Assembly: GCA_965112155.1 (NCBI GenBank)
Contig: OZ218098.1
DNA from: Podarcis liolepis
Taxonomy: Eukaryota
Reading direction: 5' to 3' (one strand)
DNA: 64,000 nt
Under the pieces are notes generated by a model that searched no databases, was not told the DNA's origin, and saw only the letters and a program-made list of their open reading frames with translations. This document shows, piece by piece, positions 1-64,000 of the stretch. The translations under genes were made by a program, and so were the position numbers. Position 1 is the stretch's first letter; every line of letters begins with the position of its first letter.

Positions 1-32
1 TCATTCTATATGATCTCCACTAGAAAGTAATA

Positions 33-357
33 CAGTGGTGCCCCGCAAGATGAATGCCTCGCAAGACGGAAAACTCGCTAGACGAAAGAGTTTTCTGTTT
101 TGGAGGTGCTTCGCAAAACGAATTTCCTATGGGCTTGCTTCGCAAGATGACAATGTTTTGCGAGTTCCTGCTGGTTTTTTCCCCTTCCCCCCCTTTTTCT
201 AAGCCGCTAAGCCGCTTATCAGCTGATCCGATCAGCAGATAAGCCACTAATAGCGCTAATCCGCTAATCCTTCAATGGGCTTGCTTCGCAAGACGAAAAA
301 ACCGCTAGACGAAGAGAATCACAGAACGGATTCTTTTCGTCTTGCGAGGCACCACTG
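33..357 (+). mobile_element. Non-autonomous Tc1/mariner (pogo/Tigger-like) MITE, copy 1
   Basis: TA|CAGTGGTGCCCCGCAAGA ... TCTTGCGAGGCACCACTG|TA; terminal inverted repeats (TIRs), TA target-site duplication (TSD), internal GCAAGACG/GCTAGACG repeats. Confidence 0.9.
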
Positions 358-818
358 TATCTTGATCTGCTGATGTTGCATGCATAGTTATGTTTCTGAT
401 GTAAGCTTGGACTTTGATATCTAGTACAGAGGCTGAGATCATGAGAAAGTTTAGTTTTCAAAAGCAGGTTTCTAGACCTCTTTTTGTGTAGGACATATTA
501 AATTGTGCAGTAGACAGTACCACGGGTAACAGCTCAAGTACCCAAAGGAATCTTGAATTGGATCAGGGCATTGGTATTTTGTGTTGCTCATGGTTCTCTT
601 CTGTCCAGCTTTCCATCATTCAACAGCTTGATATGGGTAACAGGCCTGACTGAAGCCCTTCATGCTTGGGAAATTAAGTCTAAAGCTCCTCAATCCATCT
701 TACTGCTTTTGTAAACCAACCTTAAATTTATCACTGTGGACAATGGCACTTGAGCCCTTCCCTTTCAGCTTTACATACTTTCTTCCTTATTGTCATTCTG
801 ATAAGAAATATTTGGGAT

Positions 819-1240
819 GGACTTCTGGCGCTGCCGTCATGGCGAACTGCAGATCCCACGATAGCAGACACCAGCGTTGCAGTTAATTAAGGATAATCTG
901 GCAGCAATTATCCTTGCAAGCCCCACCCCAGGGTCGGGGGCGGAGCTTTCACTCACGGATCATCCAATAACTGCCTCTCGCTCTGATGGATGGCGGGGCA
1001 GGGACACAGAGTGCATAGTACTGCATGTATTGGAAACCCCCCAATGCGGTCGCTATGAGCGGAGGTACTTCTGTTTCTTTTAAGATGGATCTGAATTTGG
1101 ACTTAAGAAACAGATGTGCTCTGGATGAAGGAGAAAGATAACCTGCTAAATGAATCAGCCACCGAGTGCCAATGTTTTGATCTGGAGAGGACTCTCATGT
1201 GCTCCCAAGCAGTATAAATTCTAGAACACAATGTGAGAAC
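819..1240 (+). mobile_element. Probable L1-like LINE 5' UTR fragment (CpG-richer segment); 3' boundary uncertain
   Basis: Starts GGACTTCTGGCG...GTCATGGCG, resembling the ACTTCCGG + YY1-type ATGGCG start of vertebrate L1 5' ends; higher CpG than the flanks. Confidence 0.45.
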
Positions 1241-4200
1241 GCTAAAATATCAGCTTTTACTTTATAAAGTGATTTTCAAGCTATCAGCAAATGGTGTTGG
1301 TTGTTCAAAACGCATCAGAAAATCAGAGGCACTGTGGACAGGGCTTCCAGTAATCAACCAAAGGGGCTCCTCTATTATCTGCACTTTTTCTCCCCATGGT
1401 CTTATCACTAGTCAGGAGCACTGCAAAATTTCTTAAACTTCAGGCAATTTTAAAAAATCAGTTGTTGTGGTTTCTAGTGCTTCAAATGCTGAAAGGATTT
1501 GTAAGGCCTAAACTTCCATTTTGCTGGCGCTTGCTGCCAATCAGAGACAGTCGTTGAAACTGCCCCTGATGTATCATGACCTTGGCTGGCAACTAAGAGG
1601 AGATGGGGAAGCAGAGGAATAGAAACATTTACACCCTTGTAACATATTGACAACTAACAGCCTTTTTTGTAACACTGGAGTAATATGATTAGTTTAATAC
1701 AATCACCTGTTGAAAATGTTTTCACATTTAAAACTATGTTAAAGTTTCCAGACTGTCTTCAGGGGCAGCTCCACATGGAAGACATTACAGTGGTCATAAG
1801 ACTCTTAGGGAAATCTATGGCACTTGTTTGTATCTGTAACTCATTCTGAACCTTTCCCTTTCTGATTTTAATTCTTATTCTTGCTTGGAAAACTATCTAT
1901 ATACCAATATATATTATCTGCCTTAAAATATTCCCTCAAAATTTCATTTTAAAGGAATTATTGCTTTAAAAGATGCAGAATGAGTCATGCTATTTCCATA
2001 GTGTGCTCCAACCATCTACAAACTTGTGCAGAGTAATCTAAAGCCCAAACAAAGTGTGCATGGATTTAGGAGTGAACTTTCAAACTGTTTCAAAAGAGAT
2101 GTTAACAGCTGTGGTTCATTAGAGTTTCTTTAGAGTTTCTTTAACGTTATTGGGAAGCCTTTCTCACTCCAATGCTTTACAGCAAGCCCATGGTGAAAAC
2201 ACATTTTATTTGTTCAGCTGAATACTTTAAAAGTCAATTGATTATTAACCTGTGAATTATTACAGCTATAGCTTTCCCTGGAAAGAGCTGGGTTTAAATA
2301 TATCACTGCCCTGTCATAAAGCGGCTGGATTTGGCTTCCTGTGGGATGAGTCATAATCAAAATCACTTAGTGAAATTGGAATTTATATTGATTTTGGCCT
2401 GTTGTTCGTTTCCAGTCCAGATCCAAATGGGTTTCCCTTTCGCTTTAGAGCATCTGAGACGATGAATGGTCTCAAATCCATTACCAAATTGCCCTTGCTC
2501 TTAGGATTAGAGGAAGAGTGGGCTGCTACCAACCAATACCTGGTGCTTACTCAACTCAACTTTTGCTGATACAGTAGAAAGTCTGGAGAGCTCTAGAATG
2601 CCTACATGTGGTTGCATTTTAACATAATGGTGCTTGGAGATATCTGAAATTGTTTTTTTCCCTTCCCTTTCTCATTAGGAAAGTTTTCTGTTTTCAACAG
2701 TACATGCCATTGGCTTGGATGTTAAGGCAATGAGTTGAAACTTGGAGTAATTGGATATAAAGGATGTGTAATGTGCATGGGGGCTGACTCTCTCTGTAGA
2801 ATACTTAATAAAATAGGTGGCTGATTTTTCACATTCTCTTATGCTAAGACAGAGAGAGATAATTAAGGGTGTGCCTTCTACCATTATCTACCATATCATC
2901 TAGTTGTTTGTTTCTCCAAACTGTCCTGCCCAGTAGTTTTCCACTTTCTTCAAATGGAAGACTTTGCTTAGGCTACCACCAAATATGTCTGTTCCCCCCC
3001 AACTCCCCACACAGCTACTTCTGACTACTCCCAGTTCTGACCCTTTATAGCATCTTTGACTGCTTAGTCTTTCAACTGCAAACCAGATCAAAAGTAGAGG
3101 TCTAAGAATACCATGGCGTGAAATATTACAGTACAGAACTGAGGCACTGAAGTGTCAAAAATTAGTGCTTCCTAGAATGTCAGATCAGGGAATAGAGATT
3201 CAGCCTGGTTCTGTCTCTGAGCCTGGATGCCCAGATTTCAGCAGTGGCAAATAGTGGTTTTGCATAGCTGAGACTGGTGCACCTTTGAAATTCCTGCCTA
3301 GTTTTCTCTAGGGGGTTAGTCAGCCATTAGGCAAATACCTCTTTTTTTTTTTTTAAGGCCTTTAACCTGTTGATGTTTTACTTCGGGTTTATTTCTCATC
3401 TGTACAAGTTTTTATGTGTTCTCGTTGGTTTTATCTTACTATTACCGGCTGTTCTTTAAAAATTTGTTTTATTGTATTTTTGTTATGATTGTTGTTAGCC
3501 ACCTTGGGTGCTATATGTAGAAAACTGAAATATAAACTGAAATGATGATGATATTGATAAAGTTTTTTTGTCTAAAATTATTTTCCACCATAAGTTCCAG
3601 GAAGGCATTCTTTTAATATGTAGCTATTTCAGTAGAAATGAGGACCAAACTATGTGTGATGTTTATCACATAGTTTGCCCAAGAGTGTAAACTTCTTCCT
3701 GCACAAAGTGCTATAATGGATGGCCAAATCCATATCAGGACCTTGGCATATCAGTTTCCTTTGCTGTCCACCATGGTGTCAGTCTGAATGACGGGTCCCA
3801 CATCTGCAATACCCATTTTTTGGGGGTATTCAATTTATCTCAGTCAGAATGTCCCCCCTATATAAATTGTTGGTGTGGGGGCAGGCAGGGCTTATACACA
3901 TCAAGATTGTGGTGAGGGAAGCAAAGAGTTAAAGGGTTTGATCAACTCCCACACTGGCAATTTATGAAAGCAAAAGCTTGAATTCAAGGGCAAAGTATGT
4001 CATAAGCATCATGTGTAGTTTGGCCCTTAGATCGGTGCAGAGAAAGTCAGAATTAAAACCAGTTATTGCAGCAAGAGCAATTACGATTCTTGAAAACTTG
4101 AGTCAAGTCAGGAGCTGACTTGACTCTGAGCATTCCACAGCATTATTCTGCTTTTTCATCAAAAAGAAAATTATTTAGTGCTTTTCTATGGGTCTTCAGG

Positions 4201-7200
4201 CTCCACTTAAATCCTGAGATATTTAATGTCTCCAAAAACTGATAAAATCTTCAATTTGGATGAAATGTCTGCCTAAAGGTTACTGCCTTTGTTAGTTTGT
4301 CTGTGCATTTAGAGATAATAGGCATATCGGTTACTTCATTGAAAGTGGTGATCAGAGAAGTGTCTGGGGAATGCATTAATCCATATACATAGTTTCTTGT
4401 TAAATGCATGTTAACACCATAGGAGCCTGTGCCAGCTAACCAGCATTTTGTGTAATGCATATTATTTATGCATATAAATGCTGATTTCCAGCCACATCCT
4501 AAGATCCAAATTTATGAGGTTAATGCTAAAAGGGCTTTTGAAGTCATTGCTTTGTTACCTATTATTTGTGGTGTATTTAAGGATAACAAATCAGTTTTGG
4601 TTTCTCTCAGGTTCTTATTTTTCCAATCGTAAGTTCAGCTAGCATTTTCTTTAAAAGTCTGAATGCAAATTGATAACATTTCTGTGCATTTTTCTCCTAA
4701 TATAAACATTTTTGTTTATATTGGTGCTTCACTGTATTATTAATGCTTATTATTATATGTATACCACTTATATCCCAAAATGGCTTCTATTAAATTAATA
4801 CATAATTAAAATACACAATAACATTAAATCATCCTTAAAGTATACAATAAAACAATCAATTAAAAAGCATAACACACAATTAAAACACTTAAAAACAGTT
4901 TAAACTACAGGTCTGTTTTCAGAAGGCAGCAGAATGCCAACACTGATGGGGCTTCTCATATTTCAGCAGGGAGGGTAAACAGGCAGGCAAATCAGACACA
5001 CTCCATCCAGATCACCCTTTTCGATCTCAGTGATACAAGCTAGTTTGGTTCCCTCATCCATTGATGGGTAAGGTCTTATTACTTACTGACCTGTTGTTGC
5101 ATAACAGCAACATCAGACTATAGAGCCTGGAGGATGCTGTTAGCCTGCATAAAGCTATATCCAGGTGCAAGTGCATGGCTTTTTATTAAGGAGTACCCAG
5201 TGTCATTTGTTAGAAGGCAGTATGTAAATACTGTAAATGAATGAATAAAGTACCCAGGGTGGAGGAGTTACACAGCTCATTTTCTAGGTACTCTGTCCAG
5301 TGGAGGACAAGCACCTCACTTCACCTTAACAAAGGAAAGGTACACTGCGGCACTTGTACTTAGAAGCACTGAGCCCAAATTTTCAAACTCTGGATGATGG
5401 AATGGAAATGTCTCCAACACTTATATCATATTTAAAGGTTAAATCTGCTAAACCTGGCCTCCTTAGTTGTACCAACATTTGTAACCTTGAGGGAAGATTC
5501 AGCCCCCTCCTCAGCAGATAGATGAGAGAGATGTGGGTTGATGTGCCTCATTTCCTTGGCCAGCCCTAATGCTGGAATGTCTTTGCACAATTGTCTCTAT
5601 TCTTACTGTGTTTATGGCAATTAAGCTAATGCCTGGATTTTCATGGGAGATTCCCAGAGAGAATGGGAAAAGGTACTAGATGGATACACAAAGCTATAGG
5701 AAAGAGGTTAATCCCTATTCCTTCGTTTTTCAGCAAACCCTTTAGGAGATTACTGTAACATTTCCTAATTGTAGTAGCTTAAATGCTCTACCCTATGATG
5801 ATGATGATCAGCACAATCACTATTATCCCTGAATCCTCCAGACAAATTTCATTTACGAAGAGCTTTGCAAAGGAGGACATGTATTAAGTTTCCAAGATGA
5901 TGTAAAGAGTAATTAATGTCTCTAGAAAATGTGGATGAGTAACTGCAAATTCCTTTATCCTATTTGCTTAAAGGCTCATCAGAACATAAAGGAGTTGCTG
6001 TAGTGTAGCAGAACAAATTTCTCATTCTGGCCACTAGTGGCATTTGTCCCACAACTAACAGCGCAATCCTATGCGTGGGAGAAGTTAACCCTGCTGACTT
6101 CAGTGGGACTACATGTATGTAGTGTCACGGTCTGAGTCATATGAAACCATTCTTGGCTTCAGTTTTCATCCCCTGGAGGTGGTTCTCTTACTGTTGTTGA
6201 CATCCATCTGTCTTGGGAGGAGTGTACCTTTGAGGGTGAAGTCAAACTGTTGGAAGCTTGCAGTGCCTGCTGTGGCTGTAGAAATTGATGCAGGAGAGAC
6301 CTGTTTTGTTGCAGCTGGGGCAGATGAAGGCATCTGGTTTTGCTGTTGCAGATGCACCATGATGTTTCTCTTACTAGGCTGGGTGAAATAATGGCACGTT
6401 TGTGTTAAGGTAGCCATACAGCCAAAGTATCATTTGACATACATCTCAAAATCCATCATTTGTAATATATAAGGCCTATTGTCTATGAATGCATTGGCCC
6501 AAAGCAGTTTGCAGTATGAAGAAAGTCAAATTGTCACAGTAGATCATCGTCTGTTTCAGTTTGCTCTCATGAAATGACGCCTCATTTCTTCTCAGGCTAT
6601 GTAAAATGTACAATTCCTGAGGCAAGTGCAAATTTATCTAGCAAGTGAAAAATGATAGTGTATGGACTCCCCACAGTTTTGTTGCATCAAGCTTACATCC
6701 CAATTGTATAGGGCAAGTATCAATATGTGGTAGATCAAGGCTAATCCAAGTGTTATGTATTCTACATTTAAACAATGGAATGTATATAAGGAAGGGGGAG
6801 GAATGTTGCAGTCATCTTATGTACTGTATCTAAATATCATTGGCTTGAGAACTGCACCAACTATTTCAAGAGTGGGAAGTTGAAGTGTCATTTTTATGTA
6901 TTATGCACACATGCAATGGCAACTTGATATTTTGTCAACATGTCAACAAAATGAAGAATGACCCACAACACAACACCAGTCCATGTTGCTAAGGTCACCA
7001 ACCAATTTTGCTGTTGCATGCAACATTTAGATGCCTTTCTTGTTGCTAGAACAGGCAGGTTTAAAATTAAAATTAAATGGGCTGCTGTGCTGATCGCTAG
7101 TCTACATTTTAGGGGTCAGCTATACACTGTGCACAATTGTGTGTACTGCAGCTCTGAAGTTGTTTTCTTTCTTTAAAAAAAAACCAAAAAAAACAGTTGG

Positions 7201-7407
7201 TGTACATTTTGAACAAAGAATTGGGTGTAGTGCTTCATCACTGTTACAAGACTCAAATACTTCCCCAATGGCTTTATAAAAAGTATGTGATTTGGATAAT
7301 AGTAGGTGCTCAAAACTACCTTTTCAGAATGTGTTTTTAAAGTATGATTATTATTAGCATTAGCATTAGCATTAGTGTTGGGGCTGCATCGCACAAAGTT
7401 GCAGTGA

Positions 7408-7587
7408 GGGACTATCACTCAATAGTGGACCTCATGTTTTGCATGCAGAGAGTTCCAGGTTTGGTATCTGTCATTTGCAGGCAGTACTTGGAAAGTCTCC
7501 TCTTGGAGACCCTGGAAATCTGCTGCCACTCACTGTAGACAATACTAAGCTACATAGACCAATGGTCTGAGGCAGCTTCCTACATTT
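7408..7587 (+). mobile_element. Degenerate Squam3-like tRNA-derived SINE
   Basis: tttgcatgcagagagttccaggtt head; accctgga..gctgcca..tgtagacaatact..gaccaatggtctga..ggcagcttccta body recalled for squamate Squam3. Confidence 0.6.
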
Positions 7588-10386
7588 ATGCATGCCAGGT
7601 GATTTATTTCTTGGGGGGGGGAATTAATCATGACAATATTCTTTTTGGCAACTGGCCAGAATGTGCGTGTGTGTGTGTGCGCGCGCACACGCATGTGCTG
7701 ATGGTGGCTTCTCATTTTGCTTTGTTGCTCTTTAAGATACGTTTTCCATAAATTTGGTATGATCCTGTCAGTGTGAAACAGTTTCAACAGAAAAGGGAGT
7801 GGGATTGCTTGCCCACATATGACAGAAAATAGGAGTGTATGTTCCTCTTTTGTTTTAACTCCCCAAAGTTAAGAGTTTCCTTAAATCACATTCTGGTAAC
7901 TGAAACTAATGTTCCTTTTGGGAGGGTACCAGACCATCATTAGGAGAAGCCACATTATGCTCTTTCAGTTACGTATTTTTAACTAAAATCTCTCCTGATT
8001 GTACTTACTCAAATCACTGCTGAACTCACTTCCTTTTTTTTTAACCCTCACCTTGCATTGGTGGGTCTCTCTACACAGTATGTTTCCCCAATAGTTAATT
8101 CAATTCTACAGTCCTCATTAAATGTTTATTCTAGACTCTCACTAATCCAGACCATCTGCTTGTAGGGATCAGTTTAAGGGCTATGTAAAAAGACATTTTT
8201 AAAAAAGGTTATCAGTGTAAACAAATCAATTAATACTGTAGGCAGATGATCTGGCACTGGTGGCCTTTATTCCGTAAGCCGTGGGTTATAAACTTATCCC
8301 AGACTGCATTTAGTGACTTCAGATTGATTCTCAGAGCTGGCCCTGATTTTGGTGACTGAAGGTGATCTGGGATAATTTATATTGTAATCCTGTTCACTGT
8401 GTTATTTACACTTCTTGTCTGTTTAAGTCAGTAACAAGCCAGACAGTTAGAAGCTGGTGATGCAGAAAAGATATTGATCACCAAGTAGCTGGCAATTAGA
8501 CACAGAGTTTCATATTCTTGGTATTGATTAGTTGTGCTTAATCGTAGGCTCACATAGTAACAAAACTGCAATAGCAGTGCTGGTGGTGAGATAGAGAGAA
8601 GCTACATTAATGCCCCCCACCAAAAAAAAAAAAAAAAACAACAACAAAGAAAACCCCAACCTAATGGAGTTACTGTGGAACTCAGAAGCTGTTTGAAATG
8701 CTTATAAAACTTTTTAGCTAACTTGAATCATTTCATACTCCATGTATTCCTCAACAATTTGGAATCAGTTGTTCTCTGGTGTTATATCTCTCCCCAACCT
8801 TTCATTTTTTAAGAAAACATACCCCACCCCCAATTCCATTCCATCCTGTATGTACAAAGCAAACCCACTACAAAGTGCTGCACAGGTCAGTTGGACCTCA
8901 AAAACAGATTCTGTCCTTAGGGTTAAATTCTATCCCAAGCTGGATTTATCTTTACATAGAAGTTTTAAACGATTTCATAATGCAAATTTTCAAGAGTTGT
9001 TTCTAATTTATCATAGATATTTTTGAGGTGGTGGAAATTTCTTGAGGTATCTTTTTGTAGGGGTAAATTAGATGTTAGCTATTGGGATACATTGGACCCC
9101 TTCCATTATTTACTTTGAGTTCAGTAACTCACCTTGCATTTTGGTGGTTTTCAGATTTGTTTTCTCCTTGTTTTTTCTGTGAGCCTAGTTTTTCACCTAT
9201 GCATCTCTCTTATTTTTTTTACAGGGCTTTCTTTACAGAGGAATTTAAGTTAATATTGTGAGGCCTAGTGTACCCCAATAGCTTTTGGGGGTTTTTGTTG
9301 TTGCTTTATGTGGAATGTGATACCAATTAAATCAAATTTGGCATTAAACTGGATGGCGGGGTAGGGGTGGTGATGGATTTCTTGAAGATCCCACTTGCAG
9401 AATCTGCAGTCAGCGCCTCAATGCAAACAGGTGTAATTGAAACATATGGACTAGTTACTTCTTTTCGTTTCTAATGACAACTGATTTCTTTAAGGATGGT
9501 AAATTTTGGTGATGAGAGAAATATATGATGTCCTGGGGGGGTAGTTTCATGAGTCTCAGCTGGAAAGGGGATTGCAGTAGGGCTGCTAGTGAGAATATTG
9601 AACAGAAGCCACTGGATTTCATGTAGCTAATAAACACTTTTGATCATGAAATAAAGATAGGCTGTTTCTATTTGTGAAATGGATGAATCTGTTTCTATAT
9701 AGACAAAAGAAAAAAGAAAAAGAAACTCAGCATTTTGCAGCACTGTTTCCAACTATTGTAATAACTGTTCTAGCAAGTTACTGGGAAAATATATCTAGAA
9801 GTGTAAATATTCAGCATGGGAACTTGCGTTCAGAATTAAGTTGCATTCTTACCCATTAAGCAATGGATGACATCTGGCAAGTGAGCCACGTGTGGTGCCT
9901 GAAGCTATTATGTGACCCACGGGCTCTTATTAAAAGCTGAAGAATCTCATTTTCAATTAAAATCATAAAGTAAGTTTCTAGGCCTCAGAGGTACAAAGAT
10001 GTACATTTAAGATGTAGTGCCAAAATGCTAAACAGCTGGCATCAAAGAAGCAAATAAAAGATACCAGTTTATTGATTTTCAATTCTCATGGTTCCTTCAT
10101 CCATATAGTACCATTTTCTAAAAGCCAAATAGGACCTTACATATTTTAAAGTAACAGTTTAAGACTTTATGAATAGCAGAGAAAGTAGAGCAGGAAAATG
10201 TCTTTAAAATATTAAAATAGTATGCCAAAACCAACTCAGGGCAGGTACTTTTGGTGAGATTTGGCCCATCTCAGGGGAGAAAAATTGTTTGTAGGTAAAC
10301 TGTATATGCTACATATGCACAAATATTGAGTTTCCATAAGCAAAAATAATATTTTTAGTGAAAGAATACATGAATGTTCTTGTCTA

Positions 10387-10388
<2 letters not shown>

Positions 10389-10428
<40 letters not shown>
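10389..10428. repeat. (GT)20 microsatellite
   Basis: Direct reading. Confidence 0.98.
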
Positions 10429-10431
<3 letters not shown>

Positions 10432-10643
10432 TAGTGCACCACAGGAGCTACTGTAAATACATGCTTGTCAATAAATGGCTTGTGGCCGTTGTCCTCGTTG
10501 GACTGGGTGTGCTTAGGACTCCAATCTTCTGATTTGGTTTCAGACTGTCTTTCAACTCAAGTAACTTAGAACATGCTGTGTGAAGCATAATGGTGAAGAA
10601 GAACACATCTGAGGTACAGAGCCCTTTGGCTTAACTATGCTAA

Positions 10644-10853
<210 letters not shown>

Positions 10854-13173
10854 TGAGGCCACCTCCTTGGGCAGAAATTTCATGGTGATGAAAGTGCAAG
10901 GGACCAAAAACAAGATGCTATTTAACAGTGGGAGGAGACTACAATTGTAACAGATCATTTACTATCAATAGCTAAGCTTTCCTGTTACTTGACAAAAATC
11001 ACAATACATGAAGAAGCTGCTCATTTCCCATGCCACCTTTGTAATTCCTTGCAAATGGTTCAGCAAAAATATAAACTAACCCCCCCCCAAAGGCAAATAC
11101 TCATGGAAGTGAACTTAAAGATTGGAGCATTGGATTTATTTTAAGCCTTTACAAAACTTGAATAGCACCTCTATCTACCTCTGCATTGGGCGTTTATAGG
11201 TTTTGATAGGCAATACTACTGATAGAAACCTCTTATCCTCTTACAGGGTTGTTTTGTTGGTTGAAGAGGAATTAGGTTAAGGGCGCATTTATGCACATAC
11301 CCAGGCCTGTCAAAGCATCAGTCTGATTTGTTGCAACAGAACAAAAGTTCAGAGGTTAAATAGGCACTGACTGGAATGAATATGTGAGGGCCAAAGAAGT
11401 ATGCAGTGAGCATAAATTGTGTCATTATTTAGTTCAGCAACACTGAAGGTCCACAGGTTCCTCACCCTTGGCTTGAAGACTGGGACAGATAGTCAAAAGC
11501 AGGAGAGCAGTATGTACCCTGCTGTATTAGTCACTTGGAAACATTTTCCATTTATTTATTATGTTTATATCCTGCCTTTCTTTTAAGGAATTCAAGGCAG
11601 CATACATAGTTCTCCATGCTCCTCCATTTATCCTCATAGTAACCCTGTAATGTAGGCAAGGCCAAGAGATAGCTATTTCTGTGCATTAGGTAACCCTTGT
11701 TACTTAGAGGTTTGTAGTTTTCCACTCCAGTATTTGCTTATGGATGGAGTCAGAGGTACTAGAAGTGACTGTTCACTTTAGTGGTTGTAATAACATGGCA
11801 CCATGGTGGTGGTGGTGGTTCTTTTTTTAATTCCCATCTGCAAAATGCAATGTCAAGTTAAAGCCTTCATGGGCTAGAATAGTCATCCAGGGTGGGTTTT
11901 TTAAAGTCTGTTTTTTCTCACATTAGTAGCAGTCACATATGCACACAAATAGCTCAACAGGGGTGGGTCCAAAGCGACTTTTACTGTCATATGTGAAAAT
12001 ACCGTAAATTAAAAACAAACAAACCAGGAAATTGTATTTTCCCCCTCTTCTGATTCATCTGAAATAAAGTAGCATTGTCTTGGTATATGACCATTGTTGA
12101 TGTTCTTGGAACTTCCCATAGCAGGAATAAATAAGTCACTTTTCTGTAGAGGTATTAATCATCTCTTAATGAGCATCTGACAAGACTTTACATTATCCTG
12201 CCATATTGGCAAACCCCAAAGGGAAGGGAAGCCTTTTATCATCCAGTGGAGGAGGTTACCATTCAGCTGCATCTTGGCAGCCTTAACCAGGCACCTCTGT
12301 GGAGCAGAATACACATTTCCTGTTAGCACAGCTTTCCACACTTCAGAGATGCTTGTACTTGGTATTAACTAAGAGGCCCACAGTGAGACATAGGTTCTCA
12401 CGCTGCCAATGGGAGAAAAGAATTTTGTTCAGATATGGGAATACCAGATTAAATATTGATGGTCCTTAAAATCTCAGCATGTAACTAGTATCCAGAAAAG
12501 CATACAGTGAGGCAGGGAAGGTCTAACTGTTGATGGGGTTTCCATTGCAAATTCTTTGGCATCCTTTTTAAAAACAAGCATTCTCATTATCATCTGGGCA
12601 GCCACCCCCAACTAATGGTATCTGGGAATTTTCAGAATGTGTATGTATATATGGGGTGGGGGGTTACTGCTTTTTATGCACTATGCAATTCAACATGGTG
12701 TTAGAAGAAACTTTTGAACTAATTTTCAAGTTTAGGAGTTTAAAAGGCTTGATTTATTGCAGTGAACAAAACCTGTATTGTGGCCATACTTCCTAAATTA
12801 TCTTTCTTAAAATGGTCCTAATAGTGTTGTACGTTCCAGGGTTGTGAGGAGGGAAAATAACAAAGATTTTAAAGCAGTGATTGCGATAGAAGTGTAGTGG
12901 AAATTATTAATAATGCCGGTGTTACCTTTGTTTAAAAGCTGCCTTGAATATTTCATAGAAGAACGGGGTATAAATATTGATAATAAATCTGGAATAAAAA
13001 TAAATATGCCTGTATGAATCTGCAAAATGTTTAGTGATGAGAATCTGTTGGTTGTGGAAAACACTAAAAATGTTTCATTCTCTCGCATTTTCATTCTCAC
13101 GCTTCACTTCACCTCTTTTTACCATATGTCTGGCACATCTGTACAAATCTCTCTTTCCTCCCCTCATACACAG

Positions 13174-13392
13174 TCCCTCTTTCATGCCACTTCCTTGCAG
13201 AAGACGCACCAGAGTGCCCTCCAGGTGCAGCAGAAGGCGGAGGTATTGCTGCAGGCTGGGCACTACGATGCTGATGCCATAAGGGAATGCGCAGAAAAGG
13301 TGGCACTGCACTGGCAGCAACTAATGTTGAAGATGGAAGACAGGCTGAAGCTGGTTAATGCATCTGTCGCTTTTTATAAAACCTCAGAGCAG
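13174..13392 (+). CDS. KALRN: KALRN exon, spectrin repeat (SLFHATSLQ-KTHQSALQ...FYKTSEQ); alternative acceptor gives a start at 13201
   Basis: Two in-frame acceptors, cacag|TCC (13174) and ttgcag|AAG (13201); donor CAG|gtgagc; 219 or 192 nt. Confidence 0.95.
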
Positions 13393-14322
13393 GTGAGCCG
13401 AATGATGTGCAGTGATACTTGTAACTATTTTAAAAATCCCATAGTATTCATTGTCATAACATTTTATTTAGGGCAGCTGTGAATTCAAATCTCTGAGCTA
13501 GCCACATCTTTATATTGCCCACATATTCATTGATGCTGTCTGAATCTTACATAGTCCTAGATTGAGATTCATTAACTACAAATCCCAAGATTTGGGATCT
13601 CCTCCAAACCTCCAAAGTTTTGAGCCAAAACAAATTTTAATCTTTTGGCTCGGCCTTCTCCACAATGGATGCATATTGTTGCTCAATGTACTATATGAAA
13701 GTGCATTGACAGTGAGTGTGGTCAACATCAATTCAGACTGTATTACCGATACATGAATTTTTGTATGAATAACTTAACTACCTGCAACCCAGGATTTTCC
13801 TGCATGGTTTGAGCACAATAACCTAAACAATTAAAATACATCTCAAGCCCTTTCCAAGGCATCAGTCCTAAATTCGATGCCCTTGACTCACAAATAAGAG
13901 AACTGGCTAGCTCAGCACCATAGCTGACAAATGCTGACTTGTTGCCCCATTGTCAGCTGGGCAGACAAAGAGACCATTTCATAAGACCAGGTGAGTCTCA
14001 AACCTACAAATCAGTATATTATTTTTCTTCTGTAGTTTTAGCACAACTTGGAATCCTAAAGTTCTGCATCATTAAAAATCCACATTAGGAAATAGGCTTC
14101 ATCAGCCACAGGGCCAAATTAGGTTGGAATTTTCTCTTTAAAAGGTCAATTAATATTTCCCAAACTAATATGTTCTGAGTTAGGAAGCCCATATAACATT
14201 TGTCTGTGAATCTCTCCTTTTCTTGTCTTTTGTTAGCTTTCTAGGTTAATGGACTTGTAGTAGTTTCTCTGTGTTTCTGGATGTAGCTTTTATAGCTGAA
14301 GTACTGTGTCCTTATGCCTCAG

Positions 14323-14472
14323 GTTTGCAGTGTGCTAGAGAGTTTGGAACAGGAATATCGAAGAGATGAAGACTGGTGTGGAGGTCGGGATAAGCTTGGA
14401 CCAGCATCTGAAATAGACCATGTCATCCCCTTAATCAGCAAACATCTGGAACAAAAAGAAGCCTTTCTCAAG
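14323..14472 (+). CDS. KALRN: KALRN exon (VCSVLESLEQEY...EQKEAFLK)
   Basis: ctcag|GTT ... AAG|gtctgt; 150 nt. Confidence 0.95.
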
Positions 14473-15509
14473 GTCTGTTGTAGTCTTCCTCTTTTCTGTA
14501 GTTGTTTTTATTTTTTGGTAACTGAAAATAGCTGTGGTGGAAACCTGTCAGCAGAGCATGCAGATGATGTTCTGTGCACTGTCATTTCCATATAGAACAC
14601 ACCTGAATATAATTTTATGCGAATCATAAGAACAACACAGTTTTTGCATGCAGTCATAGTGTAGCTTTTCTCTAAATGTTTTATGACTAGACAACTTGCA
14701 CAATCTTTCTCCAGAATAGAGATTTCCCAATTCCTCCCCCCACCCAATCCTCATTTTGACAGTCAGTTCCAATACTACAAAAATGGATATTCTGCCCATA
14801 CAAGTGGCTGCTTCCATAGGCAGTGTAATGTGGGACCAATCAGCTTGCTCCTTCCCTTTCATGGCCTGAAAGAATTACAACTTGTGAATTTTTTTCAATT
14901 CATGGAAGGGAACAGAAGAGCTCATATTAATCAGCTGTGCTAATGTTATGTCCTTCACATGAATAGCCTGCTCATGTGGGCAGTGCCTTGTGCATTGGAT
15001 TCCAGTGCCTCATTTGAGCCAACTCTTTAGTGGTGCAAAAGGCCAGGTACAATTAGCAGATGGAGAGACAAGGGTTTGCAATGTTTCATTGCTCTTTGGC
15101 ATTAAAAAGGAGTAGAGGCCTACTAACCAAGCATGAGAGAATGTGGCTTTGAGCAGATATCAGTAGTTGGTTTTGTTTCTGAGTAGATGTGAGGGCAGGA
15201 ACAACTGTTTTCTTCTGCCCAGGGTCTTCTAAGCAGCATTCACATTGAAAGGGTAAAGAACTCAAGGTGCATCTTTTCTTCCTGCCCTTATTGTTTCCCT
15301 TTCTCCCAGATCTCATTTATCTGGCTCAAAGTAGCTGCAGTTGGAGAAAAAGTTCAACACTCAGTAGTCAAGCACATGATTTACATGCTGACAGTAGTAT
15401 GATTCAATTCCAGGAACTGCTAGTTAAAAGGAATTCAGAGCTGGAAAAGATCACTACCTTTTGACTTAGAAGAACTGATTCTGGGCAGGATTGACCAGAG
15501 GAACAGACA

Positions 15510-15625
15510 ATGTGGTACCCTCCAGATGTTGCTGAATTAGAACTCACACCATCTCTGATTGCTGGCCATGCTGGCTGGGGCTGTTGGGAGTGTCCACTGT
15601 CATCTGGAAGACACTGCATTGGCTG
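15510..15625. mobile_element. Squamate palindromic hAT-like MITE remnant (related copies at ~26647-26730 and ~60201-60322)
   Basis: ccctccagatgttgctg...ggccatgctggctggggctg.tgggagt...catctggaag. Confidence 0.55.
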
Positions 15626-16220
15626 TCTCTGGGATACATGGTACTGTGGCATATTAACAATTGTTCTGACTAGGATATGGCAAGGATAAGGATGTTCCTG
15701 GCTGCTGTATATTCTGTTGTAGGAATGCAATGGCAAGAAGTGACTGGCCTTTCTTCCATGTATCCCTAGATCTTCCCCTCAGCAAGCCATAGCTTGTATA
15801 TAAATGTTAAATAATTCTTAACACCTTTGCTTTTCAAAGTTGCATACAGATAATGTAATGGTATGTTTTTGAAAGACTGCATTCCAGAATAAATCAACTG
15901 TCACCTTCTGGAATAAAGATCAAGATGTACAATCCCCCACTAGCGGTGTTATGCTTTTGCTTTTCTACTGGAATCAGCCAATTTTTTCCACACAGCATTT
16001 TCTCTCATATCATACCCATTCCCAAGATGATGGATGTGTGTGACTGCAGTCTGAGTTTCTCAGTGTTTTCTCATGCACGTCAACATCCTTCAGAGGTCAA
16101 ATGAGAAAAGAAGCTCATGTCACAGTTCAGTGGTTCCTCTGTGTTTTATTCTTCTGATTCACTTGTCAAAAGGGTAACTGTTGTGCTTGGGGGTGGGGGG
16201 GTGTTGTTTACTGCCCACAG

Positions 16221-16335
16221 GCCTGCACACTAGCACGAAGGAATGCAGAAGTGTTTCTCAAGTACATTCACCGAAACAACGTCAGCATGCCAGGGGGAGT
16301 GAGCCATACGAGGGGACCTGAGCAACAAGTCAAAG
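16221..16335 (+). CDS. KALRN: KALRN exon (ACTLARRNAEVFLKY...GPEQQVK)
   Basis: cccacag|GCC ... AAAG|gtcagt; 115 nt, ends phase 1. Confidence 0.95.
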
Positions 16336-18246
16336 GTCAGTGTGTTTGTTGGGGAGATGCATTAATGGAATGGCAGCTTGGCTTTAGAAATGTACCACAC
16401 ACCCATGGATGACACTTGTGCTCACCACTGATGTTTCCTTACACCGGATTAAATTTGCCACATAATAATTACAGGTGCACCTTTTCTGCTGGACAGAATA
16501 AGATTAGAATACAAGCAGATGGTATGAAAATGACAGCGTCTTTTTCATTTCTGTGCTGGCTCAGAAAACTTAGGAGTGGATCTAGTGAAGTGTTTTGCAT
16601 ATAAATTTACCAGTGTGCCATCATCTGTCATTAGAACAATAGAAATTCCATTAAATCTATAGGCAATACTTCTCCTATTAGTATGTTTAGAGTATTTTTA
16701 AAAGTAGTAGTCATTAAGATCCTTTCTCTATTACACCTATCACGTGCTTCTTTCATATCAATCCATACTTTAAGCCTCCACTTCAAAATGTGTCAGGGTG
16801 TGGGTACTAAAATCATAGCAGGGTCAAACTTCTTTAAGCTATCTCATTTTACTACCCATTGTCTAAGTGATGCCCTGGTAGTCATTTGAATTGTTTTTTA
16901 AAAGCAAAAGAGTTAAGAGGAGAGCAGTGATGGATTTGTAGGAAGGTTACTGTACATATACAGATCCCTTCTTATTTCCAGACTGCCTACAGGTGTAAAA
17001 GAGAAACCATCCCATCTGATTCAGAGCTTAGTTATGGAATCTGAAAGCAATTAATTACTAATCTAATTTGGGGCAGTGGGGGGGGGGGAGAAAGACTGAA
17101 AATGTGGGCAGTTCATTAGTTTAGCTACAAAGAGCTGCAGTAAATAGTATTTCCTTCTGTTGAAAGGACAATCCCTTAACTCCTTCCACTTCAGGAAACA
17201 GTGGGCAGAAAGTATCTGTCTCATACTACATTCAAGGACAGAACAGGTTATTATACTGGGTTTGTTTGTTTTTTGGCATTTGGAGCTATTGCAGAGTATT
17301 AATCAGGCTTCCATACCACCCTTCTTCTTCCAAGACAAGCCAAAATTGAAATTCACAATGTGATCACTTTTCTCAGAGTTCAATGTCTGCTTCTCTTTCT
17401 TAGCTATTTAGCCACAGTGACCAATAGAATGACCTTCTTATGCTTGCCTCTTTCATATGTTCAAATGAACATGGGCTGCTGTGGTGATGATACATTCTTG
17501 GAGGAGTCTGGGGTGATGCATTCCCTGCTTTCTTTTGTAGCTGTAATCCACCAGTTGCTAATCTGTTCCTTGATTCTGTGAGGAGCTGATAAAAATGAAC
17601 TAAAGTAAATCTGCAGAACTAAGCCATTTTTCATCTCTGATTGGATTACTTTTAGAGCTGTAGAAAAGAACAGATCAATGACAGTGTAGGGCAATAATAA
17701 TTATGTAGTTTGATACTGAGTGCGCCATACAGTTGCTATCACTAAAGGGGTTGAAAATGCTGCAGCCTAACATAAAATCTGTACTTTAAAAATATATATT
17801 TCTTTGGTTAATATTGCTCAAGAACTCAAAAAAAGAGTCTGCACTCGTATACATGAGTATCTTTTTTAACAAAAAAAGCACACACAATTAAGATGGGTTT
17901 TTAAGATACAGTTTTAGGGAGAAGGCTTACTAAAATATATGGAACTGTTTATACATGTTAAGCAATAGACATAAACTTTAGGCAGCCTCTCACATTGTCA
18001 TTTTAAGACATAAGATATTTCCTATGAGGAGACAAGCAGGGAGAGTAGGCTACTTTACGCAGTGGATATAGGTCCTCTTATTATTTTTATAAATATATTT
18101 CTATACCACTGTAACATGAAAATATAACACAGCAGTTTACAACAATATAAAAACATAAAACCAACCAATAACATCATAAAAGTAAAAATACTAGCACATT
18201 TACAAAACTAAGCAGGGTCCAGTATGGTTCCAAAGGGGGTTGCAAG

Positions 18247-18321
18247 TTGAGATTTCTGCATTGCATAAGGTTGGACTAAATGACCCTAGGGTCCCTCCCA
18301 ACTCTTATGATTCTGTGATTC
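18247..18321 (+). mobile_element. CR1 LINE 3' end fragment
   Basis: ctgcattgc..ggttggact..atgaccc..gtccctcccaactct + ATTCT(A/G)TG-type tail. Confidence 0.7.
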
Positions 18322-19362
18322 AGGATTAAAACAAAAATCCAATATCAATAGACCATTGTAGGGGATATACACTTAGTTGCCTTAATTAGTAAGCTTGGCT
18401 GTGACAGACAGAAAAAGCTGGGACATTCTCTTTCACTCGCCCCATAGAATTTTATTTAACTGAAGCTTGCACAGAAGAATCTGTTGGTAATCCCCCCGAT
18501 TAATTAGTGAACCAGAATATGAGTTGAATTTACCCCCTTAGCCACCAAAATGTCCTGGACTGGTCCTTGCTTGTACCTCAAAAGAATCCCGTTAGAATGT
18601 TTCATTTGTGAGTCTAGAGACAGCTCAAGGATATGTACCACAAGAATCTCTTGCAGCCCACCTTTCAGATTTCAGTTCTAAGAAATCAATAATGTGAGCT
18701 GAGCATTCTGAAAAAGTCACAGGACTGCTTTTAGGGGAGGCTTTGGTGACCTAAAATTGTAATACCATTGAACAAAGAATAAAGATGCCTCTTTGGAATA
18801 GAACTGTATGGCAGAACCGTCAAATACCTTTTGTTTTAGTATAGTATGTCCACCCCAGGCCTAAGGCATCACTGACTGTGCTCCAAATAAATGTTGTATA
18901 AGTGAGCAGGTGAGTGTGGGAAGTACAAGGTAGATATTTGTTAGTCTGACCACTATTGGTGCCAAGGCATGGCGCTTGTTCCTTCTGCATTTACGAGGAT
19001 ACATTTAATGACTGGGTATCTAAACTGTTGTCAGCTGCATGACTTGTCATTGTTCCCCCACTCCCGTTGCTTGGGCTTTGAACAGTGTGGTCTGAAGTGC
19101 TCTGCACTGTATCTGTATCTATGTGTTGGAAATATAATATTTTTTTCTGTTGATTTTTGTCCACACACCCTTAGTGAGCCCCTTGTGTTAAGGACTGCCC
19201 ACTCTCTGCTATTTTGTTTCTTCCCCCAGTTAACTCTGAAGTGCTTCATACTAGGGAGCTTATATCACTGTGATGGAGTAGCCAGTTGAATTTGCATTGA
19301 CTTGCGTCTGCATGTACTCACTGAGCCACTGAGGGTAACGACCATCCTCCTTTTCTCCGCAG

Positions 19363-19478
19363 CCATTCTGAGTGAGCTGCTGCAGAGAGAGAACAGAGTT
19401 CTTCACTTCTGGACCTTGAAGAAACGGCGATTAGATCAGTGCCAGCAGTATGTGGTCTTTGAGCGTAGTGCTAAGCAG
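19363..19478 (+). CDS. KALRN: KALRN exon (AILSELLQRENRVLHFW...FERSAKQ)
   Basis: ctccgcag|CC ... CAG|gtagct; 116 nt. Confidence 0.95.
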
Positions 19479-19589
19479 GTAGCTTAATAAAACTCTGCTT
19501 TCCCCTCTTGTTCTGTTGTTACGGCTGACAGGTAATAATGGACTGTGTAATAGATTAGTTGTGGGAAGGGTTGTATCTCAGGGACTGCA

Positions 19590-19785
19590 GACTTTGCATT
19601 ATGAGACCCCATGTTCAATCCTTTGCATCAATCAAGACTGGAAAACTTTTTGTTATGAGGTGCCATGTTCAATCCTTTGCATCAGCCAACACTGGTAATG
19701 ACCCTGGAGAGTTAGTTTCAAACCTGACACTAGTTGAAACTGACAGTGTGAGCTGGATAGGCCATTGGCCTGAATAAGGCTGCCA
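19590..19785 (+). mobile_element. Degenerate Squam3-like SINE with an internal ~54-bp tandem duplication
   Basis: Two copies of ttatgag..ccatgttcaatcctttgcatca..caa.actgg, then accctggagag...gagctggataggccattggcctga. Confidence 0.5.
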
Positions 19786-20089
19786 GACTGCAAACCAGAA
19801 ATAAACATGTTGCCTTGTACATGCTGAATGCTGTGGGAGAAATTGTTAACTGCTCCCACCTGTTTCTTTCCTGGGTCTCCTAGCAGTTGGTCTCAGACCT
19901 CATCTGTTGTAGGGCAAAACAAGAAGTTCTTCTTGTTTCAGTAGATGGAGAAGAAGGGTGAACCTATATTCGGGGGGGGGGGAGAGCGGATGTGACGAGA
20001 AGCCTAACATTGGCAACCTCTCACTTCGCCTGCACTGCATTAATCTCTGGTCTGAAGTCTTGCAAGACTACTACGGTCAAGATCAAGCA

Positions 20090-20171
20090 AGGAGTCTCAT
20101 AGCACCTTAAAGACTAACAAATTTATTACCTCTTCAGCTATTGTGAGCTCAAGTCTGCTTTGCCAGATGCA
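20090..20171 (-). mobile_element. Degenerate Penelope-like element fragment
   Basis: tagcaccttaaagactaacaaattt is a diverged reverse complement of aaacttagttggtctctaagttgcta at ~42240-42265; ribozyme core decayed. Confidence 0.5.
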
Positions 20172-20462
20172 AGGAAAAATATATCGTGTGTAAGTGTCTG
20201 TGACCACATAAAATTCAACGCAGTGGACAATCAGTCCCTACTGTGCTACATTTTGCTTGCTTGTTTACCGTGTAAAGTGTTGTTAGACTTGAATTTGAGG
20301 CCTGCCTGTCAGGCTTCTTCCTTTCTGAGGGCTAGTGGTGCTCTTCAACTGCAATAGAACTTGAATAATTAATTTTGAAATATGCCAATGAGAACAGGTT
20401 GCATGGGTGAAAACTAGTCACCTTGTTTTTGTTCATTTGGTCCCCCACCCTCCCATTTGTAG

Positions 20463-20585
20463 GCCTTAGACTGGATTCAGGAAACAGGAGAGTATTATCT
20501 TTCTACTCACAACTCTACGGGGGAATCAGCAGAAGAAACTCAGGAACTTCTGAAAGAATATGGAGAATTCAAAGTACCTGCCAAG
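20463..20585 (+). CDS. KALRN: KALRN exon (ALDWIQETGEYYL...FKVPAK)
   Basis: ttgtag|GCC ... AAG|gtaaac; 123 nt. Confidence 0.95.
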
Positions 20586-21627
20586 GTAAACCCTACTATT
20601 GATTTTATAATTTCATGAGCTTCCTTTGGTAGTTTCAGTTAAGGAAATGTAGTAAAGGTATACAACTCACAGGATTTAGTCTCAGTTACACTATTACTTA
20701 TCTACATGCATCATTTATTACTAAATAAATGTATAACATGATATATTTAATAGCTCTGAATGTTATAAATGCTCCCCCCCCCCCATTTTGAAGTCTATGG
20801 CTGAGATCCAAAAAAAATACTAATAGTGCAATCTTATGTGTGTCGAGTCCCATTGAGTGTATATAGGATTGCAAACTGAGGCTCATAGAAGGAGCCTGTT
20901 TTCCTTTGGAAGCTCACTCCATGCATTATCACAAACGTCTTTTAAAACTCACTTAAAATCCAAAAGGAGCTTGTGATGTGGCATGGAGAACAATTTCTTG
21001 AGGAAAACAACTCTAAAGCCTCCTTTTGCTAATGGAGCTAGTTTCAGAGTTCTCTTGTATACTGACCAATGATATTAATTATTTCTAAAGAACTACCAAA
21101 CTTCAGAATGACCTCAGAATATTTGCCCTTGTTTTCTCAATTCCAATATCTTCCTGTTTGGGGCCATCAAGCTCTGCAGTCTCCCTGCTATCACTTTGTA
21201 CCCACATCCCCATGCTCATCTCTTCCTGACAAGTTCCATTCCTGTCTGCCGCAGTGTCCATTTGAAGAGAAATTCTGACCAAGCAGGTCAAAATTAACAC
21301 CCATAAGCAGAATGGTGTTATTACTCTCTGCTCACATTTCCACTTTCAAAAGATTGCTTCAGAACCAAACAATTCTGCAAAGTATTACAACCTGTAACAA
21401 TTAAGTTCCATTGAGTAGTACTGAGTGGCAGTGGGAAATTCAGAACCATTTTGGATAATAAATGAAAAGATTGCACTCCACCTACACTATGTCTCCAAAG
21501 ATCTCAGGAACATTTTGTGTTAGTGATGCTTGTGAAGAATACGAGGTCCATATGGTTATTATGTGAATGAAAATTGAACAAAATGTCCATAGAAGATATG
21601 ATAACCAAGGAAAACTCTTTTGGGCAG

Positions 21628-21810
21628 CAAACCAAGGAGAAAGTGAAGCTTCTCATTCAGCTGGCTGATAGCTTTGTAGAGAAAGGGCATACTCATGCCA
21701 CTGAAATTAGGAAATGGGTTACCACCGTCGACAAACGCTATCGGGACTTTTCACTGAGGATGGGGAAATACCGCTACTCTTTGGAAAAAGCTCTTGGAAT
21801 CAATACAGAG
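21628..21810 (+). CDS. KALRN: KALRN exon, last spectrin repeat (QTKEKVKLLIQLAD...EKALGINTE)
   Basis: ttttgggcag|CAA ... GAG|gtactg; 183 nt. Confidence 0.95.
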
Positions 21811-22628
21811 GTACTGTAAGTCACATGTTTTGCTGACATACTTTAAACAAATGAAAAAACCTTAGCGGAATTAGCACTGTCTTATGTGGAAATGCTTTCA
21901 TGCATTACATAGCCAGCCTTACCTTGCAGTGGCATAAGACAGAGCACACTAGGTGTGGATTTTGTGACACAAATTTGTTCCTTTGTGACACAAAGGCTAG
22001 ACAAGATGACAGGGGAATGATTGGTTGGGTGCCCAGGAAGTTGCTATAAGGAGTAATCAAGTGGACTTCCAGGTATAAATTCATGTAGATGATGATCAGT
22101 CAACATAAGACAAAATGGTAATTCATTCAAAATAGCAGGGCAAATCAATGATTAATCTGTAGTTAATTCCTACCTGGCGCTACTTGTGAAAAGCTGCAGA
22201 TTTTACTGGGCTGCACATGGCCTGTTACATAGCTTTTCATGTTGATGGCACTGGCCTTGTGTATGTACTTGAGTCCCACAGAGCTAAATGGATGCTATTC
22301 TGGGTAAATCTACTGTTTTGCAGTCCATTCTGTTATAGCCAGCAGGACACGTGAAGAGCGGATTTAGGTTACCATGTATAAGCCAGGGCAGCGTTAACTT
22401 TTAATTATTGCCTCAAAAATTCACTTCATAACCATTCAAGTGAGAAAGAGGGATTGGATCCTAATTTCCATATGTGAGTTCCTCTGACAGTCACCTTCAC
22501 CTTCTTCCTATGGCCATTTTGGCTCCTAAAAATCTGCTCCTGAAGATTGGAAGGCCTTCTGGAAAAGGATCGGATGCCGTGAAGCTGACTGCAGCAGAAA
22601 GGGGGGATTGGCAAAATTGGGCACTTAC

Positions 22629-22682
<54 letters not shown>

Positions 22683-22907
22683 TCTTTATTGTCATTGCCC
22701 CCTCTCGGGGACAACGAAATTACTTGGCTGCTCCATCCACTCCATCCACCCAGGTAGGGCACTCCACACAAAATCAAAACAACTATAAAAACACTAATTA
22801 AAACAATACAGTATAATACAGCAAGGAAGATTAGATGACTTTCAAAGTCCAGGCTTCCCATTCAGGGCCAAGATCGCTCTGGAGAAGAAGCTGTTCTTAA
22901 GACGGCT
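22629..22907 (-). mobile_element. Rex1/Babar-like LINE 3' end with (ATT)n tail
   Basis: The minus strand encodes SRLKNSFFSRAILALNGKPGL* (C-terminal R-x-x-NSFF-x-x-AI motif), then aatttcgttgt...aatgacaataaaga and a perfect triplet tail at 22629-22682. Confidence 0.7.
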
Positions 22908-23444
22908 CAGAGGCACTAGTGCAAACAACAGTGTGCTTCTACTCACACAGGGGTCAACGCCAATGTTTTTATTCAGATCTGGTTCATTTGAAGGAATAAT
23001 GCAATAAAGATGTACCAAGTAAATATCGTTTATGAAATTTGAGCAAATGCTGTCATTTGGGGAAAGTAGAATACAACCCTCAGAGGCAATATTGCAGAGC
23101 AGACAAAATGTGTCTGCTTGCTGCCACCACTGATGTGTCCCAGGATTCCCATGAGGAAAGCCATCCCCTTCCTAAAGTCAAATGAGAGGAAGGGGTGCTG
23201 ATGAAGCCTAGCAAATTGGTTGGGGGAAAGGACTGAAAACCTCCTACCACCTGCCAAATATGTGATGCATTTAGCCAGTCATTAATAGGTCTGTATGTGC
23301 AGTTGTTTGTTTGATTGATTTCTTTTTCTTTTTCCTTTCCTTTCCTTTTCTTCCAGCCCTATAGCCTTTTCTTTCACTGTAGATATGCTTACTTTTACAA
23401 AGCATAGAAATGTATTTTAAATCCAAGACACTACTCTTTTTCAG

Positions 23445-23563
23445 GATAACAAGGACCTGGAATTAGACATCATTCCAGCAAGTCTGTCAGATCGCGAAGT
23501 GAAGCTACGTGATGCCAATCACGAAGCTAATGAAGAAAAAAGGAAGTCAGCCAGAAAGAAAGA
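23445..23563 (+). CDS. KALRN: KALRN exon, spectrin-DH linker (DNKDLELDIIP...KRKSARKK)
   Basis: tttttcag|GAT ... AGA|gtaagt; 119 nt. Confidence 0.95.
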
Positions 23564-24600
23564 GTAAGTGGTGGGAAATGGGCACCTCACAAAACATAGC
23601 ACATGAATGACAAACAGCAGCAGTTCCATGTGAACAATTCACCAAGCCCACCTATTTGTGAGGCAGGTGAGATAGCCTTGCAGGAATGTTATGCAAACAA
23701 AAGACCAGAGTTTGGAGAGAAGTAAGATATGTGGGATAAGTCCATGCCTGATAAATTAAAAACGTAATTGTTTTTTCTCTCTATGTGTGTGTAACTAAAT
23801 ACTAATTTATTCTTATTTATCAAGATAGAAACTCATATTTATATAACCACAACAAGATTAACAACATTTATACTTGATTCTAGAAATTTATTGAATTATG
23901 CAAGTATTATTCTAATTACGTAGACATGCAGAGATGGCTACAATACATAAATCTTCAAACATGATATGATACATTCTAAATGTATTTCCATAATCAGGGA
24001 GAAAATACAAATATGCTAGAGACTAAGAACTAATGTAAACTGATGGGAAGGGAGAAATGGCTTGAGGAATTACATTTTATTTACTTACTTATTAACACTT
24101 ACCATACTTTTATGTGTATAAGACTTTAAAATAAGGTTAAAAATCTGGGGGCATCTATACACAGATAGTACATATGCCCATTTTAAATTTGGGGTCCCCA
24201 AAAGTAGGCGGTGTCTTAGACATAGGGATGTCTTATACAAGGAAACATAAAGTATATCTCACTTTTCCTCCAAAGAGCTCAAGACAGTATACACAATTTC
24301 CTTTCCCCTGTTTTATCTCTGCAGCAATTCTGTGAGATAACTTAAACTGAGATGTCTGGCCCAATCCAATGTCACCCAGTGTGCTTTGTGGCTTAGGGTG
24401 GATTTGACTGGATATCACCAGTCCCAGGCTGATTGCTACTTCATAGAGGAGATACTTAAGTTCTCTTTTCATACATTACAAAAAACTGGAGAAAGCAGAA
24501 TAGTGTCCACACTTGCTTATTGCATGCATGAAGCAGTCCCTACACTTCCAGTTTGTAATCCCTCCATCCCTTAACATGAATGCTTTTCTAATTTGGAAAT

Positions 24601-24666
24601 GATAGAATTGTTGAGTTGGAAGGGACCACAAAGGTCATCTAGTCCACCCCCTGCAATGCAGGAATC
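24601..24666 (-). mobile_element. CR1 LINE 3' end fragment
   Basis: gagttggaagggacc..ggtcatctagtccaccccctgcaatgcaggaatc is the reverse complement of the CR1 3' UTR. Confidence 0.75.
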
Positions 24667-24911
24667 TTTTGTTCAACGTGGGGCTTGAACCCATGACCTT
24701 GAAATGTTATAATATGTGATGAGATGGTCACATAAACAATATTTTATTCTTTCATTTACAATGTGCAATTTAGGCAGCCCAGAAAGATGACGACTACAAT
24801 ATTCTGTACACTTACTTTCAGCAAATATCCATAGCATTGGTCTACGTATCGTTGAAAGTATTTTTCTTTCTTTCTTACGAAGAATATAACAAAGAGAGAG
24901 TTTGTGTTTAA

Positions 24912-25022
<111 letters not shown>

Positions 25023-25442
25023 TAAAGACTCTGTACTGTTTCTGATGGCTGGTGCTCATAATAACTACCACCATGATGTGGTGTTGTGGTCTTCAGTTAC
25101 GGCGGGGTTTTCAAGGATTATAAACTTGCCTAGATGAGACCTGTGTGGAGGTTTGCTGTACTGTGCAGGCTGGTTCATGATGTTTGTGTTTCAACAATCT
25201 GAAAATGCAAAAGCCTTTGATATTTTCTACAGGTAGAATGGAAGGTGGGTGCAATGTATGTGTTCAAAACTGATATATTACTCTTGCTGTAGACATGCAA
25301 CACCATAAGTAATATACAGCTTTTAATGTTGTATTTTTAAATTGTTTGTGGTGAAGCATGGGTAAGAAATGTAATTATTGTTATTAAGACAAAAAGCTAA
25401 CATTCAGTTTGGACCTCAGAAAAAGGTTTTGTATGCATAACA

Positions 25443-25443
25443 A

Positions 25444-25491
<48 letters not shown>

Positions 25492-25513
25492 AAGAAAGAA
25501 AGAGAGAGAGAGA
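25443..25513. repeat. (AAAG)n/(AG)n compound microsatellite
   Basis: Direct reading. Confidence 0.95.
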
Positions 25514-25761
25514 AAAGGTTATGGTAACTGAACCTTTGAACTAATTGAAGGTGTGCCTGAACATCAAACATCTATTTCTTATCACTGAAACATCCACATT
25601 CATTGTTTTGGTTTATTAGTTGTGTTGGTTTTTATTATTATCTTTTAGCTTAGAACTCCATGTTTTCTGAGATATTCTATGCCTTTGGCAAGAAAACTGC
25701 AAGGTCTTTTCTTTTGTTGTGCACTTCGTCTCTGTGTTTAAGAACTGCTGTTGTCTTCTAG

Positions 25762-25871
25762 ACCTATCTCTGGGAAATGACAAGTGGAGTGGAGGAGATA
25801 CCCCCAGGGATTCTTAACAAAGAGCACATAATTTTTGGCAACATCCAGGAGATTTATGACTTTCATAATAA
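25762..25871 (+). CDS. KALRN: KALRN exon, DH1 (TYLWEMTSG...[13 protein letters not shown])
   Basis: cttctag|ACC ... AA|gtacgt; 110 nt. Confidence 0.95.
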
Positions 25872-27061
25872 GTACGTATTCTTCAACACTTTGAGAAAGG
25901 TACCCTTTTGGAAGCTTACCCTGTTTTGCAAAGCCAGGAACCAGCATTGAGGCCAAGTGCTCCTCTCCTTTGGCATCACACACTGGATCTGGTGGGTAGA
26001 CCCTGGCTTATTATTTAACAGTCAGCTACAGTTCCCTGGTTCAGACATAACAAGAACAAATTCTGGATTAATACAAGCCAGGATCTTCATGCTGAAACCA
26101 GTGTGCCCTGAGACACAGAGCAGAGGAGGGACATGGAGAGGAGCACTCAGTCCCAATGCTCGTTCATAGCTTCATATATAATTGATTATGAAGTGTCAAA
26201 CAATTTGCAGGAGTGGGCTAATGTGTGGCAAGAACAGGTGCTGAGCTATGGAGGAGGAAAATAACTGTGCTATAGATTTTTACATGAGAAATATTGGGCA
26301 GCCCTGGCCTACCTGCTTATGCAGGCTGGAGACATGTTCTGTGCGATGACACTCCCCACTCATCTGCTCAGACCTACAATGTCTAGCAGGAATAAGACAG
26401 TTCTAGTCCCAACTTTGAAACTCACACTCTACGTAATAAGGAAATTGGCATGGCAATTATGCTAAGTATTACAGCCAGGCATGTGTGGCCTGCTATGTGG
26501 ATAAGGTAACCAAAGCTCAGTAACTTGCATTCAGCTACCATGAAATGTGACTAATTCTGTACTAAAAGAAGAGTTGCTACTGAATGTCTCATAAAGAAAA
26601 AATCAAAGTGAATTTGAAAGGTCCTGCTCAGCTGAAACATCTATAGCAAGGATAGGGAACACATGACCTCCACAACTTCCATCAGTCCCACCCAGAACAC
26701 ACAGTGGTCAGGGATTATGGGGACTGAATCAAGTCTGTAGGAATTTCAAGGAAAAGTGAAATAATTTATTTAAGATTATTGAAATGTCAGAGGTTGAGGT
26801 TTGCACATCTGTAATCTACTGACAGATTTTATGCTCAGCAACATTTGAGATGAATTTGGAGGGTCCTTTTTTCTGTGAAATATATGAAAGCATTTTTCAT
26901 CATCCAGCACCTGCTTCTACTAAGTGGTTGTGATGTTCCCCTGAGTCACTCAACCAAATAGCGTTGGAGGGTGTACACTCTTTAATATCTTGTATCAGGT
27001 TGGTTCGGGTGCAGGTAGGGCAAGCATATTATAACCAGAGTCTTCTCTCTTACTTTTTCAG

Positions 27062-27131
27062 CATTTTTCTGAAAGAACTGGAAAAATATGAACAACTCCC
27101 TGAAGATGTGGGTCATTGCTTTGTCACCTGG
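27062..27131 (+). CDS. KALRN: KALRN exon, DH1 ([23 protein letters not shown])
   Basis: tttttcag|C ... TGG|gtaatg; 70 nt. Confidence 0.95.
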
Positions 27132-27919
27132 GTAATGAGTCTTAACATAGCACCATTTATTAATGGATGTCTTGAGCATTTGTAACAGGGACTGAGTAGC
27201 TTTAAGTAGGCCAAAGTAGTGGACTGTGCAGTTCTTCAGGCAGTACTTTGTTGAATGGTAATTGAACCTTTATAGAAAGTTTTCCTCAAACATTAATTTC
27301 AGCCATCTAATAAGTCCGCTATTTGCAAAAGGTTGCAAATCATCACAGGGCACCAGACTTCTGCCAATGGACAATCAGATCAATATAACACAAATGCAAC
27401 TTAAAATTTGAAATTCCATAGTTCATCTGCTAATATAGATTTGTTTTGATCAATAACTTCTATGTACTAAGTACAAGTTTAAGACAGATCCAGAATTTTT
27501 AAGGTGTACAGTACCATAGGTAACAGCAACATTTATATTTCGATTTTTAGAAAATCTCAGTTCCTAATTTAATTATTTCTAAGCACCTCATCTTACATAT
27601 TGTGCAAGATATATTTCTGTGGCAAAAAGGACTTTTAAATAGACACTGAAATATGACAGTGGGCACTATAGAATTTTTTTTCAAAAGGACACACATTTAA
27701 TTAATAGGAAAGGCAATCATGATTTTCTTGTAGATTTTTTTCTACTAGTCTAACATACTCTGTTATACTTTTTATTGTTCCTTTCATTTGCAGTACATTT
27801 CTAATTAGAGGGGACAGCCATAAAGTATTAATTTATTCTGTGGAAGTTGAATCGGAAATGGTGCAAGTACAACTCTTGATCATCTTGCCTTTCCCCCCTC
27901 TTGGTGTTTATTTTCACAG

Positions 27920-28009
27920 GCAGATAAATTTCAGATGTATGTTACCTACTGTAAAAACAAGCCTGACTCCAGCCAGCTAATCCTAGAACATGCAGGAACA
28001 TTCTTCGAC
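27920..28009 (+). CDS. KALRN: KALRN exon, DH1 ([17 protein letters not shown]...GTFFD)
   Basis: ttcacag|GCA ... GAC|gtaagc; 90 nt. Confidence 0.95.
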
Positions 28010-28869
28010 GTAAGCGTTTATTGTTTTTCTATTTCAGATTAGACAATAACATGTTCTGCTCTTTTGCTGTTGCAATGGCTATCCAGTTTGGAGGCTTGTT
28101 GGTTATATGAGAGTTTTTTGCGCATGTGGTATTAGACACCATGCAGCAGAGACTTGATGGCTGCCTCGGTTTCCCTCTCATCTCATTTTCTCCTGGCTGC
28201 CACTGAAAAATTAGAACTGCACTGGCCCAGTTCACACATAGCACTAAGCCAAACCATGGCTAAATATGAACATGCAAGTATGTGCATACTTGTAGTAAAC
28301 ATTGTGACTGTTTAACGCCTTCCCCAGTCCTACTGCTGTGCTACCTGGAGCTGTGCCATAGTTTGCTTAGCATTACTGTATGTCTGACCCTGGGCTTGTG
28401 GTTTATCTATCTCAGTGGACCCAATCCAGACCTGTGAGCTGCTGCAGCAAAACCTTCTGCCCTGGCCAGTTTGTGTGGAAGGACTGTGCAAGTGGTGGTG
28501 GTTATGCCACTTCATCAAACCCATTGCTATTGGCGAGGAGTTTAGATTAAATCTGCTCTCCTGAAGTCTCCAAAGCCCTGATGCACTAGTGGTACATTTT
28601 AATTTTCCCATACAGCTCTTTGTATCCTGGTCTGATTCCATTAACAGAAGTGTAAATTCAATGGCCAACTCAAATTTGAGTGAGAAATTTCAAATTCTAA
28701 TCGCAGTGATTTGGGACTTTTTGCTAAAATTTGGATTGTGCTACCTACATTTTATTAATAGGATTCAAATTTACCCCTAATATTTGAGACTATGTATATT
28801 AAAAATATATATAAATTTAAAAGTTTGGGGGGATAAAAATATATATAAATTTAAAAGTTTGGGGGGGAT

Positions 28870-28946
28870 AACCCCCTGCTTGGCAGGGGGTTGGACTCGA
28901 TGGTCCTTGTGGTCTCTTCCAACTCTATGATTCTATGATTCTATGA
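28870..28946 (+). mobile_element. CR1 LINE extreme 3' fragment with (ATTCTATG)n tail
   Basis: ggcagggggttggactcgatgg..tcttccaactctatgattctatgattctatg. Confidence 0.8.
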
Positions 28947-31190
28947 AATGAATATTGCTTAATTTTAAACAATTTTTGGGGCCAAACTAGGTGAAACATT
29001 AGAGATCTGTGACTGGTTCTGCCTTCTTTTCAGCAGATAACAGCCACAAGGAACCCATTCCAGATTAGGACAGCAGCACTGTGGAATGAAGGTTAACTCT
29101 TTTTCCAAATGCTGTTTACCCAATGAAAATACCCTGTCAACCACTGCTTTCTTTGCTCTGAGCCAAGGCAGTTTTTCAGGAACCAAAAATAAGAGTTTTT
29201 ACTGCACAGAACCACTCTCAGCTTGCGCTATAGGTAGGACTCCAGTTTGGCTGGGTCCCTGCTCTACTTAGCATAATGATTAATCTCATTAAGATTAAGC
29301 TCAAATTACAAATATCATCCCTTGGCAGTCTTTCCACCTAGATGCAGCTGTTAAAGTCTTATATGACTCGCCTCATTACACGCCCTTGATTACATTTTCT
29401 CTTTTTAGCTCATTGTTTAGAACATTTTCAAGTGAGTTAAGGAAAAAGAAAGGTGGAGAGAGTATTATTCTTTTTAATTGGGCAGCGTCCCATAGGAGTC
29501 TCTTTTAGAATTATCCCTGTCCCTTTGGTGAAAATATGTGTGATAGTTAAATATATGAACCAGCAGGTGGCATTCTTTCCTACTCAAAGGTTTCTGGAAG
29601 GGATATAACATTTCAGCAGATTTACATGTTTAACAGGGTATTGACACAGATTAGAACGCATTTGCCTGGCTAAGCTTTTCTAGCCCAGCTGCGTTATGCT
29701 GGTTGGAAATATTCTGATAATGCTTAATACAAAAAAAAGTTGATGTTTCATCCCATTTATATTTTGCAAATGAGTGGTAGATTTTTCCTTTCTCTTTTTC
29801 AGTTTCTAGGCTAGAAAATCCCTTTTCCTGAAAAGCAACAGGAAGAAAAAGAAGCTGACTTTTTGTGCATTTTGGAGAGTTAGTCTGACTGTACTTTGTC
29901 ATAGCTGCTCACATAGTCATTCAATCATGCAAAAAGACTGCAAAATGTCCCTTGCTTGATTTGGCACCTCTTCAGGTGTCATTTTCAGAAGGAGGGCAGC
30001 AGAAAATCAGAGATGGGGAACATTATGGTGGAAATTAGGTCCTCTGGGAACATTATCAGATATCTTCTTGTCTAATTCTGGCCTTATACTTAGAACTGAT
30101 TTTTTTTTTAGTGTGAGCTGACAGCAGTCTAAACTAACATTGAAAATCTGGCACAAGATAGATTAAAAGCCAACAATACTGGGCATAACCCAGGCAAAGT
30201 GCACAAAGAGTGGGTTGTGGAGGCCTCATTCCACTAAAATTATCTGAATCCAGCCTGCAGGGCATTGTGGCTTCTCCTGCTTTAACATGGCTGAACCAGA
30301 AGACAGCTTACCTGTGACTTATTTATTTATTTATTTACTTAGTAAATTTATGTACAATTCCTCATCTAAAGATCACATATACTGTGTGCCTCCACACACA
30401 GCATCCAGTGGCCCAGGTAGGGACCATATCAAGGATGCAGATTAATCCTGATCAGGATGCAGTTGAGGAGGCTGGGCCATGATGAGAGTGTGTATTTCAC
30501 AGCAGGGTGAGGGTTACAGTTTGGGGCGGCATTGGGTAGGACAACAGTGTGTTTGGGAACCATGTCTGTGTGTCCTGGGATCACCGTCAGTGTACTGCTG
30601 CTCTCTGTGAGGCCTGATGCCAGTGGTCAGACAGATTGGGCACTGGTCAGGAAGCCAAGGGGCTCAGCAGGATCCGTCTTCAACCCGGCCCACCTGTGCC
30701 TACAGGGCAGCTGGATGCTCATTTTAGCAGGTGGTGGTACCATATTATTATTATTATTAATTGAATTTGTATACCACCCTTCATTGGAACATCGCAGGAC
30801 AGTTCACAATACAAAAATACAAAATGAGAACACAAAATACACAATACATAATAAAAACAAAAACAAACCAGTGATAAGGACTGCATTCACCTGCTTCGTT
30901 CCCAATGAGCCAAAATTCATTCAGGGATTGAATGTGGCTTCACATGCATGTTTCCTTGCCCATCCATATGAGAGCTGCGCTTCCTACACAGGGATAAGGA
31001 ATAGTGTCATCTCATTCTGTGCAACTAGGTTCAAAAGCATCAGGGAAACTGAACTAATTAGGGCCCCTTCACTTGTTGCACACAGTTTCTGTATGGAAGG
31101 TACTTGCAGTTTGTGTAACAAAACAGGGAAGAACTCAGTGGGTGGCCTAAGAGAAAACATGATCTCTCAGAGAATGATAACTTGGGTCTA

Positions 31191-31533
31191 CAGTGGTGCC
31201 TGGCAAGACGAAAAGAATCCGTTCTGTGATTCTCTTCGTCTAGCGGTTTTTTTGTCTTGCAAAGCAAGCCCATTGACGGATTAGCGCTATTAGCGCTTTT
31301 AGCGGCTTTTAGTGGCTTATCTGCTGATCGGATCAGATGATAAGAGGCTTTGCGGCTTAGCGGCTTAGAAAAAGGGGGGGAGGGGGGGGAACCCGCAGGA
31401 ACTCGCAAGGCATTGTCGTCTTGCGAAGCAAGCCCATAGGAAAATCGTCTTGCAAAGCACCTCCAAAACGGAAAACTCTTTCGTCTAGCGAGTTGTCCGT
31501 CTTGCGAGGCATTCGTCTTGCGGGGCACCACTG
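31191..31533 (-). mobile_element. Same MITE family, copy 2, opposite orientation to 33-357
   Basis: TA|CAGTGGTGCC ... GGCACCACTG|TA; the body is the reverse complement of 33-357 with few differences. Confidence 0.9.
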
Positions 31534-33773
31534 TACTTTGCACAGTTGAAAGGATTATTGAACTAAACAAAAGAAGAACTATATTAAGGATGGAGAACCA
31601 GGGGCCCAGGGGCCACATCCAGCACTCACAGCCTTTCTGTTAATCCAGCACCCTCTCCTTCAAGCCCTATACTCTCATCAGCATAGGCCCAAACCCTCAT
31701 ACCAATGCCTGCCAAAGTAAGTCAACAGCCTCCATGCTTGGAAGCACTTGTATATTCAAAGAAGTGTCTGTGCCTTTCCATTCTTCCTCTGGCATTCTTG
31801 CCTGCTCTCAGAAGTGCTTGGATGCTCCAGGGAGTTTTCTGCAGCTCTCGACTTCTTCCAAAAGCACTTGGGTATGTTCAGAGGCACTTGTCCATTACTG
31901 CTGCCTCCCACTTATCCCAAAGCAATAATTATCCCAATCAGAGTTGTTTCATGTCCCTCAGTCACAACCAACATAAGCAAAATCAGACTTCAGATTTCTC
32001 TCTCACACACCGCCCTGTTGTTGTTAGATTGATTGAAAGAAAGCTTTCTGTTGTCATTGTCCCACTGGGGACAGAGAGCCCAGCTTGATATAAAAGACAA
32101 ATAGCATAGGGCTACTTGAAAAAGCGAGAGATAATACACAGAGATGGGGGAGGGCAGAGAGACACAGAGACTGAGATGAAGAGGGTGGAAGGGAAGGAGA
32201 GCAAAACTTCTGTCGCCCTGAACTGTAGGAAGGAGTAGCCTGATAAGATGAATCTGGAGAATCTGGAACAGGGAAAGCTGAATGTTATACAAAAGCATGC
32301 ACCCAAATGTGTATTTGTGTGGAAGGATGGGTGTGAAAGGGATGTGAATAGGGTGTGTATGTGGTTCCACCCCCACCTACTTTTGCTTTATTCCCTCCTG
32401 CTGGCATGTGGCCTCCAGATGTTTACCCATGGGGAATGTGGCCCTTGAGCTGAAAGCTTTCTCCTGCACATGCACTGTATGCTATATGTAACCCTACATG
32501 CAATTGAAATTAATAAGAAACCCACGTATAGATTGTAACTTGTGACTACATGCAAGTCTTTCATTATCCATGCCACATGCTCTGAGAAGCCACGGCCAAC
32601 TAAGTTTTCTCAGTGTGAGGAGAAACTTTTTATCAGAAGTTACGATCGACACACTAGTTTTTGTACATATCCTTAAAGTAATTCTTACAGTAATTGACTG
32701 TTGAAATGGGAATCAGTCATGGGGCAAAACAGAGCATCATTCACTAAAGCATTACGTTGTGTCTTGGAAATGAAGCAGAGCTGACTGTCTTTACTCAGCA
32801 ACTCTCTTAACACATAGGTGGATTCTTGCTGCTTCCTGATTTCTCCAGACTGGAACTATACAATGTCAAAGTTGCACCTTCTTCTGAGAGCAGCTGCTGC
32901 TTGTTCTTGCTACATGCACTGCAGTAGCTCAAATTGTAAGGGTCCAGAGTGGGCCTGGCCTTGTTACCTTTTGTAATCACCCCTTAAGAACATGGTTTTG
33001 CTAAAATAGGAGAGGGGGAGTCAGGAGTTAGGCCTTACTGATTTCATAACAAACTCCCTTGTCCTGCTCTGTCATAACTTGAGCAGTGCCAAACACTTTT
33101 GTTTGGGGAAATTTTAAATTGTGTCACTGCACATCTTTGTGTAGATAGACTACACAGAAACAAAGCACTTCAGTTTAGGAGCAATTTGAAGAAGGCAGGG
33201 AGAACTCTCCTATGTCTACGGATTGTGATGAGAATCAGGAAGATTTAACTGGCTTTCTCTTGTTTGCTGGACAGAAAAGGAACAATACATATTATGCCCC
33301 ATTAATTTTGTTGGAGCTGTATTTCACTCAGATTTAGTAAACCATGCTCAAAGGGTTCCTGCAAGTTAAAAAGCAATCCAAATTTCCATATGTAGAAGGG
33401 GTTTAATGATTCCCCCACCATCCCTGCCAAAATATTAAAATTGATCTAGCCTTTAATGTTAATTATCAAGAAAAAGTCACCTTTTTATGGGAGTAAAGAT
33501 CTGTTTAAAACAAACCATTTATTATTTTATTGGGAAAGCCTTAACTGACATATTTGTATTGAAAGGTCTCCCTCAATGACCACAAGGAATGTTATAAAAT
33601 TTCTCTGTGGATATACTGTTATCCATCAGGTAACCACATAATAATTATCTATTCAAAAAAAAAAAAAAACTGGTCAGCCCAGGTATTGTGCAGCTAAAAT
33701 TGATTATGTGTGGCTGCTTTTCAAACTGACTAAGTCTAGGAACTTTTTCATCATGTTCTATTTATATGTTTAA

Positions 33774-33908
<135 letters not shown>

Positions 33909-34156
33909 TGATTTGTTTCTACTCTTATGATACTTATTTGCATATGCCTTTATTTAACTGATGGTACACTAACTGAGAGGAATGTGAATCCCACACAGGC
34001 TCAGATTGAGTAATCTAACTTAGATTTCATTTACAAGGTGCATTGTGATACTAGATAGCAGGCTTGGAGAATCATTAAGTTTTTCATTGTTATAATAATA
34101 TATGTTGCGTTTCTTCCTTGTCCTCTCCTGGTCCTGCATCTGTTGTGCTACCCAGG

Positions 34157-34332
34157 GCTAAGCCACGGTTTGGCTTAGCATCACATCTGAACCTGAGCAT
34201 GTGGTTTGTTTCCTCTAAACAAAGCATGAGTTGTAAACCAAGAACAAACCATAGTTGTGGTTCATGGTTTGTCTGTAGTAAGACAAACCACAAGCCTGGG
34301 TTTGGATATACTGTTACGCCAAACCATAGCTT
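34157..34332. repeat. Imperfect foldback (palindromic) element built of AAACCA/TGGTTT units; related copy at ~28240-28410
   Basis: GCTAAGCC-7nt-GGCTTAGC hairpin; arms tctgaacctgagcatgtggtttgt and acaaaccacaagcctgggtttgga are near reverse complements. Confidence 0.6.
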
Positions 34333-34604
34333 TGCCCCAGGTAATGTGGCAGCAGCAGAACTGGAGGAGGAGCATAGCAGTCACTATAATCTCTCCAGGA
34401 ACCCACATGCTTGCTCGTCTGCAAGTCACTATCAAAATGGCATGGGTCACATGCAAAGTCACTGGGTGGAGCTCAGAGATGGTTGGGTCACAAAGGAGAA
34501 GACGGGCTGAAGCAATATTGTGATAATAATACCCCCTACTGAACTTAACTTTAATATTCAGTAAAGTGGAGAGTGAGTGTTTGTTATTGAAGTTATATCA
34601 ACAT

Positions 34605-35737
34605 TGTCAGGGAACTGCCATCGGAGGGACAGGAGGTGGAAGGGCTCTCAGAGGTTGGGAGAGACTCAGCAGCTGAAGAGGGAACCAGCAGGGGGAGAGA
34701 AGGAGCTCCGAGGGAAAGTGAGCGGGAGGGATGGCTCAGAGACACTTCCAGCGAAGGCAGTGGGGAGGTTTCAGGACCTCCTATAGGGACACCCACTCCT
34801 CGCCGGAAACTGTCACGCCGTGAGTCCAGAAGATGCGTTTCCGTCAAGGAGCTTTTATGTTGGAAGAGATTCCGTAAGCAGCCACTGTCGGAATCTGCCA
34901 GCGACTGACGGAGCCATGCTTAAGGGGCTCTGTTACAGACAGAGGTTTGCGGACTTAACCAAACTCTGAGGGACTAGGATTTTACGCACAAGCAGCTCAT
35001 CATCCCATCACAGCATTCCGACAGTCCTTGAAAGCAGCTTGTGCAGGGAAAGGCATCATGAGCAACCCAGCCGGAACCGGAGAAGCAGGAGCTGGAGCGG
35101 GTCCAAGCCTGGAAGAAAGGTACAGGTTGTTGGAGGTCCAGCTAGCGCTGCAGACGGCGAGGCTTGAGGAGAGGAGGGCTCAGGATGCAGAAAAGGGAAA
35201 AGCCACCCCGCTCGCCAGAAAGGTGCCAGGATTGGTGCAGAAGTTTGGGGGGGAGCCCAGGAACTATCATGCCTTTAGGACAGAGATGCAATATGCCCTC
35301 AATCTGCAGTTTGATGACTTTCCGGACGATGACTTTTCGCCACCTCGAAGGGGGGGCGAAGGACTGGGTTAGGCCCCTGATGGCAGTGAATAATGACATC
35401 CTAAAGGACACGAGGAAGTTTTTTCGTGCCATGGACCTGATGTTTTCCAGCGATATTGAGCAGGGAGTAGTGTGCAGACAGTTAATGGCTTGCAAACAGG
35501 GGAGCCGATCTGTCCGTGAGTACTGGACTGAGTTTACCATGTTGATCCATAAATTGGGGTGGGATCTAGCAGCGGAACCCATACAAATGCTTTTTGAAGA
35601 AGGGCTTTCTTCGGCTGTGAAAGACGAACTTTCCCGGGCGCCCAGGGCGGAGTCTATGGACCAGCTGACCAAATCAGCGCTGACCAAACTCTGAGGGACT
35701 AGGATTTTACGCACAAGCAGCTCATCATCCCATCACA
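34605..35737 (+). mobile_element. Ty3/gypsy (Tf1/sushi-like) LTR retrotransposon, internally deleted
   Basis: 5-bp TSD AACAT (34600-34604 and 35738-35742); TG...CA termini; 5' LTR 34605-35012; the last 55 bp of the LTR are repeated identically at 35683-35737; gag fragment in between. Confidence 0.92.
35058..35682 (+). pseudogene. Frameshifted, 3'-truncated gag (capsid) of sushi/PEG10-RTL type
   Basis: KFGGEPRNYHAFRTEMQ...DFPDD / HLEGGAKDW...KQGSRSVREYWTEF...LGW...FEEGLSSAVKDEL parallels Retrotrans_gag motifs (KFxG, GxAxxW, QGxxSVxxYxxxF, EGLSxxIxxEL); frameshift near 35332-35341. Confidence 0.88.
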
Positions 35738-35871
35738 AACATTCTCTACATCTGACAAGATACACACTCATCCAGGTGCCTAATACTTTGATTTGAATGT
35801 TCTTATTGACTGCAAAATAAGGAAGCAGCAATCTTTTATGGGGTTCAGTTTTGTTTTCTGTTTCTCTTCAG

Positions 35872-35983
35872 GAGCTTTTAACATGCTGTGAAGAAGGGAA
35901 GGGAGAACTCAAGGATGGTTTGGAAGTGATGCTCAGTGTTCCCAAGAAAGCCAATGATGCCATGCATGTTAGCATGTTGGAAG
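35872..35983 (+). CDS. KALRN: KALRN exon, DH1 end ([16 protein letters not shown]...HVSMLE)
   Basis: ctcttcag|GAG ... GAAG|gtaagc; 112 nt. Confidence 0.95.
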
Positions 35984-36019
35984 GTAAGCATATTTTGACA
36001 GCAGGGAGAGGAATGTTAC

Positions 36020-36064
36020 TACATACATACATACATACATACATACATACATACACACATACAT
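36020..36064. repeat. (TACA)n microsatellite
   Basis: Direct reading. Confidence 0.95.
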
Positions 36065-36705
36065 GAATGAATACGCCAGTAAGTGCAGAAGTGAGCGTTC
36101 TTTTGGATGGATAAATAGATAACTGCATTTACAGATACTTGGCTTTACTAACTAACTTTGCAGATTCCTGCTCCCAAAGAAAGAATGAAAGAAAGAAAGA
36201 ACTTGAGACTGTCTATAACTTGTGCCACACATTCTTAAAAGTTTTTGTTTTCAACACACAACATACCTCCTTGAAGTTGCCACACTTTGTCCAAGTTAAA
36301 CTAGTACCCCATTCCTTTCTCGACACATCTTCACCAATCCCTTTTCCTCTTGTTGCATAATATATATATTTGTTCTGTACAGTAGTTTTGTACAACTTTA
36401 GCAAGTGTGTATTTGCATCAGAGTTCCAAAGGGCCATTGCTTCCTCACCCCATTTATGGAAGGAAAAGGGGGTCTCGGTGGTGGAACACAAGATTGATAT
36501 GGCAAGGAGGTCAGACACAATCTCAGACTTGCACAGAATTTCATGGCATTTATAGATATGGCACATATGTCCTCTTCCCTTACTTTTGGTAATTCTTTAG
36601 AGAACAAGTTTCATTTCTCAGTCTCTGTCTTATCAGTTTGTCTAAAACCAACTTCATTTCATGATCTTTATGTTTTTCATTTGATCTGATTTGTTTTATA
36701 TGTAG

Positions 36706-36896
36706 GATTTGATGAAAATCTGGATGTTCAGGGAGAACTGATCCTTCAAGATTCCTTTCAAGTGTGGGACCCCAAATCTCTCATCCGGAAGGGTCGTGAG
36801 AGACATTTGTTTCTCTTTGAAATTTCTCTTGTTTTCAGCAAAGAGATCAAAGATTCTGCAGGGCACACTAAATATGTTTACAAGAACAAATTACTG
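36706..36896 (+). CDS. KALRN: KALRN exon, PH1 (GFDENLDVQGELILQD...VYKNKLL)
   Basis: atgtag|GA ... CTG|gtatgt; 191 nt. Confidence 0.95.
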
Positions 36897-37204
36897 GTAT
36901 GTTTGCTGAGACTAGGATGAATGTTTGTATGGTCTTATTTTTTAAGTATGAAGGGCAGGGAATTAAGGTGTGCATGTCTTTGTACCAAATTTGGAAGATG
37001 CTAGCAGTTTGGTGCCACATCCCATGAGGATTAGCTTTATTCTACTTTACTTGGGAAGCAATGTGCAGAGGATACCTGAAAAGGCTTAACACTATTCAAT
37101 AAAGTTACATTCGTTGCAGTATGATACTAGATGTGAGTTTCTTCCTAGCCTCAGTTCCAAATCTGTAGAAAATGTGTTTCCCAACCATCTCTCTTTCTTA
37201 ACAG

Positions 37205-37306
37205 ACCTCAGAGCTGGGAGTGACAGAGCATGTGGAAGGAGATCCCTGCAAATTTGCCTTGTGGTCTGGACGGACTCCCTCCTCAGATAACAAAACAGTG
37301 CTGAAA
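37205..37306 (+). CDS. KALRN: KALRN exon, PH1 (TSELGVTEHVEGDPCKFALW...KTVLK)
   Basis: ttaacag|ACC ... AAA|gtgagt; 102 nt. Confidence 0.95.
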
Positions 37307-37787
37307 GTGAGTCTCCAAGTTTATTTTCTGTGTCTTCATCGCATTGTTCTACCTCAGCAGCCATATGTTGTTAGATAAATCTAGCTCTGTGGTACAGCTG
37401 GCAGTTTGATATTGAGTTTGATGTAGAATAGAGTCCAGTTCTTCAGACTGTGGTTCCTTAGCAGTTCTCTACTTCCACAGCTGGGAGTCTGCATACCTAT
37501 ACAGTCCACCTAATGATGTTGCATTCATAATGATGTAGCAGCTGAACTGGCCTTGAGGTAGGAGTTAGGATGCTGTGCCCATATGATTTAGCCACCTTGG
37601 GTCCTGTGCTGTGATGGGGATGCAGATCCTGCCAAACACAATGGCTCCTGTTCACCCACTCTCCCCGTTTTAGGGCTTTCTACCAGCAAGTGATTGGGTT
37701 ACACCCCCCCCCCCCCGCCAAGCTACTTATCACCAATTGGCCTAAAAGTTTTCCTCATGTCTCCCCAAGAACAACTTAAAGTAGCAT

Positions 37788-38130
37788 AAAGTTAAAGGAC
37801 CCCTGACCATTAGGTCCAGTCGTGGGTAACTCTGGGGTTGCGGCGTTCATCTCACTTTATTGGCCAAGGGAGCCAGCGTACAACTTCCGGGTCATGTGGC
37901 CAGCATGACTAAGCTGCTTCTGGCGAACCAGAGCAGCGCATGGAAACGCCGTTTACCTTCCCGCCAGAGCGGTACCTATTTATCTACTTGCACTTCATGC
38001 TTTCGAACTGCTAGGTTGTCAAGAGCTGGGACAGAGCAACGGACGCTCACCCCATTGAGGGGATTCGAACTGCCGACCTTCTGATCGGCAAGCCCTAGGC
38101 TCTGTGGTTTAACCCACAGTGCCACCCACA
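37788..38130 (-). mobile_element. Sauria SINE, near full length
   Basis: Minus strand GGGTGGCACTGTGGGTTAAACCACAGAGCCTAGGGCTTGCCGATCAGAAGGTCGGCAGTTCGAATCC (A/B boxes), GCAAGTAGATAAATAGGTACCGC core, ...GGGTCCTTTAACTTT tail. Confidence 0.9.
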
Positions 38131-39351
38131 TAGAACTTGGCTTAAGACATGCATGGTGAATAATCAGAGATAACAAGGTTTTAATGAAGCGTAGATAAAA
38201 GTGTACTAAAGTGATACAATAATTTCTTAAGAAAAGGGTTTTACGTGGAAAGGTTATAGAAAAACAAACTCAACCCACAAATGGAGCAAAAAACAACAAC
38301 AAATTAATCATGAAGGCTTACACACAAATTCCGCACACTCTCTAGTCACATTCCTTAAGGCTACAGACTTAGGACCATCTTGCAATATTGATCTGCCTCT
38401 CTAAGGATTTCCTGGGTACTTGTAACCTGAAAGTTCATTTGATTTACAAATCAAACAACACACCTTTCAAAGGCTTGAAAGAGAATGATGGCACCCTTGA
38501 TAGACAACATACTTTCCTAACTAAAACAAGGCACCTAGCAAGTTAATTTTTTTTTTTAAAGTAAGGTCTAGAAGGTTGATAGGAAATTAAATCATGCCCA
38601 AGCATTGCTAGGAAAAATCCATGTGGTCCAATTGAATGCAGATCAGGTACAAATTATCAGATTCATGAGACTGAAGTAGTCTGCAGGTTTGTTTTTTTAA
38701 AAAAATAGTTTTTATTAAAGATTTTCTTATGCTAAAAAACAAACACATAAACAAGGAAGAGGACATATAGCGTCTCCATTTTCAATTCATAGAGTCTTTT
38801 TCATAGTTGGTTTATGTTCAGTATGAGACACTATTGTTATAGACATCATGCAGTTGTGGGGGGAGAGAGGGGGGAAGGGGGAAATAGTCTGTGGTGTTGA
38901 CGTGGTGTGACGTAAGGAATGTATTTGCTATTCATTGCTTATAGCAGAAGAGAATCAAGTTCACTGAAAGTTCCTTTATAGTATTCCCCCCTCCCTTAAC
39001 TACTGCCCAGTCTCTCTGGATTGTTTTGACTCTAACGATTTTTTCACCACCTGAACAAGCTGGTCATTTTTGCTGATTGATTTTGTTTTAACAAGGACCT
39101 TGTAGCATACAGAAATCCTAGTTATGGAACAACATCCTATTTCCCCCTCTGTCAGGCGGATTGTATTTCATGTACTACACACATTTATCTGGTTTTTGCT
39201 AAAGCAGCTGGTCAGGTGCTTTTGACACTTGAACTACTTATGATTTACCCAGGCAGATTGTTCTCTAATGAAGAACAAAGGAATGGAAGAAACTGAAACA
39301 AAGCACTAGAACATGAAGCCATACTTCTGCTTTCTCTGTTGAATTCTTTAG

Positions 39352-39494
39352 GCATCCAATATTGAAACAAAACAAGAGTGGATAAAAAATATTCGGGAAG
39401 TGATTCAGGAAAGGATGATACACTTAAAGGGAGCCTTGAAAGAGCCAATACAGCTCCCCAAAACCCCAGCAAAGCAAAGAAACAACAGTAAGAG
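39352..39494 (+). CDS. KALRN: KALRN exon, PH1 end (ASNIETKQEWIKNIREVIQ...LPKTPAKQRNNSK)
   Basis: ttctttag|GCA ... AG|gtaatc; 143 nt; keeps the TPAK proline-directed (Cdk5-type) site. Confidence 0.95.
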
Positions 39495-40523
39495 GTAATC
39501 TTAGTAATTCCTTGGAATAGTCATGATTTTTAATCACTTGATGCTCTGCTTAAGGTAATTGGTTTGCTATGCAATGGCTTTGTGAAGATTTGTCAGTGAG
39601 GGAGAAATTGTATAAATAGCTGTTTCAGTGAATATCAACAGCACAATAAACTTTGTCTACAGGGATCAGTTTCTCCCATAGCCATAACCTTGAATCCAGC
39701 AGAAATCAGGCATGGCTCTGTCTCTCAGCTGCCCAGCTGGGTCCTTGCTTCTAGTTCACACTCCTCAACTCTGGTCTTTCTAACTAACAGTTATATGTGG
39801 GAGCCCCCCCCCCAACTGAACCATTTTACCTCTAGCTTGGAGCCATTTCCTTTGTTACCTTAGCAACCCATACTTAGCCAGCCATTACCAAGAAACTTGC
39901 CTGGCTATTCCAGCAATTGAATCTTTGTTGGATTCAGGAATTAGAAGGGACTCAGGCATACAACCTGCCCCCTGCTACATACCAAAAAAAATCACAATAG
40001 TATGACTTACAGAGAGAACATTTGAATGGAAAGGTAGGAAATACTCCAAACTCTTGTAAAATGGAGGAAATATATAAAATGGAGGGGAAGGGTATAAGTA
40101 CATTAATGTTTTAAATATGTTTTTCCTTAAAGATTGTTATGCTTTCTTAATTCAAACTACTAAAAATGCAAGGACTGAGAAATGACCCTTGGCAATTGGC
40201 GTCCGTTTTCCAAAACAGCAAGGCTATAATCTAGATAGCTTGGTTTGGTTATGTGAGAAATCCAAGCAGAATGGGCTATGGGCAGGCCACCCTCATTACA
40301 GAGCTATTTTAAGAAACATTGCTGTCACCATATAAGCCCAGGATAGTCAATTTCCAAGAGCAAACATGGTTATTATGTGCTAGCTTCATGGTAGAGGTGA
40401 CATCATTCTAAATTACAGATTGAGTTGTAACACAAATGTGATCGGCTGAGCAACTGACTTTTCACACACTAGCAGAGCAGTTTTCAAATCCATTGACGAA
40501 ATTTTCTGGTTCTTTCCCCGCAG

Positions 40524-40626
40524 AGAGGGAGGAGAAGATGCCGACAGCCAAGGAGATGGGAGCAGTCAGCCAGACACAATTTCAATTGCATCCAGAACTT
40601 CTCAAAATACAGTGGACAGTGACAAG
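40524..40626 (+). CDS. KALRN: KALRN exon, post-PH1 linker (EGGEDADSQGDGSSQPDTISIASRTSQNTVDSDK)
   Basis: ccccgcag|A ... AAG|gtagga; 103 nt. In mammals this is the last exon shared by Kalirin-7 and the longer isoforms. Confidence 0.95.
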
Positions 40627-40967
40627 GTAGGATTTGTTCTTGAAAATATAGCACTGCTGTAGAAGAGTCCGAAGTACTGTATTAAACTGTAGTCAGAGAT
40701 AAAAATTAAGTGTTCTATCTTTCTGGAACTGCTTAAACTGTCAGTTTACGTGCCATTGCTGCATAGAGTTCATATCAGGTCATGTCCAACTTTGTCCCTC
40801 AGCTGACAGAAGTCTCTTTGATCCTGTGGAGGTTTCCATGAGTGGAAAGGGACAGGAGATGATTTTTTCAAATTTCCCTTGTGCCGCTTTCCATTCTATT
40901 CAAAAACATCCTCTGGAGCAGATTTGAGGGGCACAGAAAATATTACCTCCTCCCTCAGGAGGTTGTA

Positions 40968-41126
40968 CAGTCTCCCTCAGGAGGTTGTGGATTCTCCTTC
41001 CTTGGAGGTTTTTAAGCAGAGGTTGGATGGCCATCTGTCAGGGATGCTTTAGCTGAGATTCCTGCATTGCAGGGGGTTGGAATAGATGACCTTTGGGTTC
41101 TTTCCAACTCAAAGATTCTATGATTC
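40968..41126 (+). mobile_element. CR1 LINE 3' fragment
   Basis: tctccttccttggaggtttttaagcagaggttggatggccatctgtca...ttccaactc..gattctatgattc. Confidence 0.85.
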
Positions 41127-42101
41127 AATGTTTCTGCCTTTCTACTCATAGAAGCTTCAATTGGATCAAACTGCCCTTCTCTCATTGAAGAGACACAATT
41201 GAATACAACTCATTCTTTGTGAGTGGGAGCATCCTGGAAAAGTAAAGCAGCCAGGTTGGATTCACTCCATAAACTGGATCCATGGTTATTTTTTCTTTTT
41301 TTCTTGGCACATTGGCATTGTGAATTGCACGTCATCCTTAAGTAGTTATCACCAAGAATTTATGTGATGCAAATGTAAAAGAGCTGAGTTGCACTCAAAT
41401 CTGTGGCACCATAACATGGAAAAGACTTTCCTTTCCAAGTAATGTCCATGTGTTACTCCTGCTCTGTAATAGCAGGTGGAGGAGGAAGGATGGGCAAGGA
41501 GGCAAGGGCTGATTAGCAGGGCAAACTAAGTAGGGCTGATTAGCAAAGCAAACTAAGTAGTCACTTGGGGAAGGAATGTTTTTAAGGTTGTAAGTAGATT
41601 AGTGTGTGATTTGTAGCCCAGAAACTCTTTCAGTATTCTGGTGGCCATCAGGATCTGGATTGAGGGAGGCTCTGCTTGCTTCCTCAAAATTTTAAGGCAC
41701 ACATTTCAGATTGTACAGCACAATTGCTTGGAGGCATAGACAGATGGGGAATGTGAGCTTGTTGGACCCTGGAAATTGGTGGTGTTAGAAGAGGCCCTGT
41801 CAGGAATTGATAAACCACATATGAAGAGGGCTGCCAGGTCCAGGAACTCAAATGCACTTCAGCAAGAACAGCACAAGACTTTAGTGTGGTGTCCAAGGTG
41901 CAAAACCTGGTAAGGAGTCATTTTGTGGGGTTGAATAGTCTCTATCTTTTCTCTCTTTGGCATAGTGGAATGCTTGAAGATGATTGGATTCTGTTTTCAT
42001 TGAATGCATTGTTCAGATCTGGATATTCAGTTGCCATATTAATTTGATTGGGAACAGAAATGCATCTGCTTGGTATTGTTTCCTGGTCTTTCAGCGGTGA
42101 C

Positions 42102-42151
<50 letters not shown>
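42102..42151. repeat. (GATA)n microsatellite
   Basis: Direct reading. Confidence 0.97.
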
Positions 42152-42152
<1 letters not shown>

Positions 42153-42171
42153 GTCCCAAGGCACACAATTC

Positions 42172-42330
42172 AGAATGCAGACTTCTGATTCAGTGTATCT
42201 GAAGAAGTTTGCATGCACACGAAAGCTTATACCCAGAACAAACTTAGTTGGTCTCTAAGTTGCTACTGGACAATTTTTTTATTTCATTTCGACTGCGTCA
42301 GACCAACCCGGCTACCTACCTGAATCTAGA
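42172..42330 (+). mobile_element. Penelope-like element terminal-repeat fragment carrying a hammerhead motif
   Basis: ctgaagaag...cacgaaagct...ttagttggtctctaag.tgctactgg...cagaccaac.cggctacc, a pattern recalled for reptile Penelope-like elements. Confidence 0.65.
42195..42232 (+). ncRNA. Minimal type I hammerhead ribozyme motif
   Basis: Stem I GTAT/ATAC, core CTGAAGA, stem II GTTTGC-AT-GCACAC (1 mismatch), GAAA, palindromic AGCT stem III, UH site. Confidence 0.6.
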
Positions 42331-42493
42331 ATCATGCAGAAGCAATTACTAAGCTGTAGTTTGATGATTGCTATTGAGTCTTGAAATAACACTGTTTGGT
42401 TCAGGTACAAAAGCAGAAAAGGTATAAAAAATTTCCTAAACTGCCTGAAAAGTATTGTCTGTGGTACATTTGGGACAATGTTATGGTACATGC

Positions 42494-42654
42494 CATAGAA
42501 TTATAGAAGTGTAGAGTTGGAAGGGTCATCTAGTCCAAAACCCTGCAATGCAGGAATCTGAACTAAACCATTGATGGCCATCCAACCTCTGCTTAGAAAC
42601 CTCCAATGAAGGAGCGTCCACAACCACCTGAGGGAGTCTGTTCCATGATCGAAC
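42494..42654 (-). mobile_element. CR1 LINE 3' fragment
   Basis: catagaattatagaa..gagttggaagggtcatctagtcc..ctgcaatgcaggaatc..gatggccatccaacctctgct; reverse complement of the 40968-41126 family. Confidence 0.8.
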
Positions 42655-43651
42655 ATATGTCCTTTCCAGAAGCAGGGTAAATATCATAAGCAGCATTGTT
42701 GGCAGAGCAAACCTGTGAAACAGGAGTAAATCTTAAATGAATAACTTTTATAGGAGTCCTAAGATATACAAATTATGTTTGCATTAAAGGCATATTCCGG
42801 TGTTATTGGTTTAATTTCCTTCCAATAAAGTGGCAGTCATATGATCCTTCACAGATGTCTAAAAGGTCAGTAGGGCTGGGCAAATGCACTGTTCCAAACA
42901 CATTGTTCAGAAGCAGCACAAAAGTTAGCTATGCTTCTTTTGTTTTGTTTTCTTAGGACCAATTTTGTATGTGGTTTGCTTAAGCGATTAGAGATCAACT
43001 CTAGTTTGTTATCATGGTTGTACACTTGCTTAACTTTCTTGGCAGTCTGAATCTCTGAATTTCATTTTTTTTTTGTAAAGAATGACATAATACAATTAAG
43101 CACATAATCAAAGCCCTTGAGAAACCACAATAATCTTGCTCACAATATTAGTGACCTTAAAGCAAGGAACCAAGTCTGTTGGCAATACATTTTGAAGTCT
43201 GCAATATTTTGTCTGAAGGATCTTTTTCTTTTTTGCATTTCAAAATTTGGAAACTGTGGCAAAATTTAGACTGTACACCTTATCCTGACTATTGCAAACC
43301 CTAGCAGCTGGCAGCAGATCTACTCACTTATTGACCACTCTGGCCACCAACATCCCCATCCTCAAAGAAGATTATGCATTTTCTGAGAATTTAAGGCAAA
43401 TTTCCCATGGCAACACATCTGCAGTGCCTCTCCAGCTGTTCCCATCCCTGCAAAACTGAAGCAAAGGCCAATCATTCAGTGATTTCCTATTATGTGCATA
43501 TGTCACACATTGCTTTCTCAGGGAGTGATGCAGGTTTTTTGAAACATCCAAAGGCTGCATGTTACATGTGGAAAAAATGATTTCTAACCGGTCACATTTA
43601 TACTAAAACATACTCAGCCAATTTATATACCACTCACTGAAAATATATATA

Positions 43652-43840
43652 CAGTGGTAACTCCAGTTGCGGACGGGATCTGTTCCAGAGGTCTGGCCGG
43701 ATCCTGAGATTTTTGCAACTGGAGAGACTGGTTCTGCGCACACGCATGTGGCAAAAACCCGGAAATATACTTCCGGGTTTGCTGCTTACGTATCCCGAAG
43801 TTTACGTCACCGGAGAGATATGTAAGCGAACGTACGACTG
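43652..43840. mobile_element. Tc1/mariner-type MITE (CAGTGG...GACTG), related to 56845-57088
   Basis: Inserted in a TA run; shared GGGATC.GTTCC.GAG 5' part; internal palindrome AAACCCGGAA-atatac-TTCCGGGTTT. Confidence 0.7.
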
Positions 43841-43842
43841 TG

Positions 43843-43873
<31 letters not shown>

Positions 43874-44051
43874 ATTCCTGTAGGCTGTGAACAATAAGAA
43901 AAAATTATCCAAGCTGTATTAATGCCATCAGAAATAGTGTCTGAACAGTTCGACACATTGGGTTGATATGGTGGCAGAATTTACCTGTCTCTTGCCTTCC
44001 ATTTGCCTGCTCTTCTACTGCCTGTGTTCATTTTGCTTGACTCAATATGCA

Positions 44052-44060
44052 GCTTGCTTG

Positions 44061-44098
<38 letters not shown>
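44052..44098. repeat. (GCTT)n(ACTT)n microsatellite
   Basis: Direct reading. Confidence 0.95.
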
Positions 44099-44099
<1 letters not shown>

Positions 44100-44813
44100 T
44101 GTGCCTTAGTTATGCAACTGCTAAAATTCATCAAGTCCCATCTACCACAGTCAGGAGCCAGGGACCCATGGGGCTCTCATCTGAAGTCCATGCTTATGTA
44201 ATATTTTCATATTGTAATGTATGGTATGGGGACTCCCTTCTGTTTGACTTGTATTTTGGTAACTTATTTCAAATTTTCTCCATGATGGGGAGGGGGCAGA
44301 ATATGATTGTCACTTTACCTTTTAGAGTTCTAGTCTGGCTTGTATTATTTTTGCGCATGTGTCTTCCTGCGATGACACTGGGGAGCTGTAGCGGGAGGGT
44401 GGGCAAGCAGCTCTGTGTTGCTTGATGTCCTGTTTGGCTTGCATCATTGTGGATCCTGATTGGCTGCTGGAACATGGAGGAGGAAGCGTTGGCAGCTCCA
44501 GTGGCATTTAACTATTTTTTAAAGTTAAATGTTTCTTTGGTGAGCATGAAGTCTCCCTTTGACAATACAACTCAGAATCCACATATGATATTATCTGCAG
44601 ATATGGATTATCTGCAGAGGAATAGACAATGCCCTTTTTACCTTCAAATGTGCTGCTATCAAATATGCTGCCAAGAGTCTTTATGCTGTATTGATGTAGC
44701 TCCCTCTCCTCAAATAGAAAACTCTTTTTATTCTAGCGGTCATAACTGTTTCAAGTGTAAGAATCAAACAACAACAGAACAAAACGCTATGTGGTTAGTG
44801 TTTTATATAAAGA

Positions 44814-44947
44814 CAGTGCTTTTTTTCAGGGGTTACTCAAGGATACACGGTACCGGTACACCTCTCTTTTTTTGTTAAAAAATGTGGCACTTACTGTAAC
44901 AGCTTCATGGTGAGTACTGGCACCTGTTTTTCTAGAAACAAGCACTG
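44814..44947. mobile_element. hAT-type MITE
   Basis: TIR CAGTGCTTTTTT / AAACAAGCACTG; imperfect 8-bp TSD TATAAAGA / TATACAGG. Confidence 0.7.
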
Positions 44948-47900
44948 TATACAGGAATCAAGTCTTATCTATCAGATAGTAAAGAGAATGCCACCGTAGA
45001 GCAGGTGTACATTCCTGCAACATGTATCCTCAAATCTCCCCCCGCCCCCCAACACACATATGGAAGTGGAGCCAATTCAGTAAGTGGGAATTATAAGAGC
45101 AGGTGCAGGTTGAGATTCTGAATGCACACCCTCCCCACCCCTCCCTAGCAACAGAGAAACAAAGACTGGACTAAAACGCAATTCTCTGGCAGAAACAGCA
45201 GTTTCCCACCAAAATCCAAGTAAGAGGTTAAAGCAATCAAGTTCTGAGAACTCTTCATTGACTTACCCAAATAAATGCTCACCACACAGGTACTAATGTG
45301 AGACATCCGGTTGTTATTAATTAGTAATTTCAAAAGGTTAGGGTGCATGACTCACAACGAAAAATAATGAAAAATAAACAGTGAAAATTCATGTTATTTA
45401 TTCATTTGTTTGTTGAAAATCTAATGCCCTGCACTTCCAATGCATTTGCATCACTCATGGTGGCAGATGGTTATCTACGCACAGCATTTTGTGGGTGGTG
45501 TCACTGACGTCTCTTCTGGAGACTTCAATGCCTGAATTTGTGTGCATATGTAATCAATGGTGACACATACGTTATTGCTTTCTTTCCTGGATTATTTCCA
45601 GTACTGCTGGGATTATTATTATTATTTTAAAGAGTTGTTCTGTCTTAGGTAGGACTCTGAAATAGGTAACTGCCTACATGGAATTGCTGTGGAAGAAATA
45701 AACAATTCATCATGGAAATGGAAAGGTAGACAAAGGGCAGGAAATAGAGAGAATGGTGTCTGTTTCTTCCCACAGAGCTATTTCCCCTGCTAAGGTAGGG
45801 CAGCAAGATCACCAGATTGGTTCTGCAGATTAACTCAGTTACAGCACAAGAGACCCAGCCAGGGTGGGAGGAATGCCATAATGAGAACCCACAGCAAAAT
45901 GTTGCTTGGATTAAAAAGCTTAGTGCCCTATACAACACCTCACTCCTGATGCTCCCTTCCCTTCCCCTACCTGTCACCCTGTTTCTAACTTCCTCTTCTG
46001 CAATCCCTACTGTGTCTTTCATTTTATACTTCTCTCCTTTGTGTTCCACTGTTTATGCTGCCATTTCCCCTCCCTCCACCTCTGCTCCTGTCCAGTCTCT
46101 CTCACTTGATCACTCTGTTCTCCTCTGCCCCCAGCCCCACCTTCACCATCTCTTGTTCTTGGTCCTTTTCATCCTACCTTCTCCTTACTCCTCTTTGCTG
46201 CCTCTGCTCTCACCCAACTCCTCTGTTGCCTTCTCTCACTCACTCTGTCATAAATTGTCTTTCACTACCTCCTACCTCCTGCTTTCTCCTTATTGCCCCC
46301 TCCTCGCTGTCATCCTTTGGATTTCTTCTTTTCTCCACTCAGTTTCTCCTTCTGCTTCTTGCTTCTGTTGTCCTCCTTCTGTCAAGAGCCTGTGTGATGG
46401 TTTTTGAAAGCCTGCCACGCAAACCCTGACCCATACAGATTATGAGACAGCCAAAGAGCATAGCAAGATTGACATATACTGCATGCTTGTGCAGTTGTAT
46501 TCAAAACCTTTTGTGTGTGGGGCGGGGAGAAGTGCTCCATCTATTTCTCAACCCCCCACCCCCAATTTTTTGTGTTTCTATATTCCTCAAGATTCACCAA
46601 GCATGCAGGTATCTTTCTCTTGCTCTTTTGTCAACCCATCTTGGCTACAAAGCTTGTTGAGGCTGACCTCCCATCTCTCACACTTTGTTCTACAGCATTA
46701 TTGTGGTGCCCGCTGCAGCATGGTGCCCAGTGCAGGTATCTGATGTGGTGGAGCGGCAATCACCCACCCCCAATGTGCTAGGGACTTGTACCATGTTCGG
46801 TCTCTGAAGCGTCACACCCAACCTGGGCTGTGGTGAAGTCACCAGGCATTGGCAGCCAATGGCTCCGTCTACAGACTGCCACTTCAAGTAGCACTGCCTT
46901 ACTGTTCATGTGCACAAAGCTGTTCAGAATTACTTGAGATATAAAATGAATGATTCTGCTTAGTAACTCATTGAGATTTTGGAGACTGTGGACTGTAGGA
47001 AATATTGTAATAGGGTTCCCACCCACCCCCCTTGCCTAAGGGACAAAAGTTGAGATTACAAATACTTAAAACTTTATTGAGGGGGAATTTTCAGTGACAG
47101 TAACATCCCATTTTATGTGTAGAACAATATAACTGATCATTTAGAAGTTATTTAGCAATATGGGGGTAAATCTGTTTGAGTAGTTTGGAATCTTCCCCCG
47201 CCCCCAAGATATAACTATGATCCGGTTCAGCATCACTTGTTGAAATGAATCAAGTATTCCTCAGTTTCGTGAAGCATCCTGATATTTTGGTTTTGACTGA
47301 TTAGTGGGTATCTGTAAGCCACAGGTTGGCAACTCAATTCCAAATCACCAGAGTTCTTTCCTTTCTTCCTGTTTGTCTCCTCCTTGCTTTTATCTCTCTT
47401 TGTGTAGTTTTAGAGCAACTGAAAGTGATAGTATTTTCTTTGATAAAAATAACTTGATTTTTTAAAAAATTTAAAGCTCCTGGTTGTTTGGCTTAGAGTA
47501 AATAAGCCTTCCCCTAGTCATGCAGTTGGTAGGCTACTGTCCTGTGTGTTTGTAGCATACTAAAGTCAGAACAGAAATACTTCCTCTTGCTTTCCAGAAA
47601 AAAAGGTGCATTGCACTTTAAGTGTCCTCTGTACACCTATTTGAAAGTCACCCTATCAAACTAAATGAGGCTTACTTTTCGGTAAACCTGGATGAGATTG
47701 TGAAGTCTAACATGAGATGCACATTGTGAAAATTGAAGTAGGGTGGTCTCTTTCCATTTAGTTCATGAGAACACATAGAGTAATGATCCATAAGAAAATG
47801 GCTTAGATATACTTCAGAGCCTTAAACTATTAAGTTTTAGCAGCAGGAAGTTATTGGCTTATAGTTGGGAAGGCGGTGAGCAAGAAAGAACTCTGCCATT

Positions 47901-50900
47901 GCTATAGATTGTTCATCATTTATAAAAGCAAACCGTCCAAAGCATGTGCTTGCAGTGTAAATTTTGATTACCCCATCTGCTTCTGAGCAGAGTTTAACCA
48001 GCAATTCCCATAATGCAACAATTATGACTCCCCCCTCCCTTTCTGGGTCACCCACGTAAAGCTGTCCATGTGATTCCCCACCCCCATCCCTGGCAGGCTC
48101 TTGAATTGACTGTGATGCATAAAGGGGTCGATCGACAAAGCGGTTGCCTGGGTGGAAAGACACATACACAAATGAATCAAGAGCACAAAGATTTCATGTT
48201 TGCTTCCCACACTCAAGACTTTGAGAAATATTCATTTTTCTGTCACCACCTTTGGGGTTCTGCACTGAAGGGGACAGGTAGGCGTTTTCAAATAGCAATA
48301 ATTTGTGCTTCTATGGCCTTTTGTATCTGCACCCAGGGAGCACTGCATATGTGAATCACAAGCAGGCTTTTCTTTTTCCTCCCCTCCCCCTTTCTATCCT
48401 TTAAAATATCTGAGCTATGCCCGATAGTTGTGGAGGTGGGGAGGGAATAAGGAAGCATGCTGAGTCCTCTTCTTCTGCTATTACTATCTTTCATCCAGTA
48501 CAATGTCATCATAAGGTCAAGAGTGACAGCAAGAGGCTACCCTGCAGTAGGCTGCATGCTGACAGTGCCATGCAGAATCAATAGAGTAAGGGAGAGGCCA
48601 GGTGATGGAGGTTCACTCAGCAGAAGCAGGGCTAGGGGCTAAAGGTGCTATGGCAGTGAAGAACAGATGGACGAGATATGGGGAAGCTGAATTGGATATT
48701 TAAATGTTACTTACCTTCTGTTCCACCTTCCAGCCTCAGCAATGCTCATATACTCTGTCCAACCATTGATCAGTTTTTAGAGTCTGTATCTGACACTGGG
48801 AATTCAAGATATGATTAGCAACTAGTCTACTAGGAGTGGAATTGCACTGCTGGCCCCATCTCATTCATTGGGCACGTTATTGGCCCTATAATGACCAAAA
48901 AACTATGTTTTTATATTGCAAACTGCCCTGTGATCTTTGGATGATGAGCAGTAGAATGAATGAATGAATGAATGAATGTTGTGGATGCCTGAAATGAAGA
49001 AGCCTATGGCTGAGCAGCTGCTTGCATTCAGACTTCGACAAAATTTGTAAGACTTTTTAGGAAGGCTTGGTACAAAGAGTTAGTTATAATGTAAGAGATT
49101 GCATGGATTTACCGGCCCCCGTGCCCCCAACACCTCTGAATTGATTTTCAAGAAAGGATTCATTCTGTTTGCTCCTTAATGTTGTGACACGGTCTTCTTG
49201 TTACCATTGTCATGGCACCCTCTTCTGCCAGACACTTGTGTTGGGTTGCAAATAATCCATTATCACCTGTCCCTGGCCACTAAATTAGACCAGGCTTTGA
49301 ACATAGCTCCCATTGTGAAGTTATATTTAATGTACAAACCTACATGAACTTTGGAAGGGTTTTTGTAGAGCATGAAAATAGCCTAGTCATATTGGCTGAC
49401 AATCTTGGAATGTATGTGTGCCTTTTACAGGAGAATGCATCTTGGAACAATTTCAGAAATTGTGGGATACAGTACACCATATTCACACTTGGTTTAGTTT
49501 TTGCGCGCATTTGATATTTTGTGTTAATTTATAGGCAAGATTAATGTGTGGTGTGTATGTAAATGGTAAAGGAATCCTATCTTTTCAAGATGCAGGAGCT
49601 GCTGAAAGATCTTCAGGTTACTTATAACCCTGTGATTATCCATGGCTTTAATCAAATTAATAAGACATTTATGTTTGACTAGTACAAATCATATGGTGTG
49701 CATTATTAGTGCTCTTCCACATTATCCAAAAGAGATGTTTGAAAGGTTGCCAGAGGACATCCTTCCCAAACTTCTCAACACACCCACAATTTATTATAAC
49801 CAGGTCAGTTTTAAAAGCAAAAACAACTTTCATACTTAATGTTAAATTAGGGGATAAACAGTGTGTTTTAAGAATATCTAACCCTTAATATAGAGACAGC
49901 GAAATCTGAATTTCTGTTTTGAATTTGGGACTGTAGTTTGACAAAGCACCCTTAGAAACACTGTTTTATATAAGAGCATCACACTGTAATCACTGAAAGA
50001 TGCAACTCTTATAGGCATCTGGTTCATTCTGAGCAAAGTTCTCTTATTTATGATTTGCTGCTTCTCAACCACACAATTGATATACACCTTCATTCTTGTA
50101 ACCTTAAGCTACAGTTTAGCATTGCATTTAAACACAACCATAGAAGAGACTGAAGACAGCCAAACAGCTTTTTAAAAAGCATAATATTGAAATAGAGGAG
50201 TTGAATGTCCTTAGCCAGCTAATCAGATTGTCAGCCCATCACTGCCTTGTAGTTTAGGCAGTGTGAAAAAATCATTTTACAATCAATACCTTCATAAGAT
50301 GTCTTTGTAGTGCAAACACCATAGCTTTGAGCTAAACCTCATGCTAGTGAACTATTTGCTATTCGAGCTAATTGCTTATGCAATGTCTGTAAATCACAAG
50401 ATGCTTCTGATGTACATGTGATCTCGCTGTAGGCAGAATGGCTGAATCTTCCAAAGCATAAGGGAAGCCCAGTTACTGACATAAAAGTTGGCAGCCCATG
50501 CAAGTTGCAGAGGTGGTACAAAGTCTCTGTTCAGAATGACTGTGTGGTGCTAAATTGCAGGAAATAAACCATGTTGCAAACCTATAAAGCTTCACTGGAA
50601 AGTCAGACAGGCAAGGGGAGGGGGAAAGAGAGGGAGAGACAGACAGAAACATTTTCAGTTTTGCCTTCAACCGCAAAGAGGCTGCAGCCAGCAAAGGAGC
50701 AGAATGTTAAAGTGGATGAGTTCGAGGCAACCAAAACAGATCAAGAAGAGAGTGAGTATGACCTGAACCCCTCCCTTTCCTCTTACATCACATTAGGTCA
50801 AGGAGATAATAATAGTATAATCATGATCAGCTAGTAAAATGAACTATTCAAACCCAAGTCTGTAAAGGCACAAACAGTGTTCCAATTCAATTTCTAATTA

Positions 50901-53900
50901 GGAGAAGGAGAGTTCTCCCGTTTTGAAGAAGCCAGGTTTCATTTTGCTACTTGAATTAACAATTTAGGATGTAAATGTGTTGTAAGAATTCGTAGAGTGG
51001 GACTGGTATTTGTGTAAATATGGTGGACAATCATTTGTGTAAATGCTGAAAAACAGCTCCATGTTATAGGGACATGGTCACTAACATAGTTACCATTCAG
51101 TCAAGATTTCTAGCAAATGGGTGAAGAACTTGAAAAGATCAGAATAGACTTGTGGCAGAATAAACTTGCAAGCATTTTAAGTAGGTGTAAAGTTGAAATG
51201 GAAAGTGTAGATACTGTGATATTGTGTTTTGTCAGCTTATTAGAGGCTACCTAAATGTTTAAGCGAGGACCTAAAAAAAAAATTATCCATTTCTCTAGAA
51301 TAAGCAGCTCCAGTCCACAGATTCCTTTTTAATATACATATTTGCTGTCAAAGAGAGTATCAAGGAAGTGCTTCCTCAGACCACCCATAAAAGGGGATAA
51401 TGGGTGTGGTGAAATGTTGCAGACATTCCCTCTCTGCTGCTGAGCAAACTGCCCTGTTGGGGTTATTTGCAGTCCAGCATGTCTTTCATAAATGGGAGCA
51501 CTTGTGGAAAGTTAACTAAAGGAGGAACAGTGTATGATCATGCAGTTAAAGGCTTCTTTTTTATTTTTTTGTACTTTTTTATTTTCAGCACTCTTGTTGT
51601 TTTACGTACCCATTTAATATATGTCTTTCATGCTGTCCCTAAACATTGGTGACCTGGAAATGAGTACATTGTACTGATATCAATGACAATTATCTAATGG
51701 TTTGAGAGTAGGGGGAAACATAGCTAATGTTGATTCCCAGCTAGCTCTGTCCATTTCGAACTAGCTATGTGCATATGCCTGTTTTGGGTGAGGTTCATAT
51801 TTACACCGGCATTTTACACGCCAAACCCTGATAACAGTAGTGTATGCACATGAACAAGATTCCTATTTACTAGAAGCTAGTGTGTGTACCCTTTTCCCCT
51901 CAACAGCTCCACGCTGACACTGTAGTTTGGTTTTCTTATTGCTCACTTATTCATGCATAGAGCCTGTGGGTGCATTCAGACATGAGGATTATTGCGTTAG
52001 TTTTCCTGGTTATAATGCTAGTGCTTCTGTCCCAGTTTCTAACATTCAGCACCTCCACATGACACTAAATTCCATTCATTGCAGAAGGTGTGGTGTGACA
52101 CAACAGCTCACATTATCCAACATGTTTCCATCCCTCACCTTTTATGTGCGTGTGAGCTTCTGTTCCCCCATGCTCCCCCTACGAAATTTTATGCTGGAAC
52201 ACCATCCCAAATCTTATCTCACAATTTTCCAGGTTAATTGGTTAGCCAGCTGATTTTTTTCTGGAAGCCATTAACATGGAATTGTTAGCATTAAACTTCC
52301 ACTAGAGTCCACTAGATTTACAGAAGGGGCTTTTATATTGTGTGAAAGATTGAAAATTATCAGGTAAGGAAACATTGGGGAAACAGAGTAAAGTGCTGTC
52401 TGAACACACCCTGCCTTACCTCTAGCCCATTAAATAATATTTAGGATTTGGCCACTGCTTATATAAGGCACAAAAATAAAATATTGTTTTGGAAATATAT
52501 ATTTAACTTACTTTCCTCTTTCATTTTCTTCATTTTGATGCTTGCTTATAAAGTCCTTAAGGCAAGCAGGGCACTTAATAAATAACTTCAGGCATATATT
52601 CCCCGGTTAAGGAATGAGTTACTCTGGCAAATCATTTACATCTGCTAAAACAGGGATACTATTGATAGAAAGTGACAGGTGAAAACACCAGGAAAGGTAA
52701 TTTACAATATATATTATTTGCATGCTCTACACTACAAATTTGATCAAAGTGCTAACAATATTAACTTTGTAGTGACACACTGTTGCCTTAATCTTTTATC
52801 AAACAATTTTATAATTCTGTAACAGTTACTGTAACAGTAACAGATACCGTTATTAAACATTTCCGTAAATCTCTCTTAAGACGCTAAAGAGAAGCTATTG
52901 TTTATTTGAAGATTCAAGGTTATCCCGAGAATATTATCGCAGGCCATGCAACTTTGTGTGAAAGCTTGGCTGATGAAAAGAATGGTTCAGATCATGCATT
53001 GAACCAATTTTTAACAAAGGTTTTACTCAGTGATCCCTTCTGGGGTTTGGGTTTTGGAACCTCTCTACTGTTTGAAGCATTTACAAGGTTTCTAGATGGG
53101 TGAGAAAACAAGCTGTGGGTCTAGCTTTAATTAAAGATTATTTCATTGAAGAGTGACTCAGTGATCTCTTAGGGTAGGCTGCGAGGTGTGGAGCTAGGGA
53201 AAGGGAGAAGAAAGGAGAGGCAACTAGGCTAACAAGCCGTTCTAATTGTACATTCTAATTGAACATTCGTATAAGTTTGGTAGGATTCATTAGCACTTGC
53301 TTCAGGTCAGAGACGTTCACTGCTTTGTATGCTTCAGAGATACCGTGACTCCGAGGAGGTTTTCATATCAAAAGGGTCTCTTTCAGGCCACACAGAATCT
53401 AATAATAACTCATATGGCAAGAAGTGGCAGTGCATCCAGGATTCTGCCTTCAGATCCCAGGGAGATGGACAATATTCTCATGACGTTGGCTTTTTGTTTC
53501 CCTCCTGTCTGTAAGATGCATGTTCTTGTTACGATCGTTTTAGAAATAACGGATGTGATTGTTTCATTGTTACTTGTGCCTCAGTAAGAGCAAGTATAGC
53601 ATAGTGGTTATGGTACTAAAATGAAAGTACTAGGAAGTATCTAGTTCAATCCTTATCTCTGTTAATGAGCTCACTAGGTAGCACTAGTCTGTAAGCATAT
53701 ATACACCTACCTTCAAGGAAATCTTATTGAACTCAGTGGAGCTTATTCCTGAGTAGACATATATGCTATCATACCTCTAGTACTATGGAAATACTTAAAT
53801 ATGATAGGTTTTATGATCCATTACAGTGATGTATTACAATCAAAATAGCCTCAACAATTAAAAGGTCTGCCCTTAAAACCAGCAGCCCTAATATTACTTG

Positions 53901-54913
53901 ACAAGTAAACATGATAGATATAGAGAAAAAGCATGTATATTTTACATATTACAAATAATATTTCCCCATGGGGCGGGGAGAGATTTGAGGAATTTATTCA
54001 GCATAGTGGACCACTGGAGACGCTATTCAAACAGTATACAATGGGGAAGACATTTTTTGTAATATATAAAATAAACAAGCTTTTTCCTCTTCCACACACC
54101 AACATACAACCAGAGCATTGGTAAAGTACTAGCGCATAATAATCCAAACTCTTTGAGTCTAAGGAAGATTATTTCCTATCCGAAGCACCCTCTTAAAAAG
54201 AATCCTACCCAACCTTCCATTGGGGGAAAAGGGGGGGGGTCACAATCCTGTATTCTGCATTCTGTGGAAACAGAATTCTGAAATTTGACCTATAAAGGCA
54301 AGTTCTTCTATTCTTTCCTAGATGTGGCACAGGGCTTTTTAGCTTGTTTTCCAGTGTCTTATGAACGGGCCATTTATTTCATGGCAGATTATTAAAGGGA
54401 GCCGATCAGAGGGTGAATAATATGTAACTAGGCTAGCACCACCCCCTAAGCGAGCACATGATATTCACTGTCCTAAGCTTTAAAGAATACAGCTTGGACA
54501 GATAGTAGATCCTGGAATGGAATCCATTCTCAAATTTTACTTTTATGCTTATCATTCTTCTATATAATATGGGCTTTTTCACATACTCCCCCATGAGTTA
54601 CTATGACGACTGCCAGAACATAAAATAACAGCTTCCAGACAATATGGGCACTGCCTTACAAAGTGTTTCTGGCTCATAAGAGCTGAAGTGATTGAAGTGC
54701 TAAATTATTCATTGTTGTTCAAAGAGATTACCCACAGATTAATGAACTTTGAAAATTCTGGACTAGAATAGACACCACAGAGAAGCACAGAGAAAATTTC
54801 CAAAAATGGTGGTAATCAAATAAAAATGTGTGCAGTAGATGTATTTGCTGTGTTAGCGATGTTGCTACATGCTGAGTCTGGAGGTGTTGATGTACAAACC
54901 CACTATAATAGCT

Positions 54914-54939
54914 GTGTGTGTGTGTGTGTGTGTGTGTGT
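54914..54939. repeat. (TG)n microsatellite
   Basis: Direct reading. Confidence 0.95.
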
Positions 54940-56075
54940 ACATGTGTTTGTGTGTTTATATATTTTTATATAAAATGTGCTTATATGTGTACAGTGGAAA
55001 GCAATGCAGTGTGTAAAAGATTTCTTAATTATGCTCATTTTGAACATAATTAAACTGACAAATCCCTCCTTGATTCAGAGTTGTTCTCTTGGACATATTG
55101 TTCAGGGAATTTTGCTTTGTGAAGCAGGGGACATTCTCTGCTGAGGTTTGCTCTTCATGATAATTTTGACACAGAAGATAAGGAGATGCAGACAAAACTC
55201 TTCCTTACAAGTTGGGTCACTATCCATCATTTTGTTTTATGACTATACTGCAAGTTGTGAGAAGAGTGTGGAGAGACCAGACATACATACAAGTTGTTCA
55301 AATAGTTCCAGAGTTCTAGAAGTCACTCCAAGGAATTGAACACACTTCAATACAGGTTTGATTATTGATGCTATCCTTAGTTCTGGTGCTGTATAATTAT
55401 TTGGAGACAATAATGTGCATATGGTGATTAAAAGAGGTGTATTATTTAGTGACCATCAGAAGAAATCTGCACTGGTCATGGGGTCAGCAGAGATAGTGCT
55501 TCCTCATCAATGAACCATAATAGACAACTGAGAAAGTATATCTATTAAGGTGTTATACAAAGCTGCCAAAGTTGCATCTGCCTTATATATATATTAAATC
55601 AACTTTCTGTTACCAAATTAGAAGCAACATGTATAGAAGGGGGGGGACATGATTTATTAAAAGTATGATGTGCTGGAAACAAGATGCAGAGCATTAAGGA
55701 TATGTATGTGCTGATGCTACCTGTTGGAAATCTGGTTCCAATTGACCTACCCAGCCATACAACAAATGATTTGTATTGACTTTCATCATCAGAATAAAAA
55801 ATAACATGTATTTACTAATAATAGAAGTTGCCAAGTCTTACCTTCTATTGTTGGTTGCTAGTAAAGTAAAGTTACTGCTGTTTATTTTGAGGAGGAAAGA
55901 GTTTGGTTGTTCCTGAATTATTTTGCTGGCCTAATCACTCATTTATATTTTGTGACTGAGTGTTTTGTTTTTAGTCTTAGAAATTCAAAGAATAATAATT
56001 GAATTAGTTGTATGCAGCTGAATGCTTGACAACAGCACTGTGTAGAAGTTTAGAAGAATATTCTAAATAGACATA

Positions 56076-56596
56076 CAGTGGTACCTTGATTCTCAAATGC
56101 CTTGGTACTCAAACAACTTGGAACCCAAACACTGCAAACCCGGAAGTAAGTGTTCCAGTTTGCGAACTTTTTCGGAAGCCAAACGTGCTCATTTTTGAGT
56201 GCCACGCTTCCATTTTGAGTGCCACACTTCCATTTTGAGTGTTACACTGACGTCTGCCTGTTTTTGCTTTTTATTTTGCGTTTTTGTTTTTGTGGCTCTT
56301 TTTTGTTTTGTTTTTGTGACTGTGTGGAACCCAGTTCAGCTACTGATTGATTGATTGATTGATTGTGTGACTGCAGTACATTGTTTATTGCTTTCATTTT
56401 ATGGATCAATGGTCTCGTAAAGATGGTCTAGTAAAATTCATGTTAAATTGCTGTTTTATGGGTTGTTTTTAAAGTCTGGAACGGGTTAATCCATTTTGAA
56501 TTACTTTCTCTGGGAAAGTGCGCCTTGGTTTTGGAACATTTTAGTTTTGGAACGGACTTCTGGAACAGATAAAGTTTGAGAACCAAGGTACCACTG
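56076..56596. mobile_element. Tc1/mariner (Tigger-like) MITE
   Basis: 22-bp TIR CAGTGGTACCTTG(A/G)TTCTCAAA with one mismatch; TA on both sides; internal 20-bp tandem ttccattttgagtgccac and (GATT)n. Confidence 0.9.
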
Positions 56597-56844
56597 TACT
56601 AAAATGCAGAGCTCTTTTACTATATATGGGATCAAGTTTCATTCTTTCTGTCCCTTCCCAGCTTCTTGCACTTGGCCTCAACTTCCTGGAGCCTGCCACA
56701 CCCCCAGTAAAAATATTTCAGAGGGCAGGGCTTCAAAGATCAATGTGGAATTTTTGAACAAGGCTTGCACTGATCGATTCCAGAATGAGGAGCCCTCGCA
56801 TGGCAAGAGTCGTATCATTGCCAGACACTCCAGTGTGTACTATA

Positions 56845-57088
56845 CAGTGGTACCTCTGGATACGAATGGGATCCGTTCCGGAGCCCCGTTCACACCCTGA
56901 AGCAAACGCAACCCGCATCTGCGGGTCATGATTCGCCATTTCCGCGCATGCACGTGACATCATTTTGACCATCTGCGCATGCGCGAGTGGTGAAACCTGG
57001 AAGTAACGCGTTCTGTTACTTCCGGGTCACCGCAGAGCACAACCGGAAAGCGCTCAACCTGAAGCAACTTTAACCTGAGGTATGACTG
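56845..57088. mobile_element. Tc1/mariner-type MITE, CpG-rich
   Basis: TA|CAGTGGTACCTC ... GAGGTATGACTG|TA. Confidence 0.8.
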
Positions 57089-59005
57089 TACTGTTCTACT
57101 TAGTGGTGTCTACAGGCTCAGTCCCATTTCCTTAACCTTGAAAGGTTATCTTATGGCATCAAGCTAATAATTGTCTTTAGCATCTGTTCACACACAAAAA
57201 TAAGAAAAGAAGGGATGTACAGTATATGCATTGTCAACTGGGATAACTTTTCTACCCCACCTGCAGACCAGTAATGTGTTAAAAGAACTACAAGTGCTAT
57301 GGGAATTTCTTCCGCACCTGGAGCCCTGCTTCTAGCATTCTTTTGTTAGACGATTGCAACTGTGATGGGATGGAATATGAAAGCTACTCAAATTCCTGCT
57401 GTTCCACTGCAACTTATCATCCATGACTATAGAACATAAATTACTTTACCTTGAAACACCCCGATACGTATGGAAAGCTGTGTCATTCCATAATCCATGT
57501 GAAATCTCCTCCCAATCATGCAAAGTTTAGACATCTGCTAGTTATTATGAGCTTTGTCTGCTAGAGATGATAATTCATAGCCATCAGTGTGTTTGTGTGT
57601 GGGTAGAAGTGGAGGGATATACTTCAAAGTGTTAATAGAATTGTGTGCTTACAAGGTTTGTCGTATCCTGTGTTACTGATTTCCTTTGTTAATGCAGATA
57701 TAGCCAACAACTTTTGAAACTACATTGTGTTATGGGTCATAAAGGTGTGGTCACAGTAGAACCAGAACAGAAAGCTGTGGGAAGAGCTCAACAAATAGCT
57801 TTGTTTTACTTTTCCCAAGCACATGAAGACATAAGTTAAATTTCAGCTATGCATTCATCCAACCTAATAGGTGGGTGTTACCCATGAAAATGTTGGAAAA
57901 GAGAGGTAGTCTTGAGGCATCGTCAGATCAGCTTTCAAATTTGTCATGGAAACATCTTGTCAACCCAGTAACAATGACGTCAAGTTGATAAGACAAGTGT
58001 TAGTTTGTTCAGAACACACCTGTTCAACAGCAGGAGGGCAAGGTACAGTGGGTTTCACATTTTTGGTGCACTGCTATGATTGTGTCTCGGGGATCAGTTT
58101 TGTTTCTCTCCATTGTGGCTTGGATCACTGTACTGAGATAAAAAAGTAGTTCATAGAAGACTTTGATGGGGGAAATCTTCTGCAAAATTATTTATCTTCT
58201 CTTTTGAAGTTAGTGATATTAATATATGCAGGCTGCAGTGAATTTTCCTTCTGCTTTATTTTTACCCTCTTTGCATGTGAGCAAAAGCTTTTAATTTCTG
58301 TAGCCAATGCAAGCTTATAGCAGATGTTAGCAGATGGTCATTGCAGCAGGGTCATAATAATTCCATCAGAACTGCAACTTGATAAGAATGATTTTTTTCT
58401 TCATATTATTTGTTTTGTGTTTTATATTTTTATCTAATACAGTAGTCAACTTACATAGATTTAATAATGAGTAAAAAGTTGTCTCTGAAGGTACAAGGAG
58501 TTGATGTGGGGTGGGTTTTTTGCATAATTTGCACAAATAATGGAAAAGTAGCTTGGTCATATTAGTATATAATAATAGCTTTTAATACTACATGTTATAA
58601 TGTAGTAGGTAAACTGCATGAGTAGAAATGAGAGATTACTATAATACAGTGTACATGAGATGGGAAAAGGTATGCCTCTTGATGATACAAAGCATGAATG
58701 GATATAAGATTTGGAAAGAGAAGTGTTGAAAGGTACTGAAATTAATTTAGCCTGAGAGCTAAATTAAGACAGCAGGTGTCAGATGGCATTACTATTAATG
58801 GGTCAACACCAAGTGGAAGCAGTACCAACCAGGACTCTCCTTGGTCAGTAACTAGAATGGTATCATACTGCTATTGATGATTTACCAAATATCAGGAAAT
58901 GGTCAGCCATAAGGTAGGTGGTAATTATCTACTAGCTTAGCAAGTGGTGACTGTTTTTTCATATGTAATACTGTGTGGATATTGTCATTGTGTGGTTTAG
59001 TCACT

Positions 59006-59380
59006 GCACAATGTGGGTGGCAATGTGGTGTAAACCACTGAGCCTAGGGCTTGCCAATCAGAAGGTCGGCAGTTTGAATCCCTGCGATGGGGTGAGCTCC
59101 TGTTGTTCAGTCTCTGCTCCTGCCAACCTAGCAGTTCAAAAGCACATCAAAGTGCAAGTAGATAAATAGGTACTGATCTGGCGAGAAGGGAAACGGCGTT
59201 TCCGTGTGCTGCTCTGGTTTCGCCAGAAGCGGCTTAGTCATGCTGGCCACATGACCCGGAAAAACTGTCTGCAGACAGACGTCGGTTCCCTCAGACAGTA
59301 AAGCGAGATGAGCGTGGCAACCCCAGAGTCATTTGCAACTGGACTTAACTGTCAGGAGTCCTTTACCTTTACATTTTTTA
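59006..59380 (+). mobile_element. Sauria SINE, full length, 11-bp TSD
   Basis: Same family as 37788-38130; CCTTTACCTTTAC tail; TSD GTTTAGTCACT at 58995-59005 and 59381-59391. Confidence 0.92.
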
Positions 59381-60492
59381 GTTTAGTCACTAGGTGGCAC
59401 TATACTTAGCAGTAACTGGGTAGCCTCAGGAGTTACCTCTTGCTGTTCTTGTTGGAGAGAGAGATTAAAGTATGTGGCTGGTGTGTCCTATAAACCTCCC
59501 ATGACAGTAACTATCACTCACTAGTACTACACAGTTATATTTAAAATGTATCTGCTATTGCTAACAAAAAGTTATTAAGACAGTTAAGTCTATTGCATTG
59601 ATAATATGAATACATTTAAAAATAGTGGTGTGAATGTTTGGATTTCTGAAGAAATCCAAGAAAGGCAATGGTGACACACACACACTGTGTAGTCAGGGAA
59701 AGCAAAATCATGGGGTGTGTTAGCAAAATAGTCAGTTGTTCAAATTTCACAGGTGTTGTCTGTCTTTGAGAAAGAGACCTTTATTTTGTCAAAGATAAAA
59801 AACCTTCATTTGCATATAAAAGCTGATGGTCATTGTATAGAAATTTGGGGGGTCCTGGTTTATCCTTGATTTGTCAAGGATCTGGGAATCTATTCACATC
59901 CTTTGCTGACCCTGTAGTGACTTTCCACCATGCTTTCTTTGATAAAGGCATTATAACTCATCCCCTAGTGTATTACCTAGAAATAACTTCCAGTAAAATC
60001 AGTGGGATGTACTTCCACTTAATGTGCTTAGCATTTATAGAAATTGAGGTTATAGTCCTATACATACTTGCTTTCGAGCTGAACTCAATGTGACTTACTT
60101 CTGAACAGACATGCATAGGACTGCAATGTGAATAGTGCTGAAGGATAGAGAGGGAAACCAGTTTATTTCAAATGAACATTTTAGAAGTGATAGCTGAGAA
60201 CAGGCTAGGGAACCTGTGGCCCTCCAGATGTCTTTGGCTCCAGCTCATATCAGCCCCAACTAGCATGGATGATTGGGATGATTGAAGATTGTGGTGGTCA
60301 CAAGTTCCACATCCTTTGCCTAGAATAATGAAGTAATTATGTGCTAGTTTTGCTGTGCGCAATTTGAACGCGCCATTGTGAAACACTATTATTCAAGACC
60401 ATTATTAGGATAGGACTGCTGGCATACTGCTTTCGATTTGGGGGTGCAGAAAAATACTGGTAGGGTTCTCCCCCTCCTTGCCCTGGCGACTA

Positions 60493-60539
<47 letters not shown>
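60493..60539. repeat. (TAG)n microsatellite, possibly the tail of a short minus-strand LINE/SINE 3' end
   Basis: Direct reading; followed by atatcctgcctatctgactgggttgccccagccact. Confidence 0.9.
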
Positions 60540-63500
60540 ATATCCTGCCTATCTGACTGGGTTGCCCCAGCCACTAATTATTTTTTTCCAATTTACACAC
60601 CAAATTAATAAAATTAGAGTATATTGACGGGGATTCATGCTGTCCACAACTTTGCCTATTCATTAGCTTGCCTTTTCTATGAAGCTTTCCCCATTCCAAA
60701 TCAACTAAGGTGGGAGAGGAGAATGGGGTAATGGTTACTCAGCCACAAATGGAACAGATCAGGAAGAAGAGTCACGAAAACAAATGAAGTGTGGCATTGT
60801 GCCCCTGGTGTGCACATACTGTACTTTCAGTGAACAGAGTAGAAGTGAACAGGAAAAACGCGTTGTTCAAAATCCCTAGCCCAGAATGCTTCTTCCATTC
60901 TTCCATTATTATAGGATTTTTTGAAATGTTTTAAATCATGAGTTTCATAAGAATAAGTGCACACATAGAATGAGGTGTCTGCATTCAACACCTTCTAAAC
61001 AGTGAACATCAACAGGTGTATCCTTAACCTGAAATTATTTAGATTACTTTTCTGCAACACAACACCTGTGAGATTCCATTTAAATGGGGGGGTGCAACTG
61101 TTTGCCCTCAAAATTCCAGTATTGCTTCCCCCCCCCCCCAATAAAAAATAAGAAATCTCTGGTTGTGCTAAATCCCTCTGTATTTCTCCCCTGTCCCTGC
61201 ATATGTTTGTCAGTGAAGTCAGCTCAAGTCTTCTCTGTAGGATCAGTCCAGTGAACCATTAAGTTAAATTTATTCCAATCTTCCCTTGAGTCAAAGCTGA
61301 ATGTTGAATTTACAGTAACTGTGCCTGAAGACAGTAAATAAAAATGAAAAAAGCAACAGTAAGATTCTTAAATGGAGAGCAACCTAAAAAAAATGGCAAA
61401 GATTGAAAGAAGCCTCTCTAGAAAGGGGCAAAAGGGAGTGTGACTTCAAGAGCCATCTGGTTTATACATAGTTTGAATAATCCCTTCCAATTAAGATTAA
61501 AACCATTTTCATATAAAACATCTGTTCTCTGATTTCAGCATTTAGAAGAAGAAAACACCAGGGAATAATTTGAACCCATCCATCAGGATTTTATTTTATG
61601 CATTCAGAACTGATATTTGGTTTCTTAAGGTGATGCTGCCAAGTATGTTCAACAATGCTTATTATCTTAGCAGTATCAAACAAATAAGGTTTTTATTTCA
61701 ATGTATTTTTCACCTTGGTGGGGTGGGATATTTACAGCTATCATAGTGAACTGGGCTGCCAGTGGGGGAAAACCCTAATCCAATAACTTATTTTATATAC
61801 AGATGAATAGGAACAGAGGTTTATCACAGTGAAGCCCCATGCAAAACTGAACTATTCAGCAGGGCAAAGAGTGTTTTATTCTAAATCCAGACCACATTTT
61901 AAGATTACTAACCCAAGCATAATGTGGCAAATGTTTGATGAACGCACCACCATTATTGTCATATTTAGTTGGTCATTGAATTGAATTGCCTGACCCTGCT
62001 CTTTTTTTCTTTCTTTTGTAAGAAATTTGTGTGCTTGTTTACAAAAAAAGAGGAGGAAAGATTTTTTTTACCTACCGTACCTCTTCTTTCTGCTATCCAG
62101 CAAATGATAAAAGCCTTGTTAGTGTTTCTGCTTTGCATTCACAAAAATGTGCCATGGAAATTTACATACCTATTTGTCTGGCAGCAAAACATTATACTGC
62201 AAGGTAATGATTCACCCAGGGTTAGGCTGCTAGGGAACAACCCGAAGTTCCTTGGGAGGGTGACTGAGGGGCTTCTGCAGACTTTCTGCTTCACCAACAG
62301 AAACTGAGTGAAGAAGGTAATTGCTGGAGACTTCCATGGTGCAGCAGTAAAAAGTTCTGCGGCCTGTGGTGCTCTAACAATAGTAGGAAAACAAAAAGGG
62401 CATTTCAGGGGTGAATCAGAGACCTTTGATCCACTGGATCAAAATTCCTCCTGTTCCCCTGACATACCCCCAAGAAGGGAGAAATGCTATGCTGGCAGAT
62501 TTATTTTCTCATGCACTGGAACCAAAGGAGGGGATTTTAAGAATAAAACAGAGATGAAAAGGGTGGAAAAGATACCACATCATTGACGGGCCCAGCAGTG
62601 CTTTGCCTACTGTCAGGCCCGAGTCAGGTCTGGGCAGGCAGCAACCGGATCTCTGACAGCTCCAATGGGGCTGTGTTGGCTGAAGTGTTCTCCTCTGCAG
62701 GCAGCTACAGGAGATGTCATTTCTGCTGGGAGCTAGAGCTAACTGAAGCCTTATACAGGCTGACAAGACATGGAGTATGGTAGTTCCTTGGAGCAGCTGG
62801 CTGGCTGTTTAAAGGCTCTTCACTATTTTGTAGTCTTTTGACTTCTATGAGGTTGGGACACAGGTTCTTCTAGGGACTCATCCTCTGAGTCAGAGCTCTG
62901 TCTTCCAGATAGGAAGGCCCTCAATAAGGCACTTGTAGTTCTCCCAAGGAAGCAGTCTGAACATCTTCCTCAGCAGAGCCCTCCATGGTGTACTGCAAGG
63001 TCATAGGTCATGACAGGCTTAGAAAGTGGTACTTCCTCTGTTATGGAATCTCCCCTCCCCCTCTAACATTACTCTGTCCATAGTCTTAATTAGGAGCAGT
63101 GACTAAGTGATTAAGGGCCAGCTGAGACAATCTGGAAATGCTATGTGCCGAATAAGGCAGTGGGGACCCACCTGTAAGTCTATTACTACATGAGTGTCGT
63201 GGCTGTTCACCAGTAATGCCATGTTTTGCTAATTAATCAGTTAAAAACTTTTGACAAATTGAAAAGGTGCTTCCAATTAATCAGGGAGCAGATTTTAATT
63301 CTTTCAACAATTATTTTATGTGATATGTTTAAAAATCCATAAGTGCCTTCTTAGAAGAACAAATTTGTTGCCTGATGCAACAATTTGTTGCCTGATGCAA
63401 CAAATGTGTACATAATCTAAAAACAAATAATCCAATTTTTTCTGTCTGACCTGCTACTTTAGATGCAAATATATGCAAATTAAAATTCATTAAAACTCAG

Positions 63501-64000
63501 TTGATCAACTATGATTTATGTATTCAAATGACAGGCCTCGTACATATGAACTGTTACTGAGGTACCAGCTTACCCTCATCCAGAGTATAGCCACCAGTGC
63601 AGGGTTGGAGAACCTTGGGCACAGGGACTGAATGTGGTCCTCAAGACCTCTCAGTCTGCTCCTCCATATTTGCTATTTACTTCAGTCTTAGTTAAGAACC
63701 TGAAGGTGGCACATTGCTTCGTTTTCCCCAGTATTTCACTGGTCACCTTCGCCATTCACCAATATTTTACTGAATTGTGTAAAGTTTGAATGCAACATAT
63801 GCATTTTCATTTATTGTTGCAATCTGAATGTAAAGCTATAGTATTTGAACATGAACTATTATTTGCTTCCTGCTAAAGGTTCTGAGGACTTTGCAAGAGA
63901 GGCTCACACAGACTTCCTTATCTTAGTCTGATGTTTACAGCAATATATGGCGTAAAAGAAGAAAAAGTAGCAAAGCATCATGCCATATGGATATCCCCAA

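Follow-up and report, generated by a model that had tools for sequence, protein, structure and literature searches.

A young lizard retrotransposon family whose primer-binding site pairs with its own LTR: genomic evidence for likely self-priming

Within the 64,000-nt stretch of the Podarcis liolepis genome analyzed in this study (contig OZ218098.1; hereafter the window), positions 34605-35737 hold a chromodomain Ty3/gypsy element of the Tf1/sushi group, a copy with an internal deletion that belongs to a young lizard family. [quoted passage not shown] In the proposed cycle, transcription would start at the A of the 11-mer (34884 in the window), the 5' end of the RNA would fold onto the PBS, aided by a stem between U5 and the leader, and the element RNase H would cut after base 11, as in Tf1, leaving a 3' end for minus-strand synthesis. 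Plus-strand synthesis would then copy the primer, so that a change in the LTR 11-mer would be carried over to the PBS after one or two cycles.

Structure of the window copy

The features of the window copy are given in Table 1. Directly after the 5' LTR (TGTCA...CATCACA) comes GC. As noted in the preliminary description of this DNA, TGG is absent there and 35015-35025 matches 34884-34894 exactly as its reverse complement; the pair is the sole inverted repeat of at least 11 nt in 34605-35060. The internal sequence extends for approximately 670 nt and then jumps, via a 4-nt microhomology, into the end of the 3' LTR, and the copy contains no pol, PPT or complete 3' LTR, while the 5-bp target duplication is intact on both flanks. 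With its gag broken and its interior deleted, this copy is dead, and the remaining piece of gag matches Retrotrans_gag. The element sits in an intron upstream of a Trio/Kalirin-type exon on the same strand, in a host gene that we take to be the paralog Kalirin. A short palindrome, GGAA-4 nt-TTCC, is located at 34862-34873 between the TATA-like site and the 11-mer; it is present in all family-A subfamilies, absent from family B, and possibly a promoter element.

Table 1. Features of the element and its surroundings in the window.
Feature	Positions	Strand	Basis
Left target-site duplication, AACAT	34600..34604	+	Sequence
5' LTR, 408 bp, TG...CA	34605..35012	+	96.6% to LTRs of closest full copies; ends set by paired LTRs and target duplications
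TTTTAT at -31 to -26, weakly TATA-like, not conserved	34853..34858	+	Variants counted among copies
Predicted self-primer, first 11 nt of R (putative start site)	34884..34894	+	Preceded by CC in 80/82 copies
U5 arm of predicted U5-leader stem	34986..34997	+	92.7% of cells paired; double-sided change in 3/12 pairs; 25 sequences
GC spacer, LTR to PBS	35013..35014	+	Sequence
11-nt primer-binding site complementary to 34884-34894	35015..35025	+	Exact complement, covariation
Leader arm of predicted U5-leader stem	35033..35044	+	11/12 pairs in window copy
5' part of gag, broken (frameshifted, truncated)	35058..35682	+	PF03732 (Pfam), E 4e-10; 20 gap positions vs full copy
Last 55 bp of 3' LTR, joined to gag by internal deletion	35683..35737	+	100% identical to 34958-35012
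Right target-site duplication, AACAT	35738..35742	+	Sequence
Host-gene exon (Trio/Kalirin-type)	36706..36877	+	PDB Trio match, E 9e-27

A young family of chromodomain elements

Searching the genome with the LTR gave 2,754 candidates, of which the best 40 were scored. Among 20 loci taken at 10 kb, 19 contained two LTRs, and these elements mostly span about 5.5 kb and have a PPT. A total of 120 loci were examined (20 LTR matches, 60 of 150 RT matches and 40 of 150 SH3 matches), and 100 contained both an RT and an LTR pair, with nine lacking an RT match and 11 lacking an LTR pair. The 82 copies retained for cleanly called ends passed a filter that demanded GCA after the LTR, so this sample is not fully independent of the PBS; of the 18 copies dropped, four still have an 11-nt match and two have a 9-10-nt match. 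Contig C20 (40 Mb) holds 23 of the 40 best LTR matches and most of the SH3 matches among those listed, as would be usual for heterochromatin or a sex chromosome rich in repeats.

The proposal that this is a young lizard family agrees with the data: 17 of the 82 copies have identical LTRs, the median LTR divergence is 0.66%, and the closest named relatives of the RT-RH region are lacertid lizard proteins (97% identical). The LTRs have TG...CA ends, a PPT precedes the 3' LTR, and 76 of the 82 copies are flanked by a 5/5 target duplication. LTR length variants of 408, 453 and 483 bp were observed (L056-L062, L070, L079-L110), in which the extra length falls in U3 and the 11-mer stays 129 nt from the LTR end. 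The U5 motif TTACGCAC is nearly invariant among copies.

The gag of a full copy contains a CCHC knuckle, and its pol consists of PR, RT, RNase H, integrase, a Tf2-type SH3 and a C-terminal chromodomain (Pfam RVP_2, RVT_1, RT_RNaseH, rve, SH3_Tf2-1 and Chromo), the last of which had been suggested as a feature to look for and is recognized here (E 1.7e-9). Gag and pol occupy frames 0 and 2 (a -1 relation), and the stretch where they overlap lacks a slippery heptamer of the form XXXYYYZ. The only PDB match to the full-copy gag is PEG10 (E 3.5e-5), in keeping with the sushi/PEG10-like character first ascribed to it; vertebrate Tf1/sushi elements are the group from which PEG10 and RTL1 descend. 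In an RT-RH tree of 39 rows, built by a quick method with a midpoint root and without a named Tf1, sushi or sushi-ichi row, the vertebrate clade (SH-aLRT 97) is nested in a clade with fungal elements and one amoebal element (99), and the plant, algal and arachnid rows fall outside. The lizard family lies in this fungal/vertebrate chromovirus clade and, judged from its sequence, is a young 5.5-kb chromodomain Ty3/gypsy chromovirus of the Tf1/sushi group.

Complementarity and covariation of the PBS and LTR

The partner of the PBS in the 82 full copies is an LTR 11-mer located approximately 129 nt from the LTR end. The longest PBS-LTR match is 11 nt in 60 copies, 12 nt in two and 10 nt in five. 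Of 100,000 random 16-mers, 38 gave an 11-nt match to the window LTR at offsets 0-5 by chance, and a control scan found own-LTR matches of at least 11 nt in only 4 of 53,182 internal windows. In the first 30 loci, some of which are segmental duplicates, all 11 pairs form in 25 and 10 of 11 in the other five. Pairing stops outside the 11-mer, occurring in 0/81 copies at position -2, 2/82 at -1 and 0/81 at +12.

Covariation was assessed in 25 of 28 non-redundant sequences, since three with deletions in the region were left out. In this set, 98.9% of the duplex cells pair and double-sided change is seen at 6 of the 11 pairs, compared to 25-38% of cells paired in slid controls of the whole structure, and RNAalifold recovers the 11-bp duplex unaided. 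Among the 82 copies, two or three Watson-Crick pair types each are found at positions 3, 4, 5, 7 and 10, with alternatives common to several copies, and at least six paired changes map to separate branches of the RT-region tree (counted by eye, on a tree whose root is distorted by large-indel copies). At least eight PBS variants were identified, each following its own LTR, and in L126, a distant single copy, complementarity to the copy's own LTR is again found with an entirely unrelated 11-mer. The PBS and the LTR 11-mer thus covary across subfamilies, the behavior that the preliminary description had put forward as a check on its reading. Weaker support comes from unphased variants: 34893 A>T and 35016 T>A fit covariation, and 34887 G>T is absent from X15/X16 and reaches 64%/49% in X18/X19, with 35022 C>A at 7%/0%/93%/96%. 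L126 (G000:C20:5648520-5657019) belongs to a related family with another LTR body and an AATAAA, and the complement of its 11-mer begins 1 nt after the LTR.

If the PBS is rewritten from the LTR, tight covariation would arise without paired mutations, since one mutation would suffice. Rewriting also predicts a lag, which fits four copies (L041, L044, L072 and L148) in which both LTRs have changed and the PBS is still old.

Beyond the PBS itself, the predicted U5-leader stem (Table 1) also shows double-sided change, and the duplex upstream of the PBS has at most two invariant pairs, past a bulge. Of the three duplexes of Tf1, the predicted central and U5-leader duplexes are therefore the two supported by covariation in this family. 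A hairpin supposed to form in R, between alignment columns 28-33 and 45-50, was rejected, with 60% of cells paired and zero double-sided change, and the predicted fold of 34884-35060 is no stabler than shuffles (z -1.08).

Rearranged copies joined at the 11-mer and the PBS

Rearranged copies, each of them a single copy in one assembly, may preserve traces of priming. L234 (the same copy as L231; G000:C1:38562868-38568629) is a single 5,762-bp insertion with TG...CA ends and a perfect 5-bp duplication, ATTGC. Its order is 5' LTR, PBS, gag, pol, PPT, U3, 11-mer, GC and an inverted complete LTR; the 3' LTR is read to base 290, the end of the 11-mer, and is followed by GC, with zero mismatches among the LTR-derived parts. 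This join likely links the primer to the beginning of the minus-strand DNA, as expected from pairing of the 11-mer and PBS in reverse transcription, and L234 as a whole is likely a reverse-transcription error product. We propose that it arises if the 11-mer of the 3' LTR primes, or if the PBS tail of the plus strand anneals to the 11-mer; the position of the join after base 11 fits cleavage there and also annealing of the plus-strand PBS tail. Autointegration was rejected as the origin of L234 because it predicts AG at the join, where GC is observed. A double chromosomal template switch or an assembly error is also a possible origin.

Two other copies break or fold back at the end of the PBS. 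L151 has a 1.5-kb deletion with a 6-nt microhomology that ends at the last PBS base. L154 consists of a lone LTR and PBS, after which 14 nt form the reverse complement of the sequence immediately preceding the 11-mer and lead into LINE DNA; 8 of the 14 fold-back bases are common to the LINE. L154/L216 (G000:C13:1978793) lies inside a 5'-truncated LINE that has its own 14-bp duplication, and part of the LINE is missing there.

Searches for further junctions gave no additional cases. None was found at PBS+1 to +4 or within the PBS, where 16 of 21 candidate matches were due to chance, and no new junction appeared in 30 loci and 20 stretches (partly the same places) drawn from 75 matches. A targeted join pattern gave three matches, of which only that in L231 (= L234) was real, and among a further 11 pattern matches LTR homology was restricted to the L234 copy. 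In contigs of four other runs, which can show presence only, no strand-changing joint was seen. Overall, we consider it reasonably probable that the genome holds integrated fossils of self-priming, comprising a primer-joined copy within one target duplication and copies breaking or folding back at the PBS end. Such joins would give a genome-only test of priming in vertebrates, would map primer ends without RNA data and, together with PBS rewriting, would explain the lockstep of PBS and LTR.

Start of the primer and alternative explanations

The preliminary description pointed to a weak TTTTAT approximately 30 nt upstream of the 11-mer. The motif is present, starting at -31 from 34884, but TTTAT occurs at the same place in only 44 of the 82 copies, and the youngest clades have CTCTTAT or CTCCTTT in its place. 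This variation among subfamilies rules it out as a conserved TATA box, and it is therefore poor evidence for the start site. RNA read ends from a related organism (85-99% alike, depth 5-45) form no pile at 34884 and are uninformative. In 80 of the 82 copies the 11-mer begins AC[T/A] after CC, which is initiator-like when compared with the initiator consensus, a likeness that is partly by construction because the AC[T/A] motif was used to locate the 11-mer.

It is possible, although improbable, that the family self-primes from an RNA that starts upstream of the 11-mer or at varying sites, with a primer that is trimmed or 5'-overhanging. L154 could be read in this way, since its PBS is followed by 6-14 additional nt that are complementary to U3, but fold-back of plus-strand DNA with its end at the PBS accounts for this sequence equally well. 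The nucleotide that follows the PBS (35026 in the window) is C for 240 of the 246 family-A PBSs, and this C is unable to pair with the nucleotide preceding the 11-mer; in the remaining six, which include L151 and L154, the following nucleotide is G in every case, as a primer one nucleotide longer would template. An excess of private changes is seen at the final base of the PBS (5/69, nominal p 5e-4, noticed post hoc, with the same number at 2 other of 180 positions), which counts against a start upstream of the 11-mer. Together with the initiator-like context, this excess would fit a primer beginning at 34884. As a speculation that draws on cap copying, the C after the PBS would pair with the cap G, and a G with one extra 5' base.

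Priming by a host tRNA, tRNA half or other host small RNA, with the LTR match incidental, is very unlikely. TGG was not found at offsets 0-5 in any of the 31 distinct post-LTR 16-mers, and their longest match to a partial set of 32 tRNA genes with 12 anticodons is 5-7 nt, which upholds the earlier view of a PBS without a host tRNA match as far as this small set extends. Half-tRNA priming does exist in copia elements according to PMC6317226, but covariation is a stronger argument against tRNA priming than the partial tRNA comparison and largely refutes it: the PBS variants track their own LTR, which a fixed host RNA cannot explain.

Just as remote is the explanation that the 11-bp duplex is a selected structural or packaging element, with priming occurring otherwise and the rearranged copies produced by chromosomal template switching at the inverted repeat in replication or repair. 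In its favor, any 11-bp inverted repeat can seed a fold-back, a double switch could in principle yield L234 through the imperfect inverted repeat present at the LTR ends, and L154 has no integrase-type duplication. Against it, the duplex is located 2 nt downstream of the LTR, at the place required for priming, no other primer site was found, and L234 could arise only through two precise switches, both U3 ends and the 5-bp duplication being preserved and the LTR parts remaining identical. Covariation, the absence of TGG and the copies joined at the 11-mer all favor the tRNA-independent self-priming originally suggested, with a start at 34884 that we infer.

Comparison with known self-priming elements

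Self-priming has been shown by experiment for Tf1/Tf2 of Schizosaccharomyces pombe (PMC7175516, PMC10085805, PMC11042837). In Tf1, the 5' end of the RNA anneals to the PBS and is cleaved by RNase H after its 11th base (PMC7175516), three duplexes are required (PMC10085805), and the cDNA often retains a single-stranded PBS tail (PMC11042837). The lizard family shares with Tf1/Tf2 a chromodomain integrase and, as predicted from its sequence, an 11-nt primer complementary to the PBS, a U5-leader duplex beside the PBS and a cDNA end carrying a PBS copy that could pair at other sites. It differs in its vertebrate host, in its -1 frame gag/pol and CCHC knuckle, where Tf1 has one ORF and no CCHC (PMC10085805), and in a third duplex of only two invariant pairs; the start and cleavage sites proposed here are also inferred.

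Accounts of self-priming in the Tf1/sushi group extend from yeast to vertebrates (PMC6317226, PMC4600332 and PMC10085805, citing Butler 2001). With vertebrate Tf1/sushi elements (sushi-ichi and relatives), the lizard family shares chromovirus anatomy, the -1 frame relation, predicted self-priming and a PEG10-like gag, and its LTR ends fit the TGTYANR / CNTNACA pattern given for sushi in PMC3601003. Unlike the fish-dominated Sushi LTR model, the lizard 5' LTRs have no AATAAA/ATTAAA downstream of the primer start (82/82 copies). Predicted self-priming, with PBS-LTR complementarity of at least 10 nt located 0-5 nt after the LTR, is also shared with the plant Tcn1 clade and TAR copia, which differ in host, TAR being a copia element (PMC6317226).

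In the portions of the literature examined, yeast Tf1 is the element with demonstrated self-priming, and for vertebrate Tf1/sushi elements it is at most predicted or implicated. No report of inverted joins or of a self-priming lizard family was found in the literature searched, a coverage that mostly excludes subscription journals. The lizard family contributes numerous compensatory changes together with an integrated product for which no tRNA-primed route is evident, and it suggests a cheap screen for any genome, namely PBS-to-R inverted joins with a target duplication. Compared to sushi, self-priming is here backed by covariation and rearranged copies. The mechanism itself is already known; it is the quality of the genomic support, above all L234, that sets the lizard family apart.
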